Positions 1 to 24,000 of a stretch of DNA of 24,000 bases are shown here, piece after piece. Every line of letters starts with the position of its first letter. Positions within the stretch are counted from its first letter, which is position 1. Under the pieces are notes generated by a model. That model saw only the letters and a list, made by a program, of their open reading frames with translations. It had not been told where the DNA came from and did no database searches. The stretch is taken from the NCBI GenBank assembly GCA_019801015.1, contig JAHVJZ010000010.1, forward strand, positions 74,872 through 98,871, written 5' to 3'. Source of the stretch: Marinobacter nauticus (GTDB taxonomy: Bacteria > Pseudomonadota > Gammaproteobacteria > Enterobacterales > Shewanellaceae). Both the position numbers and the translations under genes were made by a program.

Positions 1-374
1 TGGCTCATGCCAAGGGACTGACATACCTTGGTCAGCCTGAGCAAGTGGGAAGCAAAGGACACCGCAGAATTCATTCCTTTGGCGAACACACTAGAGTGTT
101 CGAACAGCTCCTGGTAGACGGCATATTTGGCTTCAGCGACGAAACTGATCGGCATGGCTCCCCAGTTGATCTGGTCGCGTGGATTCTCTTTCTTGGTGTG
201 CCGGTAGGAGCTTAGATCCCACAGGATGTCGTTGTAGCAACTTAGCGTACCGCCGTCCCTGGTGCAGCTAACGACCACTTTCTCGAACTGGCTCGGGTTG
301 GTGTTGTCCACCGCCACTTTGACGTAATTCGGGACTGGCGTACCGTCTGCCGCGCCTTTAAAGATGGGTTCCAT
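1..374 (-). CDS. Third gene of the recombinase module (N-terminal 124 aa only; C-terminus lies beyond window start). Possibly a third tyrosine recombinase or an accessory protein.
   Basis: Hand translation of the minus strand from ATG at 374-372 stays open to position 1 (MEPIFKGAADGTPVPNYVKVAVDNT...ILWDLSSYRHTKKENPRDQINWG...LLRLTKVCQSLGMS). An AGGA Shine-Dalgarno lies 5-6 nt upstream. The start is 9 nt after the TAA of the 614-aa gene, so it is operonic. It is absent from the ORF track only because no stop codon falls inside the window. Confidence 0.55.
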   Translation of the reverse strand, partial: MEPIFKGAADGTPVPNYVKVAVDNTNPSQFEKVVVSCTRDGGTLSCYNDILWDLSSYRHTKKENPRDQINWGAMPISFVAEAKYAVYQELFEHSSVFAKGMNSAVSFASHLLRLTKVCQSLGMS

Positions 375-382
375 GGTTGTCC

Positions 383-2227
383 TTACCAGTTGGAATAGAA
401 GTCCTGAGCCGCGTCCTCATCGTCCCAGAGGGGGTGGGTTTCGTTATTGAACTTGGCGCGGGCCTCGGCATACACCTCAGGGTAATTACACTCGACCTCA
501 CCCAGGTCGGCCCGGACCCGTTTGATGACCGCCCGGACCTTATCCACAGGGAAGCCGCTGTGGTTGATTGTGGGTTTTATCAGTGCCTCCACTAGACATT
601 CCAGAAAGCTCAGCATGCACCAAATGTCATCCACTTCAGCCACGAGGGCGCGGTGTTCGCATTTAAAGCAATCGAGGAACTGGAAGCATGGCACTTCCTC
701 CCCTTCGCGTACCAGGCCCGCCTTCTCCAGGTTCGTTTGGGCACGCTTGGCCTTCTCGCCAAAGGGATCCTTACAGCGTGTGCCTATCTTGGTTTTGCGC
801 GGCACCTTCTCGCTGGTCTGCTGCATATCTTTGAGGCGTCTGGCCTTACCGTACGTGGCTTCCACGGCCTCGCGGGCCTTTTCAAGCGTCTCGCCACGGG
901 CGATTAGCTCGATGGCCTCGGCTGCACTGCCCAGCCGGTTGTTGTTTTCGTGTGGGTTACCATTGACGTAAGCGCGAGCCACCGTCCCCAACTCGTTGTT
1001 GAGCCCCTCGGCAACTAGGCTCAGGCTGCCTGTCGCGGAATAAAGGCCTTCCGACTTGGTTTTTCGGAAGCGGCTCACAACGGGCTGGATCTTGCCCGCG
1101 CAGCGGGGCAGAAACCATTTGTTGAACTTAGCCAGGCTGTCAAGGCTAATGGGCTTTCCGGTGTAGACACCATCCATGATCCGAGGAAACAGCCACGTAT
1201 CTTCGGGCAGGTCCATTTGCTCCAGCAGGCCAAAGTAAGCGTTGAGAAAGTCAAGGCCTCGTTTGGTGAAGCCCACGTCAACGGGGTTTTCTTTGCCTCC
1301 CTGGCGCCCCTTCTCGGATACAAGACGGTACAACCCCAAGGCCTTGTCGAATTGATACTTGTGCCCTGCGACGTCAGTGCGGCGTAGCTTGATTAGGTTG
1401 GAGGTATTCTTGCCGGTGTAGGCGGCTACCAGGAAGAACGCGCAGCTTACGAACTTCACCTGCCAAGCGCTCGTATTTTGAGGGTTCACAGCCCATCGTT
1501 TGGCGGGCTGACTGAAGGGGCAGTTGGCTTGTTCCGGGACCTCGTTGGCCTTCAGCTTCTTGCCCAGGCTGTTAAACACAGTGAATAAGTCGCGCACCAC
1601 GGCGCGAAACTCATCGTCAGTATAGGGGAGTGGGGTGCCGGCTCTAGCTCTGGGGCTTGGGGGTACTGGCAGGGTGTCGGCCAAGTCACTGCGGCCCAGC
1701 CAGCGCAAGAACCTCCGGAACCACCTCATGGCTTCAGACCACTTACTATGCGATGCCGGGTCCTGGCGGCACTGTTCGATGGTGTGCTGGCGCAGCGTGT
1801 TGATACACGCTGGGGTCAACTCGACGGGTACAGCAAGCCCGTCCAGCGCCCTGAATACCTGCTTCATCGCTCCAAAACCGGTACTGGCCGAGTGGATGTT
1901 GCTCTGGGAGTCTAGGAACTCCCGAACTTGCACCACCATTGGCAGGCGGCTTTTTACTACCTCACCAGCCAGACTTAGGGTGCTTTGACCCTTACTTCCG
2001 CTCCGAGTCACTTTAGGCACCCCAAGGTAGGCTAGTCGGCCTACATAAATGGTCAGTGGCCTTTTATCTTCTTTTACGCCCCTTACCGTCAGGTTGAGCA
2101 GGTCCAGCGGCACCGTTTTCAGCTCGGGGTCATAGGTACCCTTGGCGGGGACAGGTGGGACACTAAGGGTCGCATGACGAGTTTTGCGGTGCCTCTTGGG
2201 CCACTCAATAGTGGTTTCTTCAGTCAT
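383..2227 (-). CDS. Large divergent tyrosine-recombinase-like protein (middle gene of the trio; size and position resemble Tn554 TnpB or GInt-type second integrases)
   Basis: 614-aa ORF separated from its neighbours by 13 nt and 9 nt. By eye, segment FFLVAAYTGKNTSNLIKL aligns with the Arg-I box of the upstream integrase (LLALYTGMRRAEVLS). SRFRKT aligns with HNLRPT, and ARAYVNG is a candidate Tyr box. The C-terminus has a Cys cluster, CFQFLDCFKCEH...WCMLSFLEC. Confidence 0.6.
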   Translation of the reverse strand: MTEETTIEWPKRHRKTRHATLSVPPVPAKGTYDPELKTVPLDLLNLTVRGVKEDKRPLTIYVGRLAYLGVPKVTRSGSKGQSTLSLAGEVVKSRLPMVVQVREFLDSQSNIHSASTGFGAMKQVFRALDGLAVPVELTPACINTLRQHTIEQCRQDPASHSKWSEAMRWFRRFLRWLGRSDLADTLPVPPSPRARAGTPLPYTDDEFRAVVRDLFTVFNSLGKKLKANEVPEQANCPFSQPAKRWAVNPQNTSAWQVKFVSCAFFLVAAYTGKNTSNLIKLRRTDVAGHKYQFDKALGLYRLVSEKGRQGGKENPVDVGFTKRGLDFLNAYFGLLEQMDLPEDTWLFPRIMDGVYTGKPISLDSLAKFNKWFLPRCAGKIQPVVSRFRKTKSEGLYSATGSLSLVAEGLNNELGTVARAYVNGNPHENNNRLGSAAEAIELIARGETLEKAREAVEATYGKARRLKDMQQTSEKVPRKTKIGTRCKDPFGEKAKRAQTNLEKAGLVREGEEVPCFQFLDCFKCEHRALVAEVDDIWCMLSFLECLVEALIKPTINHSGFPVDKVRAVIKRVRADLGEVECNYPEVYAEARAKFNNETHPLWDDEDAAQDFYSNW

Positions 2228-2240
2228 CAGGTATCAATTT

Positions 2241-3671
2241 CTACTGCAGGATTTTTTGGCACACCGCCACTGACGTATCGTCACCGAATAGATCATCCAG
2301 ATACTCTTCGTAGGCTCGGTCAGCCCTACGCCCCTGGTCATTGTCATTCCAGTAGCGTAGGTAGTGTGTGGTTGTCATGGCATTGCTGTGGCGGAGGCGC
2401 TTTTGCACTAGAGCCAACGCTTCATCGGGATTCACGATCGGCTCGTTAGGGTGCTTTGGATGGTCGCTGGGGTAGCGGCGGCCAAGGCAGTTCGAGAGTA
2501 GATTGACGGCGTAAGTCGGTCTTAGGTTGTGGAACTTGTGGTTAAAGGACATGAGCCCATGGTCGATGTAGATGGCTTTGCGGATCTCACCCCAACGAGC
2601 ATTTAACGTGCCTTCTGCATAAGGCTTTCCTCGGTTATTGAGCAACAGTGGCGGATACTTTTTGGCAAAACCATCTTTGGTCTGTTTTAGATATTTGGTT
2701 AGGCGGGCTTTGTAGCGTGTGCTCTGCTTATAGTGCGCCAGTTCTTGCATCAACCAAACCGGCAACACAATTTCTCCAGTTTTTCCGCCTTTGGTTGCGC
2801 AGCAGACGTGTGGCCCAATGCTGAGTTCGATGGCTTGTTTTCCAATCTTAGGAGGGGACACTAGGGCGCTGCTGAAACTCAGAACTTCAGCTCGACGCAT
2901 ACCGGTGTAAAGAGCTAACAATACGGCTAGCTTGGTCTCTAAAGAGATTCTCTTAGAGACGTAGCGCCGACGTTTGACTGTATAACAGCGCCCGGTGTTG
3001 AGAGTGGCTATCAGGGTGTGCAATTCGGGGTTATCTTTGCTGCGTTCAAGAGGACGCAGGTCGTGCGGGGTATGGTCGGTGCGTCGGGCAGGTTGGTCTT
3101 TCGGCTTGATCTTTAGGTCGGTGGTTTCGATAAAGATAGCCTTGTTGAGGTGGCCCAACATGTTGTCGTTTTGGATTTTTGCTTGTCGAAACTCGCAGGG
3201 CGAGCGACAAAAGTTGATCCCCTTAGCAAGCCAGTGGCGGTACAGACCAATAGCGGCCCCTAGGTAAGTTCTGGCGGTATTGGACGACAGTTTGTGGCGA
3301 CCCGTATAGGGATCGATTTCTTCATGCAACGCCTGTAAGTAGTCTCGGAAGCGGTAAAGGGGTCGTTGGTACTGGGGTCTTGGCATGTGATCCCATTGGA
3401 TCCCAACCTCATCGAGAAAGCGGAAATAGTGGCATAGGCCCTTAGTCTTCGACGATAGGTCCACTTCCAAGTCAACGGACTTACAGTAGATCAGGTATTC
3501 GTTGGCACAGTTAATTGGGTTGCTGTCTGCGTCGAACAGGAGGTACATGTTTTCCAGCGTGACGCCGTCTTCGGTCCACCCTTCTACATGGCCCTCTCCA
3601 TCATCGTTGATTCCCAGTATGGGAGTTGCCCCAACTTCCATACTGGGAATCTTGGTGTAGTGAACTGCCAT
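2241..3671 (-). CDS. Tyrosine recombinase / phage-type integrase (first gene of the trio)
   Basis: 476-aa ORF with recognisable catalytic boxes: Arg-I in LYTGMRRAEVLS, HxxR in FHNLRPTYAVN, and His/Tyr in LRHSNAMTTTHYLRY. The N-terminal region resembles a core-binding (SAM-like) domain (ARTYLGAAIGLYRHW). Confidence 0.85.
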   Translation of the reverse strand: MAVHYTKIPSMEVGATPILGINDDGEGHVEGWTEDGVTLENMYLLFDADSNPINCANEYLIYCKSVDLEVDLSSKTKGLCHYFRFLDEVGIQWDHMPRPQYQRPLYRFRDYLQALHEEIDPYTGRHKLSSNTARTYLGAAIGLYRHWLAKGINFCRSPCEFRQAKIQNDNMLGHLNKAIFIETTDLKIKPKDQPARRTDHTPHDLRPLERSKDNPELHTLIATLNTGRCYTVKRRRYVSKRISLETKLAVLLALYTGMRRAEVLSFSSALVSPPKIGKQAIELSIGPHVCCATKGGKTGEIVLPVWLMQELAHYKQSTRYKARLTKYLKQTKDGFAKKYPPLLLNNRGKPYAEGTLNARWGEIRKAIYIDHGLMSFNHKFHNLRPTYAVNLLSNCLGRRYPSDHPKHPNEPIVNPDEALALVQKRLRHSNAMTTTHYLRYWNDNDQGRRADRAYEEYLDDLFGDDTSVAVCQKILQ

Positions 3672-3783
3672 TGCTCCTCCTTGAGCTCGCGATATTGCGT
3701 GGCAAACGATCTACTGCTTTTTATCTGAGCATTTCTAAGGCAGACAGGTAATGATCTAACGCAAGGTTTTAAGAGGCATCAAT

Positions 3784-3820
3784 GTGTGGAGGTCAGGCTT
3801 GATAGGGAAGGTGTGGGGGT
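3784..3820 (+). repeat. Paired direct decamers GTGTGGAGGT (3784-3793) and GTGTGGGGGT (3811-3820), 27 bp start-to-start, at the island/yajD junction
   Basis: Read directly from the sequence. The same arrangement with the same spacing recurs at 5372-5408. Confidence 0.6.
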
Positions 3821-4020
3821 ATGACCACAACCACGAAAACAACCCATCTGACGGATCCAACTGGGAGTTGCTGTGCCTGTTCTGTCATGACAACGAACAT
3901 GAGAAATACACTCAGGCTGCGCAATATGGCAGTACCGTGCAGGCAGGGGAAGACCTGAAGCGCGATGTGGCTACCCACAACCCCTTTGCTGATCTTAAGG
4001 CGATGATGGGGAAGAAGTAG
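3811..4020 (+). pseudogene. yajD: yajD (HNH nuclease) 3' fragment, copy 1. It lacks the N-terminal Zn-ribbon and the first HNH histidine.
   Basis: The translation DHNHENNPSDGSNWELLCLFCHDNEHEKYTQAAQYGSTVQAGEDLKRDVATHNPFADLKAMMGKK matches the C-terminal ~65 aa of E. coli YajD as I remember it (..HIDHDHTNNPEDGSNWELLCLYCHDHEHSKYTEADQYGT..NPFADLKAMMNKK). Residues upstream (MWRSGLIGKVWGY) are not YajD-like. Confidence 0.8.
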
Positions 4021-4040
4021 CTCTGTACCCCAATACTAAT

Positions 4041-4076
4041 AGCAAAGGGCCCCTGTCTTATCAGGGGCCCTTTGCT
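4041..4076. terminator. Perfect 15-bp-stem hairpin (AGCAAAGGGCCCCTG / CAGGGGCCCTTTGCT, 6-nt loop), probably a bidirectional terminator
   Basis: Read directly from the sequence. It lies between the stop of yajD fragment 1 (4020) and the stop of the convergent 266-aa gene (4097), and is followed by ATTT. Confidence 0.7.
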
Positions 4077-4096
4077 ATTTAAGAGTGTGCTCCAGT

Positions 4097-4897
4097 TTAG
4101 TTGCAGCCGCCTTTTAGTTTTCCGTACACGTTGCCAGATTTCAAACAAGCTCCTTCACCTGGAATTATTTTTAAAGTGCCAGTGATTGTATTGTCTGTAG
4201 CGTATGTGTCAAAGTTATCAATAAGGGAAAGGTTCTTTCCCGCGTAGCCATTGATAATAAAGGACTGTTCGTTATCGGAGGACCTTATAGATCCTGACAC
4301 ATTATCCAATAGTGATATGGCGATAACATTTGCAATCAGTTTTAAGCTTCCCTCAATATGATTTTGCTGTGTGAAAGATATTTGAATTCCAACAACCTTT
4401 ACATCACCATAAATTATATTGTTTGCAATGGTGGCACTCTCGCCATTACCAGAAACTTCTAATGAGCCATTGATGGTTGAGTTATTTATGGAAACATTAG
4501 ATGTGTTTTTCAATAATATGTTGCCAATAATGTCCATTTGATTGAAGTGGGAGGCGGTAGATTCGTGTATTAAAACATTACCATAAATATCGCTGTTGAA
4601 AGAGCCTATATCTCCATTACTTATATCGATGTTTCCGTCAATGGTCGAGGCATTTGAAATGCTTATCTGTCCACCTTCTATTACACTCACATTACCAGTT
4701 AACTTGGCTCCATTTATCAACTTCAGTGTCCCACCGTCAACGATGAAATTATTCTCAAGGTATCCGCCGTCGATGGTGACTTCCTCACCAGCGCTGATGG
4801 TCAAACTACCGTTATCTTCTGAATCTGCAGATAGGTTTAGCGATATAAGTGCCTGAGAAACAAAAATAACCCACAACCACCGTTTGCGTGTAGACAT
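4097..4897 (-). CDS. Secreted repeat protein, probably beta-helix-like (bactofilin / autotransporter-passenger-like G-N-I/V repeats); function unknown
   Basis: ATG at 4897 lies 6 nt after GGAG (the track's TTG start at 4909 is less likely). There is a signal peptide, MSTRKRWLWVIFVSQALISLNLSA|DS. The body is repetitive short motifs (IDGNIDISNGDIGSF, IYGNVLIH, IIGNILLKN, INGSLEVSG, IYGDVKVVG). The gene is visibly AT-rich relative to its flanks. Confidence 0.7.
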   Translation of the reverse strand: MSTRKRWLWVIFVSQALISLNLSADSEDNGSLTISAGEEVTIDGGYLENNFIVDGGTLKLINGAKLTGNVSVIEGGQISISNASTIDGNIDISNGDIGSFNSDIYGNVLIHESTASHFNQMDIIGNILLKNTSNVSINNSTINGSLEVSGNGESATIANNIIYGDVKVVGIQISFTQQNHIEGSLKLIANVIAISLLDNVSGSIRSSDNEQSFIINGYAGKNLSLIDNFDTYATDNTITGTLKIIPGEGACLKSGNVYGKLKGGCN

Positions 4898-5371
4898 CTT
4901 AGACTCCAAATTCTCAATGCCTAAAAGGGGAGGTAAATTGTAGTTGATTATACATAGCTCTGCGTAATGAAATATGAGTTTTTCAAGTTTGATTTTTTAT
5001 TTGAAATACAAAGTTTTAGATGTTTTTAAAGAGCCGTGTCTGGTTATGCTGGCACTTAATAAAGTTAATTAATCAACGGCGTGTTCCCCCGAAACCTAAT
5101 TGTTCATCGAGTTTCATGAGCAGCAGAGCATGAAGAGCTTATCCAGGCGTAAATCGCCTCTTTTAGCGGTAAGTCGTTGAAATTATAAAAATACGGTTTC
5201 TGATGCGAAGTCGTAGTTGATAGAGGCTCCTTGTGGACGAGGTTGTTATTGATACGGGATGTTTTGGGCTCTTGGCGACATTCCGATATCGAGTCGATGC
5301 CCTGCGAGAGGGCGAACAATGTGAGGATGCCTTGAGCGGTCTTGAGAGAAGGAAATATGAGAGGAACATAT

Positions 5372-5408
5372 GTGTGGGGGTTGAGTCTGAGAGGATTAGT
5401 GTGGGGGT
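5372..5408 (+). repeat. Paired direct decamers GTGTGGGGGT (5372-5381 and 5399-5408), 27 bp start-to-start
   Basis: Read directly from the sequence. The 28 nt spanning the first decamer and the spacer match the 3783-3810 equivalent at 17/28 positions by hand alignment. Confidence 0.6.
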
Positions 5409-5608
5409 ACGACCACAACCACGAAAACAACCCATCTGACGGGTCAAACTGGGAGCTGTTGTGCTTGTTCTGCCATGACAACGAACATGAGAAGTACACT
5501 CAGGCGGCGCAATACGGCAGTACCGTGCAGGCAGGGGAAGATCTGAAGCGTGATACGGCCACCCACAACCCCTTTGCCGACCTCAAGGCAATGATGGCCA
5601 AGAAGTGA
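5399..5608 (+). pseudogene. yajD: yajD (HNH nuclease) 3' fragment, copy 2, truncated at the same point as copy 1
   Basis: The translation DHNHENNPSDGSNWELLCLFCHDNEHEKYTQAAQYGSTVQAGEDLKRDTATHNPFADLKAMMAKK differs from copy 1 at 2 residues. Hand alignment gives ~24 nucleotide differences over 210 nt, mostly synonymous third positions. Confidence 0.8.
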
Positions 5609-5630
5609 TTCGACCGTGTTATTTGCGAGA

Positions 5631-5657
5631 GGCCCCTGGTTCTGCAGGGGCTTTTTG
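5631..5657 (+). terminator. Rho-independent terminator downstream of yajD fragment 2
   Basis: Stem GCCCCTG (5632-5638) pairs with CAGGGGC (5645-5651) around a 6-nt loop, followed by TTTTTG. The core GGCCCCTG..CAGGGGC is shared with the 4041-4076 hairpin. Confidence 0.7.
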
Positions 5658-5781
5658 TTATGCGGTGTCCATAGCGTCAGTGATGAGATAAGCGTTATTA
5701 CCCCTTCGGCACTAACGATGCAGTGGAGGCGGTCCCGTTAAGCGTTTCAGATAGTGGCATGCCTTTACGCGTTGAAAATGC

Positions 5782-6519
5782 TCAAGTGGAGTTCCGCCTG
5801 ACGTTAAGGTCTTCGATAACGTGGTGATAGGCCAGTGTGACGATCACTTGCTCTTTGGTTTTTACGTCGCACTTGAACTTCAGCTTTTCCAGATGAAAAC
5901 GCACCGTTCGCTCCGAGATTTTCATCTTCCTGGCCGCTTGGGCGGCCGTCAGTCCCATCGCCAGCCATTGGGCACATTCACGTTCTCGTGCCGTCAGTTT
6001 GCGCATTAATTCGTTGATCTTTGATTGAGTGGCTAACTGATTAACCTGTTGATAAAAGGCCGTGCTCAGTACGCGAAGTCGCTCGCCATGTTCGGTCAGC
6101 CACTTTTCCGCTGATTCCCTACGAGGTAGCACATAGCCAAGACCTGATAAGTTGGTGCCGGTAAACAGTACATCGCTGACGCCATTGGACATGTTGAAGC
6201 TTGCGGCTTCGTTCCAGTATTCATTCAGCGCTTTGGTGCGCTCAAAAAGCCGCTGAACATAAGGCCAGGTGAACTGGGAAGCAGTGACTTTGCCAACAGA
6301 TATTGTCGGGTCGATATCGACATAACCGCACTCGAAATACTGGTTAATCCAGTCCTGCGGGTAATCACCCACCGCCTTCAGCACTTCGCCTGTGCTGTTC
6401 GATATTCTGAAAAAGCAAAACCGCTCTATGCCCATATCGGCGGTGATTGTCTTAAATGCAATGTTCAGCCCGTCTTCCGAATGACAGTGGAATAGCTTTC
6501 CAAGAACTTCGATATCCAT
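5782..6519 (-). CDS. LuxR-family AHL-type quorum-sensing receptor/regulator (a LuxR solo within this window)
   Basis: The N-terminal autoinducer-binding hallmarks keep TraR-like spacing in DWINQYFECGYVDIDPTISVGKVTASQFTW...(28 aa)...G: W, Y at +4, D at +9, P at +10, W at +15, G at +28. The C-terminal LuxR HTH reads LTARERECAQWLAMGLTAAQAARKMKISERTVRFHLEKL. ATG at 6519 is preferred over the two upstream GTGs. Confidence 0.9.
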   Translation of the reverse strand: MDIEVLGKLFHCHSEDGLNIAFKTITADMGIERFCFFRISNSTGEVLKAVGDYPQDWINQYFECGYVDIDPTISVGKVTASQFTWPYVQRLFERTKALNEYWNEAASFNMSNGVSDVLFTGTNLSGLGYVLPRRESAEKWLTEHGERLRVLSTAFYQQVNQLATQSKINELMRKLTARERECAQWLAMGLTAAQAARKMKISERTVRFHLEKLKFKCDVKTKEQVIVTLAYHHVIEDLNVRRNST

Positions 6520-6592
6520 CACCACACCCCATACACGTCAAGGCCAAATATCAGAGGAGCAAGCAGCGGATAAATATAGAAGCAACGAAGAC

Positions 6593-6612
6593 ACCTGTCA
6601 GATCTGACAGGC
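6593..6612. promoter_or_regulatory. lux-box-like site ACCTGTCAGATCTGACAGGC, containing a perfect 18-bp palindrome at 6594-6611
   Basis: Read directly from the sequence. It matches the V. fischeri lux box ACCTGTAGGATCGTACAGGT at 15/20 positions, including the CTG-N10-CAG core. It sits in the divergent region between luxR (start 6519) and the lipoprotein operon (start 6767). Confidence 0.55.
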
Positions 6613-6766
6613 CGGCCTCCGGAAGAAGCAACTAAGGTGTAATGAATTCAGGCCGGTGCAGCGTGCAGGGTTTCGCGCCGGCGTAAGGCTAAGTCGTTGT
6701 TCTGCATAAATTTAACAAAGCTTGTGGCCGAGGCGAAAGCGCTGGCGGCTGGTTGAGGATTGTGTG

Positions 6767-7642
6767 ATGACTAAGTTTGCTTCCATTGCCGTTGTCGTAC
6801 CTCTCACGCTGGCGGGGTGTCAGATGACTGAACAGGACCAACAGACGTTTTCAGCGTTAGGTGGAGCGGTATTGGGCGGTGTGGTTGGCAGTCAGGTTGG
6901 CGGAGGCTCAGGTAAAGCCATCGCGACCGTTGCCGGGGTCGCTCTCGGCGCCTGGCTGGGCTCCACGCTGTATAAGAACTTGTCGCAAAACGATCAGGAA
7001 GACCTCAGCGCCGAAACGGTTCGGGTGCTGGAAACTGCCGGTGATGGTAGTGAAGAAGTCTGGCGGGGCGAGGACAGCAATACTGAGGTGACCATCACCC
7101 CGACGGAAACCAAAACGGCTCAGCGTGAAACCGCGATGGTAAAGCTGGAAAAGGTGGCGGTTCCACCAACGCTCGAGATCATTAATAAACCCTACCGCGT
7201 CACGGCGAATACCAATATCCGGCAGGGACCCGGCACTGACTATGACATCATGGGAACGCTCAAATCCGGCGCCAGCTTTAATGTGGTGGGTCAGGTTCAG
7301 AATCGCTCATGGTTGCTGGTTGAAAAGAATGGCGTGTCGGTTGGGTACATTTATGGCCCGTTGGCTGAGCCACTGACAGAGGCCTCAAACTCGCCGGTTC
7401 AAGCCCATGCCGAGGCGACGAAACAGCTTCGCCCGCCGCTGGATCTGGATCAGATCCAGCTGGAGCAGAAGGAAGTCACAGAACTGGACGACATTACCCT
7501 GAACGAACCGCAAAACGTTGTTGCGGATGATGTCACGGTGCAAACCACCTGTCGGACGCTCCAGTACTCCGACGAGAACAGCCAGCAAAAAGAGCAGTTC
7601 CAGGCATGCAAGGCATCAGATGGCGCATGGGAGATTTTGTGA
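6767..7642 (+). CDS. Lipoprotein with a glycine-zipper (17-kDa-antigen-like) segment and a bacterial SH3 domain
   Basis: ATG at 6767 lies 7 nt after GAGGA. Signal and lipobox: MTKFASIAVVVPLTLAG|C. Glycine zipper: GGAVLGGVVGSQVGGGSGKAIATVAGVALGAWLG. SH3_3-like: YRVTANTNIRQGPGTDYDIMGTLKSGASFNVVGQVQNRSWLLVEKNGVSVGYIY. Confidence 0.8.
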   Translation: MTKFASIAVVVPLTLAGCQMTEQDQQTFSALGGAVLGGVVGSQVGGGSGKAIATVAGVALGAWLGSTLYKNLSQNDQEDLSAETVRVLETAGDGSEEVWRGEDSNTEVTITPTETKTAQRETAMVKLEKVAVPPTLEIINKPYRVTANTNIRQGPGTDYDIMGTLKSGASFNVVGQVQNRSWLLVEKNGVSVGYIYGPLAEPLTEASNSPVQAHAEATKQLRPPLDLDQIQLEQKEVTELDDITLNEPQNVVADDVTVQTTCRTLQYSDENSQQKEQFQACKASDGAWEIL

Positions 7643-9939
7643 TGAAAACCCCAATCCTTCTGGTTGCAGTCCTTTGTGGCGTGTTGGCCTGTTCTCCGGT
7701 GTCCGAAGGCGACAAAGTCGCCATTCCTCTGACCAGTGAGCAGCCTCATCTGTACGGCTATGCCGAAGGCGTGGTCGAGTCAGTAAAGGGGGAGACGGTC
7801 ATCGTTAAGGTTGTTACCGCGACGGACGTACCACAAGGCCATAAATACCAAAGGGATATTGAGGCTCGGGGCAGTCTGTATTTGAGCAAAGATGAATTTG
7901 TCGATGTTCAGCAGGCCCAGACGCAATACGCTGAACGTAAGGCCTTCGCACAACAGTTGCAGCGCCTGAATACCTCAATATTTCTAACCTCCGGCAAGGG
8001 CATATCCTGCGGCCAGTTCAGCCACTTTGCCAAAACCACGTCGATTCCTGAGGCTCAGTCGATAGGGGTACTGTGCGATTACATCGGCCAACATGCCGCT
8101 GAAATTGATCGAACCGTAAAGCCTGTAAAACCTCATGAGGTCGCTGAGGCAATGAGTGCTGAAACAACCGGCGTCATGCTTGGCTACTTGGACCTCTACA
8201 TTCCGGTGGCAGAGAGTGTAGAGCAGGCGCTGGAAACCGTGACCTGGAGAGCCACCGGACACTCAGAACAGGTGGTTCAACGGTTAAGAGCCATCGCTGA
8301 ACAAAATCGGAATACCCCTGCTGAGGCACTTTACGACGTTACTGTCGACAATCTGTCAGTGCCGGTGGCCCACTTCCTCCTGTCGCTGTTCCGGCAGGAC
8401 TCTCAGTTTGGCATCCGAGCCAGGCAGTTCAGTGAGGATGCGGCCAGAAACTACTTTGATGCGATGCAACGCATCGTGGTTAAGGTTGCAGCGTCTGAGG
8501 GGGGAAGCGGCACGTATTCCATGGCTCTGTCGGATCTCGAGAGCCAACGGAAAGCCGCGTTTATCTCGGAAAAGCAGGAGGCAGCACTTTCACAGGTATT
8601 TTTCAGCGAAGGGTTTGCTGATCTATCCACCGAAGCCGGCGTTGCAGAAGCGATTGAGAAACTGAAAGCCGAATCCTCAAGCTTCAGCCAGATAGTGGGA
8701 CAGCCCATAGTCGATGCTGAGGTGGAGTCCAGGATTGCAGAACGACTGGCCAAAAGAGAGGAAGCGCGGTTGGCTCGGGAGCGACATGATGCTGAACAAG
8801 CCGAGCAACAATTGGAGAACGCCCGTGCCAGCCTGTTGAGCCAGGTGGATACTGAGCAACTGTTTTCCCCTGCCGCGGCAGAAGCCGCTTATCAGGTGCT
8901 GAAAGACCAGAACGATGCCCTCTACCCGGAACAGAACTTAATCACCGAATCTGACCGCCAGATGTTGCTGGCGGCCGTGCAAGAGAACCTACCGGGCAAA
9001 GAGGTGGCAACGACAGAAGCCACAGAGAAACTGGCCAATAGCGTTCCGCTCGAACATATCATGCCGATGGATAAGGTGGCGGGTACCGTTGCTGCGTTAC
9101 AGATGGAAATTGATGATATTGCTGTCAGAACCGGGCTCCAAATCCCGACGGAACAGCTGACGGACATCCTGAACCAGCGCAGCAAAGATGCCACGGTGTT
9201 GATGATGAAAGAGAAGCCGTTTGAGATGGAGACGGTGTGGCATGTCCGAATCTACGATCTTCAGTCTGATCAGCGTTGGAAATTTAAAGAAAGGGAAATC
9301 GTTGGCACGGTTGATATGGCCGATTGGGACAGCAGACGTGGCCAGGGCAACTGCACCTTCAAAGCCCCGTTAACGTCGCTGGGTTCTGAAATCGCTTATC
9401 CCTCTGCCTGGAGATGCAGAATCCAATACGTTCCTGTGACGGGGAATGTGGTGTTCAGTATTACCGGTATGATTGATGCACCACGAGGCGCTTTCAGGTC
9501 GTGGCATGGGAATAAGGGTTTATTACAAGAAAATGGTGAGTACCGAATAGTGCGCGGTGAAATGAACCGCTCCAAATCCTTTGTCGCCTATGAAATGTCG
9601 GTGGACCCATTTGCGCAGCAAATTTCACTCAGCGTGCCCACCACAGCTCATCGTACACTGGTGGGCCGCTCCACCAGCCTGGGATTAGAGGTGTACGCCT
9701 TGTCTGATCAGTCCGACTGGTGCAGTGAAGAGGTGAGTCTTCAGCTGGAATCGGCTCATTCCGGTTTTTTCACCAATGAGGAAAAGGTGTCTACTTTTGT
9801 CCGCAAGATTGGCAAAGCGATTGAATCCGAATGCAGCAGTGTGAAAAGCACAAAACTGTACGGTACCAACGGCGGTGACGAGGTGTTGTATCACGCGAGT
9901 GCGACTAAGGAAGAGGAGTGGGTGCCCGTCGGGCTTTGA
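7642..9939 (+). CDS. Large lipoprotein of unknown function (765 aa) with a central coiled-coil-like segment
   Basis: Its start overlaps the upstream stop (TGATG; stop 7640-7642, ATG 7642-7644). Signal and lipobox: MKTPILLVAVLCGVLA|C. A charged helical stretch reads RIAERLAKREEARLARERHDAEQAEQQLENARASLL. I recognise no family motif. Confidence 0.8.
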   Translation: MKTPILLVAVLCGVLACSPVSEGDKVAIPLTSEQPHLYGYAEGVVESVKGETVIVKVVTATDVPQGHKYQRDIEARGSLYLSKDEFVDVQQAQTQYAERKAFAQQLQRLNTSIFLTSGKGISCGQFSHFAKTTSIPEAQSIGVLCDYIGQHAAEIDRTVKPVKPHEVAEAMSAETTGVMLGYLDLYIPVAESVEQALETVTWRATGHSEQVVQRLRAIAEQNRNTPAEALYDVTVDNLSVPVAHFLLSLFRQDSQFGIRARQFSEDAARNYFDAMQRIVVKVAASEGGSGTYSMALSDLESQRKAAFISEKQEAALSQVFFSEGFADLSTEAGVAEAIEKLKAESSSFSQIVGQPIVDAEVESRIAERLAKREEARLARERHDAEQAEQQLENARASLLSQVDTEQLFSPAAAEAAYQVLKDQNDALYPEQNLITESDRQMLLAAVQENLPGKEVATTEATEKLANSVPLEHIMPMDKVAGTVAALQMEIDDIAVRTGLQIPTEQLTDILNQRSKDATVLMMKEKPFEMETVWHVRIYDLQSDQRWKFKEREIVGTVDMADWDSRRGQGNCTFKAPLTSLGSEIAYPSAWRCRIQYVPVTGNVVFSITGMIDAPRGAFRSWHGNKGLLQENGEYRIVRGEMNRSKSFVAYEMSVDPFAQQISLSVPTTAHRTLVGRSTSLGLEVYALSDQSDWCSEEVSLQLESAHSGFFTNEEKVSTFVRKIGKAIESECSSVKSTKLYGTNGGDEVLYHASATKEEEWVPVGL

Positions 9940-9991
9940 TGGTATTTAGCTATGCCGGCGGTGATAGAAACAAGTTTTTCGAGGGCTTGCT

Positions 9992-10273
9992 ATGAAATGG
10001 TGTCTTATCGGCCTGTTGATGGTTCTGTATTCTGCCAGTGCGATATCTGGACCCACAGTCAATGTTAAGAGCTGTGCCTTAATATTTTACGAGGAGGAGG
10101 CTGGAGGTTCCTACGCTTACACCATCATGAACATCGAAGACACGATTATGATTGTTTCCGACCAGGGGATATTGGTCCGGCATGGAGATGTGCTGTTGAC
10201 TGTCGAAAAAGACAAGATGAAAGTGTCTCAGAAAGTGTTGATTGACACTTATGTCGCCTGCTCTAAATCCTAG
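9992..10273 (+). CDS. Small secreted protein (93 aa), unknown function
   Basis: GAGGG lies 6 nt upstream of the ATG. Signal peptide: MKWCLIGLLMVLYSASA|ISG. It sits 52 nt downstream of the 765-aa gene and is followed by a terminator. Confidence 0.6.
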   Translation: MKWCLIGLLMVLYSASAISGPTVNVKSCALIFYEEEAGGSYAYTIMNIEDTIMIVSDQGILVRHGDVLLTVEKDKMKVSQKVLIDTYVACSKS

Positions 10274-10292
10274 TGAATGGCTATAGCGCTGT

Positions 10293-10325
10293 AAAAAAAG
10301 GCTGAACCGCAGTCCAGCCTTTTTA
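10293..10325. terminator. Bidirectional rho-independent terminator between convergent genes
   Basis: The sequence AAAAAAAGGCTG..(loop)..CAGCCTTTTT has an A-run on the left and a T-run on the right. It lies between the stops at 10273 (+) and 10341 (-). Confidence 0.6.
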
Positions 10326-10340
10326 AAGAGCGCATCAGGC

Positions 10341-13300
10341 TTAGTCTATCAGCACCTGCTCGGTCAATCTGTCAGGTAAGATGGCGACATAGCCTTGCGA
10401 TGCATACATGTTTCCTTCATCGATTCTAAAAACCGCCAACTTCTTATCTCTGGCATTGTACAGCATCTTTTGACTCGTACTGGTGAACTCCCATGTCTCG
10501 CCAAAAGCGGCGCGGTCATGGATAAACTTAACGAGCGGAGTGTTTTCCGGATCAAGTCTTATCAGCACATCAATAGGGCCCCATTTGCTGAGATTTTCGA
10601 CATCAGCGTCATTTTCTTTATTGTGTTTTTTCCATACGTTGGCCCCACTATTGAATATGTTGGTGTTTGGTACGAGGCTATAGTACTCGCCATCGCTACC
10701 TTTCAATAATGGACCGTTGTCGAGAGTGGCGTTCCTGAAATAAAGTAGGGGTGATATAACTTCAAAAGTTAAATCTTCGCTCAAACTGATATAGTTCAAG
10801 TTCTGCTTTGACGTACCATTATCGGTAGAGGATAGTGCTCTTGTTATATTGCTCACCTCTGCTGTCCGTATCACGTAACGTTTTAGTTGACGATTTTTGT
10901 CCATATATATCATCACTCTCTCTTCCGAGATTTCAGTAAAACTGACTACGGTATTAAAGTCTTCCGGGAGCGTAATTTTTTCGTATCCGTTGGTTCGGAG
11001 TCGGTAATAGTTGCCTGAAACCGACACACCAATAGGGAAAAATGTAGCAGAATAGTATCCGGCATTGGTGACATTGATGATTGTATCGTCTTCTGGAGTT
11101 GCGTACTTAATGAGTTCGTCTCCTTCTGCGCGGTAAACTTCACCATTATTCTTTAGGATCATGGTGTATCGGGTATAGCGTGGCGTAGAAGGACCCGTTG
11201 TGAGCTTTACGTCTTCCATCCACAGCCTGGGCATTTTCCAACTGCCGCTAAATCCCCCAAGCCCGTGTTCGCCAAAGCCAATTCCCCATAACTTATTGTC
11301 TTTGGTTAAAAGGCCGCTCAAGCCCTTGTAGGCAGTTATTGCTATTGCACGAACATTCTGTGGCAAACAAGCGAGTGACGGATTGGCCTCGACATCAGAG
11401 ACAAGTTCCGAATAGCTATAAGTGCCCTCTTTTAGCTTGTTCAGGTAACTCATGCTTATGGAGGGATCAAACCTGTTGCAGCCTTCACCAATATAATAGT
11501 AAGGCATCACATCGTCACTCAGTGTTGTTTGCATTTGGCCATTGGCATCAAAAAAGCCAACTTCACTTCGATTTGGATGGATTAAAAATGGCGTTGAGCC
11601 AAAGAATAATATTCTTCCATCCTTGGTGAATACCCATTGATATGGATAAGACTGTTGGTTAGGCACTGCGTGGGTGATAATGGGAGCGTTTGACTTTGTG
11701 TCCATAAAGCCGACAAAAGTGTTTGCGACCGAATTTACTGATGGCAGAGAGTCGGAGGCATAGTCTGCTGCAGGAATGCTTTTCTGGGTGTACGGTTTTC
11801 CATCCGCATCCGTCCACATCTCTCCGGTGTTAGGGTTTATAAAGATGGTGTTACTGACAGGTTGTCCCGTTACCGCATCGACTTGTGTGATGCTATAACC
11901 GTCCTTTGTACGCACTGGCATTCCGTTGGTATCCAGTTGCAGGGCGATGTCATTGCCATTCCCGGAGGTTAGGACTGCGCCATATGCGTCCACCACATCA
12001 TTGTCTTCGTTGACGATGAGCCCTGGCTTTACGAGTGCTGGGTCACCGGAGGCATCGGTCACCGGGTTTCCATTGCTGTCGGTTTGCACCACCTTCACTG
12101 CGCCGGTGGGATTGCCCTGGTTGTCTACCACCTCCAGCAGCAAATTGCCGTTGATGTCCCGGTCAATGCCGGTTTCGCTGCTGTCGATGGGTCGCAGTTC
12201 ATAGCCTTCAGGACCGAGGGTAATGGCGTCACCGGACGCATCAGTCAACCGGTCGCCGACAAGAAAATCCGGCGCGGTGCTGACAGAGGCAGTACCATTC
12301 TCACCCATCGACACGGTGGCGCCGTTGGCGGAGACCAAGTCACCAAAGCGGTCATAAACGTCGACCACCAGATTGCCGCTGGCGTCAGTAACCAATTCCC
12401 CCTCGTTGGTGTAGGTGGGCCTGAACTGCTGATTGCTGTCGTTGGTGACCAGATCGCCATTGCCATCAATCAGGTAGCCGTCTTCATTAACCAGCACGTC
12501 CGGCAGCGGGTTCAGGGTGGCATTGCCGTTTTCGTCCACCACCAATTCGCCTTTGTCGCCGGTTGCTGCGCCGGTGTCCGGGTCAATCACATCAACAATC
12601 AGGTTGCCGTCCGGGGAGGTAACCAGATCGCCATTGTCATCAGTAACGGCTTCCACTTCCTGCTGCTCGCCACCCACTGACACTTCCAGATTGTCGCCGT
12701 TGCTGTCGGTGATCGGCTGACCCGGCTCGATGATGAGATCCGGGGCGGTGCCGATGGTCACGGAGCCATCGTTACCCATGGTGGCGGTGGCGCCGTTGGC
12801 GGTAACCAGTTCGTCGTTGGCATTGTAAACGTCCAGTATCGGATTGCCATCGGCGTCAGTGATCAGCTCGCCGCTGTCGTTGTAGGTGGGTTTGAACTTC
12901 TGGCCCTGATCGTTGGTGACCAGATCGCCGTTGCCATCAATCAGGTAGCCATCGTCGTTAATCAACACCGCTGGCAGCGGCTCCAGAGTGGCGTTGCCGT
13001 TTTCATCCACCACCAGCTCACCCTTGTCACCAGTGGCTTCACCGGTGTCCGGGTCAATCACATCCACAATCGGATTGCCGTCCGGCGAGGAAATCAGATC
13101 GCCATTGTCATCAGTAACGGCTTCCACTTCCTGCTGCTCGCCATCCACCGTCACTTCCAGGTTGTCGCCGTTGCCGTCGGTAATTGGCTGACCGGGCTCG
13201 ATGATGAATCCCGGGGCGGTGCCGATGCTCACGGAGCCGTCGTTACCCATGGTGGCGGTGGCGCCATTGGCGGTAACCAGGTCGTCGTTGGCGCTGTACA

Positions 13301-15161
13301 CGTCCAGTACCGGATTGCCATCGGCGTCGGTGATCAGTTCGCCGTTGTCGTTGTAGGTGGGTTTGAACTTCTGGCCCTGATCGTTGGTGACCAGATCACC
13401 GTTGCCATCAACCAGGTAGCCTTCGTCATTGACCAGCACATCCGGCAGCGGGTTCAGGGTGGCGTTGCCGTTTTTATCGAACACCAGTTCGCCTTTGTCG
13501 CCGGTAGTTTCGCCGGTGTTCGGGTCAATCACATCGACAATCAGGTTACCGTCCGGAGAGTGGACAAAGTTTCCGTTTTCATCGGTGACCGGCACCACTT
13601 CATGCGCTTCACCATCCACGTCGACCCTTATGGCGTCGCCTTCAAGGTCTGTGATTGGGTGCTCTGGGAGCGCGATTGAACCGGGCTTTCGGCCGCTTAA
13701 GGTCCCTTCGGATTGGTTGTAGGAATCGGCTCTAGCCTCAGACAGGGTGCCATCCCGGTGGTAGGTGTCGACGATCACATTGCCCTGTTGGTCAAAGAGA
13801 ACGCTGCCATCCTCATTGCGGGACGGTTTAATCCATAAGCCGTCGCTGGTGCTGAAGCGGCTGCCTTCCGGACTCACCAGATAGCCCTGGCTATCCACAA
13901 TCAGCCCGGGTTCCTTGAGGATCGGGCTGCCGTCCGGATGGGCCATTGGTTTGCCGTTGTCATCGGTTTTCACCACCAGCAGTTCGCCGGTGGGATTGCC
14001 GCTGTGGTCGACAACCTCCAGCAGAACATCGCCATTGATGTCTGTGGTGATGCCGGCAGCATGATTCATCGGGCGTAACTGGTAACCGTCCGGCCCATAG
14101 GTGATGGGGTTGCCGGAGAGATCAGTAAGCCGGTCGCCTAGCAGAAGTCCGGGGGCGGGTTTAACGCTGGCAACGCCACTGTCATCCACCGCCACGGTCG
14201 CGCCGTTTTCGCTGACCAGATCACCGTTGGGGGAATACACATCCACGACGACGTTGCCATTGGTGTCGGTGACCAGTTCACCACTGTCGGTATAAGTGGG
14301 CTTGAAGCTTTGGTTTTGATCGTTGGTGACCAGATTGCCATCGCGATCAACCAGGTAGCCCTGATCATTCACCAGAACCGGCGGCAGGGGGCCGATGGTG
14401 GGGTTGTTGTCTTCATCAATGGTGAGCTCACCTTTGTCGCCACTGGGCTTGCCGGTGTCCGGATCGATAAGGTCGACCACGAGGTTGCCATCCGGAGAGG
14501 TCACCAGTGCGCCACTTTCATCGACAATTGGTCTCAGGGCCCATTGCTCGCCTCCGTCATCCACCAAAACCGGATTGCCATCAAGGTCGGTGAGGGAGTG
14601 GCCAGGCACCACCAGAACATCCGGGCCATTGCCCGTCAGCTCAGCGCTCTCTGTGTCCAGAGTGTTGGCTTTATTAGCGACCAGAGTGCCGTCGGTGGTA
14701 TGGGTATCGACAACGACGTTGCCTTTGCTGTCAAAGAGGATATTACCGTCGTTGTCCCTGGAAGGTTTGAGCAGCAGTCCACCGGTGGTGAGAATACGAT
14801 TTCCCTCGGTATCAACGAGGTAACCCTCATTGTCGATAATGGGATGGGAGGCCGGGAAGAAAGTCACTTCTCCGGCACTGTTCCGAATCGGTACGTTATC
14901 ACTATCCACCTCGATAAAGACGACTTCTCCAGACTCGGTGAGCTTAACCAGAATCCGGCCGTACTCATCCCGAATCAGATTTTGATTTTCAGAAAGTACC
15001 GCCTCGAAAGGGTAGAGATCGAAAGGTAGCGCTATTTTGCTTTCTTTTGAGGTTTGGTCATAGACATCGATCCCATCGCTGTTACAACCTGAAACGCCTG
15101 TCACGATAAACGCAGCAGCAATCAAATTTAATCTAAACGTCTTCATATTTATTAGTGCCAA
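10341..15161 (-). CDS. Giant surface lipoprotein (about 1600 aa) with Asp/Gly/Asn-rich tandem modules and a distinct C-terminal domain; putative adhesin or Ca-binding repeat protein
   Basis: Single uninterrupted ORF. Lipoprotein signal: MKTFRLNLIAAAFIVTGVSG|C. The start is either TTG at 15161 (GGGGA ~9 nt upstream) or ATG at 15146. Motifs of the type D-x-D/N-G-N-x-(I/V)-V-D and GYL(V/I)D recur, and GDKGEL recurs at residues 242, 555, 712 and 869. The last ~500 aa are non-repetitive. Confidence 0.9.
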   Translation of the reverse strand: MALINMKTFRLNLIAAAFIVTGVSGCNSDGIDVYDQTSKESKIALPFDLYPFEAVLSENQNLIRDEYGRILVKLTESGEVVFIEVDSDNVPIRNSAGEVTFFPASHPIIDNEGYLVDTEGNRILTTGGLLLKPSRDNDGNILFDSKGNVVVDTHTTDGTLVANKANTLDTESAELTGNGPDVLVVPGHSLTDLDGNPVLVDDGGEQWALRPIVDESGALVTSPDGNLVVDLIDPDTGKPSGDKGELTIDEDNNPTIGPLPPVLVNDQGYLVDRDGNLVTNDQNQSFKPTYTDSGELVTDTNGNVVVDVYSPNGDLVSENGATVAVDDSGVASVKPAPGLLLGDRLTDLSGNPITYGPDGYQLRPMNHAAGITTDINGDVLLEVVDHSGNPTGELLVVKTDDNGKPMAHPDGSPILKEPGLIVDSQGYLVSPEGSRFSTSDGLWIKPSRNEDGSVLFDQQGNVIVDTYHRDGTLSEARADSYNQSEGTLSGRKPGSIALPEHPITDLEGDAIRVDVDGEAHEVVPVTDENGNFVHSPDGNLIVDVIDPNTGETTGDKGELVFDKNGNATLNPLPDVLVNDEGYLVDGNGDLVTNDQGQKFKPTYNDNGELITDADGNPVLDVYSANDDLVTANGATATMGNDGSVSIGTAPGFIIEPGQPITDGNGDNLEVTVDGEQQEVEAVTDDNGDLISSPDGNPIVDVIDPDTGEATGDKGELVVDENGNATLEPLPAVLINDDGYLIDGNGDLVTNDQGQKFKPTYNDSGELITDADGNPILDVYNANDELVTANGATATMGNDGSVTIGTAPDLIIEPGQPITDSNGDNLEVSVGGEQQEVEAVTDDNGDLVTSPDGNLIVDVIDPDTGAATGDKGELVVDENGNATLNPLPDVLVNEDGYLIDGNGDLVTNDSNQQFRPTYTNEGELVTDASGNLVVDVYDRFGDLVSANGATVSMGENGTASVSTAPDFLVGDRLTDASGDAITLGPEGYELRPIDSSETGIDRDINGNLLLEVVDNQGNPTGAVKVVQTDSNGNPVTDASGDPALVKPGLIVNEDNDVVDAYGAVLTSGNGNDIALQLDTNGMPVRTKDGYSITQVDAVTGQPVSNTIFINPNTGEMWTDADGKPYTQKSIPAADYASDSLPSVNSVANTFVGFMDTKSNAPIITHAVPNQQSYPYQWVFTKDGRILFFGSTPFLIHPNRSEVGFFDANGQMQTTLSDDVMPYYYIGEGCNRFDPSISMSYLNKLKEGTYSYSELVSDVEANPSLACLPQNVRAIAITAYKGLSGLLTKDNKLWGIGFGEHGLGGFSGSWKMPRLWMEDVKLTTGPSTPRYTRYTMILKNNGEVYRAEGDELIKYATPEDDTIINVTNAGYYSATFFPIGVSVSGNYYRLRTNGYEKITLPEDFNTVVSFTEISEERVMIYMDKNRQLKRYVIRTAEVSNITRALSSTDNGTSKQNLNYISLSEDLTFEVISPLLYFRNATLDNGPLLKGSDGEYYSLVPNTNIFNSGANVWKKHNKENDADVENLSKWGPIDVLIRLDPENTPLVKFIHDRAAFGETWEFTSTSQKMLYNARDKKLAVFRIDEGNMYASQGYVAILPDRLTEQVLID
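12267..13679 (-). repeat. Three tandem in-frame 471-bp (157-aa) coding repeats inside the giant lipoprotein gene; a more diverged copy lies at ~14145-14615
   Basis: The GDKGEL anchors are exactly 157 aa apart. The antisense shadow ORFs at 12517, 12988 and ~13462 are near-identical (MALPFSSTT.SPLSPVA.PVSGSITSTI.LPSGE...) with a 471-nt offset. Confidence 0.85.
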
Positions 15162-15853
15162 ATAGTTATTCCCCTGCCCAAGGGGAAAGGAAGGAGTAAA
15201 GTAAAAAGGACAAATGACCAGATCACTTTTTCCTCGTTGAATTTTAATGAATTACGGTTTTTAAACGTGTCGATGATTAGACTTCGACCCGTAGCCTAAA
15301 CAGCCGACTGGCCGGATAAGTTGATGATGCATAGTTTGGCAATAAGAGTCTTACCAAGCCATCGCAAAGGATAAAGGGTTTGTTAAATCTCGTGTATGGT
15401 GCTGAACAATGATTTTGTGTCTGAGTTGTATTCTTGAATCGGGCAGTGGAAATATAAAGGGTGATAATATTAATAAATAAGACATCATTACTTAATTAAT
15501 CAGAATAAATTAATGTTATTTGTACATTTTTAATTAATGTAATCTCAGCGCCATGTCTGCGTTGATACCGTGACTGCACTTTGTGCGGTTGCGCGGATCT
15601 CTTGGCCTGGCAGCGTATTCAGTGGGGCGTTCTGCCCCGACGTCAGGCGAAGTGGCGCTGCCATTCTGTTCATTCCAATTTATCGGAAGGCGTTGGCGCT
15701 GTGGCAGAGTGGCCGATGCACAGGTTGACCCAAAGGCCATTCGGAGCGGCGCGGTTCTTCGTTTATTGATGCTCTGATGCTGATGACCAGCGTCGGGCGA
15801 GCAAGCCGAAAACGGCTCACAGTGACCACTCAGTAAGTGAATGAGAAGGAAAG

Positions 15854-15945
15854 TGGTAGGGGCGGTGGGATTCGAACCCACAACCTGCCGCTTATCTGGC
15901 GCCACGGAGTATAAACCCGCTGCTCTACCATTGAGCTACGCCCCC
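15854..15945 (-). tRNA. Atypical 92-nt tRNA-like gene with encoded CCA, a canonical acceptor/D/T core, and two consecutive anticodon-arm-like hairpins (loops UUUAUAC and CAGAUAA)
   Basis: Minus-strand read: GGGGGCG UA GCUC AAUGGUA GAGC A GCGGG UUUAUAC UCCGU GGCGC CAGAUAA GCGGC AGGUU GUGGG UUCGAAU CCCAC CGCCCCU A CCA. The acceptor has 7 bp (G1-U72 wobble), the D-loop has GG, and the T-loop is UUCGAAU. See findings for the ambiguity. Confidence 0.6.
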
Positions 15946-16160
15946 AGCAAACCCAAGGTTTACCGGGGTATTCGAAAATGGATGCTGGTGCAGCGGACTC
16001 GCGTCATAAGGAGAATCGTTGCCTGGCAATGCGACAGTGATGACAACATCATAAGCCCGCTGCCGGGGTTATCGTGCGAGGTGGTGTGAAATGGGGGCGG
16101 TTTGGTCACAGGCAACAGCGGGCTGCCGATGCACCGGCGGCTAGGGGCGAACCTCCACAC

Positions 16161-16186
16161 AAAAGGGGCCATAAATGGCCCCTTTT
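16161..16186. terminator. Bidirectional hairpin terminator (AAAA GGGGCCA TAAA TGGCCCC TTTT)
   Basis: Read directly from the sequence. It lies 25 nt downstream of the stop of the minus-strand phosphatase-like gene (16211). Confidence 0.7.
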
Positions 16187-16210
16187 GTCATCGCTGGCCC
16201 GCCCTTGCCA

Positions 16211-16765
16211 TCACAGCGCCGGCGTCAGGCCGTAGTGAGCTTCAACAACATCGAAAAACGCTTTCAGGTTGGGCGCTTCAGCGAAGGATTGCTCCAGATC
16301 GCCCCAGGGTTGAAGTTCGGACGTATCGCCTTTGCCGTTTTTGATGGCGTGGTAGAGATAGACCAGACCCGACGCGCGCCAGTTAACGGCACAATGGACC
16401 AGCACATCCTTGTCGGTGTCGGAGAGGCGGTCCATCACCGCAATAAAGTGCTCCATGGTTGCGACCGGGTCGGCGGTCTCAAATGGCACCGTGTAATGGG
16501 TCAGCCCACTGGCACGTGCGCTGGCCGGGTCGGGAATAAAGCCGTTCTCCTGGTCCCAGGTGCTGTTGTAGGGAATCACGCTGATGACGGTATCAATGCC
16601 CGCCTTCTGCATTGCGGCGTAGTCAGGCTGCCTGGGCAAGCCGGAGCTCACCAGGTGCTGATCGTGAACGTACATATTGGAAAGGGGCGGAAGGGCTTCC
16701 CGGTCAATATTCGCAAAGGCACTGGTGGTAAACAGGGTCAGGGTTAAGGCAAACAGGGTTTTCAT
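16211..16765 (-). CDS. Secreted protein-tyrosine/dual-specificity-phosphatase-like protein (CX5R; DUF442-like)
   Basis: Signal peptide: MKTLFALTLTLFTTSAFA|NI. The HCAVNWRAS motif fits the HCX5R(S/T) P-loop. GGAG lies 6 nt upstream of the ATG. Confidence 0.75.
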   Translation of the reverse strand: MKTLFALTLTLFTTSAFANIDREALPPLSNMYVHDQHLVSSGLPRQPDYAAMQKAGIDTVISVIPYNSTWDQENGFIPDPASARASGLTHYTVPFETADPVATMEHFIAVMDRLSDTDKDVLVHCAVNWRASGLVYLYHAIKNGKGDTSELQPWGDLEQSFAEAPNLKAFFDVVEAHYGLTPAL

Positions 16766-16905
16766 ATGAGCTCCACAGGGTTGGTTATGGCGCTACGGTA
16801 TGCCAGTAACGGCAGGGGCAGAGAGAGACAACTGGCCTCGTTTGTCCCGCTGTCATGAAAATCGCGGCTGAGGAGGAAACTAAACGGGCAAGTCGGGTTC
16901 TATCT

Positions 16906-16922
16906 ATCGCAGAAAATGCGAT
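16906..16922. promoter_or_regulatory. Inverted repeat ATCGCA-GAAAA-TGCGAT, candidate TetR operator
   Basis: Read directly from the sequence. It lies immediately upstream of the tetR RBS (GGAGA 16926-16930) in the divergent intergenic region. Confidence 0.3.
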
Positions 16923-16934
16923 TTTGGAGATGAC

Positions 16935-17525
16935 GTGGTGCATCAGAAAGCCGCTCGACAGGGCGACAAAACCAAACAAAACATCGTAACGGCGCTGAGC
17001 CAACGTTTGCGTTCAGTGACCTATCAGCAGGTCACCGTGGGTGACCTTATGCGGCAGGCGGCGGTGGGGCGCAGCACCTTTTACCGCCACTTTACCTCCA
17101 AGCTGGATGTGCTGTTGCTGCTCCACGGCAATCGCTTTGGCCAGATGCTGGCGGATTACCAGACCGAAGCAGACTGGCTGGCAGACCATGCCGGAGCCAG
17201 CCTGCGTCAGTTCTTCGAACTGGTGGGGACGAACAGCAACCTGCGACGCTCATTGGGCTATACCCTCGGCGCCGACAGCGAACTGGCAAAGCATAAGATT
17301 GGCCAACTGATTGCGGATCGGATAGAGAGCAGCCTGCGTCAGGCGTTGCCGCAGTCTGAACTGACCGTCCCACTGCCGTTACTCAGCGCCGCCGTTGCCG
17401 CCAACCTGCAAAGTCAGGTGGTGGCGTTTAAGGAACCGACCCATCGCAGCGACGCACAGGTTTTTGCCGACCAGCTGCAGCGTCTGAACCGCGGCTTGAT
17501 TCTGGCGGCGTTAGGGCGGATTTGA
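16935..17525 (+). CDS. TetR/AcrR-family transcriptional regulator
   Basis: N-terminal TetR HTH: YQQVTVGDLMRQAAVGRSTFYRHFTSKLDVL. The start is GTG at 16935 or 16938, after GGAGA. Confidence 0.85.
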   Translation: MVHQKAARQGDKTKQNIVTALSQRLRSVTYQQVTVGDLMRQAAVGRSTFYRHFTSKLDVLLLLHGNRFGQMLADYQTEADWLADHAGASLRQFFELVGTNSNLRRSLGYTLGADSELAKHKIGQLIADRIESSLRQALPQSELTVPLPLLSAAVAANLQSQVVAFKEPTHRSDAQVFADQLQRLNRGLILAALGRI

Positions 17526-17617
17526 GAATGTATTGAGGGGGCAGAAGGAGGCGTCACGCGAAGGTGAGAGGTTGATGGCTGACCCCGGCCCCATCAATTC
17601 GTCTGGTCTTGCCCCGT

Positions 17618-18037
17618 TTACACAGTCGGGTTGAGTTTCCGGGCTTGCTCGATGGCGGCTATAAAACCGGACTTATCTTTTGGTGAGATCATCACACTGC
17701 CACCAGCATGGCAGATTTCCAGCCTGTCCAGCGACAGCGCCGGCGATGACAGTATCGACCTGCTTGGTCGAATCTCCTGGATATCAGACACGGCTATCCG
17801 CCAGCGATACGGCCCGGAGCGGATCGCCAACCAATCACCCTCGACCCGATAATTCGTCGACAGTAACAACCACATTGGCAAGCCCACGCCAATGAGCAGC
17901 ATCGACAGCACAACCCAACCGCTTTCTGTCAGGTTGGTACTGACAATAAGGTAGAAGGCCGCCGCCAGACACACCCCAACAGAGCCAACCAGGACCAACG
18001 CCAGCCAACCATCCACTTTGGACTGAAATTTCATCAT
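17618..18037 (-). CDS. Membrane protein with two TM helices and a bacterial PH (bPH/YdbS-like) domain
   Basis: The real start is probably ATG 18037 or 18034, directly after AGGAGG. The sequence MMKFQSKVDGWLALVLVGSVGVCLAAAFYLIV...GWVVLSMLLIGVGLPMWLLL is followed by YRVEGDWLAIRSGPYRWRIAVSDIQEIRP. The 240-aa track ORF adds an implausible N-terminal extension that overlaps the lysR end. Confidence 0.7.
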   Translation of the reverse strand: MMKFQSKVDGWLALVLVGSVGVCLAAAFYLIVSTNLTESGWVVLSMLLIGVGLPMWLLLSTNYRVEGDWLAIRSGPYRWRIAVSDIQEIRPSRSILSSPALSLDRLEICHAGGSVMISPKDKSGFIAAIEQARKLNPTV

Positions 18038-18206
18038 GCCTCCTTGCATAAAATGCCTCAGCGCTAACCGGAACCAGAATGAAGGTACGTTAGTTCTGGT
18101 GTGCGGACGAGAAAGTTGGTGTGAGATCGTTTCCTTCGTTGATCTGACATCGGTTGGCTGACAGGACGGCCATGCTAATCCCTTTACCCCCCCATTCCTA
18201 CCGAAG

Positions 18207-19151
18207 TCAGGATTGATACATGGTGTCAAAGTTTGGGATCCGTTGTTCCCATGCTGGCGTGTCTTCACCGATAAAATCCTTAAGCACTTCAAGAAACAGG
18301 CGGGTTTTCGGTGGCAGGTCTCTGTGGGGGTAAACGGCATAAAAGGTGCCGAAATCGGCCAGGTGAAGATGCGTCATGATAGGGACCAGCTTACCCTCAA
18401 GTATCTCGTTACCAATCGTCTGAGCCGTGACGACCGAGAGCATATTTCCGTCTGTCGCTGCACTTGTCAGCAGCTCCAGTTCGTTGGCTTTATAGGCCAC
18501 GTTCAGGCGGATATGCGCTTCATTTCCCTGAGCATCATAATACTTAACTTTATCGATTTTCTGGCTGTCCGATGCATACACAGCCGCGGGCAATCGCTCA
18601 AGTTCAGCAACGTTCTTTGGCTCGCCGTGTCGCTGCAGAAAGTCCGGAGACGCAACAATAAGAAGCCGATTTCTGGCCAGTTTTTTGGCAATCAGACTCG
18701 AGTCCTTGGGTACACCAGTCCGAAAGCCGAGATCGAACCCCCCGGCGACCAGGTCCTGCATGCGGTCATCCAGTCGAAGCTCAATGTTGATGGCTGGGTA
18801 TCGATGCTGAAAGGCCGCAATGGCCTGCTGCACGTAGCGACGGCCAAAATCAATGGTGCTGGCAATTTTCAGTGAGCCTTGTGGCATCGAGTGATAGTGC
18901 TCCGTCAGCCGCCGGGTATCGTCAAGAAGCGCGCGCAGGTGTCGGGCGTTTTCAGCGACATCCTGACCGACCGCGGTCAATGACAGTGAGCGGGTCGTTC
19001 GGTTGAGCAAACGCACCCCCAACTCGGCTTCAAGTTTATTCATCTGCTTGGATACGACCGACTTGTTGACCCGGCGATGTTCAGCGGCACCGACAAATGA
19101 ACCCATCTCAATGACATCAAGCAATAGCAGCAAGCGATCCGCCAGTTCCAT
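18207..19151 (-). CDS. LysR-family transcriptional regulator
   Basis: ATG at 19151 is preceded by GGAGGGGGA. HTH: MELADRLLLLLDVIEMGSFVGAAEHRRVNKSVVSKQMNKLEAELGVRLLNRTTRSLSLTAVG. It has a typical LTTR length and a substrate-binding domain. Confidence 0.9.
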   Translation of the reverse strand: MELADRLLLLLDVIEMGSFVGAAEHRRVNKSVVSKQMNKLEAELGVRLLNRTTRSLSLTAVGQDVAENARHLRALLDDTRRLTEHYHSMPQGSLKIASTIDFGRRYVQQAIAAFQHRYPAINIELRLDDRMQDLVAGGFDLGFRTGVPKDSSLIAKKLARNRLLIVASPDFLQRHGEPKNVAELERLPAAVYASDSQKIDKVKYYDAQGNEAHIRLNVAYKANELELLTSAATDGNMLSVVTAQTIGNEILEGKLVPIMTHLHLADFGTFYAVYPHRDLPPKTRLFLEVLKDFIGEDTPAWEQRIPNFDTMYQS

Positions 19152-19171
19152 TCCCCCTCCATGACATCTTT

Positions 19172-19188
19172 GTTGCCCTGAGGGCAAC
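19172..19188. promoter_or_regulatory. Inverted repeat GTTGCCC-TGA-GGGCAAC containing a T-N11-A core, candidate LTTR binding site
   Basis: Read directly from the sequence. It lies in the divergent lysR/crotonase intergenic region, 21 nt upstream of the lysR start, and is followed by two TATAGT boxes. Confidence 0.35.
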
Positions 19189-19300
19189 TATATAGTGCCT
19201 TATAGTACGTTTATCAACCCACAATTCACGACTAATATCCGCTTCATGGTTTCGGGCACTCGATGCCAAAAGTTGAAATTCACCGTATATGAGGAAAGTC

Positions 19301-20128
19301 ATGATGAGTAAGTTGACAGTAAACAAGGTTGGCGGGATCGCGCATGTCACTATTGATAACGCGCCAATTAATCTTCTGACCATTGACTTGATCAATGAAA
19401 TGAATGCATTCGTTTTGTCGTTGAAAGATGATCGCGATACTAAAGCCGTTGTCTTTAAGTCCAATCACCCTTCTTTCTTTTTGGCCCACCTGGATATTAC
19501 ATTGATTAATGGCACTCCGGGCGGACAGGCCGGAAGCATCGAATTCAATCATATGATCAGCAACATTAAATCGATGAAGCAGCTTTCTATCGCTGTTGTG
19601 GATGGTGTGGCACGCGGTGGTGGCAATGAGTTCGTTATGGCCTGTGATCTGGCGTATGGCACTGAAAACGCGGTATTTGCTCAACCTGAGCTGTTTATCA
19701 ATATCCCAACCGGCGGTCAGGGCGCGGTACAGTTCGCCCGACGTATGGGTAAGAATAAAGCGCTGCAGGCTTTGCTGACTGGGGCGGACTATAGTGCCGA
19801 GAAAGCCGAAGAGCTCAATATTATTACCCAGTACGTACCTCAAGCTGATATGGACGCGTTTCTTACTCAATTGCTGACGATTGTTGGCGGCTGGGAGGTT
19901 CGGGACATCGTGATGTATAAGGAGATTGTGGCGGCATCCCTGATGGATGAAAGTGCCGGCGCTGAACTGGAGCTGCGCTATTTTCTTGAGCGAGCGAAAG
20001 AAGAAAAAACACAGATGATCATCAATACCTTTCTTAAGCATGGTGGCCAGACGGTGCGCGAAGCGGAAGACCTTCAAGGGATCTTCATCGACACGGCTAA
20101 TGAGTTGAACGGACTCGCTAAGGGATAA
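19301..20128 (+). CDS. Enoyl-CoA hydratase/isomerase (crotonase) family protein
   Basis: Crotonase signatures: AVVFKSNHPSFFLAHLDI and VVDGVARGGGNEFVMACDLAYG. ATG at 19301 follows GAGGAAAG. Confidence 0.85.
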   Translation: MMSKLTVNKVGGIAHVTIDNAPINLLTIDLINEMNAFVLSLKDDRDTKAVVFKSNHPSFFLAHLDITLINGTPGGQAGSIEFNHMISNIKSMKQLSIAVVDGVARGGGNEFVMACDLAYGTENAVFAQPELFINIPTGGQGAVQFARRMGKNKALQALLTGADYSAEKAEELNIITQYVPQADMDAFLTQLLTIVGGWEVRDIVMYKEIVAASLMDESAGAELELRYFLERAKEEKTQMIINTFLKHGGQTVREAEDLQGIFIDTANELNGLAKG

Positions 20129-20143
20129 GCGTCGAACTCAGAG

Positions 20144-20165
20144 AACAGCCCTCTCGGGGGCTGTT
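20144..20165 (+). terminator. Hairpin AACAGCCC-TCTCGG-GGGCTGTT downstream of the crotonase gene (no U-tract)
   Basis: Read directly from the sequence; 8-bp perfect stem 16 nt after the stop codon. Confidence 0.4.
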
Positions 20166-20365
20166 ATGAAGACAGGCAAAACACCACTCCCGGCCTTGGC
20201 GCCCATCGGCCGCTCTGCCGCCTGATGGGCTCCTGCTGAGTCCGGCCCCGGCATCACACAGAAGCACGGGCGGGCCCGCGCTTCTCGTCGTCTCAAATGT
20301 TTACGTCTGCATCTCACCTCTGTTTGGCATAACCCTGTGCTATGCCTTATCAGGGGAGGCGCGGT

Positions 20366-21535
20366 ATGAAACAAGCATTTCAGGATTTCTTCTCTCAGGA
20401 ATCGTCTGGCGGCATTGTGCTGATGGTGGTGGTGGCCGTCGCCATGGTACTGGCGAATTCGCCGTTTGATGGGGCGTATCAGGCCTTTCTGAATACGCCG
20501 GTACAGGTACGGGTTGGCGCACTGGACATCGATAAACCGATGATCCTGTGGATCAACGACGGCCTGATGGCGTTGTTCTTTACCCTGATTGGCCTTGAGG
20601 TGAAACGGGAGTTGTTGCAGGGGGCGTTGTCGAGTCCCAGCAAAGCGGCGCTGCCCACCATCGCGGCCATCGGTGGACTGGTGGCCCCGGCCATCATCTT
20701 TCTGGCGTTGAATCAGGACGATCAGGTTGCCCGCGGTGGCTGGGCCATTCCCGCGGCAACGGACATTGCCTTCGCGCTAGGGGTGCTGGCCTTGCTGGGC
20801 TCACGGGTGCCTCCGGCCCTTAAAGTGTTTTTGCTGGCGCTGGCCATCATTGATGACCTGCTGGTGATCCTCATCATCGCGCTGTTCTACAGCGATAATC
20901 TGTCGATGCTCAGTTTATTGATGTCGGCATTGGCCACCCTGGGGCTGGTTTTGCTGAACCGATTCCGGGTGCGCAACCTGATGCCTTATCTGCTGGTGGG
21001 CATTGTACTGTGGGTGGCGGTGCTGAAATCCGGTGTGCATGCGACACTGGCCGGCGTTGTGCTGGCCTTTACCCTGCCGCTGAAAAAAGATGAGAACGGC
21101 TACTGCCCAAGCGAGGAGCTGGAGCACACTTTGCATCCATGGAGCGCCTTCCTGATTTTGCCGGTGTTCGCCTTTGCCAATGCCGGTGTCAGTCTGGATG
21201 GGCTGGGCTTGTCTGACCTGACTTCGCCGCTGCCGTTGGGCATTGCACTTGGACTGCTGTGCGGAAAGCCCATCGGCATTATGTTGTTCAGTCTGCTGGC
21301 AGTGAAACTGCGGATCGCAAGGTTGCCGGAGGGCATTCGCTGGGTGCAGCTTTTTGGGGTGTCGCTGCTCTGCGGCATCGGGTTCACCATGGCGATGTTT
21401 GTCGCCTCGCTCTCGTTCGAGCCGGGGTTGATGAATTACGGTGACTTGTCCCGACTGGGAATTCTGATTGGATCGGGCATTGCGGCCATCTCCGGCTATC
21501 TGGTGTTGAAAATCACGCTTTCGGAACACGAATGA
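20366..21535 (+). CDS. nhaA: Na+/H+ antiporter NhaA
   Basis: 389 aa, polytopic. NhaA-typical sequence: [86 protein letters not shown] at 20366 follows GGGGAGG. Confidence 0.9.
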
Positions 21536-21553
21536 CGCGCCGGGCCGCAGGCT

Positions 21554-22705
21554 TCAGTCGTCGGTTTGCTTAAACGGCAGCGCCATTCGGGCTTCCTGCT
21601 CCGCCATACCGATGGCCTCCCACTCTTGCTGGCAGAAGCGGTGAATGGCGGGCGCGAACCCACGGTGATGAATCAGGCCAGCGCCGTAGCTGAAGGTGGG
21701 CTCGAAGCCCCGCGCCAGTTTGTGCTCACCCTGCACACCGGGGTCAAAGCACGTTAAGCCCCGCCTCAGGCAGTACTCGATGCCCTGGTAGTAGCACAAC
21801 TCAAAGTGGAGACCATCCACCGGCACCAGTGCGCCCCAGTAGCGGCCATACAGGGTATCGCCATCCACCAGGTAAAGGGCGCAGGCCAACACCTGCTGCT
21901 GGTGCCGGGCCACCATCATTACGATCCGGTCGGTAAAGGCGCTGGCGAGGGCATTAAAAAAGGCCGGTGTCAGGTAGCCGCTGTGGCCGGAACGCTTAAG
22001 GTAAGTGGTCTGGTAGCAGCGGATAAACGTCTGCCAGAGCTGCGGTTCGATGCTTCTGCCTTCATAGACCTCCGTTTCAATCCCCTTGTCGGACAGCGCG
22101 GAGCGTTCCTTACGCACCATTTTTCGTTTGCGCGACTTAAAGCGCGCCAGAAACTGGTCAAAGTCGGTTTCACCCTGATGCTGCCATTGGTAGCGCAGGT
22201 CCCGGCGCTGATACCAGCCGTCATGTGTCCAGTGAGGCAGGGCGCTGGGCTCCATAAACAGCACCTGAGCGCCGGAGCCGCCCAGTTGACCGCTGCGTTG
22301 CGTCAGCGCTTCTGCAACGGCGGCTTGGATCTGGCGGGCATCTTCGTCCCGGGCTATGCCGAGCCGGGGGCCGGTAATGGCGGTGTAGGGGATGGCGCTG
22401 ACCAGTTTGGGGTAGTACTCCAGCCCGTGTTGCTCGTACGCCCGCGCCCAGGACCAGTCAAACAGGTATTCGCCGTAGGAGTGCAGCTTGATGTAGAGGG
22501 GCATGGCGGCCACGAGGGCGTCGCCACGGTACAACAGCAGGTGGTGAGGCAACCAGCCGCTGTCCGGTTCGACGCAGCCGGTTTGTTCCAGTGCGTTGAG
22601 GTAGTGGTATTGGGTAAACAGCTGCGCGCCGAGCAGGCTGTCCCAGTCGTCGGCGCACACCTCGGACAGGGACGAGACAAACTCGGCGCGCAGCGTGGGG
22701 GTCAC
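21554..22705 (-). CDS. DUF482 / FemAB-like GNAT-fold N-acyltransferase family protein
   Basis: The family-typical block HSYGEYLFDWSWARAYEQHGLEYYPKLVSAIPYTAITGPRL is recognised from memory of PF04339-type proteins. The GTG start at 22705 overlaps the upstream stop. Confidence 0.75.
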   Translation of the reverse strand: MTPTLRAEFVSSLSEVCADDWDSLLGAQLFTQYHYLNALEQTGCVEPDSGWLPHHLLLYRGDALVAAMPLYIKLHSYGEYLFDWSWARAYEQHGLEYYPKLVSAIPYTAITGPRLGIARDEDARQIQAAVAEALTQRSGQLGGSGAQVLFMEPSALPHWTHDGWYQRRDLRYQWQHQGETDFDQFLARFKSRKRKMVRKERSALSDKGIETEVYEGRSIEPQLWQTFIRCYQTTYLKRSGHSGYLTPAFFNALASAFTDRIVMMVARHQQQVLACALYLVDGDTLYGRYWGALVPVDGLHFELCYYQGIEYCLRRGLTCFDPGVQGEHKLARGFEPTFSYGAGLIHHRGFAPAIHRFCQQEWEAIGMAEQEARMALPFKQTDD

Positions 22706-24000
22706 GAGGCGTTATCCTGCAACAGGCCACGCCTGGCAAAGCGTGCCCGGACCATCGCCAGTGGCAGGTTGCCGCTGGTCAGCACTTCCCGGTGGAAGGC
22801 CCGGTCCCGCTCCAGCTCAGTGCCGTCGTGTTTGAAGTCGCGTTTAAGCTGCCACATCAGCACATTGCCCACCAGATAGCTCAACGGGTAGCCCGCTTCC
22901 TGGGAGTACCAGTTCAGCTCTGCCTGAACCCGGCCATCGGTAAAGCCGGTGACGGCCTTCAACAGACGCCCGGCGTTGATAAAGGGATCGTCGCTGTCGG
23001 TGGTCACCGGGTAGCCGATCTCCAGGTAGTGGGGCTGGCCGGTCATAAAGTAGAGGTCGATGGCGACGCGGGCGCTGATGCGGCTGATGTCCCGCTTGGC
23101 AATAAAGCGGGCTTCGTCGGTCAAATCGCCCATGTAGCCGAGGTCCAGCATGTAGTCTTCCAGCATGGTGGTCCAGCCTTCGGCCAGCTCCATGGCCGGG
23201 AACACCCGTCGAACCAGGCTGTCGTGGCCGGACGCGGTGGCCAGTTGCAGGTGATGACCGGGGATCCCTTCGTGGATCATCATCACCGGAATGCCCAGTT
23301 CGGTGTGTTCGTCCAACAGCGATTCAGACAGGGTCAGGTAGATCTGGCTGACTTTGGTGCCCGCCGCCAGTGCAGCGGGTTGCATCATCGCCCCGGCGGG
23401 GATCATCGGCGCCATAAACTCCGGCGTGCGCATGATGGTCATCGCCTGATCGCCGGGGATCTCAAACAACCGTTGGGCGTCAATAAAGCTCAGAATCCGT
23501 TCCGCTTCCTGCTGATATCGCTCAATCACCGATTGCAGGCGACCCTCCGGGACAGACACGGCAAACTCCCGGTTGAGGTACTGATGCAGGTCATCCTGGG
23601 AGATGTCCGGATCAAGGCTATGTTTGGCCGCCAGTCGTTGCCGGGTTTGCTCCAGCACCGAGAGGGTGTCCTGCACAAAGGCGCGGGTGTGGCTGTGGAT
23701 CGCTTCCAGGCTGAGGTTGATACCGGACAGCGCCACCAGCTGGCGGGCGTCGGCTTCGCCAAGGGTGAAGTCCTGCTCAGTGGGCAGCGCAGTCAGGCCC
23801 CGGAGGTAGTGCTGAATCGCTTCATTGGCCGCGCCGATGTGCTGCGCCAGCGCGTCCTGCCGGGCGTAGCCGGTCGAACGGGCCCAGTCTGCGATGGTGC
23901 TGAACAGGCCCGGCAACTCCTCAAGGGTTTCCTGTTCAATGCTGACCCAGCGCGCGATGGGGCGCTCAAGCCGGGTGAGGGTAGCGTCAAGCAGGGCTGG
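22702..24000 (-). CDS. DUF885-family protein (metallopeptidase-like), C-terminal 432 aa; N-terminus beyond window end
   Basis: Contains the HEGIPGHHLQ motif typical of DUF885. Hand translation shows the frame stays open from 23916 to 24000 (..PALLDATLTRLERPIARWVSIEQETLEELPGLF..), so the track's TTG start is internal. Confidence 0.8.
   Translation of the reverse strand, partial: PALLDATLTRLERPIARWVSIEQETLEELPGLFSTIADWARSTGYARQDALAQHIGAANEAIQHYLRGLTALPTEQDFTLGEADARQLVALSGINLSLEAIHSHTRAFVQDTLSVLEQTRQRLAAKHSLDPDISQDDLHQYLNREFAVSVPEGRLQSVIERYQQEAERILSFIDAQRLFEIPGDQAMTIMRTPEFMAPMIPAGAMMQPAALAAGTKVSQIYLTLSESLLDEHTELGIPVMMIHEGIPGHHLQLATASGHDSLVRRVFPAMELAEGWTTMLEDYMLDLGYMGDLTDEARFIAKRDISRISARVAIDLYFMTGQPHYLEIGYPVTTDSDDPFINAGRLLKAVTGFTDGRVQAELNWYSQEAGYPLSYLVGNVLMWQLKRDFKHDGTELERDRAFHREVLTSGNLPLAMVRARFARRGLLQDNAS

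Follow-up and report, generated by a model that had tools for sequence, protein, structure and literature searches.

In the published accounts (PMC10214605, PMC9345347), SEs (strand-biased circularizing integrative elements) circularise without leaving an empty donor site. They encode the core proteins IntA and IntB, which are catalytic tyrosine recombinases with R-H-R-Y residues, as well as Tfp, which lacks these residues, and Srap, both of them required accessory proteins. The core proteins join the two termini of the element, motifs C and C', which are imperfect 13-19-bp inverted repeats ending in GTA, to form a circular copy. The circle enters a specific attB, taking 6 bases beside motif C and leaving them beside C'. 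Published SEs have 6-bp footprints and no attP-type surrogate gene ends. SE-6283 carries a copy of bcp that offsets its disrupted target, and secondary nick sites have been reported for this element (PMC10214605; Nonaka et al. 2022, PMC9345347). Recognition of SEs dates only from 2018-2023, and the copy-out process, the strand bias and the 6-bp footprint are still unsettled.

Like the locus described here, GInts (ginABCD) have a four-gene recombination operon at one island end and insert site-specifically, either at genes or within them; their flanking repeats are imperfect, and they form circular intermediates (Bardaji et al. 2017, PMC5385486). They insert at gene ends and leave the gene product unaltered. 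SE and GInt proteins cluster separately, the GInt flanking repeats are 10-17 nt, and the non-catalytic protein is encoded third in GInts (GinC), whereas it is second in the module described below. Tn554 and Tn552-II (tnpABC) also combine two tyrosine recombinases with a small accessory protein, however, they have no Tfp counterpart, their hosts are Firmicutes, and the sequence that they bring in is 6-7 bp. Tn552-II features 'brought-in' att sequences and carries a target-gene-like gene that is proposed to rescue the disrupted target; there the rescue is by a separate gene, whereas here it would be by an in-frame 3' replacement. A further comparison is provided by CIMEs, which are recombinase-less, att-bounded elements that sit as tandem neighbours of an autonomous element in one gene, with accretion occurring via repeated site-specific integration. 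Tandem accretion of CIMEs and ICESt1-type elements has reportedly been described (Pavlovic et al. 2004). ICESt1-type elements use a single integrase and Xis, and their attP carries the 3' end of the target gene by design.

The locus lies in the window, which is the whole 24,000-nucleotide stretch of DNA analysed. Its features suggest that an SE, termed SE-A, probably inserted in yajD beside an older mini-element, mini-SE B, that had already rebuilt the gene with a spare 3' end. The features are as follows.

1-374, minus strand: 5' part of intB (large tyrosine recombinase, SE core), start ATG at 374-372, extending past the left window edge.
383-2227, minus strand: tfp, encoding the 614-aa 'tyrosine recombinase fold protein' of SEs, in which a catalytic domain is not recognisable.
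2241-3671, minus strand: intA (476 aa, tyrosine recombinase), matching Pfam Phage_integrase at 27.7 bits (cutoff 27.1).
3772-3821, minus strand: intA-proximal terminus of SE-A (motif C region); the outer 11-mer, 3811-3821, reads GTGTGGGGGTA on the plus strand, and the end is at A3821.
3822-4020, plus strand: yajD orphan 1, comprising the third base of codon 47, codons 48-112 and a TAG stop; NF008448 match.
4026-4040, plus strand: probable motif C' (distal terminus) of mini-SE B, TACCCCAATACTAAT, the inverted partner of 5395-5409.
4038-4079, no strand: bidirectional terminator, an 18-bp perfect hairpin, of yajD copy 1 and the convergent 266-aa gene.
4097-4897, minus strand: 266-aa gene, the only gene of mini-SE B, encoding a predicted secreted beta-solenoid-like protein with a weak PF24078 match.
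4898-5359, no strand: low-GC non-coding interior of mini-SE B, 63% identical to Ferrimonas balearica (F. balearica).
5360-5409, minus strand: motif C terminus of mini-SE B, with the outer 11-mer at 5399-5409, the inner 10-mer at 5372-5381 and the end at A5409.
5410-5608, plus strand: yajD orphan 2, comprising the third base of codon 47, codons 48-112 and a TGA stop; NF008448 match.
5625-5658, plus strand: terminator hairpin of orphan 2, followed by a T-run.

In the recombinase module of SE-A, intA, tfp and the start of intB are co-oriented, tightly spaced and directed inward from the terminus; the left end of SE-A, with srap, cargo, C' and the yajD 5' half, would lie off-window. An earlier note on this DNA had described an inward multi-recombinase module ~110 bp from the junction, and this description stands except for the distance, as the start of intA is 150 bp from the junction and 113 bp from the inner repeat. 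IntA has the invariant residues R259, K294, H381-x-x-R384, H428, and Y437, and the best of the 21 homologues found are 48-53% identical. For Tfp, neither Pfam nor NCBIfam gave a match. Window Tfp is 43-44% identical to the second genes of three relatives (L001, L003, and L006), and the N-terminus of window IntB is 22-34% identical to their third genes (674-677 aa). The start of intB is 9 nt after the tfp stop, and this spacing is the same in relatives. The four-gene module (~476, 590-614, 675, and 170 aa) is kept in all relatives examined, and srap is present in every one. The domain pattern is as published for SEs, with an integrase domain in IntA, none in Tfp, a weak C-terminal match in IntB and a weak TetR_N match in Srap. 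The last two were seen in the proteins of relatives, where the IntB match is to Phage_integrase; the catalytic part of window IntB is off-window. A single-sequence AF2 model of Tfp was unusable (pLDDT 37), hhalign of Tfp or IntB against IntA profiles and PDB sequence searches returned no match, and a peptide-pattern scan for Tfp in genome representatives found none. A weak match between the IntB N-terminus and YajD (23.5 bits, 12/52 identities) was judged to be due to chance; the IntB proteins of relatives lack it.

The second gene of L001 corresponds to NC_014541.1 1768384-1770207, a tfp orthologue in Additional file 3 of Idola et al., which lists it together with srap at 1765838-1766344. In that catalogue the Ferrimonas replicon has a score of 1 for SE but of 0 on a second sheet, which is apparently that for GInts. 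Because the window module is orthologous to these catalogued Ferrimonas tfp/srap blocks, SE-A is assigned on sequence grounds to the SE family (intA-tfp-intB-srap) rather than to GInts or Tn554, and the kinship with Tn554 or GInts suggested earlier is replaced by one based on gene order and catalogued orthology. The likeness to SEs includes the core order intA-tfp-intB(-srap) beside one terminus with inward transcription (PMC10214605; PMC9345347), termini that end in GTA with candidate imperfect inverted repeats, site-specific insertion inside a gene, and a gammaproteobacterial (Alteromonadales) host. The locus differs in that no protein found exceeds 53% identity to window IntA, in its two sub-terminal direct 10-mers with 27-nt spacing, of which the available text of the two SE papers makes no mention, in a neighbouring mini-element that has no core genes and ~200 bp of duplicated target instead of the 6-bp footprint, and in two insertions stacked at one site. 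The locus is a new target and a new twist of the known SE class, not a new class.

These comparisons make it improbable that the locus consists of classical GInt/Tn554-like islands whose attP carries the yajD 3' end, with an intact yajD and a third repeat to the left of island A. A multi-recombinase module does adjoin the junction, insertion at a gene end that spares the gene product is known from GInts (PMC5385486), and island B leaves an intact yajD on its left in F. balearica. However, the module is orthologous to catalogued SE tfp/srap genes on a replicon scored 0 in the apparent GInt sheet, the protein without a recognisable catalytic domain is second, as in SEs, and not third, as in GInts, and the Tfp orthologue of 614 aa between the two recombinase genes sets the module apart from tnpA-tnpB-tnpC of Tn554, which has no Tfp. 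The published SE and GInt ends are 6-bp or 10-17-nt repeats and not 200-bp gene ends. The core is also multi-protein, unlike that of a classical single-integrase island, and relatives of SE-A have no duplicated flank within 11 kb and show short-spacer C' junctions. Since published SEs leave 6-bp footprints without surrogate gene ends, there is no default expectation of an intact yajD with a third repeat on the left side of island A. In contrast to ICESt1-type elements, the locus has SE-type machinery, and a co-mobilised flank accounts better for its duplicated gene end.

The motif C termini of SE-A and mini-SE B, 1.6 kb apart, have identical outer 11-mers. In SE-A the inner 10-mer (3784-3793) lies exactly 27 nt start-to-start from the outer copy, and motif C of mini-SE B likewise features two 10-mers 27 nt apart, together with CTCTCA sub-motifs. 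Paired ACC(C/T)CCACAY 10-mers with 27-nt spacing are located 117-150 nt upstream of intA in the Enterobacter, Aeromonas, and plasmid relatives; on one Logan contig (L009) the spacing is 26 nt. Both motif C 10-mers of mini-SE B are conserved between the window and F. balearica (21/21), in adjacent non-coding DNA that is ~63% identical. The paired sub-terminal 10-mers are candidate protein-binding sites of one SE subfamily. The termini end in GTA, like published SE termini. Both ends are seen in L001 and in L012, whose C' partner is GTGTTGGGGTA followed by GTCTGG. Motif C of SE-A is followed by the attB sequence CGACCA, which fits the attL side of the 6-bp footprint rule, and the attR of SE-A is off-window.

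The two junctions are followed by copies of the yajD 3' end. A direct repeat of 247 nt and 85% identity (3772-4018 / 5360-5606) was found with a repeat-finding tool and then aligned. NCBIfam NF008448, the profile of the YajD family HNH nucleases, is matched by each of the ORF fragments from position 44/45 to 113 of its 113 with E ~1e-30, and alignment with full-length YajD proteins showed that each begins at D48 and contains codons 48-112, confirming the two imperfect repeats of yajD 3' codons that had been noticed by eye. The CxxC pair and the VHH histidines are absent from both fragments, with VWG in their place, so the loss of the Zn-ribbon and the first HNH histidine is also upheld. The repeat homology reaches ~39 nt further upstream than 3811/5399 at lower identity, and yajD sequence begins at 3822/3823 in copy 1 and 5410/5411 in copy 2. 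The truncation context is indeed shared by both junctions, as had been proposed, but GTGTGGGGGTA belongs to the SE motif C terminus and not to yajD. Between 3811-4020 and 5399-5608, 23/210 nt differ (~24 by the previous hand count), 16 of them at third positions, with 2 amino acid changes, as in that count. The corresponding dN/dS is 0.026 and dS is 0.69. Purifying selection on each copy had been proposed, but gene conversion from the working copy can also yield so low a ratio. Orphan 2 is presumed to be the original chromosomal 3' end of yajD. The terminators had been called homologous; both hairpins fold strongly (-35.1 kcal/mol, z -7.0 at 4038-4079; -24.1 kcal/mol, z -4.4 for orphan 2), but past the stop codons the likeness of the two copies is limited to the GC-rich hairpin arms. 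A consensus terminator scan found neither hairpin and direct folding confirmed both.

Insertion took place within codons 45-47 of the 112, at the two histidine codons (His-His) of the HNH motif, and the yajD attB reads GTT CAT CAT AT / C GAC CAC, where the slash marks the position at which SE-A splits the gene. The site is thus mid-gene and not at the 3' end as the earlier note had it, although two successive site-specific insertions at the same point of yajD, which it also proposed, are supported. The recombinase relatives occupy other targets. The yajD junction patterns had no match in genome representatives, metagenomes or viral contigs, and the Ferrimonas-type yajD core pattern had none in metagenomes. 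The idea of yajD as a dedicated attachment site is supported for this Ferrimonas lineage only. yajD is a target not reported before for SEs.

The segment between the two junctions (4026-5409) is 1,384 bp of low-GC DNA without a recombinase, flanked by the ~200-bp yajD repeats, rather than a cargo-bearing island. GC of 37-40% is restricted to ~1.25 kb, the flanks have roughly 60% GC, and the 266-aa gene lies in 38-40% GC DNA. In a set of 5.8 billion proteins the 266-aa protein has just two homologues (one of 100% identity, probably from the source genome itself, and one of 88% identity in F. balearica), PADLOC gave no match for it or its neighbours, and the gene has a dS of 0.10 and a dN/dS of 0.6 in comparison with F. 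balearica. Searching 3700-5800 with all four SE core proteins (tblastn) revealed nothing significant and no recombinase remnant. Both termini are probably kept, recombinase genes are absent, and SE-A with compatible ends lies alongside, as in a non-autonomous derivative. The segment is read here as a recombinase-less mini-SE with putative mobilisation and is the first candidate found for such an element.

A 16-nt inverted repeat (4025-4040 / 5395-5410) is 88% identical (14/16), and the candidate C' at 4026-4040 is located 7 nt past the breakpoint of homology between copies 1 and 2. Only three window positions, 4026 among them, match the C' of a relative, TACCCCAACAC, with at most 1 mismatch, where 0.53 per window are expected. 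The candidate has no GAGAG sub-motif of the kind found near C' in relatives, its F. balearica counterpart has one further mismatch (TCCCCCAATAC), and the AT-rich segment holds other chance inverted repeats of like length. The sequence adjoining it is ~204 bp of yajD, compared with the canonical 6 bp. It could be supposed that B is instead the stump of a full-size SE that carried a whole complementing yajD, from which deletions and recombination removed the core and C', the motif at 4026 being fortuitous. SE-6283-type elements carry a target-gene copy, SE core genes usually lie right beside motif C and are missing here, chance inverted repeats are common in such an AT-rich stretch, and a structure common to two diverged genomes is consistent with an old decaying relic. 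Nevertheless, this history is rather unlikely, as it needs at least 2 deletions with precise ends, one of which would have to stop no more than ~100 bp from motif C, and a 15-nt terminus with a 13/15 inverted match 7 nt from the breakpoint has a calculated chance of ~2e-5 at that place. Perfectly kept motif C 10-mers amid 63% identity are also not explained by a dead stump.

The order of events is indicated by an F. balearica genome, L008, which features an intact 112-aa yajD, the 266-aa gene, the motif C end and a decayed orphan. Its second junction is that of the window, but its yajD is uninterrupted at the place that SE-A takes up in the window. Window 3823-5606 aligns with L008 11075-9302 at 82.5% identity (blastn). 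The amino acids of orphan 1 are 100% identical to those at 48-112 in the intact YajD of F. balearica, and nucleotide identity to that genome is roughly 94-96% from ~3872 onward. This 'B-only' arrangement bears out the earlier proposal that orphan 1 was the working 3' end until island A came. Orphan 2 has 97% amino acid identity to F. balearica YajD, and its counterpart there is decayed (12-nt deletion, TAG stop, H to D change). Because F. balearica has B but no SE-A, and its yajD to the left of B is intact, B exists independently, SE-A is a simple insertion into it, and the comparison supports the order in which B came first, yajD was whole afterwards, and SE-A then entered the rebuilt gene. 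The same arrangement counts against A and B being one composite element with its working right end at the outer motif C at 5409 and with the inner motif C, orphan 1 and the 266-aa gene as internal relics of a previous host. The identical outer 11-mers would allow the same recombinases to use either end, and orphan 1 and the 266-aa gene look as if imported, being ~95% identical to F. balearica where orphan 2 diverges more; with B present without SE-A beside an intact gene, however, a composite is very improbable.

Some of the history has been rewritten. The identity to F. balearica is mosaic (~95% over 3872-4921 and 50-65% over 4922-5400), and with W for window and F for F. balearica, only 1 site groups W1+F1 against W2+F2 and 4 sites group the copies by genome, so recombination or gene conversion has overwritten part of the record. 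A simple vertical descent of B, its orphans decaying neutrally, was discarded, since W2 has 14 unique changes, 12 of them synonymous, and no lesion; gene conversion or an independent arrival is needed. A large SE-B extending to the left of yajD was ruled out, as GC to the left of yajD in L008 is native-like (55-62%) and no yajD 5' duplicate is present within 10 kb. The Paraferrimonas yajD was set aside as a B-free reference because its context is not syntenic.

The preferred reading, insertion of SE-A beside an older mini-SE B, would begin with B landing at yajD. Tentatively, the B circle may have carried ~204 bases of donor flank by motif C, reaching from yajD codon 48 to slightly beyond the stop codon, or, in equivalent wording, B may have integrated via an attL-type site into an intact yajD. 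The long 'footprint' might then have been set down beside C', in frame with the native 5' half, rebuilding yajD, after which SE-A would have struck the same site. B would move only with recombinases given in trans by a resident SE. A 204-bp footprint is not known from any reported SE. Precedents for the rescue of a target are the bcp copy of SE-6283 and the target-gene-like gene and 'brought-in' att sequences of Tn552-II, to which the secondary nick sites of SE-6283 can be added. It is doubtful that B is a functional non-autonomous SE moved in trans and that SE circles can carry hundreds of flank bases, via a distant secondary nick or attL-type integration. If true, an SE would rebuild the gene that it interrupts and leave that gene open to re-targeting. 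Elements would thereby have an inbuilt way of accreting in tandem, and tyrosine-recombinase transposons could transduce host DNA on a small scale.

The locus adds to the SE family a new target, namely the codons of the catalytic His-His pair in yajD, and, for one subfamily, a conserved arrangement of sub-terminal repeats. It also adds a mini-SE candidate and the stacking of two SE insertions at a single site. If the ~200-bp duplicate is truly an over-long footprint, it would record the position of the top-strand nick, and SEs would be able to move host DNA and repair their own target. Additionally, relatives of SE-A carry CBASS anti-phage systems and one is set in an IncHI2 mcr plasmid, which makes this subfamily relevant to how defence and resistance genes spread.

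The recombinase module at the left of the window is, judged from sequence, the core of an SE, a class of integrative element with the core intA-tfp-intB-srap. The earlier note had described the 476-aa protein as an integrase and the 614-aa protein as a divergent integrase, which a domain match backs for the first only. The 476-aa protein, a tyrosine recombinase, scores above the Pfam cutoff and features the invariant R259, H381-x-x-R384, and Y437; its 21 homologues are at most 53% identical to it. The 614-aa protein has no domain match in Pfam or NCBIfam. From its start at 374, the third gene extends beyond the window. Four genes, encoding proteins of ~476, 590-614, 675, and 170 aa, form the same set in every relative context examined: the first is an integrase, the second has no recognisable domain, the large third has a weak integrase C-terminal match, and the small fourth has a weak TetR-like N-terminus. 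This pattern agrees with the published domain description of SEs. In Ferrimonas balearica (F. balearica) DSM 9799, the second and fourth genes of the set are NC_014541.1 1768384-1770207 and 1765838-1766344, which are catalogued as tfp and srap of an SE in the data of Idola et al.; there, NC_014541.1 scores 1 for SE and 0 in the apparent GInt sheet. The proposed likeness to GInts or Tn554 is not borne out: the non-catalytic protein, second in order here, is third in GInts and has no counterpart in Tn554, and the Ferrimonas relative is catalogued as SE. A weak local match (23.5 bits; HTKKENPRDQINW vs HNHENNPSDGSNW) between the IntB N-terminus (window 1-374, - strand) and the YajD HNH region was judged to be chance, as it is not shown by the IntB of relatives.

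At both window junctions, read in the intA orientation, TACCCCCACAC is followed by ACC(C/T)CCACAC 27 nt on. Relatives in Enterobacter, in Aeromonas, and on an IncHI2 plasmid have the same 10-mer pair at this spacing, 117-150 nt upstream of intA, which places the element ends on the window + strand, ...GTGTGGGGGTA, at 3821 and at 5409. The intA-proximal end (motif C) of this SE subfamily features two direct 10-mers, ACC(C/T)CCACAY, 27 nt apart (26 nt on Logan contig L009), and each is followed by a CTC(T/G)(C/A)AA (CTCNNAA) sub-motif. The paired 10-mers are located as follows.

Window 3784-3821: paired 10-mers, first junction
Window 5372-5409: paired 10-mers, second junction
Locus L003, 9884-9920: paired 10-mers of an SE relative
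Locus L006, 9881-9917: paired 10-mers of an SE relative
Loci L009, L010, and L012: paired 10-mers also present

From their sequence the pairs look like repeated putative protein-binding sites, and no mention of them was found in the accessible text of two SE papers (PMC10214605; Nonaka et al., PMC9345347). The termini of published SEs likewise end in GTA. At the far end (C') of complete relatives there is an inverted partner, GTGTTGGGGTA/GTCTGG in L012 and GGGTGAGGGTA/ATCCGT in L001. The earlier note was right that both yajD fragments are truncated in the same nucleotide context, but that context is the terminus of the element.

The two yajD 3' repeats in direct orientation are real. A repeat search returned a 247-nt pair (3772-4018 and 5360-5606) with 85% identity that aligns cleanly, and both fragments match the NCBIfam YajD model at profile positions 44/45-113 of 113. 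Alignment with full-length YajD proteins determined that D48 is the first YajD residue of both fragments, and that the CxxC pair and the V-H-H histidines are absent, with V-W-G-Y in place of the latter, confirming the loss of the Zn-ribbon and the HNH histidine. Strongly folding hairpins lie downstream of both. The fragments differ at 23 of 210 nt (the earlier count was ~24), with 16 of the 23 at third positions and, as first counted, 2 residue changes, giving a dN/dS of 0.026 and a dS of 0.69. Each motif C end (3784-4020 and 5372-5608, + strand) also features AGAGG with an in-frame GTG 7 nt on, which reads outward into the yajD orphan and results in ORFs of 78 aa and 79-88 aa. These ORFs may follow from the 27-nt (9-codon) spacing of the repeats, and expression is not conserved, since a stop codon interrupts the orphan in F. 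balearica.

Just two database proteins are homologous to the ORF between the repeats (270 aa; gene 266 aa): a 100% identical one labelled Marinobacter hydrocarbonoclasticus KUV89_17750, which probably comes from the source genome itself, and one from F. balearica at 88% identity. At the F. balearica locus (L008) an intact 112-aa yajD comes first, followed by the same terminator and the 266-aa gene; next are a motif C end, again with its two 10-mers, and a yajD 3' orphan that has lost 12 nt, contains a TAG stop, and shows an H to D replacement. Window 3823-5606 is 82.5% identical to this locus, with no further homology outside it, even by tblastx. The protein of orphan 1 is 100% identical to residues 48-112 of the intact F. 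balearica YajD. L008 thus has island B, the segment between the repeats, with an intact yajD and without SE-A, the recombinase-bearing element, a state that puts the arrival of B before that of SE-A. On this comparison SE-A entered later, when yajD was whole, at attB ...GTT CAT CAT AT/C GAC CAC.... The insertion point is at the catalytic His-His codons (45-47 of 112), mid-gene and not at the 3' end of yajD as the earlier note had it. The only 100% match to a window protein, that of P0142 (4097-4909), is annotated as M. hydrocarbonoclasticus, yet the locus and the SE have their nearest relatives in F. balearica; mislabelling or mixing of the assembly is possible.

From its sequence, island B is best read as a mini-SE of 1,384 bp (4026-5409) that has both termini and a single gene but lacks a recombinase; it is flanked by yajD direct repeats running from codon 48 to the stop. 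Low GC (37-40%) is limited to ~1.25 kb, with native-like flanks of ~60% GC, and a homology search with SE core proteins found no core-gene remnants. The C' candidate is TACCCCAATACTAAT on the + strand, 7 nt past the end of the yajD copy likeness (stop codon). [quoted passage not shown]

According to the SE literature, the circle of published SEs carries 6 bases beside motif C and deposits them beside C' at the new site, and secondary nick sites occur. A B circle that took along ~204 bases of donor flank, from yajD codon 48 to a little beyond the stop, or that integrated through its attL-type site into an intact yajD, would fuse the native 5' half in frame to the donor 3' half; C'...C and an orphaned native 3' half would follow, which is exactly the arrangement seen. 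This integration step is tentative, possible rather than probable. On this model the surrogate 3' end of the earlier note is the outcome, reached by another route. Within this element group there are precedents for rescue of the target: SE-6283 has a copy of bcp, and Tn552-II has a target-gene-like gene. The main rival explanation is that a full-size SE carrying a complementing yajD copy decayed in situ; however, both motif C 10-mers of B are identical in the two genomes amid adjoining non-coding DNA of 63% identity, which argues against a neutrally decaying stump.

The copies have a mosaic history. In a four-way comparison of window orphans 1 and 2, the F. balearica orphan, and the corresponding stretch of the intact yajD in that species, window orphan 2 is the outlier (14 unique changes, 12 synonymous), and the F. 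balearica orphan is near the intact gene but damaged. One site groups the copies by position and four by genome, three of these four within the first 18 nt of the comparison. The window is identical to F. balearica at 84% of positions over 3822-3871, ~95% over 3872-4921, and 50-65% over 4922-5400, with no similarity beyond ~5660. Against F. balearica, the dS of the 266-aa gene is 0.10 vs ~1.0 for the orphans. The simplest reading of these patterns is gene conversion between copies plus a ~1-kb allelic exchange between lineages. On that reading the low dN/dS does not by itself prove that each copy recently belonged to a working gene, as the earlier note took it to.

The flanks to the right of orphan 2 are entirely different between the window genome and F. 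balearica, with LuxR, an SH3 protein, and an adhesin in one genome and EamA, an acetyltransferase, and an acetyl-CoA synthetase in the other. Further features of the window are as follows.

5782-6525, - strand: LuxR-family regulator with an autoinducer-binding domain, directly downstream of orphan 2; none of the scanned neighbouring ORFs is a luxI-type synthase gene
10341-15161, - strand: 1606-aa ORF of 471-nt tandem units (four copies, 66-87% identity) and sub-repeats, its product probably a surface adhesin by sequence; GC falls to 42-47% in the 3' third (10341-12000)
15854-15945, - strand: ARAGORN call of a tRNA-Ile(tat), overlapping a 123-aa ORF beside a 39% GC dip (15001-15500); at 92 nt unusually long and probably a false positive or a degenerate tRNA

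Relatives carry CBASS-type anti-phage cargo, featuring a CD-NTase/DncV-like nucleotidyltransferase, E1/E2 (ThiF), JAB, and SAVED or Cap15 effectors.

L003, L004, and L005, 16400-21431: CBASS cargo
L009, 5995-11189: CBASS cargo
L012, 26417-34092: CBASS cargo

One CBASS-bearing SE copy is located on the conjugative IncHI2 plasmid p23141-mcr (NZ_MF788071.1), where its target (TGGCACGACATATGG/C) is similar in sequence to the yqjG target on the chromosome.

Other members of the SE subfamily occupy the 5' end of yqjG or sites beside the genes of a glutathione peroxidase and an M61 peptidase. Searches of genome representatives, metagenomes, and viral contigs gave no other yajD junction, and no connection between yajD and an integrative element emerged from the literature searched, in agreement with the earlier note, which knew of no description of yajD as an attachment site. 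SE-A belongs to a known class, for which yajD is new as a target. The element next to it may be a variant, namely a mini-SE whose long footprint restores the gene.

Follow-up and report, generated by a model that had tools for sequence, protein, structure and literature searches.

LuxR solos are common, and few of them come with a defined operator and target. The locus described here raises the question of what such a regulator controls, through which site it would act, and whose signal it would answer. It lies in a stretch of 24,000 nucleotides from Marinobacter nauticus (contig JAHVJZ010000010.1, positions 74,872 to 98,871), which we refer to as the window. A gene of the luxR family, P0001, is divergent from a lipoprotein operon, and a perfect palindrome sits in the spacer between the two (Table 1). 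We consider it probable that this is a horizontally acquired LuxR solo, and that the single palindrome serves both to activate the lipoprotein operon and to repress luxR, with the signal coming from neighbouring bacteria. Below we set out the evidence for the receptor, its solo status, the palindrome, the predicted promoters and the origin of the locus, and weigh this reading against four others.

Table 1. Coordinates of the features of the locus, as positions in the window.
Feature	Position	Strand	Description
luxR-family gene, P0001	5782..6519	(-)	245 aa; N-terminal Autoind_bind domain and C-terminal GerE HTH domain
Predicted sigma-70 promoter of luxR	6573..6601	(-)	-35 CTGACA at 6601-6596, in the box; 17-nt spacer; -10 TATATT at 6578-6573
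Predicted lux-type operator	6594..6611	(.)	18-bp perfect palindrome CCTGTCAGATCTGACAGG, read directly
Conserved 16-bp core, CTGTC-N6-GACAG	6595-6610		inside the palindrome
Predicted -10 of the lipoprotein operon promoter, TAAGGT	6633..6638	(+)	box centre 6602.5, at -42.5; no usable -35
Lipoprotein gene 1, P0004	6767..7642	(+)	291 aa; LAGC lipobox, glycine-zipper domain, bacterial SH3 domain
Lipoprotein gene 2, P0015	7642..9939	(+)	765 aa; overlaps gene 1 by TGATG
Small secreted protein gene, P0003	9992..10273	(+)	93 aa; signal-peptide-like N-terminus; last gene of the operon
Predicted terminator-like hairpin with T-run	10300..10324	(+)	end of the operon; consensus scan

The regulator

Judged by its family, its pocket residues and its predicted fold, P0001 is an AHL-type LuxR receptor. 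Both domains are recognised by Pfam, as Autoind_bind (PF03472, E 3.8e-18, 65.9 bits against a cut-off of 23, residues 18-158) and as GerE (PF00196, E 4e-13, residues 174-227), and the ATG at 6519 agrees with the N-termini of homologues. The preliminary description of this DNA had listed six ligand-pocket hallmarks with the spacing of TraR. All six (W57, Y61, D70, P71, W85 and G113) do stand at exactly the TraR positions, as does Y53, and the pocket residues align with their equivalents in TraR, RhlR and LasR. Compared with E178, L182 and G188 of TraR, P0001 keeps E179 and G189, and the equivalent of L182 is Ala183 in all seven members of the clade; P0001 therefore keeps eight of the nine classical residues.

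The matches by sequence are TraR, RhlR, LasR, SdiA, QscR and CviR. A structure model of the protein (pLDDT 88.8) has as its best Foldseek matches LasR, TraR, QscR, RhlR, SdiA and CviR, with E down to 1e-13, and it fits the ligand-binding domain of LasR with a TM of 0.83-0.85 and an rmsd of 2.2 A; identity to the solved receptors in the structural alignments is 16-23%. The best match in NCBIfam is SdiA, below threshold (60 bits against a cut-off of 350). From the pocket residues we infer that the ligand of P0001 is an AHL.

A solo in its genome

No luxI-type synthase had been seen within the 24 kb of the window, and a search of the whole genome had been suggested. This search, of a 4.2-Mb genome that is 100% complete (one contig of 1591 bp was left out), gave no match for the LuxI-type synthase PF00765 and none for the LuxM/AinS-type synthase PF17327. 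As a positive control for PF00765 we used two Mesorhizobium genomes, which gave seven and three matches; the PF17327 search was run without a genome of known PF17327 content as a control. The genome holds no second AHL-type receptor either, P0001 being its only Autoind_bind gene. By these searches for LuxI- and LuxM-type synthases and for another AHL-type receptor, P0001 is thus a solo genome-wide. Among same-genus genomes LuxI was present in only one of the 18 searched.

A single palindromic box

The perfect 18-bp palindrome that had been reported at 6594-6611 can be read directly from the DNA. Its match to the Vibrio fischeri lux box, given as 15 of 20 positions, was recomputed on the 20-mer 6593-6612 with the same result. 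The arms are of the lux-box type, CTG-N10-CAG, and the site occupies part of a 247-bp spacer. Perfect palindromes of at least 18 bp number 63 in the genome, where about 16-21 are expected, and those of 18 bp number about 25, which is close to chance expectation. What goes beyond chance is the position of this palindrome beside the only AHL-type LuxR gene, and the fact that five other loci keep the box.

A search for further copies, also suggested in the preliminary description, found four other sites within three mismatches of the 18-mer, all of them inside long ORFs, leaving the site next to luxR as the one near-copy genome-wide that does not fall within such an ORF. Exact CTGTC-N6-GACAG cores occur seven more times, about the number expected by chance, and one of these (C5:122236, with a different centre) sits between ORFs. 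At C13:14645 there is another palindrome with lux-type arms, CCTGT-N8-ACAGG, inside an ORF that looks ParB-like by eye. Since nearly all copies of the box elsewhere are inside ORFs, with the C5:122236 core as the single exception, a dispersed regulon was rejected.

Related loci

The nearest relatives of P0001, all aligned over their full length, come from Moritella, Shewanella and metagenomes (39-44% identity) and from Thalassotalea (32%). Scanning the contigs of genomes with P0001 alone gave no clade member, and with an alignment the only true clade member was that of Thalassotalea; a scan of metagenomes added one locus, L113. We compared six loci in all, namely the window and L006, L007, L101, L020 and L113, and in each of the latter five the same core lies upstream of a luxR homologue. 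The hosts are Moritella sp. Urea-trap-13, Shewanella sp. 125m-1, Thalassotalea sp. PLHSN55 and the sources of marine metagenome contigs, and their regulators are uncharacterised solos that resemble P0001 in the box, the predicted two-promoter layout and the divergent secreted cargo. No LuxI was found in the Moritella and Thalassotalea genomes. In the literature we found general surveys of LuxR solos and nothing on this clade or its box.

Across the six loci the arms of the box are conserved in sequence, with no compensatory change, and the centre is variable, as would be expected of a protein-binding site. The product of the divergent gene varies by locus, and in every case it is a lipoprotein or a secreted protein. 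The Shewanella locus (L007) has luxR, a lipoprotein and a lipoprotein of ~770 aa in the same arrangement as the window. Unlike the window, the Moritella locus carries a PD40 propeller protein and TraT, the Thalassotalea locus a PKD-domain lipoprotein, and L113 a PEP-CTERM-like protein. The regulator and box accompany different secreted-protein cargo in different hosts.

Two back-to-back predicted promoters

On the luxR side, the predicted promoter has 10 of 12 consensus matches in a promoter scan and the centre of the box falls at about -36.5. A similar layout is predicted in all six loci: a -35 with five or six of six matches inside the box, a spacer of 16-17, a TAnnnT -10 with four or five of six matches, and a box centre at -35.5 or -36.5. 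In all six, that is, the box lies over the -35 of a strong predicted promoter of luxR itself, a feature absent from the preliminary description. Because of this overlap, autoregulation of luxR is at least as well supported as activation of the operon, and it would probably take the form of autorepression.

On the far side, the box had been placed at about -42.5 of the lipoprotein operon promoter, which is class II geometry, by means of the hexamer TAAGGT. This hexamer has three of six consensus matches and is the weakest of those in the six loci, but the geometry is now backed by a TAnnnT hexamer at a fixed distance of 21-22 nt from the core in all six (TAAGGT, TACAAT, TAAAAT, TATAAT, TACAAT, TATAAT), which would put the box centre at -41.5 or -42.5. 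Every other offset reaches at most two of the six loci. The other five loci are related to one another, and being AT-rich they contain TAnnnT hexamers fairly often. The best -35 on this side has one or two of six matches in five loci, the window included, and four of six in L113.

The lipoprotein operon and its origin

The first gene product of the operon, P0004, matches SH3_3 (1.7e-10) and Rick_17kDa_Anti (4.5e-07) in Pfam and is 39% identical, over its full length, to the product of the same-position gene of the Shewanella locus. The second, P0015, has no match in Pfam or NCBIfam and is 24% identical to its Shewanella neighbour, again over the full length (E 1e-49). An exhaustive search of 1.84 billion representatives returned only two full-length relatives of P0015, along with a common C-terminal domain of about 100 aa, and a word-index search returned nothing except P0015 itself. 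Its AlphaFold model suggests a small N-terminal beta domain, a long helical middle and a beta-rich C-terminus, and with a pLDDT of 58.5 is too poor for a fold search. P0003, the third product, has no family match in Pfam or NCBIfam.

No orthologue of P0001 (best match 27% identity) or of P0015 was found in 60 related genomes, and window positions 5660-15850 have no DNA match in 18 same-genus genomes. This strain-specific stretch of roughly 10 kb has a GC content under the genome average: local values are 0.44-0.59, and 0.50-0.55 over the luxR and lipoprotein genes, against 0.59 for the genome. The proteins nearest to P0001 are those of Moritella, Shewanella and Thalassotalea. By these comparisons, horizontal acquisition of P0001 with its putative target genes is well supported. 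The preliminary description had spoken of a mobile-element hotspot alongside, and both this neighbourhood and the strain-specific nature of the stretch hold.

Proposed mechanism and alternatives

In the mechanism that we propose, the receptor would bind as a dimer to the one palindrome in the divergent spacer, a site that would serve two back-to-back promoters. LuxR, TraR and LasR recruit RNA polymerase from about -42.5. The lipoprotein side would follow this pattern of class II activation, with its predicted -10, no usable -35 and the box at -42.5, so that bound receptor would recruit RNA polymerase and switch on a three-gene envelope operon for the glycine-zipper/SH3 lipoprotein, the 765-aa lipoprotein and the 93-aa secreted protein. 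On the luxR side, where the predicted sigma-70 promoter is otherwise self-sufficient, a half-site of the box would double as the -35, and the receptor, once bound, would cover this element and lower its own synthesis. EsaR, described below, offers a precedent for one box with both roles. With no LuxI- or LuxM-type synthase found in its genome, the cell would depend for its signal on AHL producers among the neighbouring bacteria, that is, on eavesdropping. The DNA binding, the regulatory sign at each promoter and the function of the operon are all deduced from the sequence.

A broader hypothesis, which we put forward tentatively and regard as possible though doubtful, is that the regulator and its two-way promoter of roughly 80 bp form a portable eavesdropping cassette. 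Such a cassette would move on integrative elements among marine Gammaproteobacteria and repeatedly capture different genes for surface or secreted proteins, with the result that the AHLs of neighbours remodel the envelope of the recipient. The conserved unit would then be the sensor with its promoter, and the cargo would be interchangeable.

The best surviving alternative, unlikely in our judgement, is that the palindrome is an autoregulatory operator of luxR and nothing else, that the lipoprotein operon has an independent promoter, and that the genes are adjacent through co-transfer without co-regulation. The box is always near luxR, with the core 61-83 bp upstream of its start in the six loci and forming its predicted -35, while the distance from the box to the divergent start codon varies widely (93, 164 and 231 bp) and most loci have divergent genes with no relation to those of the others. 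Furthermore, in L100, a locus of a related sub-clade, a related regulator is accompanied by a box but by no divergent gene, so that autoregulation alone could explain the box. This account fits less well with the -10-like hexamer at its fixed far-side distance in six of six loci, five of them with a poor -35, with a divergent gene product that is secreted or a lipoprotein in all six, and with the conservation of the full three-gene module between the window genome and a Shewanella.

It is rather less likely that P0001 works in the mode of EsaR or ExpR, where the ligand-free protein would bind the box, keeping the operon on and itself low, until released by a foreign AHL. There is a documented precedent: in Pantoea stewartii EsaR acts through one common box between PesaR and PesaS, holding its own promoter down and activating that of esaS on the other side; the box lies over the PesaR -10, where it blocks sterically, and about 60 bp before the start of esaS (bioRxiv 10.1101/2025.04.03.643276). 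The predicted layout at P0001 fits that of EsaR in having one palindromic box between divergent promoters, and its regulatory signs would be the same. Moreover, the host and most of the relatives make no AHL, so that an activator in need of ligand would have nothing to respond to most of the time. The geometry differs, however, as the box of P0001 is predicted to lie over a -35 (at -36.5) and at -42.5, rather than over a -10 and at about -60. EsaR, which is active without ligand, also has a cognate EsaI. The best matches of P0001 by sequence and fold are TraR, RhlR, LasR and QscR, and no solved receptor of the EsaR type (ligand-released) is among its structural matches.

With about the same low probability, P0001 may, like some LuxR solos, sense something other than an AHL, for example an endogenous metabolite or a compound derived from a host or an alga. 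All three clade members with searchable genomes are without LuxI, and the relatives of P0001 vary at two pocket positions, with Y61W and P71S/N; the Y61W change is one that is typical of solos binding plant compounds. The natural ligand, therefore, need not be an AHL. P0001 itself nevertheless keeps all six pocket residues and Y53, a set that marks AHL-binding receptors, among them SdiA and QscR, which are likewise solos or orphans.

Finally, we give hardly any credence to the palindrome being a hairpin (a terminator or RNA element) or a chance occurrence: a consensus scan does call it terminator-like on the minus strand, and 18-bp palindromes are near chance expectation in this genome, but it lies upstream of both genes and downstream of neither, its arms are conserved over six loci as described above, it has no Rfam match, and it has the arms and the 15/20 match of a lux box.

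Comparison with known systems

P0001 resembles the V. fischeri LuxR/lux box, TraR/tra box and LasR/las box systems in its two domains, six pocket residues and dyad box, as well as in the predicted -42.5 position of the box, the -35-less promoter and a regulator divergent from its target. The central CAGATCTG of the window box is also found in the tra box. No LuxI- or LuxM-type synthase gene was found in the genome of P0001, hence there would be no autoinduction loop, unlike in these systems. A further difference is that the predicted target is an envelope lipoprotein operon and that the box also forms the putative -35 of the regulator.

With SdiA of Escherichia and Salmonella and QscR of Pseudomonas aeruginosa, P0001 shares a canonical AHL pocket without a cognate synthase, and like them it would be expected to answer the AHLs of other bacteria. 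It is an orthologue of neither, being strain-specific and island-borne, with an apparently single-site regulon next door. The gene for SdiA, in contrast, is chromosomal and conserved, and the targets of SdiA are dispersed.

P0001 is well supported as a regulator of a familiar type and is in itself ordinary, and the current understanding of LuxR-type regulation is unchanged by it. The value of the locus is in its simplicity. A single candidate site, a single adjoining operon and six natural variants of the promoter layout make it a clean setting for asking whether a box can turn one promoter up and the other down, what AHLs are heard by a marine solo, and what roles are played by the orphan lipoprotein with its glycine-zipper and SH3 domains and by its partner of 765 aa. 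The locus also illustrates how a lineage without a synthase may gain a response to the signals of other species through a small acquired island.

Operon leader and box centre

Two further candidate features were rejected. The leader that follows the predicted start of the operon is 122 nt long and has no recognisable structure; with a fold z-score of -0.68 and no Rfam match, a structured leader RNA or riboswitch before the lipoprotein ATG was discarded. The GATC at the centre of the palindrome had been pointed out as a Dam site. It is present in the window box and in only two of the six orthologous boxes overall, and appears incidental, so Dam control as a conserved feature was set aside, although a gene for a methylase of the Dam family is present in the genome.

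A LuxR solo with a conserved ligand pocket

The luxR-family protein of the window (P0001) carries the autoinducer-binding domain (PF03472, 3.8e-18) and the GerE helix-turn-helix (PF00196, 4e-13) in Pfam. The preliminary description had reported hallmark AHL-pocket residues at TraR spacing, and this is borne out. In TraR numbering Y53, W57, Y61, D70, P71, W85 and G113 are exactly kept, and HMMER alignments to solved structures line the pocket up with those of TraR (NGR234), RhlR and LasR. The DNA-binding domain retains E179 and G189, and the equivalent of TraR L182 is Ala throughout the clade. The top Foldseek matches of an AlphaFold model built from seven sequences (pLDDT 88.8) are LasR, TraR, QscR, RhlR, SdiA and CviR, and its ligand-binding domain matches that of LasR with a TM of 0.83-0.85 and an rmsd of 2.2 Å.

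The lack of a luxI-type synthase, first described for 24 kb and accompanied by a proposed genome search, holds for the whole genome: the LuxI family model, run in six frames over the 4.2-Mb assembly (17 contigs, completeness score 100%), found none. The same model does detect LuxI elsewhere, with seven matches in one Mesorhizobium genome and three in another. The LuxM/AinS family model, run without a positive control, gave no match in the host genome, where P0001 has the sole copy of the autoinducer-binding domain. LuxI is present in one of 18 same-genus genomes and in 4/61 genomes searched, hence AHL signalling is mostly absent from the host lineage.

A conserved box between two predicted promoters

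Both the perfect palindrome noticed in the divergent spacer and its resemblance to the V. fischeri lux box were confirmed, the latter at 15 of 20 positions of the surrounding 20-mer. Perfect palindromes of 18 bp are not in themselves unusual (63 of at least 18 bp occur genome-wide against 16-21 expected, many of the excess being terminators); the significance of this one lies in its place and conservation. Among the upstream regions gathered from P0001 relatives, the exact core CTGTC-N6-GACAG lies 61-83 bp 5′ of the luxR start in six loci: the window, Moritella, Shewanella, Thalassotalea and two metagenome contigs (L101 and L113). All six share the arm sequence and differ in the centre (GATC, AATC, AATA or ATTT), which is the pattern of a putative protein-binding site and argues against a hairpin. 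The central GATC (Dam) site described earlier is present in the window but is not conserved among the loci, ruling out Dam control as a feature of the system.

The box is also the -35 of the regulator's own predicted promoter, which the preliminary description overlooked. On the luxR side the proximal half-site xTGACA agrees with a -35 in 5-6 of 6 bases and is followed after a 16-17-nt spacer by a TAnnnT -10 in all six loci (TATATT, TATAGT, TATTAT, TATAGT, TATTCT and TATATT), placing the box centre at -35.5/-36.5. A consensus scan independently recovered this promoter in the window, with 10/12 matches. On the far side all six loci have a TAnnnT hexamer at a distance of 21 or 22 nt from the core (TAAGGT, TACAAT, TAAAAT, TATAAT, TACAAT and TATAAT), against at most two loci at any other offset of 5-49 nt. 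In five loci the best far-side -35 agrees at 1-2 of 6 positions, and in L113 at 4 of 6; the box centre falls at -41.5/-42.5. The class-II geometry predicted earlier (-42.5) is thus supported by the six-locus comparison, though it was based on the weakest hexamer, TAAGGT. Fold statistics and Rfam found no special structure in the leader of the lipoprotein operon.

Further copies of the palindrome were also sought, as had been proposed; every other near-match to the 18-mer genome-wide is within a long ORF, so the regulator seems to have a single site and a single adjacent target. One other exact core lies between ORFs, with a different centre. A further perfect 18-bp palindrome, whose outer arms CCTGT...ACAGG equal those of the box, is most likely due to chance.

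A sub-clade with Y61W (P0007 and P0006) has a different palindrome about 64 bp 5′ of the luxR start, at an unchanged offset from its -10, here a perfect TATAAT. It reads GGTCTGGCCAGAC in L008/L009 and is imperfect in L100. Box sequence and this one pocket residue thus vary together.

Positions of the features discussed (window coordinates unless a contig is named)
Feature	Position	Strand	Remarks
luxR-family ORF, P0001, 245 aa	5782-6519	minus	ORF reading
Perfect 18-bp palindrome CCTGTCAGATCTGACAGG	6594-6611		read from sequence
Lipoprotein, 291 aa, glycine-zipper + SH3 domain			first gene under predicted far-side promoter
Lipoprotein, 765 aa (P0015)	7642-9939	plus	second gene of operon; overlaps 291-aa gene by TGATG
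C-terminal domain of P0015, residues ~662-761	~9625-9924		
Secreted protein, 93 aa			third gene, then terminator-like hairpin
Repeat-bearing part of 1606-aa lipoprotein gene	11978-15136		gene adjoins operon
Paralogous copy of repeat part	G000:C1:918923-923026		another contig
tRNA-Ile (TAT), 92 nt	15854-15945	minus	ARAGORN, Rfam
Exact core between ORFs	C5:122236		
CCTGT...ACAGG palindrome	G000:C13:14645-14662		in ORF ParB-like by eye
Phage-integrase-family genes, 207 and 222 aa	L113:429-1052, L113:5926-6594		flank luxR/box/cargo
Recurrences of P0015 domain	L193:2992-3399		
	L194:2633-3337		directly downstream of lipoprotein homologue
	L195:2266-4188		two genes upstream
GerE-domain protein, 245 aa	L195:253-990		heads cluster

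Proposed mechanism and known systems

The most economical reading is that one P0001 dimer at one box would have two effects. It would activate the operon promoter, which is without a -35, in class II manner, and would occlude the -35 of a luxR promoter that is otherwise competent, resulting in negative autoregulation. Given the intact pocket and the absence of a synthase, the signal would be a foreign AHL; as relatives bear Y61W and P71S/N, AHL is a candidate ligand. DNA binding by P0001, the sign of the effect at each promoter and the role of ligand in binding or release are predictions.

From one shared box EsaR acts in opposite directions on the divergent PesaR and PesaS (10.1101/2025.04.03.643276); the present layout is alike in having one box between divergent promoters and differs in the box positions. 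Conserved palindromes in LuxR-solo promoters were described in a 2015 survey (PMC4338825), and LuxR solos accompanied by lux-type boxes are an already known kind. Specific to the present system are the rare, undescribed marine clade, the compact layout of two predicted promoters kept in six loci, and the apparent association of this layout with changing, putatively secreted cargo and with mobile DNA.

Changing cargo

The function of the lipoprotein operon is placed no more closely than 'envelope'. The 765-aa lipoprotein has no known domain in Pfam or NCBIfam, its structure model is too poor for interpretation and its family is almost unique: 1.84 billion representatives include two relatives that match over the full length, and a few other proteins share its ~100-aa C-terminal domain. 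The Shewanella locus has the same gene arrangement, with full-length identities of 39% and 24% between the lipoproteins. Elsewhere the divergent cargo is unrelated to that of the window: Moritella has a PD40 propeller protein, a small protein and TraT, Thalassotalea a lipoprotein with a PKD domain, L113 a PEP-CTERM-like protein together with a secreted protein of 760 aa, and L101 a fragment of a secreted protein. Every divergent cargo protein starts with a signal peptide or lipobox. The L113 module is flanked by two small tyrosine recombinase genes, 70% identical, which suggests that the segment may be mobile or invertible.

The C-terminal domain of P0015 recurs in genes beside glycine-zipper/SH3 lipoprotein homologues in unrelated metagenome contigs, lying directly downstream of them in L193 and L194 and two genes upstream in L195. 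This suggests that the two proteins form a conserved pair that does not depend on LuxR. In L195 the cluster contains a lipoprotein homologue (30% identity), and its GerE-domain protein, without a recognisable autoinducer domain, is 44% identical to P0001 in the HTH region.

Origin of the regulator

Among 60 related genomes no orthologue of the regulator was found (best match 27% identity), nor was the 765-aa lipoprotein found in any of the 60. In 18 same-genus genomes DNA matches comprise the yajD fragment (to ~5606), the tRNA at 15854 and genes beyond, with none for ~5660-15850. This strain-specific stretch has a GC of 0.44-0.59 (luxR and lipoprotein genes 0.50-0.55; genome 0.59). On its left lies recombinase-rich DNA with an integrase match in Pfam, in agreement with the mobile-element region described earlier. 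The nearest proteins to P0001 in a collection of 5.8 billion sequences, from Moritella sp. Urea-trap-13, Shewanella sp. 125m-1 and marine metagenomes, are only 39-44% identical; the Thalassotalea relative has 32% identity. Together, the missing orthologue, the strain-specific stretch, its GC and the distant closest proteins argue that the luxR gene is a rare LuxR type, acquired horizontally.

The unusually long tRNA-Ile borders the strain-specific stretch on its right. The repeat part of the giant lipoprotein gene and its paralogous copy elsewhere in the same genome share 87-92% DNA identity.

Follow-up and report, generated by a model that had tools for sequence, protein, structure and literature searches.

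A tRNA(UAU) gene of Marinobacter nauticus with a second anticodon-like arm carrying a conserved GAU loop

The tRNA gene and its chromosomal surroundings

The window analysed here is a 24,000-nt stretch of the Marinobacter nauticus genome, in which ARAGORN predicted a single tRNA gene, a tRNA-Ile(tat) of 92 nt located at positions 15854–15945 of the minus strand, with the anticodon UAU, the discriminator base A73, and an encoded CCA. The gene matches the Rfam model RF00005 over its full length (model positions 1–71 of 71) with 63.9 bits (gathering threshold 29, E-value 5.7e-12), and the alignment assigns an 18-nt insertion to the variable region. The acceptor stem is GGGGGCG/CGCCCCU with a G1-U72 pair, and the D-arm, GCUC-AAUGGUA-GAGC, is followed by A26. 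The features of a canonical tRNA are all present, including a 7-bp acceptor stem, a 5-bp T stem, U8, A14, G18G19, a T-loop of the type GTTCRA, and an R15-Y48 pair. A previous interpretation made without database searches, referred to below as the sequence-only reading, had described the acceptor, D-arm, T-arm, discriminator, and CCA as canonical and counted 39 nt between A26 and the T-arm; both statements are borne out by the sequence and the RF00005 match.

These 39 nt comprise two hairpins and a short spacer, all on the minus strand. The anticodon arm, hairpin 1 (15904–15920, GCGGG-UUUAUAC-UCCGU), has the UAU anticodon at 15911–15913, U33, A37, and two G-U pairs. It is followed by a variable region of 22 nt that holds hairpin 2, the extra arm (15886–15903), with a stem of 4–5 bp, a bulged G, and the 7-nt loop CAGAUAA, in which GAU occupies 15894–15896. 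The 3' spacer GGUU (15882–15885) ends with position 48, as indicated by covariation of the Levitt pair 15-48, and the T-arm GUGGG-UUCGAAU-CCCAC (15865–15881) is assigned on the basis of sequence, Rfam match, and covariation. According to covariation among 68 relatives, the hairpin-2 stem consists of C47-G55, G46-C56, C45-G57, a bulged G58, and G44-C59. The GAU centre of this hairpin and the A at its position '33' had been recognised correctly in the sequence-only reading, but the G-G mismatch proposed there is replaced by the bulged G58, which is at least 90% conserved in the 68 relatives. With this detail and the strand corrected, the earlier account of the structure holds. Of the two interpretations offered at that time, the first, in which the molecule is a tRNA(UAU) whose odd extra arm is 22 nt long, is the one in line with ARAGORN and Rfam, and hairpin 1 has the U33 and the purine at position 37. 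Single-sequence folding of the window tRNA alone gave an MFE z-score of -1.28, which is not significant and is taken to be unremarkable for a tRNA. The observation itself is confirmed: the window gene is a real AUA-type tRNA with a second anticodon-like arm.

The gene lies at the border between genus-conserved DNA, above position 16000, and strain-specific DNA, below position 15854. The conserved part, to the right of the tRNA, comprises an unknown ORF, TetR, LysR, enoyl-CoA hydratase, NhaA, and a FemAB-like gene, while a 1606-aa repeat protein, a LuxR-type regulator, an AT-rich segment, and, 12 kb away, an integrase-like gene are located to the left. Comparison with relatives, proposed by the sequence-only reading as a comparison of orthologous loci, showed that 17 of 18 congeners do not have tRNA(UAU), and that the remaining one, G018 (95% identity), carries it elsewhere, at a housekeeping locus where it is flanked by a PAS-GGDEF-EAL gene on one side and an HI0933-like/gpsA/secB block on the other. 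A common locus in the host and G018 was considered and rejected, as the equivalent host site holds an unrelated low-GC island without the tRNA. This 12.9-kb island (locus L049, host C5:452663-465519, 37–52% GC), placed exactly at the G018 tRNA intergenic site, contains ORFs of 476, 505, and 715 aa on one strand together with AUA-rich genes, and no sequence similarity between it and the window was found. The possibility that the tRNA serves as an island attachment site was likewise discarded, as no repeat of the tRNA 3' end is present in the window. Nor does the tRNA represent an ancestral attB of the genus, given that 17 of 18 congeners lack it.

The host, G018, Microbulbifer, and a Cellvibrio MAG have in common only the tRNA and about 33 nt upstream of it, including the box TTTCGAATACCCC (15966–15978, minus strand), located about 21–33 nt 5' of the mature end. 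A scan upstream of the tRNA revealed no consensus sigma-70 promoter, and the box itself has no sigma-70 match; TTTCGAATACCCC is a possible promoter or leader element. The tRNA together with this box looks like a small horizontally moving tRNA cassette. Horizontal acquisition would fit the patchy distribution among congeners, the differing loci, and the relatives in phages and plasmids, and the same pattern suits the earlier guess that the gene is a horizontally acquired AUA decoder.

Two other features were noted in the strain-specific part of the window. For the ORF encoding the 1606-aa protein (10341–15161, minus strand), neither Pfam nor NCBIfam gave a match; tandem repeats of about 471 nt are found within it. 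A paralogous stretch, 87–92% identical, is present at C1:918923-923026, and the AT-rich 3' part of the ORF is unique, an organisation reminiscent of repeat-rich surface proteins whose C-terminus varies. The AT-rich segment is flanked by 237-nt direct repeats, 86% identical, at positions 3782–4018 and 5370–5606. A further copy of this repeat, of about 200 nt, is located at host C10:69561-69758, and copies with 75–83% identity occur in most congeners; the repeat-flanked segment may be a small mobile or repeated element.

A family of two-hairpin tRNAs with a conserved GAU loop

The same 92–93-nt molecule with two hairpins was encountered in well over 100 independent contigs, which places the feature far beyond chance. 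Relatives were found in at least 50 species-representative genomes (including Xanthomonas, Pseudoxanthomonas, Stenotrophomonas, Lysobacter, Microbulbifer, a Cellvibrio MAG, and MAGs of several phyla), in at least 120 metagenome loci, and in 30–35 IMG/VR contigs, mostly within phage tRNA arrays. They also occur on Xanthomonas plasmids such as pXCV183, on Alteromonas megaplasmids, and in a group of Vibrio phages, where the gene is annotated as tRNA-Ile. Among the matches listed, the nearest copies are those of Microbulbifer species and the Cellvibrio MAG, with 4–6 differences. All members are homologues, so that counts across the family are not independent events, and the link between UAU and GAU is the trait of one lineage and not the product of repeated independent evolution. 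The architecture has gone unremarked because annotation pipelines call such genes simply tRNA-Ile or miss them.

An alignment of 68 distinct sequences was scored on a five-helix structure. Pairing was found in 95.5% of cells, and both-side changes were observed at 18 of 26 pairs, those of the extra-arm stem included, so that all five helices, the extra arm among them, show compensatory changes. None of 500 shuffles reached the observed pairing and covariation values, and slid controls gave only 38–53% pairing. In the test for canonical tRNA features, which covers the acceptor and T stems, the helices were 99–100% paired. Covariation extends to the three inner pairs of the extra arm, whose closing pair is C-G in 54 sequences, A-U in 9, U-A in 3, and G-C in 2. 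The Levitt pair 15-48 covaries throughout (A-U in 44 and G-C in 24 of the 68), while A73 is found in 67 of 68. The U12-A23 pair is present in 68 of 68, with A23 fixed for most of them by the word TAGAGC used in the scans that retrieved most members. The hairpin-1 stem GCGG/CCGU and the G27-U43 pair are nearly invariant, although they were left free in the scans. Pair 4-69 varies freely within the family, and the window copy differs from that of G018 by a compensatory double change, G5-C68 versus A5-U68.

The first scans had CAGATAA in the search pattern, and therefore two scans avoiding this circularity were performed. In scan (a), the extra loop was fixed and the anticodon left free in viral contigs; every tRNA accepted by ARAGORN has the anticodon UAU (21 new ones and those already known), 32 matches were chance non-tRNA sequences, and one was an odd tRNA-like sequence. 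In scan (b), the constraints were limited to the anticodon arm and the 3' half of the D-arm, the variable region being left free in metagenomes; of the tRNA(UAU) loci among the matches listed, 77 have a long arm and 35 a short one. The long-arm loci listed represent 47 distinct arms, all 47 of which have G-A-U at positions 3–5 of the 7-nt loop. The flanking positions in these arms vary: '32' is C in 42, U in 4, and A in 1; '33' is A in 38, U in 5, G in 3, and C in 1; '37' is A in 43, U in 3, and C in 1; and '38' is A in 43, U in 2, C in 1, and G in 1. The inner three stem pairs occur in at least 11 combinations among the same arms. GAU being fixed while flanks and stem vary, the selected feature is the triplet and not the whole hairpin sequence; selection acts on GAU in an anticodon-loop-shaped loop. 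The loop CAGAUAA also contains AUA, the codon read by UAU, and a codon mimic, in which this AUA would mask the anticodon in cis, was considered and rejected: G34' is invariant and A37' is not, and in the variants CAGAUUA and CAGAUCG the AUA is lost with GAU intact. The extra loop is best read as an anticodon mimic and not a codon mimic.

The short-arm genes form a separate group of tRNA(UAU) with a short variable loop in the metagenome loci L170–L289 (e.g., L195, L204, and L207), with GCGG/CCGU as anticodon stem and CUUAUAA as loop; an encoded CCA is missing from many of them. Short-arm genes also occur in phages. Their existence implies that the extra arm is not obligatory for a UAU tRNA.

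The odd sequence recovered in scan (a), near positions 3776–3833 of IMG/VR contig 3300012667_000587 (L159), is a 95-nt tRNA-like sequence with two AGAUAA motifs, which ARAGORN was unable to assign (4-base 'anticodon' gaga) and which may be a rearranged family relative. In Xanthomonas, Pseudoxanthomonas, Lysobacter, and Rudaea, a conserved ORF of about 180–188 aa without a Pfam match is located downstream of the tRNA, at a distance of 350–750 nt and in the same orientation (L054:5959-6525, L076:1409-1948, and eight other loci) and is probably part of the element carrying the tRNA there. Comparison of neighbourhoods revealed no protein family common to carriers across taxa, and a dedicated partner protein for the extra arm was rejected on this basis.

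Isoleucine identity and the AUA machinery of the host

The host genome (4.2 Mb, 17 contigs) contains 101 tRNA genes according to ARAGORN. Its tmRNA tag and the closest relatives of its tRNAs point to a gammaproteobacterium. The inventory of tRNA-Ile genes and tilS suggested in the sequence-only reading was completed, and tRNA-Ile(GAU), a tRNA-Ile2-like CAU gene, and TilS are all present in the host. The tRNA-Ile(GAU) genes reside in rRNA operons and have the anticodon arm CACCC-CUGAUAA-GGGUG; the tRNA-Ile2-like CAU gene is a single one, at C9:69929-70005; and TilS is recognised by TIGR02432 (159 bits, cut-off 93.6) and TIGR02433 (41.7 bits, cut-off 20.2). The IleRS is of the bacterial type, and its C-terminal zinc-binding motif CERCW aligns with R888-C889-W890 of the Staphylococcus aureus enzyme. 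In five other carrier genomes TilS also scored above the cut-off, making six of six with the host, and the CxRCW Trp motif of IleRS was found in four of the five, the C-terminus of the fifth lying outside the resolved locus sequence. It has been reported that E. coli IleRS prefers LAU over UAU 360-fold, that Trp905 (W890 in S. aureus) is part of this discrimination, and that its replacement by Arg improves the use of UAU about 10-fold (Taniguchi et al., PMC3575796). Since the carriers keep TilS and a Trp-type IleRS, the family is an addition to the canonical system, in cells where IleRS should disfavour UAU.

AUA makes up 2.45 per 1000 codons in the host genome, or 5.5% of isoleucine codons, and is enriched in low-GC accessory genes, some of them in the window. 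Its frequency is 51.7 per 1000 codons in the ORF at 4097–4909 and 22.7 in that at 5104–5499, both in the AT-rich segment, and 10 in the large ORF (10341–15161). The earlier statement that the accessory genes are AUA-heavy thus holds for some window genes. The enrichment fits a supply role, yet it is expected from low GC alone, and as a generic composition effect it is no proof of a link to the tRNA.

The determinants of bacterial tRNA-Ile comprise A73, C4-G69, U12-A23, G16, D20/21, C29-G41, G or L at 34, A35, U36, t6A37, and A38 (PMC9976931). In the body of tRNA(UAU), A73 and U12-A23 are present, while the minor E. coli determinants C4-G69 and G16 are absent, the window copy having G4-C69 and U16. 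The two arms differ in the anticodon-branch set. The real anticodon arm has U34, C38, and G29-C41, so that three of six anticodon-branch determinants are missing, whereas the extra arm offers all six (C29-G41, G34, A35, U36, A37, and A38), its third pair from the loop being C-G in 65 of 68 sequences. Most members of the family have C or U at position 38 of the real loop, with A in about 11 of 71, and mostly U at position 32. Among the matches listed, the short-arm tRNA(UAU) genes with the same stem have the Ile-type loop CUUAUAA in 33 of 34. This contrast in the real anticodon loop between long- and short-arm genes is suggestive, though effectively a comparison of two clades.

Proposed role, alternative explanations and related systems

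The window gene is probably a functional, horizontally acquired elongator tRNA(UAU), which would be expressed and read AUA as a supplement to the host TilS/tRNA-Ile2(CAU) system. Hairpin 1 would pair through UAU with AUA on the ribosome, and the long variable arm would act as a conserved mimic of the tRNA-Ile(GAU) anticodon arm, offering G34, A35, U36, A37, A38, and C29-G41 to a bacterial IleRS that is a poor acceptor of UAU. That the tRNA is charged with isoleucine through the GAU arm as a handle for IleRS is a serious, if still tentative, possibility; both the isoleucine acceptance and the contact between the extra arm and IleRS are what we infer from the conserved positions. With some caution we propose that the two jobs could be divided between two arms, UAU decoding and a portable GAU 'identity arm' letting any ordinary bacterial IleRS charge the molecule, so that one arm would decode and the other would confer charging identity. 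In the L-shaped molecule a 5-bp variable arm falls short of the IleRS anticodon site, and an alternative docking or stacking mode is therefore needed. A geometric way out could be that either hairpin stacks under the D-arm, possibly with a switch between them: position 26, in front of hairpin 1, is normal, and hairpin 2 leads into a normal 4–5-nt variable loop ending at position 48.

tRNA identity rules assume that the anticodon-reading synthetase and the ribosome read the same loop. If charging through the GAU arm is true, the family would show that decoding and charging can be uncoupled in nature, with isoleucine identity on a second hairpin and a drifted decoding loop, and a mobile AUA decoder in hosts whose IleRS rejects UAU would be explained. 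The question bears on AUA decoding by mobile elements without lysidine, on the reading of the AUA/AUG box, and on the engineering of orthogonal or anticodon-independent tRNAs. The window contributes a stand-alone chromosomal copy in a free-living gammaproteobacterium with TilS, tRNA-Ile2(CAU), and a Trp-type IleRS; the host having its own AUA system, this gene should be dispensable and easy to delete or mutate. The comparative analysis adds an unbiased test of GAU invariance, the discrimination between codon and anticodon mimicry, and the finding that the real loop has drifted while the extra loop has kept the isoleucine consensus.

Several other explanations were weighed against charging through the GAU arm. 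An AUA-reading tRNA-Ile whose GAU loop serves a partner other than IleRS seems rather unlikely, although less so than the other rivals; IleRS would then recognise the tRNA via A73 and a modified UAU loop. The partner could be a modification enzyme, such as the t6A37 machinery with its reading of U36-A37, or a processing factor; alternatively, the arm would be a shield or decoy against toxins targeting tRNA-Ile or anticodon loops. The invariance of GAU indicates that selection is sequence-specific and leaves the identity of the partner open, members of the family are common in phage tRNA arrays, the short-arm tRNA(UAU) genes make charging without the arm seem possible, and the geometry speaks against a canonical contact with IleRS. 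However, the positions that are conserved match the anticodon-branch set published for IleRS, including A38 and the mostly C-G third pair, no conserved neighbour across taxa qualifies as a dedicated partner, and we know of no anticodon nuclease specific for GAU loops. It is improbable that the molecule is a two-state tRNA in which either hairpin can be stacked as the anticodon arm, whether for reading AUA in one state and AUC/AUU in the other, or for being charged in the GAU-stacked and decoding in the UAU-stacked form. In silico deletion of either hairpin does leave an ARAGORN-recognised tRNA-Ile (gat in 60 of 68 sequences after removal of hairpin 1, tat in 68 of 68 after removal of hairpin 2), and the normal variable loop 3' of hairpin 2 has a covarying position 48, yet the switch lacks structural backing, and the equivalent of U33 is A in 38 of the 47 distinct arms listed and U in only 5, which speaks against ribosomal decoding. 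The usual A at this position argues that the extra loop is not meant to decode. The second interpretation in the sequence-only reading, a tRNA-Ile(GAU) with an inserted hairpin, survives as a compatible cloverleaf upon deletion of hairpin 1 but not as the decoding form.

We regard as very improbable a class-II-like tRNA charged by LeuRS, which would insert leucine at AUA as low-level recoding or mistranslation, even though the long variable arm, A73, and the A15-U48 pair of the window copy would suit it and a precedent exists in the nematode nev-tRNA(UAU), which is reported to insert leucine at AUA in vitro (PMC3333845). The D-arm is of the class-I type, with a 4-bp stem and a 7-nt loop, unlike that of bacterial tRNA-Leu; G15-C48 is found in about a third of the family; the tRNA adjoins normal tRNA-Leu genes in phage arrays; and its hosts are ordinary bacteria that possess TilS and translate AUA as isoleucine. 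Moreover, to our knowledge bacterial LeuRS does not read the variable arm, so that the invariant GAU loop would stay unexplained. There is similarly little chance that the gene specifies a non-decoding tRNA-like RNA, a regulator or sponge binding IleRS or another tRNA-Ile-binding protein via the GAU arm. Anticodon-arm mimics do bind synthetases, the thrS operator being an example, and the AUA system of the host is already complete; but the molecule has a full canonical acceptor/T branch, the encoded CCA, A73, U33 and A37 of hairpin 1, and an invariant UAU, and members sit in phage tRNA arrays otherwise composed of ordinary decoders. As for a pseudogene or an integration-scarred tRNA with a strain-specific insertion, also raised in the sequence-only reading, only the position of the gene at the border of conserved and strain-specific DNA recommends it, and it is refuted by the family data. 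Compensatory changes throughout the family, including the double change relative to G018, exclude it, as do the Rfam score of 63.9 bits and a window free of any duplicated tRNA 3' end. The 'insertion' is found in all relatives.

Full-text searches of the literature retrieved no publication on a tRNA(UAU) with a GAU loop in its variable arm; the nearest described systems are class I tRNA-Ile(UAU), allo-tRNAs, and nematode nev-tRNAs. The tRNA-Ile(TAT) of M. mucogenicum is reported to be expressed (PMC6582537), which does not imply membership of the GAU-arm family. The class I tRNA-Ile(UAU), or tRNA-Ile3, is known from TilS-lacking Mycoplasma mobile, Bifidobacterium, and Neorickettsia, as well as from lactobacilli (PMC3575796; PMC8450103). 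The tRNA described here shares with it a gene-encoded UAU for AUA, A73, A37, and presumed isoleucine acceptance, but has a 22-nt variable region with a GAU loop in place of the short, 4–5-nt variable loop. The hosts of tRNA-Ile3 have lost TilS or adapted their IleRS (Arg or Lys for Trp905, or a eukaryote-type IleRS), while the carriers of the present family keep TilS and a Trp-type IleRS, with tRNA-Ile2(CAU) in the window host. The major tRNA-Ile(GAU), or tRNA-Ile1, is resembled in the extra loop (CAGAUAA versus CUGAUAA in the host), in the C29-G41-type pair, in A73, and in U12-A23; the differences are the placement of the copy in the variable-arm position, usually with A for U33 and with a bulged G in the stem, and a body without C4-G69 or G16 and with a different D-loop.

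A long paired variable arm and a 7/5 acceptor/T branch are common to this tRNA and the class II tRNAs (Leu, Ser, Tyr, and Sec), from which it is distinguished by the UAU anticodon, the class-I D-arm with its 4-bp stem and 7-nt loop, and the fixed extra-loop sequence. The loop motif AGAUAA was absent from the variable regions of Leu, Ser, and Tyr tRNAs in the same arrays, and A73 would fit Leu or Tyr but rules out an E. coli-type SerRS identity. Nematode nev-tRNA-Ile(UAU) likewise combines UAU with a long variable arm (PMC3333845, PMC4300185), but it is eukaryotic, has a tRNA-Leu-like body, and is leucylated in vitro, and the available parts of these reports mention no GAU loop. Allo-tRNAs, including allo-tRNA(UAU), are similar in having a long variable arm, often UAU, and an occurrence in both bacteria and phages (Mukai et al. 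2017, PMC5389517). They are characterised by an 8/4 or 9/3 branch, G73 or U73, a long D-stem with a tetraloop, and a serine-type identity (PMC5389517), whereas the tRNA(UAU) described here has a 7/5 branch, A73, and a normal D-arm.
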